A stretch of DNA of 63,807 nucleotides, filler included, from Calcarisporiella thermophila CBS 279.70 (lineage: Eukaryota; Fungi; Calcarisporiellomycota): the NCBI RefSeq assembly GCF_041956535.1. It is 5 parts of 4 records of this genome, joined end to end, with 100 filler letters (N's around TTAATTAATTAA, not from the genome) between each part and the next. Parts side by side here need not be neighbours in the genome. Positions count along the whole stretch, not along the records: positions 61,490 to 63,807 come from NW_027192200.1; 4 more parts are not named here. One strand, given 5' to 3'. Numbering within the stretch: position 1 is the stretch's first letter; each line of letters opens with the position of its first letter. A model generated the notes under the pieces. The model ran no database searches. It saw only the letters and a list, made by a program, of their open reading frames with translations, and was not told where the DNA came from. Shown one piece after another: positions 1-63,807 of this stretch. The translations under genes were made by a program, and so were the position numbers.

Positions 1-97
1 CTAACCTAACCTAACCTAACCTAACCTAACCTAACCTAACCTAACCTAACCTAACCTAACCTAACCTAACCTAACCTAACCTAACCTAACTAACCTA
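1..97. repeat. Telomeric repeat (CCTAA)n, i.e. (TTAGG)n on the minus strand; left chromosome end
   Basis: 18 perfect CTAAC units (1-90) plus TAACCTA (91-97) at the start of the window. The C-rich strand lies 5', as expected for a left end. Confidence 0.9.
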
Positions 98-2361
98 TAC
101 CCAAACGTCTACGTGGTTTTTGGTCTTTCCATCCCACTCACTTTACACTTTGCACGACGTCAGATCTTAAGAGAGCTTTTGGAGCTTGCTCCCATCAGCA
201 AAATTCTGTTTTCTAGTGATAGGTGGGTGATTGTATTTATCTCTTTGTGACCGGAATAAATCATAATATGCATTTACTGTTGTACTTGTAGCCATTATTT
301 TCCAGAGAGTTTTTATTTCGGAGCTGTTTGGAGCCGAGGAGCTCTCACAGATGTAAAATACAAATAATTGGCTACGTTAATACTTACTATCTGATAGCTG
401 ATATAATTCGAATATATCCCAGGTCTTAGTCGAATCAATTAACTCGGGAGAACTCACAGAATCTGAAGCTTTCGATGTCGCTCAAGATATTCTTTTCAAT
501 AATGCCAATCGCCTCTATAATTTAGGCTGGAATGCGAACGTTGTTGCTTTGAATCCACCGCCACAATATTCATCAGAGGATATAAAATTGCAGTTGATTC
601 GTAATGGAGTTAAGCATGTAAGACTTATGTGGGTTGATGCAAGGTAAGCATATTAATTATATATTTAATAACGAGTAGGTAAGCAATGAACATTAATCCG
701 ACCATTGTTATTAGTAATATTGCACGTTGCCGTATTATTCCAATCGAAAAGTTCTTCAGCAAAATCCTTCAAAGAGGTGTTGGTATTACTGATGGCCTGA
801 TGGGATCAACAGCAGTATTTGATACCGTGTTTGCTGGTTCAGCAGTCGGTGAAATTCAATATGGTAAATATTTTTATAGAAGTGACACTATTAGATATCA
901 AAATTTTTTTGGTTGAATGTCTTTAGTGCCTGACTTGAGATCGCTCCGCCAGCTTCCCTATCACCCTGCCCATGCTGCTGCAATAGGTGATATGATGAAT
1001 CGGAATGGTACTCCCTACGAACGTTGTCCGCGAGATTTTCTCAAAAGAATGCTCTCTAAACTACACAATGCCCACGGACTAACGCTTAAAGCTGGGTTTG
1101 AGACCGAATTTATCCTCTACTCCAATGAGAACAATGAGATTAAGCCATTGGACTCTACAGTATATTCTGAGGTAGCATCTATGAGAGGAAAATCTGGTGC
1201 CATTATAGATAGAATTGTTGATGCACTGCAGCAGCAGGGGATAGACGTCGAGCAATTTCACTCTGAATCTGCTAATGGTCTGTTCATTAGGATATTTTAA
1301 GCCATTCTAAAATCCTTACCCATGGTTGTCTGTTAGGTCAATTTGAGATAGCTACCAAATATAATGAATGTCTCAAAGCTGTGGACGATCTCGTTTTTAC
1401 TCGACAAACTATTTACGCTGTTGCGGAAAACAATGGGGTTAAAGCTACACTTCTACCCAGGCTCTCTCTTCTTCAAGGTCCTAATCTGCCACCTATCTTT
1501 ATATAACTAATTCTTACCAAAGCCCTTGTTCTATGTATAGCTGGTTCTGCAAGTCATGTGCATCTCTCAATTTGGAAATCTGAGATAAATATGTTTCCCT
1601 CCAAGACCGATTCTCATGGAATATCTACTCTGGGAAAGAGCTTTATGGCTGGAATTCTTGAGCATCTCCCCTCGTTGATGGCGATTACAATGCCTTCTGT
1701 CAACTCATATATGAGGGTAATGCCAAAAAGTCGGTGTGGAGTATATTTGATTTGGGGGATAGAGGTAACAATGTCGATATTAATATGAGTATTTCATTAA
1801 TACTCCATAGATAAATATATTCTTTAGAATCGCGAGGCCCCACTTCGCGTAGCTTCTCCGGAAGGACAGGTTTCTAACTTAGAAATTAAGCCTATTGATG
1901 TAATTGGATAGTTTTTTTACAGCAGCACTATATAATGCTGTCTAAATTATCTATTTTAATTGTGAATTGATCTTAGGGCACAGCAAACCCATATCTCGCC
2001 TTAGGTGCAATTGTAGCTGCTGGTTTAGATGGGATTAAAAATAGTCTTCATCTTCCTCAACCGTTCCAAAGTGTGTATGGCTTAATAGAAACAGTGTTGG
2101 CATTTTGATGGCTTATAAAAACTTTGCACTCTAGTGGATCCCAATGAGCTTTCTGACGCTGAGATGGTTTCACTCGGAATTCGCCCTCTACCCAAAACAC
2201 TCCATGATGCTCTTTACGCACTTGAACAGGACAAATGTATTCAAAATGCAATGGGTGAGATTCTTTCAAACGGGTTTATAACGGTGCGAAAAAAAGAGCT
2301 GGAATTGATGGAGGCTAAGAAGCCCGAGGAACAACTGAAAATATATTATACAAGGTACTGA
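92..2361 (+). pseudogene. fluG: 5'-truncated FluG (C-terminal part of the amidohydrolase domain plus glutamine-synthetase-like domain), multi-exon
   Basis: Spliced translation gives NLYPNVYVVFGLSIP..ILRELLELAPISKILFSSD|SHYFPESFYFGA..|..DILFNNANRLYNLG (FluG amidohydrolase C-part). GS motifs follow: CPRDFL, GFETEF, FHSESANGQFEI, GSASHVHLS, NREAPLR, LEIKPIDGTANPYL. Short GT-AG introns; stop at 2361. No start codon or N-terminal half before the telomere. Confidence 0.88.
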
Positions 2362-3219
2362 CATGGAGTGGTGGAGTTAATGTTGAACATCTTTTATTTT
2401 TTCCAATTACTATCAATGCCAAAATTGTAGACACTGAATTGATACCTTAGTGTTTCCAAATCAATATTTCAAGTATGTTATAATCAAAACTATAATGCTA
2501 ACACAATTGTTTTATATCCTTTCAAGCTTTAAATAAAAATGGGAAATTGGGACGCTAAAGACTTTAAAAATCAAAATAGCTTTTGTTACATCGTCCAAGT
2601 ACGCCTGCTATTTTTGTAAATTGTATCCTTTTTACACATTTATTTACTACATTACGATCTGCTAGGGTTTATAAGTAGGGTTTAAACTACTCTTCTATTC
2701 TTCTAGATAATTTACGAGAACTTTGTAAATGAAACCACTCTCCGACTTAGGCCGTGCCACGCTTCTCCAGCATTCCAGAGAAGGCAAGTCAGGTTATTAA
2801 ATTGCAGAAATTTTAAACACTCATTATACAACAGCGGCTAAGATACTTAGACAAGATGCAGCACGATGCTCTGATCTCAAACGGCCACCAGCTGGTCGAC
2901 CTCGCATCTTGAGTCAGAGATAGGATAAAAAACTTGTAATGCGCTAACACACCCCTTGATATATTTCGAAGAAATGCTATAGCATAGTTGGCTTCCTTTC
3001 GACAAGCTGTGCAGTCTTTTAATCCTATCCTTCTCGCGTGTTGGATATTAGTCATTAGATTGGCTGAATTGGAATCCTATTTGATTTGATACGCGTGTTA
3101 ACGATTACAAACGAGGTCATTGCGCCCTCTTACACACCCTGCATTTCACATGGTAGCGCAGGATATTGGTGCAAGGGGCCCTGCGTCAGTAATTAATCCA
3201 TGGAACCGCCTCCGATCTT

Positions 3220-3894
3220 CTAGCGGCTATCGCCATTACCGGAGCGCAAGAGACGAACCCTTTGCCTATGGGCCCAGTCCAGCCCATGCGCCATCAGCAA
3301 GAAATACAACCACAATCCCGCCGACCTTGCCCATCCTCCAGCGCACTCGTAGTTCATAAGGGGCGGATATGGGTTTTCCCTGATCAGTCCACTTTTGGCG
3401 CCCAAATGTATAGACATGCTATACGCCATTAATAGGAGGGTTCCACGAATTCCGTGGGGCCGCAGCCGAAACCGCCCCCGCCCTAGGACTACCTCCACCA
3501 TCGCAAACAATCCGCCCAGCAAGTGCATGGAGATGGTGGTGAACAACTGCGGACGGGTTTTTTCGCCCAACCTGCTTATGGATGGAAAGAAAGGCCAGTA
3601 GACAAGAAGGACAAACACGTTCATAGCAATTGCATACGGGTATAACCGGAGAGCGAACGCGTCCAGGGAAGGATTACTCTTTGGATGAATTGCAGTCAAA
3701 AAAGTGCTTGCCGAGAGGTACACGAGCAGGGCGACGTAGGACAACCGGGTGAAGTGCACCCACCAAAGGCCGTCCTGCCAATCGACGCGCAGGGAGACCG
3801 TCGTCGCTGCGTAGCTGTGCATAAGAAAGTAGCCCCTGATTAGGAGCAGTTTCTTTGTCGAAACGAGGGGGGATGTCGCAATAGTTCGAGTCAT
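3220..3894 (-). CDS. Multi-pass membrane protein, rolling-stone / FAR-17a-AIG1-like
   Basis: Intronless ORF of about 224 aa with 5-6 hydrophobic segments and motifs HFTRLSY, VYW, SMH..G..E, PYP. Confidence 0.6.
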   Translation of the reverse strand: MTRTIATSPLVSTKKLLLIRGYFLMHSYAATTVSLRVDWQDGLWWVHFTRLSYVALLVYLSASTFLTAIHPKSNPSLDAFALRLYPYAIAMNVFVLLVYWPFFPSISRLGEKTRPQLFTTISMHLLGGLFAMVEVVLGRGRFRLRPHGIRGTLLLMAYSMSIHLGAKSGLIRENPYPPLMNYECAGGWARSAGLWLYFLLMAHGLDWAHRQRVRLLRSGNGDSR

Positions 3895-4429
3895 GCTGCG
3901 CTGGGACCAGTACACAACTTCAGCAGCTCTTTCTGGATTTTCTGTTTTTCCCGTCAGATATACGAGTATGCAAAAGGAGGAGCAATAGGCTTGCCGCTTG
4001 TGTTTCTACAGCCGTGGCGTCTTGGAAACTAGCTATACCAAATGGGAAATTCTATAGTCAGACAATGTAACTAGACCAAGCCATCATCTCCCTTTCTTAG
4101 GTCAAAGGATAAATTTAATACAAGTAATTATGGGTAACCCTCCGTATATATATTTTAATTGAACTTTCACTGCAATAAGGATATTTTAGTTCTTGTGAAT
4201 CGAGTTGTGATTACTACACATACTATAATCTACACTTAATGTATCACAAGCATTTTCAAGGATGCAAGAGAAATAAGTGTTATAAGAAAAAAAAATTCCA
4301 CAATAACCCTAATATCTTTGTGGGGCAGAGTGGAATAAATATCATAATATTATTAACTGCATGTTTATAATTTTTTGGGATTTCAAGAATTAGAACTTAC
4401 AACTGTCGTTGAACTGTTAAAATTATAAT

Positions 4430-4825
4430 TTAAACAGGAACTTCTCGAATTAAACGTGAACTCCATGGACACCAATGATTCCCAGGTAAGAAAGCACCGC
4501 CTACTTCATCAAGATGGTCTTCTACATAGCGAATATGAGCATCGCATACCTCAATTGCTGACTTGAAAAAACTAATTGAATTAGGCTCAAGGTGGAATGA
4601 CCAATCGCGATTGTATGATGCGGTAGATTTCACTATTTTTCCCATCACATGAGTATTGTCTTTTTCGTGGCCGCTCAAAATCGCTCTTGCTTGCTGAATT
4701 TTGGCGGGATCCACCAATTGGAAAATAAATTTTTCGGAACCTGGAGGATAATCAAATGCGAAATTCGCAGATTCTGCAAAGACAAATGCGAACAATGCTA
4801 AAAGTAAAAGAGTAAATCTATACAT
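4430..4825 (-). CDS. Secreted BP74-like / 'calmodulin-binding protein' family protein (bacterial and Dictyostelium type)
   Basis: Signal peptide followed by FIFQL.D...IQQAR.IL, HVMGKI, YN..WSFHL.P, FF..AIEVCDA, YVE.HL.E.GGAFLP...WCPW.S; intronless. Confidence 0.8.
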   Translation of the reverse strand: MYRFTLLLLALFAFVFAESANFAFDYPPGSEKFIFQLVDPAKIQQARAILSGHEKDNTHVMGKIVKSTASYNRDWSFHLEPNSISFFKSAIEVCDAHIRYVEDHLDEVGGAFLPGNHWCPWSSRLIREVPV

Positions 4826-5130
4826 TTTATAAAGTATATATTTTTTCAGTCAATTCAATGCATTAACGAAAATTAATATTATTGAAAAAAGAGAAATATT
4901 AAATTTCTTGGAAAAAGAATTCTTTATAATGTGAAAATATCATTTTCAATAGAGTAAGAATTGCTCAAACAGGCACTTGAATTTTAAAAATGGTTTGAAA
5001 TACCCTTGTAATTATCGAATACTGGATATTTGTTTTGTTTTATATTGATATGTAATTTGAACCAAAAATTATCTGATATTGTGATACCTAATCATCGTGC
5101 ATTTATTTATTGCTCTGTTTGGTAAATAAT

Positions 5131-6800
5131 ATTAGCCTTTACTAGTTCGGCCAATGCCCTTTAGGCATCATGCCAAAGTTGCATTTGCTGGATGGTATCG
5201 GCTCTTTCGGAGCCCAAATCGTGCTTTATTCGTAATAAAGTATGGGAAAATTCGAAAAATAACTAGACAAAATGCCATTGGAATTGAATGTCTTCAAACT
5301 GATTTTGATGTAAACTAAAACAATGTATGGAAAAAGTAAACATATAAATTGGGTTGCTACTCTTTATCCTTCTCCTCAGCTTTAAGAAGCTTTCCGAAAT
5401 CCGGCCTCCCTAATGAAGGGGTGTGGCGGGTGGGCATCCAGCTTCATTTCCCTTGGGCCCTCGCCCCGAGGGAATTAGCCTTCACTAGTTCGGCCAATGC
5501 CCTTTAGGCATCGTGCCCAAGTTGCATTCGCTGGATGGTGTTTCGTCGCAAAGGTATACCCTCCGGAACGTTAACCATTTCGACTCGGTGATAAAATTGT
5601 TCGAAGATTGTTGCCGAAGTCCAGTTAGCTGCTTTAAGAATTCTATCTAAGGGTACCCTTTGCTGCAATGCATGAGAGGATGAGGTGCTTCTAGTCGAAT
5701 GGGCTGTTGCTAAGATGTTAGCTTCCGCTAAGATGTCTGTTATCCACCTCGCTATTGTGTCTCCCGATGCTGGCGTTGGTGGTCTCCTCGTCGTAATGAA
5801 AAAGGTAGGGAACTCGTCGTAACCTGGAGCAGCATTCCTAGCGCGTTCAATGTATAGATGAGTTGCTCTAATTGGGCATAGCTCTGGATCTTCCGTCATC
5901 GCCCATAGTCGGATTTTTTTTATCCATTCCTTCCTTGGGTTTGATGGCCGTCAGCTGCATACCCGTCAGTCCGTTGTCGTCATCCCGGGTGAATTGGACT
6001 TTACTCGGTGGTATTCTTGCTAAATCAGATCTCGGCCTCCAGATGGTTGTTAAAGCAAGCAGCAGGGCCACTTTTTGCCCTAGTCGTGGTAGCGGTGTAT
6101 CAATGGTCGATGGGATAAGTGTCAGTTTCTCAATCGCTTTTTGAACATTCCAAAATGGGGTCTTCTCCTTAAAGTGTCGAGTGTTATCTCTAGCTCCTCT
6201 GATGACTCTTTGGATCACCTGTTGGTCCGCCAGGGGGGTTCTATTTGGATGCAATATTTGCCAAGTGCGGGATATTCCCGTCTTATAAACCTGTAGTGAT
6301 GTAAAATGATGCGTTTCACTCATTGCTGCTAGGTATTCTGTGGCCGTGGCCAAATCATAGCTGCATGGATCTCTACCGTTCTTTGCGCACCAAGTAATGT
6401 ATTTCTTCCACGCCGATGCATAATGCTTCCCAGTAGTTGTCCTTTCTGTCTTTGTGATGAGTTCGATAGCTTTCTCTGGAAACCCCTGTGTCTGGAGGGC
6501 ACTCCTGATAATTTCCAGGCGATTACCTGTGCTGGGTGCCTCGGGAGTGTTGTTGGTGACGACAGTTGTTGCATGTTGAGAATTATTGGAGAATCGACGG
6601 TCATTTCCAGGGCCTGCGCTATCCAAGGCTGGGTCGTCTAGTTCGGCGTAATTACTTCTATCTCCTCTATTCGTCTCATCGAGATTGCTCGGAGTAGTCT
6701 TGGGAGCATTATCCAGGGTGGGTTCGCGTAGGCTCCTCTCGACGGCCAACTGCGTTTGTTGCCTAAGCTGGGCTTGCTCTGAGGTCGTGTTCTGTGTGCT
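5131..6800 (-). mobile_element. 3' remnant of a DIRS/PAT-type tyrosine-recombinase retrotransposon
   Basis: Tyrosine recombinase overlapped in another frame by an adenine-methyltransferase-like Pol tail (YANPPW at 6713-6730, ITPN*TTQPW, AWKLSG). A 66-bp direct repeat lies at 5131-5196 and 5474-5539. Confidence 0.85.
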
Positions 6801-6830
6801 TGGTTGAACAATGCTGCTGCTCTTAGTCAT
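5504..6830 (-). pseudogene. Tyrosine recombinase/integrase, frameshifted at a homopolymer near 5914-5921
   Basis: ORFs 5868-6866 and 5504-5899 join to give WRPRSDL..KPKE..LCP..HSTR..ANW..FYHR, the R-K-H-R-W-Y catalytic set. Confidence 0.85.
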
Positions 6831-6985
6831 GAATTCTATCAACGCAGGATAGGTGCAGATCCACACCCTTTTCTTACAATGAAAGCACTTTAATGATTTA
6901 TTAACTTCTTATGAAGCTACAATAATTTGCAAGAACTACAAGCTCGTAGTATTTAAAGTCAATTTTGTCCACACTTTTATATCTT

Positions 6986-7948
6986 TCAAAGTTTTGATTT
7001 ATTCTCCATATAATCGGCAAGTCGAGGAAAAAGAACCTTAGCATTACTAATGTTGACACTTTCAAGGGTATGGGAGTTCACCCATTCTCCGGAGGTGTCT
7101 AAATTATTGTTAAAATATGCGCCCGGAGCTGTTGGCACAAATGGCCAATCACTTCCATAAAGCACGTGTCCGGGTTTGGCAAATGCTAATAGAGAAGGCA
7201 GAGCGGTAGGACTTGCTGAAATAGCTGTATCGAAGTAGAAGCGTTTCATATCCGAAAGAATATCATCCACCGTACGAGATGGATCCAACAGCAATGTGGA
7301 CATGGCAAGCCGATGAGCAGCGTAGGGCAGGAAACCACCAGCATGCGATAAAATCACTTTCATTCGAGTGTACTTTCGCATTACTCCATTCAGCACCATA
7401 TGAAAAGCAGTACGCGTAGTATCGAATGGAAAATCCACAATTGGAGCGGGTATGCCTTGGATCTTGGGCAGTTTCGATTCGGTTGGGTGTATAAAGACAA
7501 CAGCACTCCTTGAATCGAGCACTTTCCACAATGGTTCAAAGTTCGGATCACCCAGATAACGACCTTGTGCATTTGACATGAGCACCACACCATCTCCACT
7601 TAGCACATCAAGAGCATATATCGCCTCTGCAACTGATCCTTCCACATCTGGTAATGGGATGCTTGCAAAATGACCGAAACGCGAAGGGTGTTCTTTAACC
7701 AATTGAGCACCGTATTCATTGACCTGGCGCACTAGTTTACGCGCTTCGGCATCATCCCCAAGGTGTACGCCAGGTGCACTAACTGAAACTATTCCTGTAG
7801 CAATATTCTGCTCGTTCATCATTTCTATCGCACTCTCTTTATCCCAAGGTGGGATAGGCCAACCCCCAGAGTCCAAGTTACGATCATTCATTATATCACA
7901 ATAAAATGGCGGAATCACATGTTGATGCACATCGATACGTGATGCCAT
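6986..7948 (-). CDS. Amidohydrolase_2 family metal-dependent decarboxylase/hydrolase (ACMSD / 6-methylsalicylate decarboxylase-like)
   Basis: IDVHQH, FIHP, ILSHAGG, FYFDTA, LYGSDWPF motifs; 320 aa, intronless. Confidence 0.92.
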   Translation of the reverse strand: MASRIDVHQHVIPPFYCDIMNDRNLDSGGWPIPPWDKESAIEMMNEQNIATGIVSVSAPGVHLGDDAEARKLVRQVNEYGAQLVKEHPSRFGHFASIPLPDVEGSVAEAIYALDVLSGDGVVLMSNAQGRYLGDPNFEPLWKVLDSRSAVVFIHPTESKLPKIQGIPAPIVDFPFDTTRTAFHMVLNGVMRKYTRMKVILSHAGGFLPYAAHRLAMSTLLLDPSRTVDDILSDMKRFYFDTAISASPTALPSLLAFAKPGHVLYGSDWPFVPTAPGAYFNNNLDTSGEWVNSHTLESVNISNAKVLFPRLADYMENKSKL

Positions 7949-8485
7949 TTTGATGATGATTGATTTCCTATTTGCGATCGAAAAAAATCATATAAATCTA
8001 ATTACGTTTCTTCTACAATAATACTAGGGAACGATTATTTGATTACTATATTCAATTTATTGCTGAACAGTAATAATTTCAATTTCGGGTAGCGGATCGT
8101 CGTTCGTAATACTCAGACCGAGAATATAAAGGTTGAATGCGCATTTTATAAATTGTAGGGACTTTTTATAGAATCACAGTAAGTGCTTGACCAATTTCTG
8201 TTTCGGGCTAACGGCTAAATACGCGTAAGATATCAAACACAAACTTGAGGCGTTAAATAGGGCTTCCACCCTTGGAAATATAATGCTTAAAAGTTTATGC
8301 TTTAAACACCCGAGAATCGTTGCCCGGCTCTATATCATTTTCGCTTTACAGGCCAAAAAATCCATAACAACAAATTGATACCATTTTTTAAAACCTTAAT
8401 ATTCCAATAACTACTTTTAGGAGAATGGTGAAAATGTGTCGAGACAAAACTGCAACCTCTACACGATTTCCAGAGATATATGCTA

Positions 8486-8870
8486 CCCCTTCTTAAAGTA
8501 AAAAATTACGCTCACCGATGTACTTATAATTCAAAAAACAGCATAAGATAGCAATGCGCTTTTTTCAAATTCGACTATATTTTATAAACTGTATTTTTAT
8601 AAATTTATTAACTTGAACTGTGTGCCCTCCCCTGGCAGCATGTACCTCAAAGGCATACTTGCATAGAGCCTGTGGATATATTCCGGCTCTACCCTCCCCC
8701 TACTCCCCATCCGCTCGCTCCCATAACTCGTCCTTATTCTTTGATATTTTTGATCAAGAGCCGAGCATTCGCTTCAACTCGCTCCAGATACGCTCTATGA
8801 TCTTCAAATCTGGAGACTGCGGGAGCCACTCTAGCAAGCTTATCTTATAGTAGTAGTTAACCTCTCAAGC
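8486..8870 (-). mobile_element. Degenerate Tc1/mariner transposase 3' fragment with probable terminus
   Basis: Minus strand reads LLEWLPQSPDLKIIERIWSELKR...KNKDELWER with stops. It resembles the copy at 59469. A TA|CCC terminus lies about 125 bp past the ORF end, as in that copy. Confidence 0.8.
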
Positions 8871-10097
8871 TATACCTCTCTTAGCCATGACACTAATTTT
8901 CCCCAGCCGATTCGATGAAATAACATGATTTATTTCTATCTTTTAATTATTTTATCACTTTAGCATAGATAATATCTCTTGTTCATCACATCGTCTGATT
9001 ATTTTCTTTGGCTATTTAACTCCTTGTATTGTCGATGGTTCCTCACCAATTTGTTATATTTCTTAAGTCTACATAAAATGACCGCTACAAATTAGCTTGA
9101 GGCTGACTCAACCTTAGTATCCCCAATCTAGCGTTGGGCAGAATTGCGTATTTGAACCAACTCAATGCAGCCCAAGAGTACAGCAGATCTTCTAGACATC
9201 GTTCCATTTTTCATGCAAATCATCACGAAGCTTCCCTCTGAGTTCGTTAGCAGATTAAGTCTGCAGTGGCCGTGACAGTTTCCCTTCACCCCAATCGAGG
9301 TGGGCAAGCTCCGATTCACAAATTTGTTTTTTTTTTCTTGGTGACGATTGGCTAATCAGTTTTTTTGCTAAAAACTCCAATTAATTTACCTCTAATTTAA
9401 TTTAGATATGAGCAGTTAAGATTATGCATTACGCTCTAAGGCACAAAACATATTGGTTGAGACAGATTCAGCGAACGCGCGAGAAATAGGCAGCATATCA
9501 AGTGGTTCTATCATGTAAATCGATACAAGCTCTGAAAAAAGAATAACTGAACGAAACGATTCCGAGAAAGCTGTGTGCAATGACGAAGAAAGCGTAGAGA
9601 GGATCGCAAGTGGCCGCAGGTAAGTTTCGAGGTCCTGGAAGAGACGGAATACTAGACGAAATAGAGGATAAATATCATCCGGTAATCTGTAGCACCAAGC
9701 ATGGGAATGTGCACTATGAAAACCGTTATTGCGATGCAATGTCGCCAGCGAAACTCTTTCTCTCCTCTCTCTCTGCTCTAAGGCATAATACTCGTGTCGA
9801 AAACCCAATCGAAATGCCCAAACGTGAAGAGGTTGGTTGAGCTGGTTTGCGCTTCAGTGATGCGTCAACCTTAATCAAGACAGGTAGAACCGTGCATGCC
9901 AAAAGAGTGATTGCCAAACTATTGCATAGCAGTGCTGATATTTGCTTTTGCACCATTTGGTGTAATAAAACGTCAAGAAAACTACAAATAAATTTCATCA
10001 GATCGATCGACTCTTGCAAATTTTTTTTTAAGTTTGGCTGTAACAACCCCTTCGACACAAAACTAACTGCAACCATAGTAGGAATCGCAATTAATAA

Positions 10098-10415
10098 ATG
10101 CAGCTTCTCAAATTAACCGTCGGAGTCGTAGCTATTTGCGCGGCCAAGCAACTCGTCTTAGCTAGCATTATTCCCCATGGTGAAGTTGAAAAGATACAAG
10201 AGCCTGTCTTTGAAAAACGCATCCTCGATGCATCAATGGAAATCGTCTCATGGAAGCAAGAACTTGGGGATACAAGCCTGTCCAACTCAGTTGCATTTAT
10301 CGCCAAATGTGGACAAAAACTAGCCAACATGGGCGGCGGAATCGACGTTGCCGGTGCTGATATCCTCAGTTCAAACTCCGCAGACTGCCGTCTGTTAGAG
10401 AACGACCAGACATGA
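10098..10415 (+). CDS. Possible small secreted pre-pro-protein
   Basis: A-rich ATG context, hydrophobic N-terminus, Kex2-like EKR site, 2 Cys in the mature part; no family recognised. Confidence 0.35.
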   Translation: MQLLKLTVGVVAICAAKQLVLASIIPHGEVEKIQEPVFEKRILDASMEIVSWKQELGDTSLSNSVAFIAKCGQKLANMGGGIDVAGADILSSNSADCRLLENDQT

Positions 10416-11542
10416 TCCAAGTCTGAATAGTTGTTGTGTTACGACGGTTATTTCATACTTATACAAATATGTATAAGCAAGTATCTTATCATCATTATTA
10501 GTCATCATCTCCTATTCTATCATATATATAGGATGTGCTTTTTCTCTTTTGAATTCTTTTCCGGTATGTGTTATTTGTGTTATCCCTTCTATCCGTCTTC
10601 TTTCCTTTTATTAATATACTCTTAATAAGATCCAACACCGTTAATCAATCAATCAAGTCTTAAATGGTTAATGGAGAGATGATTAGTCGCATACTCGATA
10701 ACTTGGTCCACTCCAACAGATGCTCCCAGCAATAAGTCAGTGCTCTCCAATTTGAAGACGGTACTATATAACTTGAATGACGGAGCACTTAGTGATAGCA
10801 TTATTTTTATGAATAAACATTTTCTACACTCACTTATATTAAATATAGCGTTTGTGTATCAGAACATTTTATGTAAAATTAGGAATCTGTGGTGAGAAGA
10901 GCAAGCAGTTCAAGTCCGAGAGCTTAACAATATTATTTTATTCCCGTCTTCTCTGTATATTTTTGAACTGATTCCTTATATAATATATAAGGAATGCTTC
11001 TTTAATTCTCTGAGCTTTTGAAACACGCATCTCATCAGTTCATCTACATTAACTTCCGAGAGATTGGCACCGCCTAGAGCATATTTAAGTGCGTCAATAT
11101 TTAAAAACTTCAGTAATATTATTACCGAAAAAAAACCGTGTTTATTGTTATATAGCCTAACCTACGCGCTTATCATACAATTTTTTTAAACATGCATACT
11201 ATAAAACACCGTAATTTTTGTATTTTATTATTGATTTTACAACCCTAGTTGAAATCATGAATTATAAGCATCAAAAATTTGTTTGGCTTAAACTCCAAAT
11301 TAAGATTGTAAGATTGGCAGCGGAGCATAAATAGGCAAATCAATTTAATTCTTTTGATTACTGTATATCCCTGCCATTTTATATTCAAACTCAAGATTTG
11401 CATTGCCGGGTTTTTTCAATGCCAAGTAATGAGTTGAATGAGTCGCCGCCCTAATTAGCAAAATCAATATGTTGATTTACAAAAGCCTCAGATCGACCAA
11501 CGACCTCGGCCGAATACTATGATTTTAACCGCTTATCACGTA

Positions 11543-12232
11543 CCCCACAAAAAACTCTCCTGGTGAAAACTACTAGAAAACGTATAGGAGCATGTAGAAA
11601 AAGGTGGANNNNNNNNNNNNNNNNNNNNNNNNNNNNNNNNNNNNNNNNNNNNNNNNNNNNNNNNNNNNNNNNNNNNNNNNNNNNNNNNNNNNNNNNNNNN
11701 NNNNNNNNNNNNNNNNNNNNNNNNNNNNNNNNNNNNNNNNNNNNNNNNNNNNNNNNNNNNNNNNNNNNNNNNNNNNNNNNNNNNNNNNNNNNNNNNNNNN
11801 NNNNNNNNNNNNNNNNNNNNNNNNNNNNNNNNNNNNNNNNNNNNNNNNNNNNNNNNNNNNNNNNNNNNNNNNNNNNNNNNNNNNNNNNNNNNNNNNNNNN
11901 NNNNNNNNNNNNNNNNNNNNNNNNNNNNNNNNNNNNNNNNNNNNNNNNNNNNNNNNNNNNNNNNNNNNNNNNNNNNNNNNNNNNNNNNNNNNNNNNNNNN
12001 NNNNNNNNNNNNNNNNNNNNNNNNNNNNNNNNNNNNNNNNNNNNNNNNNNNNNNNTCCCTAAATTTTTACAAACTTTTCACCTATTTTTCAAGATATTAA
12101 TAATGGGAGAAGAGTCTACAAATTATAGTGAAATTGTTGAAAAATTATAGGGAATCGCGAACCTCCTCCACCTTTTCTACATGCTCCTATTCGTTTTCTA
12201 GCAGTTTTCACCAGACGGGTTTTTTGTAGGGG
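11543..12232. mobile_element. MITE / non-autonomous TA-targeting DNA transposon spanning an N-gap
   Basis: Imperfect terminal inverted repeats of about 65 bp (CCCCACAAAAAAC..GGTGAAAAC..TAGGAGCATGTAGAAAA / reverse complement at 12167-12232), flanked by TA on both sides. Confidence 0.8.
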
Positions 12233-13084
12233 TATGTAATGGGTTTACTACATCTCTGATGATAAAATTTAAATTTGACGACATGGGTGTCCTGGAGGTA
12301 GGTGAGAATCTGGCCATTTAACTGGAGGGTTAACCTGGAGCAATACTCGGTATATATTATTGTATTTCTCATAGAAGGATATTGCTGAGCTGGAGGGATT
12401 TATAATTTAATGTTTTCGAGTCATTACCATGACAAAGCAACAGACTGAGATTGAGTCTTGCCAAGCCCAGTGGACAAGCATGTACAAAAGTGTTGATCCC
12501 CTTCTGTATAAATACAGTGGAAAATACTGAGCAAGAGGATTAATAGCCCTAAAATCGACCTACAGTAATTTAAAATAAGCCTAATCTCTACTCTATTATA
12601 AGAAAAATTAGAAGAACGAGAAAATTTTGGAGCACCTGCATTTATTATTTTTATTGAGAAATCTTTGATTGAACATACTGTAAAATATAAAATAAAATTA
12701 CTATATAGGGAAGCAAAACATTAGACTAAATTTCATATACACTGATCTGAAGGACGATACTGATTTAACTTAGTTAAAATTAACCTGATCAATCCTTGTT
12801 ATAAACTGTTGTATTTGGAAATCTATGCCCACCTACAATATATTTTTCCCCATGAATCTTTTTCAGCCAATTTTGATGTGGCTTCCTAGGATACCAATTG
12901 ATTTTAAAGACCCTCCTTATCACTTCACTACTCTATATTTATACCGATTTTATCTTCTTTTTTCTACAACTTTTATTTATCTTGCTAAGTGAACATTGGC
13001 TCGTGTATACTTGACTGAATGAGAATGCTCAGCCAAACTAGCATGGACTGTTCCTCTTTTCTCATTGCACTAACATTAATTTGC

Positions 13085-13384
13085 TTAATCATCGCAGTAC
13101 CACTCGTGGTCTTGACAACGCCCGAAGCCAGAATTTTTGCCTCCATAACAAGACACTTCGGTGCGACCCTCGGCACGACACGAGTATCCGTGAGCATTGA
13201 GTGCGCCTAAGAAGTCATTCCGCTGCTTGTGTGCACTGAGGCCACAGACTCCTCGGCAAGTATAAAAACACTCGCTTTCTTTGCCGTCCCATTCCTTGAA
13301 ACGACAGGCCCATTTCTTCGCATCTACTGCAGTGTTTACGCAGCACATCAACAAGGAAGCCAGGATGATGGTGGTGATTCTCAT
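13085..13384 (-). CDS. Small secreted cysteine-rich protein (8 Cys in mature part)
   Basis: Signal peptide MRITTIILASLLMCCVNTAVDA, TATAAA about 120 bp upstream, even Cys count. Confidence 0.8.
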   Translation of the reverse strand: MRITTIILASLLMCCVNTAVDAKKWACRFKEWDGKESECFYTCRGVCGLSAHKQRNDFLGALNAHGYSCRAEGRTEVSCYGGKNSGFGRCQDHEWYCDD

Positions 13385-16300
13385 GTTATACACTTAAGGA
13401 TTCTTCCGCTTTAAAGACAAGTTGAAAAAATAGAGTGACAACAAGTAATTAAAAGTTGGGAGGAGATTTTTAGGGACAACTCTCCAAACAACTAGGATAT
13501 TTATATTAAAAAGTGTGAGAGTTTTCTTTTTGTCAATTACATAATTTAATCAAATAGTGGCGCTTCATGTATGCATCGTGGCCTTGTGAAGAGCTACTGT
13601 AACATCAGCAAAGATTTGTGCACACCAATAAGCCTCTTAGACCGTTTCTGTCACAGTTACCAAGTCTTCTTCGTACCGCTTTCTTTTTTGAAAGAAAACG
13701 TTAACACCTTTTGTTAAATTTGTGTTACACTAGAAATTTTGCTATCGAAAGTGTAGAGGATCAGCGATATATTTGAAAAATTATGAGAGTTAAGTGGTGT
13801 TTAATTAGCAATTTATAACTAACTAACAATTGAGAATCTTAAACTAAAGCTCTCCCTTCTCCTAGTTCTTTGTTCTTTTCAAAGAGTTACTCGTAATAAG
13901 TTAAGAATAAGAGTTACACTAATAATCTTGGCATGTAAAATGGGTTCATGAAATTCTTATGTAACTGGGGTATTTCCCCTTTTGTCTTTTTTATTGACCA
14001 CGTTCCTTCGCTTCTTTTGTATTGTTTCTCTACCTTAATTCAGTATTGGTAGGACCTGTAACACACAGGGGACATGTGGGCCTCAGCCGTGACTGTCATT
14101 TGTACATTTTCTAATGCAATGCCATTATTTTTGTAACACTAGGCTGGCCACCCATTTCACTTAGGTAGCACAGATATTTATACTCATCCTTATAAACTTG
14201 GCATATCATTAGTGTCAGAGAAGACATACAAACTTTAATTAACAATCTTGCAAATCATTATGATAAACCCCCATAAGATGCTCAATTTTATAGCAATTTG
14301 AACCCAGCTTCAAAAATTATTGACTGATATTTTTATGCGATAGGTTTGCTCGAACAAATTTTCACGAATAAAAAATGAATATATTTTTGATGCCTGTTAT
14401 GACAAGCTTACTTTAGTAACTAGTGACACCTGGTTAGCACGTTTGGCCACTGAGATATTTATGCCAAGGCTAAAATAAAAGGCCTCATGGTTGATAAACT
14501 GAAAAAAATATAGCGAACGGGAATATAATTCTTTTGCAGAGAGAGATTTCGAACAGGTAATTGGAGGTGAAGCTATTCGAATATATTTTGGATATTTCAT
14601 AAATATTCCTGGAATAAACTCTAAGGTTAGATTAGCCTAACCTAAACAAAGCTTGCAGCAAACTCTCACAAGCAGCAGCACCAGAATATTGCTGGGTTCA
14701 ATATCAGTAGCAGGATTAAGTGGGAATGCGCGCTTATCTACCACGACTGGATATTTCATTACTTCAGACAAGTGAAACGACGCTAGCTGACATTGCGATG
14801 CTTAACTGCACCAATAAACACAAGGTTGGCGATTATTTTGATAAACTTAATTTTATTTGCCTTCAATTCTCGCATGTCAATACAATCATCACTACGATTA
14901 TTTTTCAAATCATTGTTAGTGACTCCATGCAGTTCAGAATAACTCAGCATTCATAATCTGATAGTGATGATCTTCAACTCAATAAAAAGCTTTTTGATTT
15001 ATCGTTTGATGTGGATAAAGCAGTAGATAATATCAGCGTATGCGTCAAGTAAGTCAATGACAATTTCTTCTTTGAAATCATTCAAGACCCAAATATCAAA
15101 GAATTAGAATGGGAATATGTAAGTTTGTGCGAATCGAGAGAAGATTACGAAAGAATCACTACTATGCTTACCGGTCTAGACAAAGTCGTACCAAGAAACG
15201 ATTTCTGGACACAGTATTATCTTGAAAACTGTAATTCGTTCAAAACCTAGTTTGGATTGCATTTTGTAATGTACAACGGCTTCTTCAGTAACCATGTGCT
15301 AACAATAAACCGATGAAATACAGTGATAACGCTTAACAGTCGAATATGCTTATTTTTGATTTTTTACATTTTCTACGATTTTGTGGGACTAATCATGTAA
15401 TGGTACTCTTTGTTAAACGAGATTATTCAAATAAGAACAAGAGATACTGTTTGTACAAAACTGTTGAGATAAATGGGCGTATTTGCATCGTGAATGAATA
15501 AATTATTAGCTGCTCTACATGAATGTGTGGGAATATCATTTTAGAAATACATGGTATCAACGGTATTTTTAGAATTACCCAATCGTAAGTTTATACACCG
15601 AGCGTATGAAGTTAGTAAAAACGAAGACACATTAACATTACAAAACTCCGATATTCATTATCTAATCTGCATCTGCCTTACGATCAAGATAGTAGTAAAT
15701 TGATTCAAGGTACAGATTTCGAGATCAAGTTTCAATGAGGTTAAGTAAACTTCATGAAGTATTCCAAGATAAAAGAAAAAAGGAAAAAGGAAAAAAGATA
15801 TCCAACTAAGAGAGATAAGTTAATGTGGCGGTTACAATGATTGATTTCGAAATCAAACACAAAATGCATTAAACATCAGCAAAGAAACTATAAAAAAAAT
15901 CACTAAGAAATTTTCCCAATACATATTCACTTTTTTACAGATAAAATATAACAAAAGGCCAAAATTTATAATAAAATAGGCACACATCAATTGCCATCTA
16001 TAGGTTCAAGTTCTGTGGATTGTAGATGTAACAAGTACAATAACTAATATATGTTTAATTTATCGACAATCGATCTCGGATATTTTAACTTTACGTATAA
16101 AACCACTTGTAGAACTTAATTACGTCTTCACCGAATCTTTAACCGAATTTTTTACGAATTGACTTTACGTCTTTTTACGAACTTATTTAAGTGTAATAAA
16201 CATTAGTATATGTCGAACCCTACTTGTGCTTATTACAGTAGAGGCGAGTCTAAAACTTCAATCTGGTTACTTTGGTACTACCGTTCAATGAGTTTTTCTT

Positions 16301-18278
16301 CATGCTTGAGTCGTTATCATGTTGAAATGCTATCCCTTGCTTGCTAAGATTATAGTACTGGAGCGTTGCCATCAATTCATCGTCGAGAATTCGTGAATAA
16401 AGTTCATTGCTGCGACCTTCTAAGATTCGGCATAAGAATCCTATGCCACGAGGAGTTTACTCCTTCATATCATAATAACACTACTTTCCGTGTTTTGCCG
16501 GCGGCCATATCTGGCACGCTTGTAATGAATCGTTACGCCTCTTTCAGCAACACCCTCGCCTAATATTACTAAAGATACGGATATGGCGCTTATCTGAAAA
16601 GCCAAAACGACTTCAATCTTTGATAGTGAAATAAACGCGAGTATTGGCTCGTAAGGTAATAATTATTAATTACAAGATCAAAGCTTGCGATAATTTGTAA
16701 GTAAAATTATAATGTTTTACAACCAGTTTTTATACATAAAATTATTAATTAAAAAAACCCCGAGTGATAACTAGGGCTATCGTGAGCACATCGGAAGTTT
16801 TATGGTTCAGTTACAGTTCTATTACACCTGGTCTAATTTCTATAATATTTGAACTTTAATATTCTAGCAATTGTGATAAAGTATCTGGCGAATGATATTC
16901 ACATATATATCTTTCTCAGTTAACTCTTTCCAAAGCTCTTGCGATTCGTCGGCGTAAACACCTTTGCAATATACAATTATTATTGTATGGTAACTTGTAA
17001 GGGTGACCTAATTTTCATTGATGCTTTTAGATTATACAAGAGTATGAAGACACCGCTATTTAATAGAACAAAAATGACCTACCAAATTTTCGCGCTCTAC
17101 CCTTGGAACACTACAACTACAAGGCTCCCAAACGAATATGGTATGAAGACCGGTATTGTTCGTTTGTACAAAATATACAATATTAAATGGTAATGTTAGC
17201 CTATTAGGAAGCATGATTTATATTTTATTAATTGAAGGCATCATGAGACTATTGGGAGGTATTTTAACCGATTCTCGGTTACTTAATGTAATAGGGATAA
17301 TAAAGCAAATTATCAATTCATAAGCAAAATCCTACTAGAAAAGAATGATACCATTAGGAATACAAGACGATCGTTATAAGAGAAATAAGTATTTAACTCA
17401 TCCTTTAACAAGCGGTTCTTCTTTTTGACAATTTTAGCTCTACCTTCATTTCCCAAGACGGTAATGAATTCCTTCTTCCAGTTGCATACAGAACACATTG
17501 ATTTCGAAAATGAATAATAATAACATATTTTAAATTTAGAAGAAAAGAAATTCTGTCATCAACTATTCTATTGAAATGTTCATATTTGTCATTATTATAG
17601 CAGTACCCTTGAAGTATAAATTTCCGAAACCTTTTCCCATATCATTCGAGTGGTGGTTTATACTAGGCTTAGCAACATATTACTTGTAAAAGGCAACTTC
17701 ATCAAGATTGAAAAGCGGCTAAGCTTTAGAGCAGCTGATTTTCTGGCCAATTTTAGCTCATAAGCTTTCTAACCAGAATTATATATGGACCCCATGTAAA
17801 TTCGATGAAGATATTCTTATAAATCCGCTTGGCTCTCAATATGTTCAAAGCATTAGTATAGTGAGAAAAATGCTAGATTATGTATCACAATGATCAAAAA
17901 TTGTTGAGCGAAACATCGCTCAACAATTAATTCGAACTTGGATTTTCACAAAAATATTCAAATAGTTGAATATTACCATTTTATTTACTATAATGGAAAA
18001 TGACGCTTTCTATTGTGGAAGTTCTGTAGTGTGCTTTGTAAGGTTCACTTTCAAGCCAAAATTAGAACTAAAATTTTTGGATGGTTATAAAAATATACAT
18101 AGATTAAAACTCCAATATAATAAAAATTCAGATTCCAGAATAAATCCTACCCCACTAAACTTTTCCGTGTATCCGTTCATGCTATAAAATCCCCTTGCTT
18201 ACAAAAATTTTTACCTCCCCCGCCATTCCATTTTACACAGTAAACATTTTCAGTCGATTAGGTCAACGACAAGGTGCA

Positions 18279-18650
18279 ATGAAATATTTGGTGCTTGCAT
18301 TTTTGACGATATTATGCCTGATTAGTTGCACGATTGCTCAGTCCCCGTGCGCTGGTTGCAATTCTCAATGCCAAAGCTACAGCCCAACTTGCGCCGTTTG
18401 CATAGTCATCAAATGCGGGTTAGGTGTTGATGAGTGTGCGACGCATCAGTGCGCCGCAGGAACGGTTACGTGCGCGGTTAACTGTAGCAAATTCAGAAAC
18501 CAATGCTGCAAGGGTGCCACGGGAGCGATGAAGTGCACTTGTGAAAGATCCGTATCTAAAATTGCTGGATGGGACTGCTTTAGATCACTCTCTGGATACA
18601 TAAAAAATAACCCAAAATGCATTGAAGGAAGCTACAATGGACCTTATTAA
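18279..18650 (+). CDS. Small secreted cysteine-rich protein (16 Cys in mature part)
   Basis: Signal peptide MKYLVLAFLTILCLISCTIA; TATAAA at about 18183; many CxxC/CxxxC motifs. Confidence 0.82.
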   Translation: MKYLVLAFLTILCLISCTIAQSPCAGCNSQCQSYSPTCAVCIVIKCGLGVDECATHQCAAGTVTCAVNCSKFRNQCCKGATGAMKCTCERSVSKIAGWDCFRSLSGYIKNNPKCIEGSYNGPY

Positions 18651-20662
18651 TAGAGGGAGGCTTAGTTCAAGCACTACTTCAAATTTCTTTCTCGAGTGAA
18701 CAAGCTGATGGGTGATGGTTTAGCCACCATTAGCTGTAATTTAGTAATATCTTTATTTTATAAATAAATATCAGAGCTGTAGATATAAACGTCAATTATA
18801 TACATTGAATTAGCTAACCACTTATACTCTTCTCTTTTGCTCTATTATAATTTACTCCTTTTATGAAAGAATATAAAGTAGCACGATACACAACCACAAA
18901 ATTGTCTAGAATTCTGTTAAATTAATTCCTATTTTACCTGGCTAAGCCTATTCTCTTTGTCCATTCTAAGCTAAATTTATATGGGAATGCATGGCTCACG
19001 TTTTTACACTAATTAAGCCATTAGATGTAAACAATAATTTTGTGGTAGCTGGAAACTCAAAAAAAGTAAAAGGCAGGTCTTTTCATATAACTATTAGTAT
19101 AAGTTATTTTTCTCTGCAATTCCTTTAGTCTCTTCAGAGAAACAGTGGGTAAAACTTAGGTTGAAAAGAGGGGGATAAATATAATGAAAATTAGACAAAA
19201 AATAATGCGCTCAATGGATTGACAATAAATGCATTTTGCTTAGGCCATTGTGATCCCGATGTAAAATTTTGAAGGAAACACGATTGCGCTTATTTTGAAT
19301 GACTAGAGGAATTCGTGAGAACGTCCGTATTTATTTCGGGATTGCAGTAATCTTGAAGTTCTATGGCAGATAGACATTTTTTTTAGATAATACTAGCCAA
19401 TATATATCTATCGAAGAATTTAGGAAGAAATGAAAATCTCGGTTTTTTTTATGAAAAGCCTATTATATTGGATCTATATTAAGTTATCACATATAATTTT
19501 AAAGTGTGGCATAGGTAAATCGCAAAGAGCGAGATAAGCATGAGCCATTAAAATAAGCTGGGGATGAATTACTATAGTTGGTGATTATCATAATAATAAC
19601 TACCGAATATGATAAGTTGAATACCCACGACCAAGAAAGCTTCTTCTTTAAGTGATTGTGAAAAAGGGGAACTCCTACAACTGATTCAAAGTTAAGTTTC
19701 CGTCTAACCATTTGGGCCACACAATGGTTTTATTTGGCCGGCAAAACATTAATGCTAAAACTATCGGTCCTCAATTTTATCTCCTTTACTACTTCAAAGT
19801 CACGCGTAGTTACACCGATTCCTTGGCAAATTCAATACATGAAACATTCGCCAAGATGTAGAGGCATTAATCAATATTACTGCATGCACTATACTGCCAA
19901 CCCACCGAAGTCCATTACTTCACGATAGTCTAGCTCTAGTGCGGAGCGAATATACTATGCTCGCCTTTTAGAGCAACTTCTTGAAATGGGGCTGTAAGGT
20001 ACAGATGAAGGGCCAGAAGTCGAAGAAGGAGGATTGGGCTCACATGATGCTTTTTTACCCCATGCTAATTGAAGGCTTTAGATCAACACTTCATTAGGCG
20101 GAGTCTTTCTGTAGGTCGCTTACTATCGCGCTAAAATTGGGATGACGGGCGTATGCGAGACACGATGAATTGTCATTTGTTCATTAAGCTTCATGTTGAT
20201 TTAGGAGAAATCGCAACTCCCTTCTTACTAGATTTAATATAACAATGCCTTGATACAAGCACTCAAGCCTGAGGATACTTCGACTAAATAACCCCCCCCC
20301 GGTCTCTACATGAAATATACTAAGGGGTTGTACAGTGCAGCCAAGATACTTATACCCTTTGTATTGTGAAACTTTGAACCTATGGGAAGTACAGAATCTA
20401 AGCAGAGTTTTACCCTGGTATTTCCTTGAAACTAAAGACAAAAAAAGGCTAAGAACTAGGTTCCAACCTGGAGGAAGGCTATTTTTACGTTGGAATCTTA
20501 TCTCCGTTTCTGTCGCGCACAAAACTTATTTTCATTTAAATACTAGTGAGATGCACCCAACTCTCCCTTGACTCATCTGTCATTTTGTCCCCGTTTCCTA
20601 TTTATCCGCCTCCTGTCCCAAGTCTCCCGCCAGATCGTTGCCTCGATTCTAAATTCCCACAG

Positions 20663-22325
20663 ATGACCACAATACATAAAAGTGAGGAGGCAGAAAAAGA
20701 CGTCGAAAAAGTAGCAGAGTCGTCTTTGTCATCTGATACTCAAGATTCAGTCGTATGCACGCGACTTGTCAGGAAACTCGACCTACGGATATTTCCTTCG
20801 TTATGCTTTATGTATCTTCTGAGTTACCTAGATCGTGGCAACATTGGGAATGCTAAAATTGTAGGATTAGATGAGGACCTTGGAATGAGCTCAATTCAAT
20901 ACCAGACATGCTTGAGCATCTTCTACGTGGGCTATGTTCTAGGTTGGTGTGTTAACTGACTGACTTCAAACCAATATCTATATCCTATCTTCTTTAATTT
21001 GGTTGTTTGTTTTTTACTAATTTAACAACTCGCTTATACAGGAGAGATACCTAGCAATATTGTGATGAGACGATGGAAACCTAGCGTTTGGCTGGCTATT
21101 ATCATGATTGCGTGGGGTACTATTGGGGCTTGTATGGCCGCCGTCCAGAATTTCGCTGGCCTCGCCACGACAAGAATCTTGTTAGGATTTGCTGAGGCCG
21201 GATTCTTCCCCGGTGTTATCTACTACCTATCTCTTTTCTACCCTCGAAAGGAAATGGCACGACGAGTCGGCCTCTTCTGGTCGTTTGGCTCAATGGCAGG
21301 CGCATTTGGAGGTTTGCTGGCGGGTGCGATTACTCAAATACAACATACACTCCGCCCGTGGCAGTGGTTATTTGTATTAGAGGGCGTCCCTACAATTCTG
21401 GCGGCCTTTTGGTGTTTATTTTACCTGCCCGATTCGCCCGAGTCTGCTAAGTTCCTGAGTGTAGAGGAAAGAGAATATGCGGTGCGACGAATGCGCGAGG
21501 ATGCCGGTGTTGCTCATGATCATTCTTGGACTTGGGCGCATTTTTGGTCCGTATTTACGGACTGGAAGGTATACGCCTATATGGTAATTACAGTACCAAT
21601 GGTTTTTAAATAATCTTTAAAAAAAAACGCGCTCTGATGAGAATATCTATGCTTCAATGGCTGGCATTTGTTTCACCATATAGCTTATGTACATAACAGG
21701 CACATCGGCACTTCAGGGTGTCACTCTCTTTCTGCCATCCATCATCCGAGATCTAGGACAATTTACTAGCACGAAGGCGCAACTACTGACTGTGCCACCC
21801 TATATAGCCGGCTTTATTTTTACCCTTATAATTAGCTGGTCGTCAGACCGGCTGCTCGAACGAGGATATCATATGCTCCTTACCAATGCTTTTATACTTA
21901 CCGGATTCTTTATCTTGATGTTTTCTGATCATGGGCTGGTCGGGTTGCGTCTGTTTGGTGCCATCTTAGTCACTGCAGGGACCTATGCCAATGTTCCCCC
22001 GAAAGTGTCCTGGTTCAATAATAACTTTGCTGGATTGTCTCGTCGAGCCGTCGCGGCCGCTGCCATCGTGTCTGTGGGGACTATCGGAGGGGCCATTGGT
22101 GGTCAAATATACTATGACCCTCCAAATTACTTCAACGGCAACCTGATATCCGTAGTCCTTGTCAGCATACAGACCGTGGTTGTTATCTTGGTGAAGTTTG
22201 CTTTAGCCAGAGAAAATCGTCGTAAACGTTCCATGTCGGAGGAGGAGAAGCAGAAGGCTTTGGCACGGTTTGGCGACTCGGATTTGGCGGGGGATAGGCA
22301 CCCGGATTACATGTATACTCTATAG
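20663..22325 (+). CDS. MFS transporter, allantoate/nicotinate permease (anion:cation symporter) family; 3 exons
   Basis: RKLDLRI, LDRGNIGNA, GEIPSN, GFAEAGFFPG, WLFVLEG motifs; introns 20943-21041 and 21584-21683. Confidence 0.93.
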
Positions 22326-22730
22326 CATCCCTTCACTTGTTTTCATCCCATGACTATTCCTCCAGATCGAATTGTAAAGCTTTTGATCCATTATTATTGT
22401 ACCTCTAATGTAAGGAAATTCTATATAAAAGTATCTCAACTTAAAAAATGAGCCAGTAGTCTATTGGGAATGAGTTAAGGAGGACAGTTTGGCTTAATGA
22501 CAGATTCGACCATAAAAGGCTTTCCCCATTTCTGGCCAAGAAATTTAGTTTGAAATTGCTTTTTGCTTCTTCCAGGGTCCGATATCCAAGTGGCCAAGTT
22601 CCGTGGCCAAATGCCAAATTGAAATCGTTGCATACAATTATATGTCCAGTTTATTTGAGTGTTTCTTCTTAAAATATTGACAATGCTGACAAAATGAATC
22701 TGTGATTGCTATTAATTTTTAATCTCGGTG

Positions 22731-24278
22731 CTACGCATCCGATTTGCTATCGCGAAGGCGAACTTTCATCATAAGACCATTCCCAGGGCACAGAGTGAAG
22801 GCCGTCCGATACTCCATCGTAAAACCAGGCGCCAGTGAAAACTCGTATCGACGAAGTAATGTGGCTAATACAAACTTCATCTCAGCCATTGCAAGACCTT
22901 GTCCCATGCAATTGCGAGGGCCATAGCTAAAGGGAAAATAGGATCCTGGGACGATGGGCTTGTGGTTGCTGCTATCAAAACGTTCCGGATCAAATACATC
23001 AGGCTCGTCCCACAAACGCGGGTCACGATGCACAGGATAGTTCCAGAGGTAGAGTGAAGTATTTTTTGGAATAATAGTCCCCTTCACATTGGTATCCTGG
23101 GCGAGCTTGCGAATTGTACCGAATCCAGGGCCATGCATCCGAAGGGTTTCTTTGATGACCATTGTAAGATAGCTCAGCTTTCCTAAATCGTTCTCTGGCA
23201 TTAAGACAGATGGATTCGGAATCACCATATCAAGCTCCTGACGTATTTTCTCCAAGATGGGCCTATTTGTTGGTTGGCAAAGCTCGTTGAGACAGAACGA
23301 CATTGTATGTGCAGTAGGATCACCTCCTGCTACCAGGAACGTAACATAGTTGTCGACGAGTTCTCCATGGCTGAACATATAGGAGCCATCCTGCTTTTTC
23401 GCAGTCGCTAGGATCTCGAAAATATAGTTTCCGACTCGACCCCCCTTTTCCAAGCGTTCACGGGCATCTCGCACCGATCTCTCTCCTAAGGCTCTAAGCG
23501 TTGCAATATCCTGGTGCATTTTCCGCGTCACAGACAAAATTGGAATATGTCCTCGCAAGGGAAACATGGCACACTTGATCAATTCCGGAAGAATGGAGCG
23601 TAATAGTTGCATAATCTCACAGTCTTCGCTCTGTTTGAGAGCATCGAATCGACAGCCAAAGGCTAGCTCCCCCAGAATATCCACCGTCAGCAGGATCATC
23701 TCGACGCTCATATCCACCACGGAATCCTCTTCGGCAGCTCTGTCCAACTTTTCCAGGAGGATTTGAGCATAGTGCTGCATGGCTGGGTGTTGTTCGCGAA
23801 TCATCTTTGGTGCGAAGGCAGGAGAAAGGCTCTTTCTCTGTTGCTTCCATAAGAACTGATTCATTTGCGAAAATAGCCCATTGCCGGAGAGATGTTGGAA
23901 TCCCTTGTAGACAAGAGGATCTTTCGCATAGTTCTTATTAGCAATTTCGGCCACCACCTCCGGGTCCCCCACAAACACGATCCGTTGGAACCAAGACCAA
24001 ACCTGAAAGATCTGGCCGTATTTACGATTCCAGGCAACCCAGTGTTTATGGGCATCATCCGAGATAAGCTCCTCTAGGTTGCCCGACAGTAGTTTGCCCT
24101 TGGGACCGGGGAATTGTGCAGTGGCTCTCCAGAGTTGATATACCCACTTCACCGAAGGAACCCCTACGAAGACGGCCAATGCGACGGACACCATGGTTGT
24201 TTTCGTGTTGAACTTCAACTCGGGGAAATTACGCGGATCGATTCGCGTAATAGCGAGTAGTAGGTTGGAATTGGCCAT
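22731..24278 (-). CDS. Cytochrome P450, intronless, atypical I-helix (AGGDPT)
   Basis: N-terminal membrane anchor plus PGP hinge, WxxxR, ETLR, PERF, FSYGPRNCMG heme motif. Confidence 0.96.
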   Translation of the reverse strand: MANSNLLLAITRIDPRNFPELKFNTKTTMVSVALAVFVGVPSVKWVYQLWRATAQFPGPKGKLLSGNLEELISDDAHKHWVAWNRKYGQIFQVWSWFQRIVFVGDPEVVAEIANKNYAKDPLVYKGFQHLSGNGLFSQMNQFLWKQQRKSLSPAFAPKMIREQHPAMQHYAQILLEKLDRAAEEDSVVDMSVEMILLTVDILGELAFGCRFDALKQSEDCEIMQLLRSILPELIKCAMFPLRGHIPILSVTRKMHQDIATLRALGERSVRDARERLEKGGRVGNYIFEILATAKKQDGSYMFSHGELVDNYVTFLVAGGDPTAHTMSFCLNELCQPTNRPILEKIRQELDMVIPNPSVLMPENDLGKLSYLTMVIKETLRMHGPGFGTIRKLAQDTNVKGTIIPKNTSLYLWNYPVHRDPRLWDEPDVFDPERFDSSNHKPIVPGSYFPFSYGPRNCMGQGLAMAEMKFVLATLLRRYEFSLAPGFTMEYRTAFTLCPGNGLMMKVRLRDSKSDA

Positions 24279-25609
24279 GGTAGAATAGGAACAACAGTCA
24301 ATACCGATATTTGGACAAAATAAACATGGACTTCAGTGCTGATATTTATAGAGAGAGCGCGTCTTCCTGATATTTCCAACGGGGCTTTGGGGTTTCAAAA
24401 TGTCGTTTTCGAGCGCTATTTCGTGTAAGGTTGCTTCTGCTACTCTCGTGCTGTAACCGAGCGAGGATGTTGAACCGCCTTTCCCACTCCTACTCTCTCC
24501 AAATAGCTTGGATCCGCTATTCAGCCATTCGAGATGAGACCACAAATGTAACTCCTGCCATAGCATAACCACTCATTCAAAACATTTTCTACTTCACAAG
24601 GGGCTGAGTGAATTGGCATCGGCATGTCTTTTCCTTATATTATTATGTCTGAGTAGGCTTGTGCTTATCTTGTACCTTAGCACATGGCCGGCAGCCGCTG
24701 CTTTGAGGAAACCTTATTAAATGGATAGGCTAGGGTTTGCTTTCAGAAGACTGCGAGAGCAATTGATCTCAGTCCGACTTTGAACCGAAGATAACGCAGT
24801 TGATGATAAAGCCAAGTCCTTGCTTGCTTTAAACATGGAGGCCGAAGCTGCTTTTCCAGCGCAATGGCAGTACGCACCTTATTCTCTTGGCATTCATTGA
24901 CACAAGGCATCTATAGTGTCTATTTGCATAAATAGAATTGGCAAGGCTACACATGCTTTTCAATTTCTAAATTTTCAACCACGATTGAAACCCAGGCGGC
25001 CTTGTAGGAGGAGGAGCAAGCGCGAAGTTGTGGATGCTGAAAAGAACTCTGTTTTTGCTTTGATCTTCAAGGCCGTTTTGATGCTTAATTAATTGGTAGC
25101 GGCCGGGTCGTCCTTGGCACAAATTGCTTGCTGCCCTCGCCCTCCCCTCTGTGGTGCTACTCTCTCTGCTGCTTGATTTGCAAAATCCTGCCAGCGGGAG
25201 GCCCGATTTCGTGTCACTCTGAATATTAACAGAGCTTTTTCGCTCGCCATCGGTAAAATTGGGAAATCGCCGCGAATACCAGCCGTTATATAAGCCAATA
25301 TGGAGGCCATCGAGCCCTTTCCCTTGATCTCTTTCCCCGAATCTCCTTTTTTAGTCATAGTCTCCATCAATTCATGCTTGGCTGCTCGTGGTCTCTCTCG
25401 ACTCCATTATAGCCACAAAGTATTAGGCTACTTGCTATCGTTTTGCTTTGAGCTCTCTCTAACGGCCGATCCTTTCTGCTTTATTATTCAGGCTGAAATC
25501 TCATCTAGAAATCCTTGCGGGGTGAAGAATTCCGGCCTCATCTCTATTCGAACACTCTCTCAAGGATCATCTCGATTCTGGATTAGACGAGGACAATCAA
25601 GCAAGAGTC

Positions 25610-28580
25610 ATGTCGCCCCTAGCATACATCACCTTTAGCCAAGTCTGGCCGCTTATTCAACGTGCCAAACAGCATGCGCTTTCACTAAAGGACTTTCTTC
25701 CGCTGGACAAGGGGAACTCGGCAAATCAACTTTCCTCTATGCTTACTGCTCATTGGGAAGAATCCGAGAATCCCAGTTTGCTCCGAGCCTTGGCATATGT
25801 GATGCGTGTGGATGCAATCAAAGCATTGCTGTTTGGGCTATTGCTCTCCGCGTTCAAGATCGTAGAAATCGCAGAGCTCTACAATTTCCTGGAGGCATTG
25901 CAAAACAAGGGCAAAGTTCCCGTGGGAGAATTGGTAGGACATGCTTTTGGCGTCATTCTTGCCGTATTGTTGCACGCCATCTTCCATCACCAATATTTTT
26001 ACGTTGCCCTTCGTGCTGGAGTAAGAATGCGTGTTGCGCTTACAGGCTTTCTTTACCGCAAGATCATGCTGGCCGACAAATCATTTATCAATAGTGGCCA
26101 AGTGCTGAATCTTATATCCAACGATGTCCAGAGGTTCGAGGATGGGTCATCGGTCTTCGCATTTGCGATCATAGGCCCAGTAGAATCAATCGTGATTTTG
26201 GGGGTCATCTGGCGCTTCTTGGGGATCATCGCTCTGGCAGGATATGGGTGTCTAGCTCTCCTGATACCGCTGAATACAATCTTCGCAAGACGGTTTAGCC
26301 GACAGCGGAAAATGGTCGTGACCAAGCGTGATGACCGAGTCGGCCTGCTGGAGTCGGTTATTTCTTTTATGGACGTGGTCAAAATGTACACCTGGGAGCA
26401 GCCGATGATTCAGCGCATTTTGGGATATCGCACAAAAGAGTTGAAATATCTGCGCAAATCGGCCAACCTTAAAGCCTTCAACGAGTCGCTGTTCTTCTCC
26501 GCACCAATTATCATCGGATATGTTACGTTTGGCGCGTATTTCCTGGTGAGAGGTGAGTCTCCAGCCAGTACCACTGTAGTCACCGTACTCGGGTATCTTA
26601 GCATCACCAGAATGACCATGTACAGTTTTTTCCCAAAATCTATCGAAATGATCACGGAATGCAGCGTTTCACTAAGTCGTCTCGAGACATTGCTGCATTC
26701 GCTTAAGGGTAAACCAAAGGCAATGGACCGTGTTGTGAAGACTGATTTACCCTGCGAGGAAGGAGTCTCGCTTTCGGTTGATCGTTGCGCATTTGCATGG
26801 CCTGGCTCTGAAATACCAGTGTTGAAGGATGTCACCCTCACACTGGGGCAGAGAGAGCACCTGCTGGTGGCTGGCCAAAGTGGGTCCGCAAAATCCTCCC
26901 TTCTCCTCGGCCTTTTGGATCAGATAGATATTCCGTCCGGTAGTGTTCACCTCAATGGGAGAGCCAGCTATTCATCCCAGGTGGCTTGGCTCTTCAACGG
27001 CACAATCCAAGAGAATATCATATTTGGGCTCGAATATGACGAAGAGCGATTTAAGAGGGTCATTAGAGCCTGTGCGCTCGAAGACGATTTACGCCATTTC
27101 CCCGAGCGTGAGCATAAAGTAGTAGAGGAACGTGGGGCAAATCTTAGCGGCGGTCAACAGGCCCGAATTAACTTGGCCAGAGCCGTATATGCCGACGCGG
27201 ATATTTACCTCTTGGATGATCCCCTGAGCGCTGTGGATTCGCGTGTTGCCTGGCACATCATCCAAGAATGTATACATGGCTTCTTGAAAGACAAAGCTGT
27301 GGTTTTAGTCACGCATCAGCTCCAATATGCGAATGAGTTCGAACGGATAGCGCTGGTCGAAGGTGGCACGGTCAGTATTCTGCATTACACTGATATTTAT
27401 CCCGAACTCTCTCCTACCGCCGAGATGATCTATAGGTTATCTAAGGCCAAGGATAGTGGGACAAATGAGACTCAAGTGGTGCCACAGGAGAAAGGACCAG
27501 AGACAGAGAAGGAGATACGTGTGACCCATGTCGAGGAGAAGCCTGCAGAGAAAGAGAAATCCAGTGGCGATGACGCCCAGCGAAGTGGCATCCCGTGGAG
27601 TCTTTACTGGGTTTATTTCCGAGCTGGCACACCTGCTCTAGGGGCTGTCTTGTTGCTAATTTTATTAACCGGTGGCCAGATTGTCTCTATCATGACTGAG
27701 GTTTGGCTTCTCAAGTGGACAGGCGGCAAGTCTTCAACCGATCTCATAGCCTATACTGTTCTGGCCGCATGCACTTTGTTAATATCTTCAGCTCGATCCG
27801 CTTTCTTCTTCTACGTTGCCTTGTCATCAGCTGCCAACTTGTTCAAGGAGATGCTGAGCGCCGTTATCTACTCTCCTGTATCTTTCTTCAGGGACAATGA
27901 AATCGGGTCGATTCTAAATAGATTGACCAAGGATCAGACCATCGTTGAGGAGATGCTGCCCCTGGTTTTTTTCGACTTTGTGCAGTGCGCTTACATTATT
28001 GCGGCCAACGTATTTTTCGCTTGCTCTAATAACTATTACGCATTCATCGTCGTGGTACCATTGGCCTGGTTATTTATATATTACCGTCGTACCTATCTCG
28101 CTGCATCCCGGCAGATCAAGAGACTAGAGGCCCAGAGTCGCGGACCAGTGTATTCTCAGCTGAGTTGTAGTTTGCAAGGGTTGTCCACCATCCGTGCGGC
28201 TGGCGCTGAACAGATGATGGTTAGAGTTTTCGAAGAGAAACAGGATAGATGCACCAACTACACGCTGCATTTCATCCTTTCCTCTAGGTGGCTAGGATTC
28301 CGACTGGATCAATTGGCTGTTGCTCTATTGGCTTTCTGCGTCATTCTTTCATCTGCAATTAACTTGGGCGATTCATCAATGGTTGGCTTGGCATTGACCT
28401 ATATCATTCAGCTGATGGGTGTCCTCCAATGGTGCACTCGACAAAGTGCTGAAGTGGAAAACATGATGGTTAGCGTGGAGCGGATCCACGAGTACACCAA
28501 ATTAGAACCTGAGGGTGCTAATCGAGTTGCAGTCAAGCCACCCGAAGAATGGCCTTCCCAAGGAAATATCGAGTTCAACC
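25610..28580 (+). CDS. ABCC/MRP-type ABC transporter, intronless, 3' end (NBD2) lost in gap
   Basis: TMD1-NBD1 (GQSGSAKS, LSGGQ, YLLDDPLSAVD)-TMD2 ending SVERI..WP..G.IEF. Confidence 0.95.
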
Positions 28581-28680
28581 NNNNNNNNNNNNNNNNNNNN
28601 NNNNNNNNNNNNNNNNNNNNNNNNTTAATTAATTAANNNNNNNNNNNNNNNNNNNNNNNNNNNNNNNNNNNNNNNNNNNN
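28581..28680. other. Scaffolding gap with artificial TTAATTAATTAA linker (also at 51540-51639, 59184-59283, 61390-61489)
   Basis: Identical N44-linker-N44 structure occurs four times; the linker has stops in all six frames. Confidence 0.95.
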
Positions 28681-28804
28681 CTTTAACTTTGGCTTCCCTT
28701 TCACTTTATTGCTTATAATAATGTAACAATTGTATTTTAGAGTCTTCCTATACAATAAAGACTCGGCATTGATAAAAAAAAAAGATATCGCGCAATTGAC
28801 AGAC

Positions 28805-29294
28805 TGATGCAGCAATTTGGATCATCTATCGGTCAAGATTATCGATAATAATGGATAACGCCCAACCAAGCGAAATAGCGCTCGCTGAACAACTAGGTCA
28901 CGAAATGCAAAAAATCGTGAGATCCAAATGGTGGTCAGCGTCCATAAAGGATAAGAAAGAAGATTTCCAAGAGCTTTGGTGTAAGGAAAGTTGGATACAA
29001 GTCCAAGGAGACGAAATATCCTTCAACCAAAACACTTAGCTCCAATACGACCTTGCCGAATACCCTACCACCCGCATTCTAGTTTTTCTTTTTTTTTCTT
29101 TCTATATTAGTCCATATTCTTTTCCTCTCTTGTATAATACCGTCCTTGAAAAATAGGATGTTATTTATACGATCAACCACTATTTACATGTATTTCTCCT
29201 GACAATTTTTTTTTGAGAGCATTTCTCCTGACAAGGCACTATACTAACCTAAAAGGATACTTTTCAATAAAGATCCATAAATCCCAAAAAAAAA
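28805..29294 (+). mobile_element. 5'-truncated LINE (L1/Tx1-like ORF2 C-terminus, 3'UTR, poly-A) with target-site duplication
   Basis: AAIWIIYRSR...FQELW..SW ORF end, AATAAA, A9 tail; flanked by GCGCAATTGACAGAC at 28790 and 29295. Confidence 0.7.
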
Positions 29295-29308
29295 GCGCAA
29301 TTGACAGA

Positions 29309-29963
29309 CCATTGTGTGCTGGGTTCGATTCCCGGTGACGGCACCAGTGCTAGAGATGTTGGGGAGGGTTAGCGTAGTGGACTATCCCTGGTATGCCGAT
29401 GAGAACGGCGTGGGTTCGAATCCCACTTCCCCCACCAGCACTTACTCTTAGTTTGTGGCTGCTGTCCACTTGATCAGAAATTGAGTCTTCATTATTGAAA
29501 AGATCGCTCCTACGATAAGTACAAAGATTACATCGGTTTCACGTACATGTTATTCACGACAACTACAATACACGCATATCGATTGAACGCCTATCGATCA
29601 AGAACCTATATCCCGTTATGTTGAGTCCATTGACATTAACCTCATGTAATATATGGAAATTAAATAAAAGTTTCCATTGATTGATCAAAAAAAAAAAAAT
29701 CCAGTACTAGAGATGTGACCGGGACATACTCTAAGAATCGAGCTAAAAACTACTTCGTCATAACTTCTCCGAAATGCAGTAAATATGCGTCAATGAAATT
29801 CTTCCATATATACTTCTTCTTATTCTCTATCCTTCTCGGTACGAGCAATTCCTCTATACAAGGCTGGTCAGGAGCATTACCTGGGTGATTTTGACGTAGA
29901 AGTCTACCCTGCCTTTAACTTGTATAGGAGACTTTTCGATAAAGGTTCTTTGTTTAAAAAAAA
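29309..29963 (+). mobile_element. 5'-truncated tRNA-derived SINE (SINE A), interrupted by SINE B
   Basis: B box and tRNA 3' end including CCA (GGGTTCGATTCCCGGTGACGGCACCA), A8 tail, TSD GCGCAATTGACAGA at 29295 and 29964. Confidence 0.72.
29360..29700 (+). mobile_element. Full-length tRNA(Leu-like)-derived SINE (SINE B)
   Basis: A box TAGCGTAGTGG, B box GGTTCGAATCC, acceptor-like stem plus CCA, AATAAA, A13 tail; 16-bp TSD CCAGT(G/A)CTAGAGATGT at 29344-29359 and 29701-29716. Confidence 0.85.
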
Positions 29964-30807
29964 GCGCAATTGACAGAATTTTGCCAGAATCTAGGTGCTT
30001 ATGAAAAACTTCACCATCTGGTACTTATTAGACAGTGAATTGTACCTTGTTTTCTATAGAAAGAGTGACTGTTGTTCAATTCGTCCCATTGCTTTATGCT
30101 GATCTCTGCCTCCATTGTCAAATATAGCATACCTGTGAAAATATTCACTTAGAAAGATGCCACTTTATTTGAAAGCACTAAACATTCAACTGAAATACAA
30201 CCTCTGTTGAATGAACAGGTTAATATCATCCAAATGGAGTAGTATATTAACAAAGCTTCATGGAAATTGGCTACGAGATCTAGAAGAGATAATAGCATGA
30301 TACCCTTCTCCAAGCATAACTGATCTGAATTGGACATTGCTGGTATTCACATTTATTTTGATATTTTACAGTATTTGCATCTGTGGCTCTCTTCCATTTT
30401 AAAGTTCGTTTTATACATTCTTCTATCTTCCAAGCACACTATTTCCGGGTAGAAGGTAGTAAAATCACGATATTCATAAAATAGGAAGGATAATAGACAT
30501 CTATGATAAGGACAGAGATTAGCACGAATAGTTGTATCCTTTTTCCTACGCTCTCTATAGAAATAAATTAACATTATTTAGGCTGGATGTATGCATTCCT
30601 TCATATTTATTGGGCCCTAGTCTGGATCGATTTGAAAACAAGTCACAATTTGAGTAAGTTTAAGCGAGTGTAAACACGAAATACTTGGGAACTATAATGC
30701 GCGTTTAAGATCATCGGTGTATTATTGATCAACATTATCAAACGCTAGCTTCCATCAGACAACTCAACTATCACGGCGACTGGTCTTCTCCTCCCTCCTC
30801 TGATGTG

Positions 30808-32040
30808 ATGTCGCTCAGACTATCATCGCTCCAGAGAAAATTTCTTCTATCCCCTCTATCCAAACTTGCATTAGCGACTCCATTACCTGTACATACACTC
30901 GCACAAACAACACGATCTATGGCCAGTTCTAAAAAGAAATGTCAGCATTCGTGGGAGATGCGACTAGATAATACCCTAAATAATCTGTTGCTGCGAAAAG
31001 CTAATCTGGATCCTTCCACGCGCCCCAACAATACCCACCTACACAGAATACCATTGAATCGTACACGAGCCCATCCGAAAGCGTTGTTTTTACGTGCTCT
31101 CTCACGCAACGACTTTGAGGAGGCATGGTCTGCGTATGTAAAGCTTGCTGATCATAACCAGCTCCGCACACTTACAAGGAGGATCTATCATCATTGGATC
31201 ATGGTTATTTCAGGGGTGAAACGATGCCCTGAAGCGCTCCAGCGCTTATTATGTGTGGTTAGCGACATGAAGTCGCTTGGAATGCAACTCATGGTAAAAG
31301 AATACAATATTCTTATCCACTTGACTGGGACAGTTCCGAGACGAGAAAGTAGATGGAGATTGAGAGATGCTCAGAGAGTATATGAAGAGATGGTGCGGGA
31401 GGGTGTTCATCCAGATATAGTTACATTCAATACCCTTATGACGATTGCGGCGCGTTCCGAAAACAGTGCTGCCGCTCGGCGGCTTTGGGATGAAGTACTT
31501 GCGCGGGGTCTTCGGCCTAACGCATTAACTTTTACTGCGTTGATGCAGGCGTTTGCTGCTGAAGGTAATCTTGACGCTGTATCACGCACATACCAGGAAA
31601 TGACAAAATATGCGCGCATACCGCCGAGTATCATCACCATGAATGTGGTCATTGGAGCATGCGTGCGTGCTGGGGATTTTGAAAGGGCCGAACGTATTTT
31701 ACGCGAACTGGAGACTGGGAGTGAATTAATACGGCCAAACGAAATCACCTATCAAATCTTGGCTAAAGGTCACTTACAAGCTGGAAGTACACAGCGAGCG
31801 TTGGCGTTTTTTCGGCGCATCCCACGGGCTTCGTTGAAGGACCTGAAAAAATGCAAGGAATCGGATGCCCGAATCCATAACGTTCGAGAGCAGGATAAGC
31901 CGGGTGAAGTAGACATGCAAAAATGGAAAGATTGGGAAGATTGGAAAGAACGTGGTGTACAGGAGGAACATCGTGAACGTGAAAAAGAAGGAACCGAATT
32001 GCTAGAGGATCATATTAAAGAAGAGGGGAAATCTAGATGA
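30808..32040 (+). CDS. Pentatricopeptide repeat (PPR) protein, probably mitochondrial
   Basis: Tandem 35-aa repeats (PDIVTFNTLM, PNALTFTALM, PSIITMNVVI, PNEITYQIL); basic Ser/Leu/Arg-rich presequence. Confidence 0.9.
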   Translation: MSLRLSSLQRKFLLSPLSKLALATPLPVHTLAQTTRSMASSKKKCQHSWEMRLDNTLNNLLLRKANLDPSTRPNNTHLHRIPLNRTRAHPKALFLRALSRNDFEEAWSAYVKLADHNQLRTLTRRIYHHWIMVISGVKRCPEALQRLLCVVSDMKSLGMQLMVKEYNILIHLTGTVPRRESRWRLRDAQRVYEEMVREGVHPDIVTFNTLMTIAARSENSAAARRLWDEVLARGLRPNALTFTALMQAFAAEGNLDAVSRTYQEMTKYARIPPSIITMNVVIGACVRAGDFERAERILRELETGSELIRPNEITYQILAKGHLQAGSTQRALAFFRRIPRASLKDLKKCKESDARIHNVREQDKPGEVDMQKWKDWEDWKERGVQEEHREREKEGTELLEDHIKEEGKSR

Positions 32041-32500
32041 ACCTAAAATTATGAAAGAAATGTTTATAGAAAAAACTTATTCTATTTATTTATTTTATAC
32101 ACCTCCTCCTTTCACCCTTCCTTTCTTTTTGCTTCATAATCCTCTCAAATATTGCTGGTCGCCTTTTGACTTATTGCATCTTTTGGATTTAATATCGTTG
32201 GACTTGCCTGTAAATAAATTCTCTTTATGTAATTTTACAAATTTTTTAAGATTCAAATTGATGACGTAACGACTGTTGATTTTTTTCGTTTAACATGTTT
32301 TATCCTTCTTGTTGCTTGGTACTCTCCGTCAACGTGTTTTTTTATACTTTGTTGCGTGGTCTAAAATAAAAATATATTACACGCGACACGAGACGCGATA
32401 TTTGCGCTATAAACTTTTCACTATTATTCTTTGATCAACGCAGGTTCATCGTTCAGATCTTCAACGATCGTTCCACCCGATCTACTCCGGCCAACATAAT

Positions 32501-35500
32501 ATGCAGCAGCCGGACGGCAGCCAGCAGACCGGTTTCCCTGCGATGTCAAGTTCTCAGGACTCTGGATCGTCCGGGAACAAAGCCATAGATGCTTCCTTCC
32601 TCGCCTTTAACGGAAACTATGTAGATCCATCTGTGTGGTCTGAATTCCAGGCGCGATCCATCCTTGCATCACAATCTTCTCAATGGGGCCAAGGGTTACC
32701 GATCGGGATGCAACAGAACCAACAGGCAGCTCCCCACCAACAAACAATATCGCCGCAGCAACAGCAACAGACCCCAATGGCAGATAATTCTACGCCAAAT
32801 CAGCTTCAGCAAGCTCAGGATCAGCCTTTGCAACCTTCTCAGATGGCCTCATTCTTACTCAATCAACAGCAGCAGCAGGAGCAGCAACAGTCGATGGCCT
32901 TTAATCCTTCTGGTGGTGAAGAATTCAACCCAGAATGGCTTAATGCACTTGGTAATGGAGGCTTTGATCTTAATTTTACTAATATCGGGAACATGTACAA
33001 TCCTAGTGCCACCTCCTCATCAAAAAATAGCTCACCCTTTCCCAACGCTATGGGTGAGACCGAAGACACTAATAATTCATCGAAGCAGGAAAATCAACAG
33101 CAGCAGCAGAAGCAGTTTCAGCCACAACAACAACAATCGCTGGTCACCTCGGCGCAACATCAACAAACACAGCAGCAGCAAACGATCGATGTTAATTCCC
33201 AACCTAATTCATCTGCCTTCGGCCAATCTGCCACGAACAATGCTACAGCTTCAATCTCATCTGCCCAATCAACTCACACAATTGCCCGAGCAATTTCATC
33301 GTCAGGTTCTCCGAGCATAAGCAATGCTGCAGCGCACGCATCGCCAAATGTTGGGATGATGCAGCCAACCAATCCGCTCCAAGGTAATCGCGCGGCTGGG
33401 ATGATGGGATGGGGAAATTTCATGTCCATGCCAGGAGGTGCAGCTGGTATCTATGCTACTCAGCAGTTGGCCGGCGAAAATACCAATGGTCCAATGCAAC
33501 AGCAACCCCAAGCCTCTCCAACACCGCAGGCGCAGGCACAAGTGCAAGCACAGGCGCAGGCAATAATGGCCGGCCTAGGGAGCCAAGCAATGCCTGTAGC
33601 TGCTCAGCATCTTGCTCAGCTAGCATCGGGAAACAAGGCTGCAGTGCAACCTGCGCTACCGAGAATGAGCTTCACTGCCCTCCAAATTAGCCAGTACAAG
33701 CAGATCCAGCAGAATATTGAGATGGTAAAGAAGGATCAAACGCTGCCACCAACGCGCAAGCAACAACTCCTTCAAAATTTAGAGCAGGCACGACACACTC
33801 TGTTATCTATCGGACAGTCGCAGTCAGTTATGCAGCAGCAAGCACAGCTTCAGCAGATGACTCTTGGAAGAATGCCAGCGCAGGTGTCGGGCCAAGTCAC
33901 TCCAAGCAAAGCCGGAACAATGCTCCCTAACTCAACTCCATTTCAGCAGGCTGGATTTCCTATGGGGAACGCAGCAATAGCAGCCCTACAGCAACAGCAG
34001 CAACAACAGCTATTGCAAGCGACGGCTCAGCTAAATGCTATGCAAACAACCGCTCCAACGGCACGAGATATCCAGCAACTCAATGTGCTTAACGAGAAAT
34101 TGCCATTACAGAAGGCGTACGACCATCCGGCCGCTCATCTCACGCAGGAGCAATTTGTTAAATCTCTACGCGATTTCCTTGCATCTAAGAATATCACACT
34201 TCGAATTCCCAACATGGGTAAACAGCCTGTAAACCTCTATTTAGTCTATCTTGCTGTGACTAGGATGGGCGGTTACGAAAAGGTTTGTATGATTTTATGG
34301 TGTTTAGTTAATTTTATAAGCTACTAGATGGGTTCCATTTTCGCTTATTCTATTTTTTTTTTCCTATCAATATAGGTGACAAGAGAAAGAGCATGGCGAC
34401 AGGTTGCAGAATTGACTGGTATCGCAAGTATGACTGCCAATCCAATTCAGAGTCTGCGAAAACACTACCAGAACATTCTATTACCATTTGAGGAGGCTCA
34501 TTTCCCAGCAGGCGAGAAGAAGCAGCAGTCAATAGAGCAGCCTACGGAATCTCAACCAGTAGCTACTAGCACTCATTTAGGGCCCACGGTTGTCCCTCAA
34601 ACCAATTATCTGGCAAATGCCGATGCAGGTACATATTTGATATTATCAAAGTCTATATTTCATAAGGAGGCTCATAGATCACTTTTTTTGAATAGCTAAT
34701 ATGAATCTAGCTGGCGTACCTTCTCTTCCCACTACTGGCTTTCCTATGACAAATAATTCTGTGGTATCGAATCAATTACAAGTAAGCTACTTTTTTTTTG
34801 ACGGATGCTTCCTGAGTATATAATACATAATTCAATTTTATTTAGCCACAAATGCATGGCCTTTCTATGGCAATGTCCCCGCCGTCTTCACTCATGAACC
34901 AAAGAATGGTAAACCCCCAAGCGTTACCAGTGAGGCGTACCTCATCTCAAACCCAGTCTAATCAGAGTCCCGCTCTTTCACCTTCTCGCCGCTCATCTAC
35001 TCATCAGGTCACAAAGTCAACCATGTCACCGCCCCATAATCATGCTGCTCCAGCTGGGGTTGTCCCGAACCAACAGCAGCCTGGAATTTCAAGCTCGCCT
35101 GTGCAAGTTCCCGCTCTACCTAAAACTACCATCCCAAGTCCTGCTCTCAAGGAGGACGTCACATCTAACAGTAGCGCTACACCACGCAAAAAACCCTATG
35201 TGCCAAAAACTCGTGTGATTGAGACGTACGGCGGCATTGATGTTAAATACTTTGAGAAATTTGATTTAAAACCACAGTTTCCTAGCATCAATGATTTGGG
35301 TGAGTAACTCGATTTATCTTGCATATTTACTCTCATATATTGAACCTCAACATGAAAATGTTCAAATTAGGTGCTGTTGATATCCATGCAATTACAATGT
35401 CGATTAAATCCGGTATGAAAATGGAGATGGCCACGGCTCTGAACACCCTCACCGTACTTACCAGCGCGCGCAATATTTTGCTTCCAATCAGTCGTTGCGG

Positions 35501-36836
35501 CAGTTTATTAGACGCTCTTCTGGATATCATTGGGGATTATGCATCGGCCATGGGCCGTTTATCAACCAAAAAGTTCAAATATCCATTTGAGAAAACGATT
35601 CCTTCCTATTCCGAGCTGGTTGAATTCTCTTTAGAGGAGCAGCAAACGCTGCAAGTACCAGAAGAACGCACCGGCTCTGAGCGATGGCTATCGCTACGAG
35701 ATCGAGCAGTGTGTGCCATGAATATATTACGGAATCTCTCATTTATGCCTGACAATCAGTCCTATCTTGGGAGACATAGAAAATTCTTGGATAGATTGAT
35801 AGAGGCGCTTTCGATTCCGATCGACGATGGGAAATCGAACGGGGATGCTCTCGAGGCAAAGGATGAGGAGTATGATGACGAGGAGCAGGACGACGAGATG
35901 GCAGAGGAAGTGGGGGACGATGCCGAAGTGGGAAGCAATTGTAGTCGGCGTCGAAAGCGAAAGCGTGCTCGCGCACTCGATGTGCTTGAAATGAGGAAGA
36001 GCGTGCTTGTTATCTTGTCCAATATCGCCTCGAACACCTTGCTCCACTCGCTAGAGGTCGCCAACATCATAGTGGCGGTGATACACGACATGCTTGGAGC
36101 ACGGAACTCGCACTATAGCTTCGTTGCTCTCGAGGCTTTTGTCAAATTGTCCATCAACCACGAAAACCGCTGCCTACTTGCTCAAATCGATATGTCCAGG
36201 TTGGAGGCGCTGGTTGATGCAGTCCTAAGCACCCTGTTGAGTGAATTCTTCCCCTCGGGACGACTCGTACACCCAGCCATGATGACTTCCACCATGCTGG
36301 CCCACTTGGAGACACTGCTGATGTGCCTGTACAACATGGTCGAGTTGCCCGAGGTCTCGCTTTCGCCTCCGCAGCCTGCCCTGCCTCAGCTTACTCCAAC
36401 ACCGTCTCCTCACACAATGACCAAGCTATCTACACCTTCCACGCCCGCTCTAATGAATAGCGCCAATCCCCAATACAACAGGGATAGATCCCCAACTCCC
36501 CCTACCTCTACTTCGACACCGGCACCCGGTGGTGTGCCCTCACTACAGATTAACGACAACCCTGTTGCTATGCAAAGTCTAGGCTCACGCATGGTGCGGA
36601 AACCAGGACTCGTCGGCGTATTGCTTCGACTCTGCGTTGCTTTGGGCTGCCTGGCCAACCCCAACCTAATGGCTGCCTGCCGGCGCTCTGTGGAAATCCT
36701 TTTTGCATTACGACGCCATCACAAAGAGGAGGGTGGATTCCTGGAGCCGCACCGAGCGCTGGTGCTTGATGCATTGCTTCATCCAACTGTAGATCCGGCC
36801 TTCCTAAGAGATTTGACTGCATTATCGGAGAGCTAG
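32501..36836 (+). CDS. SWI1: SWI/SNF ARID-domain subunit (Swi1/Sol1/ARID1-like), multi-exon
   Basis: Q/N-rich N-terminus; ARID domain (P.MG...NLY.VY..V...GG..KV|T....WRQVA...LRKHY...LLPFE); YGG.D, G.VDI.A.TMSIKSG, LRNLSF C-terminal ARM region. Confidence 0.88.
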
Positions 36837-37324
36837 TAATGTGTTCCCTATTATTATTCTATATTTTTTTATTTTTCATTCTTTATGTGTGTGTATTAAT
36901 TACTTCGATTTTTTATTCTCTTTCTACAGCATTTATTTTTTGTTCATATTTTTTTCCTTTTTTCTTTTAGGAACTTGGTTATTGTTTTCAAAAATAATTA
37001 AAATAATTCCATCCCATTTAAAGCTTATGGGTGTCATCCGCTATATCATTACCATTATCGTTGAGAGTAAAACACTTGGCCAAAGAGTTCATGTACTAGC
37101 CCAATAACTTTAGCTATTTTTATCGAACTGAATTACTCCACGAACTGATGTCTTGAAAAAGTGGCTTGGTAACCTTAAAGCAAGACAAATGTAATGTAAT
37201 ATGAAAGACATTTAATATAATTCTGCTAACTCTATATCACATTATAATTCAATGAAAACAATAAGATAGATCAGAGAGCACTCGTAATATAAATTGGCTG
37301 GAGAGATCTCCAAAATCAAGCTAT

Positions 37325-39707
37325 TCACAATCGCACGCTTCCCCGTAGAATGGCTTCGTAGTCGTCTCGCTTGAATGGGATATATTCATCTCCACGTAGC
37401 CAGTATAAAGGATCTTTCACTTTGTTAACATTAATCCCTTCATTCCGATATTCAACCTTGCGCTGCTTAAAGGTTCCTGTCAGCTCTATCGAGGAGACAG
37501 GTCGAATGAACTGTGGAATCGCGTACCCCGGTAGCTTTTTCTTCAAATAGATGGCTAATTCTTTGAAATCTATCTTTTCCCCCCTGACCTTGATAACGGA
37601 CATCCCGCACCGACCGTCATGACCTGGGACTTCCACTCCATATACATTCGCCTCCTCAATACTTGGAAATCCTGCTAAGACATCCGCCACTTCCATGGTG
37701 CTTACATTTTCGGACTTCCAGCGGAATGTATCCCCTAATCGATCGCAAAACCAATAATAGCCATTCTCGTCCCGCCTCAACAAGTCATTGAAACGGAAGT
37801 AGCTATCCCCCTTTTTAAACACGTTCTGGAGAATCTTCTTCTTCGTTGCCTCGGGATTCTTGTGATAGCCTCTGAAATTTCGAAATGGGTGATCGGGAAC
37901 AATTTGCTGAATAAGCTCGCCAGGTTCATTGACCCCAGCAGGAATGCAAAACCCTCGATGGTCGCGTAGTGGCTCCTCAGTTACTGGGTCAATTTTGATC
38001 AACTGTAAACCTGTTTCGACTAATCGCGCTATTGTACCACGATGACCCACCGCACCGGCCCCTAGAGGACCGGTATTGACGTTGAAAAGCGACGTGATGC
38101 CCTCAGTGGCAGCAAAGTATTCACCGATAACTGGTATATTAAAGCGTTCCCTGAACTTTTCCCAGATATCGGGACGCATGCCGTTGCCCATCGCAAGTCG
38201 AATGCGGTGGCCTTTTTCAACGCTGGGGTTAGGTGGTGTATTTAGAAGGTATCGGCAAATCTCTCCAATATACTAAATCCAGCGAAATTAAAAACATAAG
38301 TTCAAGAAGACTGAAGAGAAACTCCGAGACTTAGCGGGAGTACTACCTGAAAGATATTACAATCGTATTTGATTATTTCGTGCCAAAAATTCGTGGCCGA
38401 AAACTTCTGGCTCAGAGCCACCGAGGCTCCCGTGATCCAGGATTGAAACACTAGTAGGATAGCTTAAAAGATACACGCGTTGATGGGCTTAGGTGGACCA
38501 AGTACTAGCTAAAATACCCCAAAATTACCTGCAGCACCATGATAAAGTGGCAAGCAGCAATACATCCTATCCTCCTTTCGAATATTAAAGAGGGTCTTCC
38601 ACATGCCAGCAGCGACTATGCAGTAGAGTTTAGCAAAGTTTGTGGGTTTCTGCTATACTTTCAAATGGCTCTCTATTTCAGGTTAAATGATATGGTGACA
38701 ACTTACGCGTTATGCGACCAGGTTGCAAAATCGCAGGCTAAGATTGAACCGGTGAAATTCTTTAATTTATACTATTGGAAGGGGGGATGGAGGAATTCCA
38801 CTTACTTTTGGCAAACCCGTCGTCCCACTTGTGTAGATTAATACCATAGTGGCGTCATGAAGAGCACCCAATCGTAACTTACGGGGTGTTGATGATGTAG
38901 GATATTGACTTAATTCGTGGCTGGTTAAGGCTCTACAGAATGGTAGCTGGTCTTCACCATAGCTAATAATTTCAATCTTGAGCTCTTCGGTAATTGGGGC
39001 CAAATTCTCAGCGATGTTTTGGGGGATCTCAGGATCAATAAGTAATATACGGGGGCTGCAAGTCGAAAGTGAGTGGAGAAGTGGTTTGTCATTCAGATTA
39101 TAGTTAATGAAAGCGGCAGATGCTCCTATCTTGTTGATAGCTAGCCACGAAATTATGAATTCGGGTTTATTCTGCATGTATATTGCAACGATATCTGAAT
39201 GAATGTAAGGACATGTTAGTTCAGTGAGAGATAATCAGAACAGTTAAGCCATCACCTCCTCGCTTTATTCCCTTGGAGAGAAGAAAATGGCCCAATTGAT
39301 TCGATTGCTGATCAATATCCTTGAAAGTATAAGTTTTGTCCTGGTAGAGCAGATACACTCTATCGGGAGTAGCTTTAACTTGCTCCAAGAAACGGTTGCA
39401 AAAATTAAACGTATCTTCACGACGGCACTTAGCAATCCTAATCATTCGTCATTGTTATTTTAATTTCTTAGAATAATAGGATATAGGAAAATGCTCATAC
39501 AGATATGCGCCAATTATCAAGCCGCGCAGTTGCCTTAGATCCGATGAAAGAAAGAGTTTGGAGTCTGCGTACATGCCCGCTGCAGTCAGTGCAGCAACCG
39601 CGAGCGCGGCCTGGTCAACTACATGCAGTCGAATGAGTGGGAAAGGGAGATATCATTAAATGTTTTGTTCTTTTGCCCATAGACAAAAAAAAATCATACT
39701 TACCCAT
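37325..39707 (-). CDS. FAT1: Very-long-chain acyl-CoA synthetase / fatty-acid transport protein, multi-exon
   Basis: YTSGTTGLPK, YIGEICRY, GNGMRPDIW, EYFAATEG, DRLGDTFRWKSENVST motifs; 4-nt first coding exon ATGG at 39704-39707. Confidence 0.93.
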
Positions 39708-40702
39708 TTCAACAAGTAATCAGTCGAGTCTAGAAAAAATAAAGAGGAAGTGAGAAAGAAAATGAAATAGAAAACAGTGAGTTGCTCAACAACACCGATA
39801 TACACAAATAAGTCAATGAAGACAAACCTTGTTCGAGCAGATTATGTTGATGGGTTGATATAGCCGCTGATTCCTCGGAAGAAATCACATGTGATACATT
39901 GGGTAGTAACAATTTTTAACTTTGATTCCTGAAGATTTTACTGATTTGAAACCTTGGCCTATTTGTCTGCTGTTCTTTATACTATATATATAAATTATAA
40001 ATGCACCGGCCAGCTGTCAGCACTGTGAGATACAGCTAGAAATTGCCCCCTTAGCATCTGTTGCCATGAATATGCAATTAATCAATTTTCAAGGGATTTC
40101 AAAGCAAGTCAGGTAGAATTACTTACACTTTGCGAGTTATACAAAGCCCTACAGTTCAATGAAAGTATATTGTTTGTACATAACCATTAAATATTTATCA
40201 TTTTAAGATCAGTGTACTACAATCCAATCTTGTAATATATAATATAAACATATACCGTTTGCATCTATATTATCAATCAGAACAGGGATGGTTTCAGAAG
40301 GGCTTTATCGAAACTAATCCATAGTTATCGTTTTTTGGCGCTTATCAATTGAGAGAGAAAGCAAGACTTTTTTTCAGCTTTATCTGATGCTCAGAATTGA
40401 GGTTGCTAGGTTTTATTCGAAGGACTTCACTCGTGCATGCCCAAAAGGTAACATCGCCTACTCTCTACGAGTGTGAAAATTTTGTGGGCGCAGAGCACAA
40501 ATTCTGTAAAATTTACAAATGAGATTGGGCGACAGACTTGATACCTTTGTATAGGTTTAACATTTCCCAAATCTGATGGGCTTTTCCCAAGAGCAAACTT
40601 TGAACACATATTATTACTTGAACATTTTGCAGAGTTTATTACAATCGTGAGCAAAATCAAACATGTATTTTTTAAAAAAGATCTAATGCTTGCGAGCAAG
40701 TT

Positions 40703-40888
40703 TTACTGATATGACACCTTGCATTGTTTCTTGCTCAATTTGGCGTTGCCGCAGTGGCATGAGTTATCCTCGCAATAGGGGTAAAGGCAGCGGAGCATGC
40801 AGCAGCGTTGAGTTTGGTCCTTGGTGCAATCGGCAGAGGCCACGTTCAAGACGAGAGCGATAAGAAGCAAGACAATGAAGAATCTCAT
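40703..40888 (-). CDS. Secreted defensin-like Cys-rich peptide (8 Cys)
   Basis: Signal peptide plus C-x7-CC-x3-C-x4-C-x4-CxC-x9-C; TATAAA upstream at about 40955. Confidence 0.75.
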   Translation of the reverse strand: MRFFIVLLLIALVLNVASADCTKDQTQRCCMLRCLYPYCEDNSCHCGNAKLSKKQCKVSYQ

Positions 40889-43302
40889 TTTTAGTATTGA
40901 AATGAACTCGATGGGTTTAATTTTTGTTCTTACCCCTCGTACTCGCCCGCCTTTTTATACACTCGAGATATCCATCGGTACCTTGATATTTTTAGCAAAG
41001 AATGTGCAATCTAAAAAGGCTCGAGCTTGTATGGGAAAAGAATATGTAACTCCGAGTTAGTTCTTTGAAATCTCTCTTTTTTTTTGTCCCTGGCCCTTAA
41101 AGTCTGGACGCCAACGAGGATTTACCTCACCCTGAATGGAAGCTTCCTAATTAGCGTAAAACTGAGTTTACAAGCTCTTAAGCGAAAGGCGGAGTGAATT
41201 CTAGCATTCATCAAACATCGAGAACATAATCTACTTGTTACCCATTGGTTTTTCTTTTTATAGAAGCAAGCGATTATGCTTTTCATAATCCATTCTATAG
41301 AACTTGACTCAGGCAGCAGGTTCTGGAGGATAAACTAAAATATAGCTCAAGTTGTCTTGTAGTGGTGTGCAGCGAATAGGAGAATGCAAAGAACTTTTCC
41401 GGCTTAGTATCCGTAGAATGACTTATAATTCATGATTCATTTAACAAGGTTGTGGAGAGAGGACAATTAGTACACCTATAGGATTCGAATATGAGGTGGT
41501 AGGGTTGTTTCCTTGTTTGGACCGCACCATTAACTCTAATCCGTGAAATTACAAGCATAGGATATGCATCAATAGAATAGAGGCAAAGAGCATTGGTAAT
41601 GCGATAATCGCTCGCACAAGACTTTAATGTCCGTCATTCTCTGAATTTGATTCTTCCTCAAATAGCAAATCAACCGTATTAAGAATGTAAATCTTAAGCG
41701 ACGGTCCAATGCTATCAATGTCAGAAGTTTGTATCTCCGTTTTGGACACGATAATAAGCAGAGAGCTCTTCAGGGGAATATCGACGTGCTTCAACCAAAC
41801 CATACAAATATTCTTTTCAGTGGTATTCAATATGTTAATCCATTATTAGAAACGTTTCAACGTGCAAAACATTTTGAATACAAAGTGTGCTTGAACTAGT
41901 ATACTCTCGCTTATCATGGGAAAAAAAATCCCCTAGGAAATTCAGGAGCTAAGCTAACGAAAATATGGAAGGTTACCCTTGTATATTCGTTTTATTAATA
42001 CCCAATCCTTGGATACAGGGCGCTTCTAGATGTTCCCAGGGAAGAATTTACCGTGAGATTTTTTTTTAATTATATTGATTTTACATACAGGCGGCTGCCG
42101 AAGATGCCCGAGGCAGGTACAGGCTCGGAGAGAACTATAATTCGTTATTTTTATATAGAAAATGCGCGCAGTTCACGCATTCACAGGCTCGGAGCTCATC
42201 GCGAAATCACAGACATCGAACGCTTATTTGCGTAAGTAGGTCATAGCTTCGTAGAGTCATAAAAAAATCACCACGCATCCAACTTTAATAAATGGCTACT
42301 AACTATCTTACAGCCTAACATGTAGCTTCCAAAGAAAGCATTTCCTAGAAGCATTTTGTTGAGTCATCCAAAGGCATAACTAGTGTCTTTCCCAGTATTA
42401 GTAGATACTATCAAGAATGCTATTGGTAGGCGAGGAGCAATTTAAATTAATCTCGAATAGGATTAAATATTGATATCACTCATTGTTATTTTCTAGAATA
42501 TGAGAAACTGTGGCCCAATTTCTCTTTTTGGATATGAAGGCCAGACTCGCCCCAAAATTTATTGGAAGCTTGAAATGAAGGCGTCTGCGCACTCCTGATC
42601 TTGCGATAGCTTTGATTGCTACATGAATTTAGTTCGAGGTATTACCACTTCGGTTCAAATCTTTGGGGTGGGGAAGAAAAGGAGGAAGACGCCAAATATC
42701 CTTTCCAGTTTACAGTTAGTCAGATTAAATTATTTTCGCACGAAGCAACCAAGCCCTACTTTTAAGCATCGCACTTGATACCTCCAGCTTTCGATTGTTT
42801 CGCTTAACGTTTGTTTGTCAAAATATAATAATATTAAGTATGATATTTATTAAAAACAGATACTTACAAATACGCTAAATAAGTAGAAATTTTCTTTTCA
42901 TTAGAATCGAATTGTTTTTCACTTTATCTCATTGTAATGCATTTATTCAATGGTGGTCAAAGGGTACTCATATAGTGAAAAATCCTTAGTAGTCAAGTAA
43001 TAGAGAGAGTGCAATCGCTAGGGAGCTGAAAACTCGTGAGTGAAATGGAAAAGTAAGGATAATTCAGTTGCTTTATGCACAATGTAAGGCAATACAGGAA
43101 ATTAAAATAGACAAAAAATATTTTTTTCTAGGACTTTTTACCAAAAAGTTTCGTATATCGCTACCGTAACAAAGAGTAGTTTCATTTGAGTTAATCCGTC
43201 ACAGAATTTCTCGTTAGGATTATTCCACCATTTTTAATAACGGTTTATATAATAGTGATATTAATAGGATAGTTATAAACGCTTAGTATACATTTTTAAA
43301 GA

Positions 43303-43953
43303 ATGGTTCTTTTGGCCGCTGTTCTAATCCCATTGTTAACACTTGCGTTAGCAGTTCCTTTGTCCGCTCGAAACCACTGGATGCAAAAGGCTGTAGACGC
43401 GACGATAGCTTTAAATGATACACCTTGTCCAATATATCCTTTCGGAGCTGCTATAGTCAATCATACAGAGAGTACCGAGGGGGTTTTTGTCATTGATGGG
43501 GCGAATCGAGCCAGTGACGATCCTACGCAGCATGGAGAAATGAATGCCATCCAAAAATTGGCAAAAAAATATCCGGGCCGTGGTCAGAAATTAGGCCAAG
43601 GATTGACACTCTACACTACGGCTGAACCTTGTCCTATGTGCATGGCTGCAATTCGATGGGCTGGTTTCGAAGAGGTGGTTATTGCCACGGACATGAGAAC
43701 ATTGATAAATTATAACTGGCAGCAAATCACGATAAGTGCAGAGGAGGTCAACCAACAATCGTTTTTGCTACCAACTCGCACCAAACTGGTGCAAAACATT
43801 TTGACTAATGTCACCGATCCTTTATTTCAATGGCAGTTCCAACCTGGATTCCAATGTCCTGACGGATGTCATCGTATCAATAAGATCTGTTCAAGACATA
43901 GTGAGCAAGCGGCTTTGAAACTGCAACAGCACGGACAAATTATAAGTTATTAA
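43303..43953 (+). CDS. Secreted Zn-dependent nucleoside/guanine deaminase (cytidine-deaminase fold)
   Basis: Signal peptide; PFGAAIV, HGE, LYTTAEPCPMC motifs; intronless. Confidence 0.9.
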   Translation: MVLLAAVLIPLLTLALAVPLSARNHWMQKAVDATIALNDTPCPIYPFGAAIVNHTESTEGVFVIDGANRASDDPTQHGEMNAIQKLAKKYPGRGQKLGQGLTLYTTAEPCPMCMAAIRWAGFEEVVIATDMRTLINYNWQQITISAEEVNQQSFLLPTRTKLVQNILTNVTDPLFQWQFQPGFQCPDGCHRINKICSRHSEQAALKLQQHGQIISY

Positions 43954-44982
43954 ATGACAGTGAATGCTTGAAATACTGTGTATTATTGTATATGAATACA
44001 TTCTCTAGAACTAGATAGAGGCCGAAGAAAGACACTAATTGTATGGCAGTGCTCACATTAGGAAATGTTGATTCGTCGGGTGAAATCGATTAAATTCTAC
44101 AAAGACAAAGCAAAAAAAAAAAGGTATTCAACTAACCATGACATCCGCTTTAGTTCTTGATTGTACTCGTCCGATGAATTTTAGAGTTCGTGGCCGGGCT
44201 TGCTCGGGAGATAGTAACTATCCTCTCTTTGGGTTGATCAGGTTTGTTTTTCGCAACTGGTAATATCGTCGCTTGACCTTTGATTGACTGGATGAATGTG
44301 ACAGCATCCTAGATCTGCTAATCGCTTAAATAATTAATTCGAGGGTGAACTTGAGAATTATCTAAGATGGACATTTTGTTCCATAGTGCTAATGTCATAT
44401 AACCGCGCAGGGTTGGATGCAGCTTCTTTAGCAAATGCATGCTCTAACTATATAGATTTAGAACCAAAATCCAGCGTTTGCGGATAGAATACGAGCTATT
44501 GTATAGAATCGAATGTTTGCTTCAACGCTTCTTACATTCCTAAAAGGATACAAAGGGACACATAGAAAAGTAGCCCATTCAGTTGGGTGAATCGAGAGCT
44601 CCAATGCCCCCGATGAGGAATTTAAATCTATCACACTTGATGAGGGCAAACACACATATTTTCATTATAGAATACATCGTAGTAAGAATTATATTTTGGG
44701 CTGAAAATGCCAAATACATTTGGATGTATTCTCCTGTATGGAAGTCGCGTCTCGAACGCGGTCCACACTGTTGCTCTCAGTCCTGTTTGCGTAGATATGG
44801 TTGCAAAGCAATTGTTTAATATATCCCGTGAGATTTTTAACAAAATAGTCCAAATTTTTCACCAGTTGAATGGTTATGATTCAATCACAATTGCTTTGTG
44901 CCTTCGAATAACAACTTATATATGGTAGAATGACCTGGTTTATATGTACTAGCACAAACAACGGCAGTTAAAGTTATTCTAT

Positions 44983-46079
44983 TCATGGCTTAATGCATAC
45001 TTTCAACCCCTTGCCCGTAAGGAAAGTATCCCACGCATGTTCAAAGTCTTTCAAGGGGAACGAGTGTGTAACTATTTGGTCCCAGCGCAAGGTACCATTG
45101 GCTAGAATACGTATAGCACGCTCCATGGCATGCGGGTTGGTGTAGGTAGATTTAATGGTGAGCTCGCGGCGGTATACATTGAAGGGAGAAAGCGAGACCT
45201 TGGCATCTGGCTTCGCAACCCCAACCCAGACAATGGTGCCTCCAGGCTTGGCGCAATCTACAGAAGCTTCCATGGTGTTTGTTCGGCCCACACACTCGAA
45301 GACCACATCGAATTGCATCGAAAGAGAGGACAAGTCGGAAGGATCGAAACTTGCTGCCGCTCCGAATGAATGCATGGCAAGCTGTCGACGGTCGGCATTC
45401 GGTTCGACAACAGTAACGCGTGCGCCACTGCTGATGCAAAGCGCAATGGTCATGATGCCAATTGGCCCGCAACCGAAGATGAGTACCTCATCCCCCACAC
45501 GCAGGTTGCTAACTTCAACCGCATGCACGACGCAGGAAAGTGGCTCAGCAAGACATGCTGCTTCTGGAGGAAGATGATCGGGCACAAGGTAGGTCGCCGT
45601 GATAGGGACAATAGCGTACTCGGCCATGCCTCCATCTTGCGTGACGCCAAGAGCAGTGGGGGTCGTACAGAGATGAGGCCGAGCGTTCCGGCAGAATGTA
45701 CAAGCATGGCAAGGCAAATTAGGGTCAATGGCCACACGAGCATTCAAGGGGATGTTTGTCGCTGTTTCTGGATGAATCGCGACGACTTTGCCAGCGAATT
45801 CATGCCCAATGGTAGAATTGAGTCGAGCATGAGGCGTTTCTCCTTTACAGATATGCTATGCAGAAGAGAGCACGGGCGTGCTTGTTAGAAAGGCGAGGCA
45901 AGCATAGCGGCGTGGAAGGATTATCAGCTCACCAAGTCGGTTCCACACAAGCCCGAGGCCTCTATCTGGATCAGGATCTCTCCGGGCCTAAGGGGGCGAA
46001 GCTTCTTTTCAGTCACTTCGATGCGGCCAGGCTTTGTCCAGGACGCTGCGAGGCAGGTATTCACGGTTTCCAAGGCCAT
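44983..46079 (-). CDS. Zn-dependent medium-chain (polyol/sorbitol/arabitol-type) dehydrogenase; 2 exons
   Basis: GLCGTDL|H, GHEFAG, structural-Zn CHACTFC...C, EPLSC, GCGPIG; intron 45856-45932. Confidence 0.93.
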
Positions 46080-46701
46080 TGTGCGGGGGTTGACGGGAGA
46101 AGGTCCTCGGCTACTTAGCGGGCGAAGGAAAGCTTGGGGCGAGGCGAAGGGCCGCTCGGCTGAAATAGCCCCGTCCAATCTCGTCTTCGGAATTCCCGAT
46201 CGCGCTTGGAATTCCAAAGAAGCGGGCCGCTTGGTCCTTGATGGGGCCAAGGGGCGCGGAGAGCTGCTTGCGGAGACGAGGGGTGACGAGAGCCTTCCAC
46301 ACCCGTCACAAGAGCACAGGCGCTCGTGCTACGTGTCATCTGTTTCTTGCTGCGGGGCACCTCTTTACATCGATAACGGCCCTTGATGGAAGTGAGACAG
46401 GGCTAAAAGCTTATCCTCCGCATTGTTTGTAGATGAGATCTTGCCGAATTCGCCAGACCAGTCACGTGCCCAATCCCAAGCCTGGGTCCGCTAATAGGCC
46501 TGGACTTCTACCCCACATTGGCGGAGTATATTGCCTTTGCACAAAAGATAAGGGGGTTCGTTGAGTGCAACCGCTCATATAAATATGGATGCAAACATGG
46601 CACGGCTCATTCTTACGCATTGCGGAAGTTTTCTCCCCTTTTCCATTTGCAGCCTGTCGAGATTCTTCGGTGAATGTTGAAATCCATTTCATGACCACAT
46701 C

Positions 46702-48502
46702 ATGCTAGGGTTGAAAGGGACAACACTATTGTACACTGTTTCGCTGTTCGCATCTCTCGGACAATGGCTTTTTGGCTGTAGGTATCTTACCTTTCCCCGG
46801 CAATTATTGTTCACGATGCCTTCCACGGTGCTCATATCTTGCATGCCATTTTAAATGTAGACGACCAGGGTGTCATGGCCGGTATTTTGGTCAATGAAGA
46901 TTTCCTAGTGAAATTTGACTACCCTTCCGAAACAATTCAAGGATTGATAGTAGGGGTGTTTGAGCTGGGGTGCCTCGTAACCTCGCTCCTTGCTAGCTGG
47001 ACTATGGATAAATATGGCCGCCGCCCCACCATTTTATTGGGAAGTATGGTGTTCATTGTGGGGGGAGCGATTCAGACTGGCTCCGAAAACGTGGCTACTA
47101 TAATTGCGGGACGAATTGTTGCTGGACTTGGCGTTGGATTCCTTAGTAGCTGTACTACTTTATACACTGCAGAACTGAGTCGCGCACATAATGTATTTCC
47201 TGTTTTTTGAACCTCAATTTAATATATACCAAAGTATGTTCTTACGTCTCGCCATTTTGTTAGAGAGGTCGAGTCACCGTATTAGGCATGAGCATCAACA
47301 TGTTCGGCTACACTTGCAGTAACTTCATTGATTATGGGTTTTCCTATGTTACCAACTCTTGGTCTTGGCGCGGTCCCCTCTTTTTCCAGTGTGTGTTTGG
47401 TCTCATTCTCGCCTTAGGCTCGTTGGTATTGCCAGAGTCGCCCCGCCATCTTGTTGCTAAGGGTAAGACTGAGGTAGCATGTAAAGTTCTCGCCGATTTG
47501 TACGGTTGTCAGGACGTCAAGGATGCACGAGTTCAGACCGAATATGCCGAAATTCAAGAGGCAGTCGACTATGAGAAAACTCTGGGCGAGCCGTCGTGGA
47601 AAGAGATGTTTACGGGATATGGTAAACGATCGCTTATTGGAATCGCCATCATGGGGCTCAACCAACTGTCGGGCATTAATATTGTCACGGTAAGTGAATG
47701 AATTAACACCCTGCTTCCATATGGGTGCTTCCGCTACTGTATCTAATGCGGAGCACCTTGATCCATTTCAGTACTATGCCCCGAAAATGTACGTAAGAGT
47801 CGGCTGGATTGGCCGACAAAGTATTTTGTTTGCTGGTTTCACTGCGCTTGTCTACTTTTTTGGTGGTCTCTTTGCAACGCTGATTGTGGATCGGGCTGGG
47901 CGCCGTCCTCTCTTTATGATCGGAACGCTGCTCATGGCTGCCTGGCTTGTTCTCATGGGGGTCTTCAACAAGGAACTGAATACGATTGAGCCTGCACCAA
48001 TCCTCATGATAGTATTCACCATGATTTACGTCTTTACATCTTCGGCTTCGCTTGCCTGTATTGCTTGGGTATGTACCCTTGAGTATCATCCTATTTGGAC
48101 ACGTCAGCTGTCCCGATATGAATGGCCATGCTAATATTTTCACGATTGCAGTTATATTGTCCTGAAATCTTTCCGCTGCGCGTACGTGCAAAAGGCATGT
48201 CTCTCGCAGTGGCCTCCAACTGGATCTTCAATTTTGCTGTAGCCCAATTCACGCCTCCTATGCTGGTGGCCATTGGTTGGGGTACCTATATCTTCTATGC
48301 AGTATGGAACATCATCGCATTTATTTCGAGTACGTGCTTGGTTTCACTCGCTATTACCATGGACTCTATTCTAACCGATCTATTTTTAGTATACTTGCTA
48401 TTTCCCGAAACTAAGGGCCGCACTCTCGAAGAGATGGATGAGATATTCGGCACATCCAATAAATCAACCAAGGATATAAACAGTGATAAACAAGTCGTGT
48501 AA
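46702..48502 (+). CDS. MFS sugar/polyol transporter (sugar porter family), multi-exon
   Basis: FGY|DQG, DKYGRR, GRIVAGLGVG, PESPR, QLSGIN, DRAGRR, PEIFP, PETKG motifs. Confidence 0.94.
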
Positions 48503-49864
48503 TTTACTGTTATCATTTAAAATATCTCTGTTTTCCTTTATCATATAGTCCTCTTTCAGATTTTGATAAATATCCCATTCTGGCTTCTATACAATACTAT
48601 TATGAAAAGTTTTAATCCTGCAAATGCTACCAACTCGAGTGAATATTATATCGTTAAATTATATTTATTGTATATTCTAGGTTGTTTTATTTCTAGGTTT
48701 TCACTGAGATTTTGTCCATTGAGATTTAATCACTAAAGAAGGCGAAATGACCAGAGATTTGATCTTCTCTAAGGAAAAAACTTTGCAGCTAGCACGTAAG
48801 TGAGCAAGCAATAGGGTGTACTAAATAAACATAATACACCGATAAGTAGATTCATATATTTCATTCCTCTAAGTTTTTACCAATAAACGTTGAAATTTGA
48901 ACTATACAAAATTCTAATCAACTAGCGATATGGAATTCGTCATCTATAACTAGGGTAACATTTCACTTTCGTTTAATCCTATACATGCTTCACCTCCTTG
49001 AATTAATATAAGGAGTATTGTGAAAAGCAACTCTTGATAATAAGTCACATTTACCCGATGCTCTTTTGAGAATCAAAAATGGTTACAATTGTGCCGGTAT
49101 AACGCCTGGATTCTCAGCGGGTATATGCATTGTTGTATGTATATCGATATTTAAGATTACGAAGTTAATTATCTCCTACACATCTAAACAGTTGTCTTCT
49201 TTTTTTTTGAATTTTTTCTTGTATATTAACTGGGATTTTGTTCGAAATATCCTTGCAATTATTTTTTTTCCGATAAAGTTACATACAATTTCATACAAGG
49301 GAAGCTTATTATCGTGGCAAGAGTTTAACTCTTGAAACTTTAAATTCAGTATTGGATTTTGTTGTGGCTTTTAATCGAGGCGAAAAATGATAGTATCGAA
49401 GAAATACAGGGGTAATATGTTATGGATGAAATTATATACCCTTGAATTAAAGCAATGCATATGCCGGTGTCAAAAATTTTTTCCAAAAATCATATCTACA
49501 TTCCCACGGAAATTCTCCGAAGTTGTTCATATTCCACGAATCATTTTTTATTATGTTTCCTAGGGCCGGTTTTCTACCATGAATTTTCCGAATTGAAATT
49601 ACAATTCCACCAAGATTATTCCCATGCATGGGTTTAAGGATTCTTTCTTCAAACAAGAAAATACCCTTTGTTCTTTGCGACGAGGGCGCATTAAACAGAA
49701 AAGTGCCGTAGAGGCGTGAGAATGTGAATGCAAATGAGAATATATGGGTGCGGATCATTATTCAAAATCTATAAATATGGCGCCATTTCTGTGCCTCTGT
49801 CGTGCTCTTCACTACTTTATCGATTTTACTCAAAAGTAATCAACCAAACAAAAACTTACCTATC

Positions 49865-50047
49865 ATGGAATCTCAGTACCGCCAGGGTGATCGCGTTGAA
49901 TACCGCAACGACAACAACCAAAAATGCGTAGGCAAGATCCAGAATGTCCAAGGCTCTGGTCAAAACTGCCGCTACACTATCCAAAATGAGCAGAACCAAC
50001 AGCAAGAGCAATGCCCTCACAACAGGGTTGAACGCAAGCTTCAGTAA
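49865..50047 (+). CDS. Small SH3/Tudor-like protein (Hva1/DUF2945-like)
   Basis: YRQGDRVEY...GKI..V.....RYTI.N pattern, TATAAA at about 49770, C-biased third positions. Confidence 0.65.
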   Translation: MESQYRQGDRVEYRNDNNQKCVGKIQNVQGSGQNCRYTIQNEQNQQQEQCPHNRVERKLQ

Positions 50048-50723
50048 AGCGGCGTAGGGCTCAGACCTAGGTCATTTTTTGTCCAAAAGTTTTTTTTAAA
50101 AAAAAAACGACTGTGTTGTAATTTAAATAAAATGACCTAATCCACTCTCGAGAATTATGGTCCAAATATTTCGAGAACATTTTAATCTCTCATCCAACCT
50201 CTATATTTGTTAGGGGTAACCTGACTTTTGAAATAAAAAAAAGTATCTGTATTATACAGTACTATAATACTATATGTCCCAGAAAATATGAATACAGATA
50301 AGAATATTCTTTTTATACTATTTAATACTGTATATTTGTGAAGAAGATTTGTAAAATTTGAGAGATAGACCCCAGATATTGCGTGAAATATACAGCTTAC
50401 CTACCAAACCTGGATATGCTACGTATTCGAAATAGATTTATACGAGGCTGGACCTTGGAATCAAGTAAATAATACAAACGCAATTGTTGAGTTACAATTG
50501 ACAACAAAAGTCAAATAGCACGTAGAAACGAAACGTGTAATAATTACTGAATCCGCTTATTGTCATACTCTATGAGATACTATGGAAATTATATATGCCT
50601 ATTATCAGAATGGTCATTTGATAAAAATAGTAATGGTGAAAGATACAGTATTATTATTTGAATAGACAAAGGACAAATCAAAAAGCGGTTATATAGCTGT
50701 TATCAGGTAAATCTATAAAACTA

Positions 50724-51077
50724 TTATTTATATTTGCAATTGGCATTACTACATTTGAATTGATCTGCCTGTTCGCAACGGGCACTATAGTACCAGAAAT
50801 TTCCAAGTCCGGCTCTCTCCGTATCAGCCCAGCCTTGGTCGTCTACACAAACTTCACATGTACCAGCCTTGCACCCATAAGTAGTGAATAAGAAGCACAC
50901 TGTTCCCGGATCTGATTTTATCGATTTTCCTATCCAGCTCGTCTCATAATCTTGACAATGGTTTCCTTCTTTTCTCCATGGCTCACCACGGAAGTTAGTA
51001 TCTTGATAAGATGTATAACCAGCGTTCACAACAAATATTAGGGTCGAAAGCACTGATGAAAACGTAAAATGCTTCAT
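50724..51077 (-). CDS. Secreted beta/gamma-crystallin-like Cys-rich protein
   Basis: Signal peptide; Greek-key signatures YQDTNFRG..SIK..PG..C.LF....C..SARC; 8 Cys. Confidence 0.7.
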   Translation of the reverse strand: MKHFTFSSVLSTLIFVVNAGYTSYQDTNFRGEPWRKEGNHCQDYETSWIGKSIKSDPGTVCFLFTTYGCKAGTCEVCVDDQGWADTERAGLGNFWYYSARCEQADQFKCSNANCKYK

Positions 51078-51957
51078 ATTGAGTTTGGATGCTGTAAATA
51101 TTGCCAGGTGAATCGCCTACTTTATATATTTCAAAAGCATATGGCAGCTGCAAGTGACTCATTCGACTTGATAAATCAGAAGATTAATTTCGTTGAAAAA
51201 ATTCTTACCTAAGGGTTTCATTTGCAACATTGAATCAAATGCGAGGCAAAATTAATGCTTCCATTTTAAGTGCTATAGGTTGAAAATAGTTTTTAGATCT
51301 AGAGCAATTTTCTCAGTCAAATTTGAAATCGGAAAATATATTGAAGTACAAAATCAGCCGATCATCTTGCGCATTTTTACCATTCAATTCATTTAATATA
51401 AGAGTAAGAGGATACCGGTAATAGACTGCGGACTTTGTCAGCAGTCCACGCTTCAGGATGATGAGGCCGATTTATTGGATAAAATGAGCTGGTACAAAGA
51501 ATAAAGAAAACGTAAACAAAAAAAAAAATCGTACGATCANNNNNNNNNNNNNNNNNNNNNNNNNNNNNNNNNNNNNNNNNNNNTTAATTAATTAANNNNN
51601 NNNNNNNNNNNNNNNNNNNNNNNNNNNNNNNNNNNNNNNAGGGGAGGCATCTTTATCCGCAATAACTTGCTTAGTTAACTTGTTTTTTTTTTTGGCCCAG
51701 AAAAAGCGGCAGTTATTCTGGGCCAAAAAAGTCAATACAATTCCCACGCATCCGGTCGAACTCGTTCACTGTTTGGTATAACCGCGATAATGGTTTAAGG
51801 GTTTGTAAAGGAAAAAGTGGATCTAACAAATGAATTCTTCAAAACATTGGACAGGTTTCATAAGCGTAATCTCAATTTCTGTGGTTGGCTCAATTGAGCA
51901 TAAATACCTGGGATCGATTCAAATTAAACCATTGAAAAGTGGCTATCGAATATTGCC

Positions 51958-52530
51958 ATGCGATTCTCTCTCTTCATCACTGCTCTTACTTTTTCTTCCT
52001 TGGCATTAGCCCTGACAACAGGGCAACCTTGCACACCTACTTCTGGACCTTGTAAAACGACATTTTTTAACTTCAATGCAGATTTCAATTCAAACTCGAA
52101 CGCGAACTTTGGTATTCTAGAAGCAATTTCTGGTGCTCTCTCAGGAGCTACTCCGGGAATAGGCTCATTGCTTTTCCCATTTCCAGTAAGAAATTTTTGA
52201 AAGAGCTACCCAAAGGAAGATTTCGAGGGTGTGCTCAAAGAGAGAATCATGAAAATGTTTCAGGCGTTCAATAGGACTTATTCGAAAGTCGATCCAGAAA
52301 AAAAAAACTCTAGGAAAATATCTGAAAGTAGTTTAGAAGAAAACCCAGTAAGTTCTCCGAGTGAAAGTTCAGAAAGTATTACGAGAGAGAATCCTGGAGA
52401 GATTTAAAGAAATATTTCAGTCGCATATGTAGAAATCCAATTATAATCTCGATTAACATTGCAAGTGCCGGTGCTAGCATACTTATCCAAGCATCAAACA
52501 TTGATTCGATATTGTCAAAGCCTATATAGT
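51958..52530 (+). pseudogene. Degenerate or truncated paralog of the Gly/Pro-rich secreted protein at 54217
   Basis: Similar signal peptide and FNA..N.N..IL.AI.G.LS...PG segment. The ORF stops at 52200 and is followed by decayed GAGAGAATCCTGGAG-like repeat relics. Confidence 0.5.
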
Positions 52531-54216
52531 CCTAACTGAATTAGAAAACTAGATCCTACATAATGCGATTTATCATGATAAGTTCTACAATCTCACTTTA
52601 ACTGTAAAATAAATTGGCCGATTTGTTTTATATTATTATCTAGCAATACGTTGTTATGAAATAAAGACATCTTTTATACTAGTATAATGCACCCATTCTT
52701 TTCATAAAATATAAACGGTTGATAATAAAAATAAAAAACTATCAGAATGACACCTAATAAATATAAACCATTTGTGCAAATTATTCGACCATGGTGTTGT
52801 TCAGAAATACTAAACTATGGCGCTGCAATTGTTACCATGATGCTCCATTTGTGTAGTAACCGCAATAATAAAATTTGCTAAGAGTTTACTCGTTAGTTAT
52901 TTTGGATTAGTTTGATTCTGCATCTTGTTGACTTTTTAATCAATTGGAGGGGTAGTACAGCCCACTCCAATATTCGAAATTTCTTGTTTAAAGGAGGTGG
53001 ATTCAGCTCTTTCCAGAATCCAAGTCTGTGAAAATTGCGAGCGAAACCTCATTAAAAAATTTTGATGCTTAACCAGTGTGAGCAATCGTATTCATATCCT
53101 TACTGTCCACAGAGAGTAGACAAGTAGGCCAAGACCGGGTTTCTTTTTTTGGATAGGCTTAGACAAACTAGTGAGTGCATACCCGGCAATTCACTTAAAG
53201 ATGAGTTAGACTGGTAGGCAACTCAAATTCTCAAATATGACAAAAGAGTGTGCTTACAAATCAGATCTTTGTAAATACTCTCGCGAAATATCTGGAGCAT
53301 ATGATTATATGATGTCCCAGCACTTTAATGGGTGTTTTATCGCTGTACCAGTGTAAAGAACCTATAGTTCAAAATCACCGCTTTATTTATTCTGAATGGG
53401 CAGATAGGGACACATAGTGCATTGGGTTTGTTTGCAGCAAGTTAACAGTAAAAGAGGGAGACCAGATTTTTTATGCTTCACCATATCTTTAGTTTGATTG
53501 CACTCTTTTGGGTTTTGATAGCATTGCATTGAGCATAGAGGAGAGAATTTCACTCATTCTTTTATATCTATGAGTATTTGGAGAAAGCGAAGAAATTAAA
53601 TAAATGCATACATAGTCTCTATATAAATCCATTTCATTTAAACAAGCCTCGGAGTGAATTGTACCATAACTCTAAAAACATGAATCTCATGTAGCAGAAT
53701 TACAGTAGGTAAATTTAGAGGTTAAAATTTAAAGGATTACCCCGGAAACGTGTAATTATTAGCACACAAAAGATTATATAATAAAGCATCGATCCACCAC
53801 TCAACGATGCTAATTAAGATCGACCCTAGAATTCCATTGATCCAACTTTCTACTTATTTGTGTTACCACCACCCATAATGGCTGGCCTAGCTAACTACTT
53901 TCGTGATCAAATTATCCCAGGATGGAAATTTTATAATCTGACCGTCAAAATGATATGCCTTAGCCTAAACGAGAAATGAAATGTTTTTCTAAACCAGTTA
54001 GTATTGCTATTTGTGATAGCTATAGCCCAAGGAGATCAACTACAATGGGTGTAGAAAGTGGAATTACATGCTACAAATTTAATGATTAGTGACATATTGG
54101 CCATGTTTCAACGAATTCGTAGAGAGCAAACTATTATAAAAACCGCGATAGACTTCCACTACTGTTTCTGCCTTAACATAGTTACTCCTATTGATAATAT
54201 CATATTTTGCGACACA

Positions 54217-54888
54217 ATGCGACCTTTTTTCATCCTTGCTGCCATTGCCTTGTCTTCTTTGACTTTGGCTCAGCCTGTAGAAAGGACAGGTGTATCGGGC
54301 ATCACCCCTGTCACTGGTTTTAATGCAAACCAAAATGCAAACCCTGATATGCTACGGATAATTTCCGATATTCTCTCGCGAGCAGGAACAAATTCAGGAG
54401 CGATTTCGGAAATTCTCAAGGCAATCATGGGAGTTCTCTCTAATGGTATTCCCGGAAATGCTCCAGGAGGAAACCCAGAGAGTGGACCAGGAGGAAACCC
54501 AGAGAGTGGACCAGGAGGAAACCCAGAGAGTGGACCAGGAGGAAACCCAGAAAGTGGACCAGGGGGTAATCCAGGAGAGAGTCCTGAAGATATTCCAGGA
54601 CGTATGCCAGGAGGAGGCCCTGGAGGTGTTCCTGGGGGAATTCCAGGACGTATGCCAGGAGGAGGCCCTGGAGGTGTTCCTGGGGGAATTCCAGGACGTA
54701 TGCCAGGAGGAGGCCCTGGAGGTGTTCCTGGAGGAATTCCAGGGCGAATGCCAGGAGGAGATCCTGGAGGTATCCCTGGAGGAATTCCGGGACGTATGCC
54801 AGGAGGAGGCCCTGGAGGTGCTCCTGGAGAAATTCCAGGACGCAAGCCTGGGGGAGGTCCAGAAAAAATTCCAGGGGGTGCCCCGTGA
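54217..54888 (+). CDS. Secreted Gly/Pro-rich repeat protein
   Basis: Signal peptide [18 protein letters not shown]; repeats GGNPESGP x4 and [16 protein letters not shown] x5-6. Confidence 0.8.
54462..54880 (+). repeat. Coding tandem repeats (24-bp and 48-bp units)
   Basis: CCAGGAGGAAACCCAGAGAGTGGA x4, then 48-bp units containing ATTCCAGGACGTATGCCAGGAGGAGGCCCTGGAGGT. Confidence 0.9.
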
Positions 54889-57399
54889 TCAGCTCTAGTC
54901 TTCAGTTGATATGGTGGGATATCATAAAACTATTTATTGAATTTTTATATTGGATTATTGAATATTATTAGCTAGAATAGTGTATCTGTGAAATACATTA
55001 CCAATGTTTTAGTATTGCAAGCTCCTGATGTTTCCCAGCATATCTGCAGTTGAGTAGATCATTTTTCTAAGCCCAAGAAAAAATCTTGAAATGACTGTCT
55101 ATATAAAATAAATTGAAAGAGTTATGCATCAATCACTCTAATTAATTAATGAGATATTTACTATAAAATATCATATAAAACAAAGTCTGGAGGAAAATGC
55201 AGTCATAAGTTCCATGTTTCATGGTGATGTCTTATTGGTCAAATCGAGCCACTGGCTGAGTTTAATAACTTGAAAACTAAGGAAATTTTAAGAAATCATA
55301 TAATAACAAATGGTAAGCTAAAACCAACTTAATCACCCCTCATGCTCAAAGGTAGAATGATATCACTTCTTGGCCATACAAATATCTATAAGTGCGCCTT
55401 GAACCAAAAGATGACTCCCGTTCGGAAAATAACTTACCCTCCTCATCATACGAATAAAGCTCAGTGATGTTACCACAAATGCGAGTGAGCACCCAATTTG
55501 ATTAAGGCATATACTTGCTGGATTTATAAAATCCAGCCTGAAAGCGATAAGTAATAATCTACTTACTAGATTGAATATATGAGCCGTATGAATTAATAGC
55601 TCTTTTCTCTGTAAAGCAATCCAGTCGGACGTGATATCAGGATCGACGATATCTAGGCGAAAATAAATGCCGCTTAAATGATGGAGGGTTCTGTCACCTT
55701 TAGAGTTAATGACAGCCTGGAATCCATACGAAAACGATTATGATATGATATGAAACTGCATTGATCTCTTTTAAAACATGTGCAAAAATCATCCATCGTT
55801 TATATACGGTTAATATAATGCGTGATATCATTAGAGTAAAGCAGGGAAATAAATACTCCAATAATTTATATCGCAATTAATAAAACATATATATCAAGTC
55901 GAGAAATTTCTTGTCAGTCTCTCATCTTATTTGGAATTTCGATAATATCGGTTTGGTAGAGTAATAGCTCATGATTTGAATATGATTATCTTGTCATGTT
56001 TTTTACTAATTAAATCATCATGAGTTTTTGCACAACATAGTTTCTATCTTTATTGTATTTGTAGTTAAATAATTTATCAGTGTTTAGCTTACTTTTAGCA
56101 ATTAATATTGTATATTTGTCAAAACGTAAAATCAAATGCATATGATATAAATTATTTATTTTTTCAGAGAAAAAAGTAAAATTTAAAATATATTATCGTA
56201 ACTTGTGCGGTTGAAGTTTTAATTTTAAAAAACATAGTTGCACCAACAATATTATTGATCGCTTACGAGAAGCAATGCTCCCCCAGTATTTAATAAACTA
56301 TCTTGTAAACTTTTTGATATTTTTTGGTGTACAACTAAGCGATTCCATCTACTATGATTTTCGATAACCTCGTATCACCCAGTTCATTTCTTGATTATAT
56401 TTATGTGCATTTAATAGCCCTTGGCGGTTTTTCGAAGACGTTAATTTGACTTCATATTGGCTAAATGCTTCTCAGTGCTCACAAAATATTATGTGTAAAC
56501 TTTTAGGATGTTCCTATTTACCTATGCAAAATTCGAGACCACAAATTATAATGATGTAATCCATTAATATAAATTTAAAATATAAGGGTGATTTATTATT
56601 ATATCATACCATTAAATATATAATATATCATTCTCATTGTTGTAAGGTATTACGTATTTCTACTTACTGATTTTTTAAAAATATAATATTCTCAGCATCC
56701 TAATAGGCTTTAAGTTTGTACTGTAGAGATTATAATTTTAATCTAATTACAAATCTTCACTATCATTTATTTTTAATATATTCATTTCTTTAATATGGTA
56801 AACGGTTATGAAACAAAATGATACATGGCAAGCATCCAAACTCAGATAAATACAAAGAAAGTTAGCAATAGTAGAGTCATAATAATGAAAGGATAATTAA
56901 ATTGAAGGCCTTTGAAAGTGTTAGTGTTAAGAAAGGATTCTCAGATGCTGGTACTTGATTTGTAATATATTAACTTAATTTTTATACCGCTTGAGGAAGA
57001 TAATCTTAGTAGTTGCTTTGCTAAGATAAATTACGCCGACTTCTTAACTTATGACTTTCACTTATGCTCTTTAAGCATAAACGCCTATCAATTTCATTGC
57101 ACTTTTAAATATAGTTGCCAATTAGATGATACAAATTAAAATTCAATTTGGAATTCACCATAGAAAAACTGTTGTTCGATAATACAACATTAGAATGATA
57201 AAGGGAAGATACTTGGTTTTTGTGATATCTTTGTAGAACGTTTCATCCATTCCATCTCCTTGAAGAATTCTTATAAAGTCCTCATATTTCACATTGTTCA
57301 AATAAATATCAACAAAATACTTTTAATAATCACTCTACATTACTTGCTCGTTTTTGATCTCTCTGAGTTATATTCAGTGATAAAAAATATTATTGTACA

Positions 57400-58255
57400 A
57401 TGACTAAACTACTTTCTATCATTGCAACTACTCTTGTCATTTTGCAAGGAGCTATTGCTTTTTCAGAAACAGAGAAACAGGTATTATTTTTACCATCATA
57501 TATTTCAATCTATCTTCACACTTACCATTTTCATTTTTGTTTTTAGTTAATCTTGGATTTCCATAATAAATTCAGAGCTCGCCACTCGGCTCCTGCACTC
57601 AAGTGGAGCGACAAAGCTGAAAAACAGGCTCAATCTTGGGCTAGTAAATGCCAGATGCAACCTTCTCGAGCACCTGGATATGGAGAGAACCTTGCGTAAG
57701 AAGTTTTGCACTGAAATTGCAGTTTATTTATTTAATAAAAATTGCAATAGTTGGGGATATCGGTCATGGAAAGACACGATAGAAGGGTGGTATAAGCAAG
57801 AGGCCAAGTATAACTATTCGAAAGGGGAATTCAGCACCGAAACAGGTATGAATAGAAAAATATTAATAAATTCTCATGTTTGATTTGCTATATTGAGTAA
57901 TATTAGGTTGCTTCACACAAGTTGTGTGGAAGAGCACCTCTCAGATAGGTTGTGCAGTATCGACTTGCACATCACTTTCAATTAGACCTATGTACGTTTG
58001 CAACTATATCGAGCCCGGTAAGCTAATGTCAATGCTCTACAAAATTTATTCTCGTATAAATGGAGGGAAATTTTAAATATTGAATTTTTTTTTTGGGGGG
58101 GGGGGGGTTAAATAGGAAATGTTATTGGTCGATTCAAGGAGAACGTTCTGCCACCTAAACGCAATCTAACTGAAGAGATTACTGATAATGAGATCTTGTT
58201 GGATCGCGAGAAGGGTCAAGTTCAAATCCTGGGAATCGAACAAAAGCAAGAATAA
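57400..58255 (+). CDS. Secreted CAP/SCP/PR-1 (Pry-like) protein; 5 exons
   Basis: Signal peptide; HNKFRARHSAPALKWS, YGENLA|WG, WYKQ...Y.Y, GCFTQVVWKST..IGCA, VCNY..|GN. Confidence 0.92.
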
Positions 58256-58689
58256 GAACAGGAACAAATCTTAGTACTGATGAAATTTTACTGTAATAAA
58301 AATATTCAACCATACACTCTCTTCTTGTTTAAATAACATATTATTATTCTTATTATTGTCTCCCCTTCACAAATTCAGACTATACCCTTTAGTTCTCATT
58401 CCCAAAGGTCTCTCTCTAGCTGGATTATGGATGCTTTTTTGGAGCTCAAACTGCGCCTCATATATATTAATCAATTCAATTTGTATATAATCGTAAAGTA
58501 TGCGGCGGTTTACCAAAATGGTCTAGGCAAAGTCAGCAGACCTCACTATATCTCTCGTCTCAAATACTTTTGTTGCAATTATTTCACCTACTAAGCGCCA
58601 GTTTCAAGGTAGTTATTCAGTTCTCTTCGGCTGTATTTACTCGGGATTCTTTATGGAAAACATCATAATACTATTCGTTTATTCTTATT

Positions 58690-59183
58690 CATCTAGAAAC
58701 TATCAAGCCTTAAAAAAGTTTCCTCTACAATATCCTTTACAAGTTCTGGTTTTGGAGTCTTAAATTTAGATTCGTCTTGAAACAACTGGAGTCTTTCCGC
58801 GCTTTGTCTCATTTGCTCCTTGGCACTCGCGAATGCCGGATGAAACCTCAGTGGTGATTCAAATGAGCCTTTGAAATAAGCACATGCTCTATCGAAGAGC
58901 TGACAGAGTTCTTTACCGAATCGGAAGCCAGAAATATGCCTCCATATGGCTCCGAGTGCGAGAGTAGCCAAGTGAGGTTTTGCAAAAAAGGCGAGTGCGA
59001 GGATGCCGACCCAATGGCTTTAGCTTTTGGTTTTTTATACGATTTTTATAAAACTATGAAGTTCCAAACCCGCGAAAATGGGGGTCGAGCCAAGTTTATT
59101 TGTAAGAATGGTATAAGCCTGTCAATGAAATTCGATTTTGCGACCTATCCTTTCGATAATAAAAAGGCGACCCGAGGTACCAG
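58690..59183 (-). mobile_element. Possible degenerate LINE ORF2 C-terminal fragment
   Basis: ALGAIWR...F motif near an ORF end, upstream frame broken, abuts a gap; weak evidence. Confidence 0.3.
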
Positions 59184-59342
59184 NNNNNNNNNNNNNNNNN
59201 NNNNNNNNNNNNNNNNNNNNNNNNNNNTTAATTAATTAANNNNNNNNNNNNNNNNNNNNNNNNNNNNNNNNNNNNNNNNNNNNATGCCGGAGATATAGAA
59301 CCTTCCAGAAAAATCCTGATCAACTCTTGTTTCGTTACAATA

Positions 59343-59805
59343 CCCATGTTTAAAAAAGAAAAACTATAATGCTGGGAGGTTAAAGTTGGAAAAAGTGTTG
59401 CAATGTCCTTTACAGATATGCCACTTATATAGACAATTTTCACAAATTGCGTATTGCACTCTTTTTTACTAATATTTTGTGTGTCCTCCTTTTGCATTAT
59501 ATACAGCACGCACTCGCTCCGGCATGCTTGCATAGAGCTTGCTGACAAATTCTACGTCTATGCTCTCCCACTCTTTCTCAATACGTTCCCACAGTTCGTC
59601 CTTGTTCTTCGGAAGTCGTTGATAATAGCTTAGCCTTCTTTTCAGTTCGCTCCACATATGCTCCATTATATTGAGATCAGGAGACTGCGAAGGCCATTCT
59701 AGCACATCTATCCTCTTGTTTCGTAAACATTCCCTGGTTACCTTGGACGTATGTTTTGGATCGTTGTCTTGCTGGAATATGACTTGTGATTTCTTTATCC
59801 CGTAA
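59343..59805 (-). mobile_element. Tc1-family (DD34E) transposon 3' part, interrupted by an LTR
   Basis: FQQDNDPKH...WPSQSPDLNIMEH with 34 residues between D and E; GGHTKY stop at 59469; TA|CCC terminus near 59341. Confidence 0.92.
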
Positions 59806-60243
59806 TGTAACAGTTCTGAGACTGTTAATGATTCGGATCCTTAATTAATAATGAATCCAATTCAAGAGAATGAATAATGAATTCAAGCGAACGGTGAGGA
59901 AATAATGAAAACACATCGAGTAGTAAATAAAGATGAATCTCTGGGGAAAAAACCTTAAAAAACTTGTTTTCATGAGCATGTGATCAGTACGTATATACTG
60001 TAAAAGGAAAGCGGTATTAATTGTAAAAGGAGATAGAGGTTTGGTCGTGTTACATTATCCTCCTCCCGTTGAAAGAGCTGACCCAGCGAGTTGGGCTTCG
60101 AAATCTGCAATTGTTTCCTTGCGTTGGTTAGATTTTCTAAGGGTTCCCAAGAAGCGTCGTGGAGCGGATAGCCTAGCAATTTGACAAGATATTGAATCTT
60201 CTTACGGCGAGTGCGTTTGTCCAGAATGGCCTCTACTTCATAT
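59806..60243 (-). mobile_element. Ty3/Gypsy chromovirus 3' end: chromodomain, polypurine tract and 249-bp LTR (59806-60054)
   Basis: YEVEAILDKR....QYLVK..GY....SWEP.ENL chromodomain; PPT GGGAGGAGGATAA; LTR ends TGTAACA...TGTTACA. Confidence 0.9.
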
Positions 60244-62128
60244 CCCTACAAAAAGCCCTCATTAGGATAATTGGCTAAAACTGTTTGGGAAGTTTTTGGA
60301 AAGTTTCCAAAATCTATATGTTTTGGCCCAAAACTGGTGTATGGAACATGGATTCTTGTCAGGTGGCCCAAAAAATAACCAAGACTCAGAGACTTAGCTT
60401 AGGCCTACTGACCAATTTCGGCCGTAACTCTAAACAGATCCCAAATAAAAAGTAATTTACGAGTCTCCAAAACTGATTTAATAATTACACAACTCACAAA
60501 ATTAGCTTAGGTTAGGGGGGTTCACGGTTCTTTTATTGACTTCTAATGTAAAGAAGAGTGATAATCTACAAGGTAAGTAAAGCGGAAAATCGTAAAGGGT
60601 GAAATAAAGATAGGAAATTTCAGAGTAGAAATTGATGTCCGTAAAAGGAAATCGGACAGATCAAGGGGAAATCGGGCAGGTTAAGATGAAATTGATGACG
60701 TCGCATTCGTGTAATTGTGGAGTGGTCGTCATTAGTAGGCTGGTGGGATTCCGCTATAGAGAGAGAAATAAAGTATAAATAGAGAGAAAAAAAAGGAAGG
60801 ATAAGAGTAGATATAACTCTAAATCGAATAAACCAAATATCTAAGGAGCTCAATAATAAGAATAGATGTAGATAAACTGAATATGTCAAATAGCTATATA
60901 TCTCCGTACGAGTGAAATTTCACTGTAGGGGGATAGATAAAATAGGAGAATGAAAGAGGGAGAAGGAAGAGGGAGGGGATGAAAATAAAATAAAATAAAA
61001 TAGTTGTAATATAAATCTAGCAACTCAAATGGCTAGGGAAATCAATAATTCAATAAATAGGAAATAGATGCTGTATAATGGCTATACAGCAGGTATCGGG
61101 AAGTGTAACGGTAAGAGTAATAGTAATAGTTCTCCAAAGAGGGCGGGAAGGGTAAAATTGAGTGGATAATAGCGATAAGTATATATACCGTTACTAGTAA
61201 TGGCAGAATGGGAAGCAGCTAGGGATGAGGGGGTGCGTAAGGTTTCTCGAGTTCTGGAGGGATCGGAGTTCCAAAGATTCCAAATCAAGTAAGTCAAGAA
61301 GAAAAAGATTGATTGATTTATTCTTTACAAAAAATCAAGGACTATTTATGAACTTCAGAAAACATTCTTTACATAATACAAGTTGGCGTNNNNNNNNNNN
61401 NNNNNNNNNNNNNNNNNNNNNNNNNNNNNNNNNTTAATTAATTAANNNNNNNNNNNNNNNNNNNNNNNNNNNNNNNNNNNNNNNNNNNNACTAAGCCGTC
61501 GCATACGCTAGGCTTAGTGCTAAAATATTTTTCTATTATTAAATTTCTTCCATTAAAATGAACACTTTCAATTTCACCGGTGCATCACAATATACAGTAT
61601 ATACAGTATATCATGCTCTATAAAATTGGATAATGAAATTTAAAATATGATTATTTACTGTGATTATCTCCAATATTCTTAACACTGGCATTTTATATCA
61701 GTTTTGTCTTTTATTTTTAAATATAGGGGGTTTTATCAAAAAATCGTTAAATTTCTCGAAATATATCATGCTGCTGTTGAAAGATAGTGAAATCTAATTT
61801 GTATTTTATTTCTTTGAGAGTCTGGAATATGAGGAAGCTTCAATTCTTTTCCAAATGTGATCCTGGAATCAGGGATAATTTTTTTTGTATTGAGATTGCA
61901 GTTGGATTGAAAACTCAGGAGAAGCATCAGTTAAAAAGATTTCAATTTTCAATATAAGTTAAGGAAACTGCATCTTTGTAGCGATGAAGAAATAAAGCCT
62001 CCAACCTAACCGCTATAACTAAGCCGCTATGGGAATTTATTGGGGTGAATATTTTCGCAATACTTATCAGCAACGGGGAACTCTAATAATCAAGTCTAAC
62101 ATAATTCATCTCATCCAAACTTATTGGA

Positions 62129-63807
62129 ATGTCCACGCAAACATCCAGTATTAGGGGAAATGTACATGCTGAGACGGGGGCAAATATTAGCATAGGGAAC
62201 AACATCAGCTATAATATTTCATTGGGTATATAGATAAATTAGAGAGAAGAGATCAACAATCTTCACGTTATTTATTTGGCTTAAACCAGAGGAATGGAGC
62301 TCCGCAAAAATGACGAGCCCGAACAAAGAAGTCAAATCTGCCTTTTATAACGTTCCACATGAAAATAAGGCCTTTGTTGAACGTCCCGATATTTTCAAAA
62401 AGATGGAAGATGCACTTTTCGCAGGCCCTAGCGGAGGCTGTAAAATCGCAGCACTCAGTGGGTTAGGTGGGATGGGAAAGACCCAACTCATGTTGCGTTT
62501 TAGCTACCTCCATCGTACAAAATATGATTTCGTGTTCTGGCTCAATGTCGACAGTTGGTCTATGGCGGCTGACTCGTTCCGTAGCCTTGCACTGTACCTT
62601 GGTATTCCAGAAAGGATTTTGGAGGAAAAATCTGAGGACAAATCTATCGAATGGGTTCGGAATTGGCTTGAAACCCGCTCAAAATGGCTACTTCTCTTGG
62701 ACAACTTGGACGACAGAATCGCCGATCAGATATTTCAAATATTACCTCGTGAAGGTGGACATATCATTTTGACTACACGCGGGCCGATCCCATCTAAGTG
62801 CGCAACGATCATTAATGTAGGGAATATGAAGGAAAATGAAGCGCTCTCGGCACTACTTGGTGAAGAGATGCATTCAATTGATAGAGAGGGTACTCGATTC
62901 CATAACGCGTACCAAATAGTTTTGCAGTTTGAATTTATGCCACTTGCAATAGAGCTTGCGCGCGCCTATATTGAAAATACTGCCTCCTCTTTCCAGAGCT
63001 ATCTTGATCAGTTGAAAAGGAATCAAGAAAGATTGCTTTCGTATAAGAGTGAAGACTCGCTAGGAGATTATGAGCACACAGTAGCAACAGTTTGGAATAT
63101 TTCTTTCGATCGTGTGCGAGAATTCTCGGCAACAGTGCCGATACTTGAAACTTGCACTTTTCTTCATCCGGATGAAATTCCAACACGTCTCTTTGAGCGT
63201 CAATTTGTTGCGCTCGATCTTTGCTCAATGGCACAATCATCGCTAGACAAACCACTAGGATGTGAAGATGTTCAAACAGCAATAGCGGTGCTAAATAAAT
63301 TCTCGCTTGTCACAATTACAGTTAATGAAGGCGACAGCAATAATGAGATAGCATGCAATACTTTAAGGATGCATCGACTCGTGCGTGAAGTGGTCTATGC
63401 CACAATTGAGGAGGATAGGAAGATAAATTGGGCACGGAAACTAACTGAAGCACTCAATATCGAGACAGAAAATTTAAACACTTACGATACCAAAGACAGA
63501 TCAGTTATGCAAATGTACCTTCCGCACATATGCCATTTTGTGGAATTGCTCGAGAATCTCAATGAGAAAGTTACGCTTTGCAAAGATCTTGTCAAGTTAC
63601 TAAATAATACAGTATTATATCTGCGTAAAAACGGAGTATACAATAGCACAGAAAAGCTAGCTGAGATTTCGGTAGTCATTAGTGGAAATATATATGGACC
63701 TGAGCACCCCGACATGGCCTCGTCAGTTAACAATCTGGCCATCCTCTATCGGAATCAGGGCAAGCACGAGCAGGCAGAACCGCTGTACCAGCGCGCCCTT
63801 GCCATCC
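62129..63807 (+). CDS. Fungal NLR: N-terminal amyloid-like motif + NB-ARC + TPR (runs off window)
   Basis: Exon 1 62129-62225, intron 62226-62289 (GT..CAG), in-frame exon 2. Motifs: P-loop GLGGMGKT, VFWL, Walker B WLLLLDNLD, ILTTR, MPLAI, MHRLV, TPR GPEHPDMASSVNNLAILYRNQGKHEQAEPLYQRAL. Confidence 0.92.

Follow-up and report, generated by a model that had tools for sequence, protein, structure and literature searches.

By sequence and predicted structure, the gene at the end of the analysed stretch of Calcarisporiella thermophila DNA (the window, 63,807 nucleotides in all) is an NB-ARC-TPR NLR of a known kind in which a short disordered tail replaces the effector domain. The true start of this gene, VTP21DRAFT_1062 in the public annotation, is judged to be a 32-codon exon at position 62129 that is spliced via a phase-1 intron. 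The best single mechanistic hypothesis for the tail is that it is an amyloid-signalling motif, which would make the protein the receptor of an amyloid system and a candidate for such a system outside Dikarya; we consider this plausible, if short of probable. The piece of the window that carries the gene (61490-63807) is 100% identical to C. thermophila scaffold MU987573.1 (GCA_041956535.1) from strain CBS 279.70, which was annotated by SnowyOwl/MycoCosm (PMC11393059). NCBI places the species in Calcarisporiellomycota, and the host is an early-diverging fungus, as had been supposed. A fetched stretch of the scaffold is referred to as L001 (window coordinate = L001 coordinate + 52128). The features of the piece, in window coordinates, are as follows.

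61523..61937, no strand assigned: direct-repeat copy upstream of the gene, ~415 bp (repeat search of scaffold stretch L001 6800-10100)
62129..62225, + strand: exon 1, opening with the ATG, 32 codons (MSTQTSSIRGNVHAETGANISIGNNISYNISL) plus the first base of codon 33, the junction codon
62156..62200, + strand: candidate beta-arch or amyloid-like core, residues G10-N24, GNVHAETGANISIGN (paralog conservation, HRAM-type pattern)
62226..62289, + strand: phase-1 intron of 64 nt, GTATAT...CAG (sequence inspection)
62290..63807, + strand: exon 2, with linker, NB-ARC, winged-helix/DUF7779 and first TPRs; the frame is cut at the end of the piece, which is the scaffold gap
62310..62312, + strand: in-frame internal ATG (AAAATGA), alternative start candidate, not conserved in the paralog
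62406..63032, + strand: NB-ARC domain (Pfam PF00931, E 9.1e-11)
62460-62483, + strand: P-loop GLGGMGKT, within NB-ARC
63135..63419, + strand: DUF7779 region, the winged-helix part of the NOD module (Pfam PF25000, E 2.5e-07)
63600..63806, + strand: first TPR units, TPR_12/TPR_10 (Pfam PF13424, PF13374); the array extends past the piece

The body of the protein has the two parts by which NB-ARC-TPR NLRs are recognized, an NB-ARC with a P-loop and C-terminal superstructure-forming repeats (TPR). With the two exons queried separately, Pfam finds NB-ARC, DUF7779 and TPR_10/12, with TPR_12 and TPR_10 from ORF residue 431, and no domain on the first 32 residues. An AlphaFold2 model of the public protein VTP21DRAFT_1062, built with 49 homologs, has a mean pLDDT of 83.9; residues 1-44 score 29-35 (disordered) and later residues 88-97, with the fold beginning near residue 50. 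Foldseek searches with the modelled NOD module return resting NRC2 (8rfh) and ADP-bound Apaf-1 (3sfz/1z6t) as best matches (E ~1e-13, TM ~0.6), and the nearest non-fungal relatives of the NOD-TPR body are bacterial, at ~30% identity. An NB-ARC-TPR NLR without an N-terminal domain had been proposed from the DNA, and this description is upheld by the Pfam result and by pLDDT values below 50 for residues 1-44.

The tail resembles known amyloid signalling motifs in several respects. Its core (residues 10-24) lies within ~44 residues at the extreme N-terminus, outside the folded domain; HRAM and PP motifs mostly sit at positions 5-9 (PMC9815663), and the motif here spans residues 7-24. Among the 32 residues encoded by exon 1 there are five N, three G, five I and six S, with neither P nor K, and a bias of this sort, rich in N, G, Q, V and I and poor in P, K and L, is common to fungal and bacterial amyloid signalling motifs (bioRxiv 10.1101/2020.01.06.895854). 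Conservation in the paralog VTP21DRAFT_7781, which the original prediction had named as a check, is found: the core is identical to GNVHAEAGAHINVGN at 11 of 15 positions, the remainder being conservative, and the flanks are more variable. HRAM motifs are defined by an invariant arch glycine, numbered 17 or, in another scheme, 19, with a large polar residue directly after it (PMC4518210, PMC5485727), and G23-N24 (equivalent to Gly17-Asn18) provides this pair in both genes. Four of the five HRAM hydrophobic positions (3, 6, 8, 14 and 16) also fit, as V12, A14, I20 and I22; position 3 is R9 here and S9 in the paralog, and the first arch glycine is one residue out of register. Four fitting positions plus the glycine and the polar residue are reached by 4.9% of composition-matched shuffles of this sequence and by 8.2% for the paralog.

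Profile and structure searches give a sparser picture. No match to Pfam HET-s, sigma (Ses_B / NACHT_sigma) or other amyloid families appears at E <= 10. The missing HET-s match is a weak test because PF11558 matches just 38 of 155 HRAM proteins (PMC4518210). A phmmer search of the PDB returns no HET-s chain; its top matches, several acyltransferases of left-handed beta-helix fold plus a gamma-carbonic anhydrase (E 0.3-1.1), are not significant, though they hint at a beta-solenoid-like sequence. A protein-atlas search with residues 1-44 gives no usable feature match, and the short structural matches that it returns are meaningless. The ~40-residue sigma motif likewise gives no match at the same Pfam threshold. 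Scoring against RHIM- and PP-type profiles had also been proposed; the PP / RHIM / BASS3 core is G-hydrophobic-Q-hydrophobic-G (PMC5485727, PMC9815663), and the tail has I-S-I-G with no Gln in its core, so that this likeness falls away. The proposed likeness to HET-s/NWD2 motifs thus holds for position, length, composition and pattern, and fails for family profiles; the pattern itself is reached by 5-8% of shuffles.

The closest parallel is NWD2 / HET-S of Podospora anserina, in which a motif of ~21 residues before the NOD is likewise the sole N-terminal element of the NLR (PMC4344463, PMC4518210). As in the NWD2 r0 motif, hydrophobic residues occupy positions 6, 8, 14 and 16 and the arch glycine is followed by Asn; like r0 motifs in general, the tail has few charged residues and many Ser and His. 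Residue n here corresponds to n-4 in NWD2, which places V12-H13-A14, I20 and G23 on I8-H9-A10, V16 and G19 of NWD2 (PMC4344463). The NWD2 substitutions H9P and G19A abolish prion infectivity (PMC4344463), and their equivalents here are H13 and G23. Unlike NWD2, which is a NACHT-WD protein, this NLR has NB-ARC-TPR domains; position 3 is non-hydrophobic and the first arch glycine is shifted by one relative to NWD2 and HRAM motifs. Further contrasts with NWD2 / HET-S are that PF11558 gives no match, that neither an adjacent HeLo gene nor a cognate motif appears in the sequences searched, that the host lies outside Dikarya and that the motif has an exon to itself.

Orphan NLR motifs of Agaricomycetes (NLR05/08/22/29/44) offer a second comparison, as they have short N-termini, an HRAM-like hydrophobic pattern and a C-terminal G[DN] (PMC9815663). 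They also lack a motif-bearing neighbour, and their effectors are presumed to be unlinked (PMC9815663). Those classes, however, occur in dozens of NLRs per strain and were identified with calibrated grammars and ArchCandy (PMC9815663), whereas here three loci carry the exon, one of them probably in decay, and the motif is judged by composition and HRAM pattern. Bacterial BASS systems share the NB-ARC-TPR receptor with an N-terminal motif of ~25 residues rich in N, G, V and I (bioRxiv 10.1101/2020.01.06.895854). BASS pairs differ in being collinear, usually <=10 bp apart, with a Bell-domain gene, whereas this gene has no Bell-like neighbour. A scan of 185,579 prokaryotic genomes gives no exact match to the core pattern, and a spliceosomal intron is present here.

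If the tail works as in these systems, ligand binding to the TPR array would cause NB-ARC oligomerization, which would bring the N-terminal tails together. The strand-arc-strand core could then stack into a beta-arch, amyloid-like assembly, and this assembly would impose its fold on an unlinked effector, in the way that NWD2 r0 templates HET-S. Alternatively, the assembly may simply stabilize the NLR oligomer.

Related fungal genes share the layout of the tail. On five contigs that carry NLRs 36-53% identical to this one (Jimgerdemannia L005 and the metagenomic or Logan contigs L006, L008, L010 and L011), the first exon has 26-38 codons and is followed by a phase-1 intron, which lies 11-21 codons before an F[YH]xVP box. 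All five first exons are N/S/G-rich, and MAFFT aligns an [AV]-[EDS]-x-G core. A family-wide first-exon motif was rejected as a sequence claim by leave-one-group-out HMMs: such profiles do not recover the Calcarisporiella exons, they recover L011 only (E 1e-4, driven by L008-like sequences), and L011 gets no more than 2 bits from the Calcarisporiella profile. First-exon sequence similarity outside C. thermophila is not significant. Because profiles fail across groups, it is an architecture, and not a demonstrable motif sequence, that is common to the family. Such an architecture would fit a signalling exon that can be swapped or that diversifies rapidly, and would fit a leader under no constraint just as well. 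The swappable exon of the original prediction is compatible with these data, in which related NLRs share a phase-1 intron behind unrelated first exons, and is not singled out by them.

The defining mark of amyloid signalling is that an effector carries the motif as well. When ~140 kb of fetched loci were scanned in six frames by blastp-short and HMM, no second copy appeared; the loci took in 10 kb on either side of this gene, 10 kb on the upstream side of the paralog and nine further regions with related NLR genes. Word-based searches of 5.8 billion proteins (residues 1-40; protein lengths 151-481 and 340-1080 aa) return no partner. An HMM of three exon-1 peptides, run against 1.84 billion representatives with matches listed at E <= 0.001 (~41 bits) only, finds just the paralog and six long repetitive proteins; the six were rejected as effectors, being repetitive surface or Cys-rich proteins whose score is summed over 4-15 repeats. 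Since this listing is restricted to ~41 bits, it would miss a diverged partner. Back-translated patterns give no confirmed relative in JGI metagenomes, and the full core pattern has no exact match there. No cognate HeLo or HeLo-like protein with two motif pseudo-repeats appears in the protein searches or the fetched loci. Together the searches span protein databases, the fetched loci, and metagenome and prokaryote DNA, and would have little power to pick up a diverged partner.

The genes nearby encode unrelated products, namely a cation ATPase, DJ-1, TAP42 and SUI1, together with a 255-residue ORF that has no Pfam match. Three effector candidates were considered and set aside. The product of L001 7379-8286 (255 aa, no Pfam) stops before the gap without a motif, that of L004 6620-7502 is a multi-pass membrane protein, and that of L003 7451-8538 is 7TM-like. 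The scan near this gene is interrupted by a 1,056-nt gap 640 bp upstream. Among fungal NLR amyloid-like motif classes, 11 of 16 have no neighbouring partner (PMC9815663). The gene had been cast as the receptor half of an amyloid cell-death system, and a search for the motif on effector C-termini had been suggested: the protein-database searches return the paralog and no effector, and no cognate motif appears in the fetched loci or in the metagenome and prokaryote DNA scanned, so that this part of the original prediction is so far unsupported. The accompanying remark that no partner effector is visible agrees with the six-frame scan of +/-10 kb around the gene.

The amyloid reading stands at the level of a pattern; it draws on where the tail lies, on its composition and on a sequence pattern of loose significance. 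In its strongest form, the tail would be a genuine amyloid motif of a new sequence family and part of the first NLR-associated system outside Dikarya, in Calcarisporiellomycota, with the motif on a dedicated first exon ahead of a conserved phase-1 intron and the effector unlinked or in the assembly gaps; this version is possible and rather doubtful. Exon 1 could instead be translated into a disordered leader that evolves fast and plays no specific part in signalling, the NLR acting via its NOD-TPR body or other partners, and we hold this tentatively as well. Such a leader would explain why exon 1 differs between the paralogs by ten non-synonymous and four synonymous changes, and it suits the lack of significant likeness among first exons of related NLRs, the searches that found neither partner nor family match, the frequency of the HRAM pattern among shuffles and the low pLDDT of the tail. 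It sits poorly, however, with a core that is kept at 11 of 15 positions with otherwise conservative changes while its flanks vary, with the retention of ORF, length and phase-1 intron at three C. thermophila loci and on five fungal contigs, and with a composition strikingly similar to that of amyloid signalling motifs. The tail might also be a functional short motif that is not amyloid, such as an auto-inhibitory or docking peptide or a homotypic contact that stabilizes the oligomer. A conserved core on a disordered tail and the absence of a partner motif wherever one was sought are consistent with this, and some instances of amyloid-like motifs have been proposed as scaffolds that stabilize NLR oligomers (PMC9815663). 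We nevertheless regard it as unlikely, as no specific alternative has positive support and the N/G/I-rich alternation and Gly-Asn arch are characteristic of stacked beta-arches, not of known linear docking motifs.

Exon 1 itself is very probably real. Read unspliced, its frame meets a stop at 62231-62233; the long NB-ARC frame opens at 62238 and stays open across the NB-ARC and TPRs as far as the piece extends. Splicing puts the two exons in frame, with G|AG (Glu) as junction codon. The GC content of the piece is 25-36% upstream and rises to 40-48% from ~62240; an Rfam search of the piece gives no match. The first protein matches of the long frame are VTP21DRAFT_1062 (P0001) and then the paralog VTP21DRAFT_7781 (P0002), which is 85% identical. 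The public protein P0001 begins MSTQTSSIRGNVHAETGANISIGNNISYNISLEEWSSAKMTSPN, which is the same exon 1 and splice junction. The exon (ATG 62129, 32 codons) and the 64-nt intron (62226-62289) had thus been predicted exactly, in coordinates and peptide; the description of the exon as hidden was mistaken, because the public model already uses the identical exon and splice.

The evidence for the exon is comparative and comes largely from the paralog locus. Going from upstream into the gene, DNA identity climbs from 34% (-350..-101) through 50% (-100..-1) to 78% in exon 1, homology starting exactly at the exon-1 ATG; the intron is 64% and exon 2 77-89% identical. The sole indel in exon 1 is of 3 nt. 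The paralog retains exon 1, the core GNVHAExGAxIx[IV]GN and the intron position; its intron has 63 nt (GTATGT...TAG), with a CTAAT branch site at the place equivalent to TTCAC in this gene. The challenge that transcripts might start downstream, near the ATG at 62310, is countered by the same locus: that position is TTT (Phe) in the paralog, no other in-frame ATG precedes its NB-ARC, and the paralog consequently needs the exon-1 start. Only the exon-1 ATG of the paralog gives a protein containing the conserved FYxVP...FVERP box, and the Jimgerdemannia homolog likewise has no alternative in-frame ATG. The identical public model, the conservation profile in the paralog and the absence of Met-62310 there place the exon beyond chance. 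It is improbable that exon 1 lies outside this gene's protein, with translation from ATG 62310 and an upstream ORF that is a uORF (intron retained) or a relic: the intron here opens with GTATAT and lacks a canonical CTRAY branch site, having TTCAC 24 nt from its 3' splice site, and the ATG, 20 nt into exon 2 with A at -3, would keep the whole NB-ARC, but the paralog has no ATG there and depends on exon 1, the exon-1 ORF is intact with an indel that is a multiple of three, homology begins at the exon-1 ATG, and the public gene model uses the exon. A second start is conceivable for the 62129 gene, given its weaker intron and the good ATG downstream.

Ascomycota provide the established cases of amyloid templating from NLR to effector; in Agaricomycetes it is inferred, and multicellular bacteria and animals (RHIM) are also known to use it. 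A literature search found no report of it in early-diverging fungi. A validated Calcarisporiella motif would imply that the mechanism reaches deeper into the fungal tree, and would inform the question of whether fungi inherited amyloid signalling or acquired it together with bacterial-type NB-ARC-TPR genes. There are smaller practical gains: a concrete 15-residue core is defined, a third paralog gains a first exon that its annotation lacks, and the existing VTP21DRAFT_1062 model is upheld at its 5' end and found faulty at its 3' end.

The 3' end is affected by the assembly. The piece is a contig between two scaffold gaps, L001 8306-9361 and L001 11680-13293. A scaffold join had been placed about 640 bp upstream of the gene; the distance is right, and the join is in fact a 1,056-nt run of N. 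The downstream gap directly follows the end of exon 2 in the piece, and further TPRs and a stop codon lie past it, at ~L001 13294-13628. As the public model of 617 residues jumps this gap, the real protein is probably much longer. The 5' end of VTP21DRAFT_1062 is confirmed and its 3' end is shown to be wrong.

The third C. thermophila locus (P0048, L004) has an unannotated exon-1 homolog at 9724-9822, MSQSSTIFGKVQADGGGFANAGVFNVNCRNFSM, which ends in ATG G|GTATGA. The equivalent acceptor in L004 puts this exon one base out of the NB-ARC frame, and the L004 model is truncated; the copy is therefore probably in decay. Upstream of the 62129 gene, the direct repeat (L001 9395-9809) has a second copy, 86-93% identical, that lies another 2.36 kb upstream (L001 7027-7458). 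It stops 192 bp before the ATG at 62129, outside the coding model, and is given here as context only.

An unannotated homolog of the first exon of the NLR VTP21DRAFT_1062 occurs at a third C. thermophila locus (L004 9724-9823, MU987581.1), upstream of VTP21DRAFT_3556; it reads MSQSSTIFGKVQADGGGFANAGVFNVNCRNFSM and ends in the donor G/GTATGA. Against the HRAM pattern, this exon has all five hydrophobic positions and the arch glycine, which is followed by valine rather than a polar residue. Splicing to the equivalent acceptor would shift it by one base relative to the NB-ARC reading frame. The copy looks like a decaying paralog because the annotated protein has only 345 residues. VTP21DRAFT_1081, a 50%-identical paralog, lies ~64 kb from VTP21DRAFT_1062 on the same scaffold (L003 9400-10100). 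Its public model begins at an internal methionine within the NB-ARC N-terminal box and the open frame continues upstream of that start (..SNISKFYGVPAANYAFVDRP..); no first exon carrying the motif turned up within 1.4 kb. In the metagenomic fungal contig L006 (8486-17635), the related NLR sits immediately upstream of a hybrid PKS/NRPS-type gene of ~3,000 residues.

The disordered tail of VTP21DRAFT_1062 contains three N-I-S tripeptides (N19, N25 and N29; window 62183-62221) spaced 4-6 residues apart, which form a mini-repeat resembling hexapeptide beta-helix repeats. Formally, these tripeptides are also N-glycosylation sequons, which are probably irrelevant in a cytosolic NLR. Among representative library proteins, the Cys-rich P0123 (940 aa) has ~15 tandem repeats, each with SGRNWHAEAGTMQSVGSD; this segment is similar to GNVHAEAGAHINVGN of the paralog VTP21DRAFT_7781, a likeness that is probably due to chance or convergence.

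A direct repeat pair of ~430 bp (86-93% identical, spacing ~2.36 kb) occurs on L001, the scaffold region that holds VTP21DRAFT_1062:

L001 7027-7458, repeat copy 1
Window 61523-61937 (L001 9395-9809), repeat copy 2

Between the copies are a 1,056-nt scaffold gap and an ORF (L001 7507-8064) with higher GC and no Pfam match. One copy ends 192 bp upstream of the NLR start codon. The pair could be LTR-like or a duplicated promoter segment.

In the L001 11680-13628 region, past the window end, the public VTP21DRAFT_1062 model (617 residues) treats a 1,614-nt run of N like an intron, across which the protein reads EQAEPL followed directly by QGKYEQAEQLYQRALAIREK. The 3' half of this model is an assembly artefact, and the true gene probably encodes many additional TPR units.
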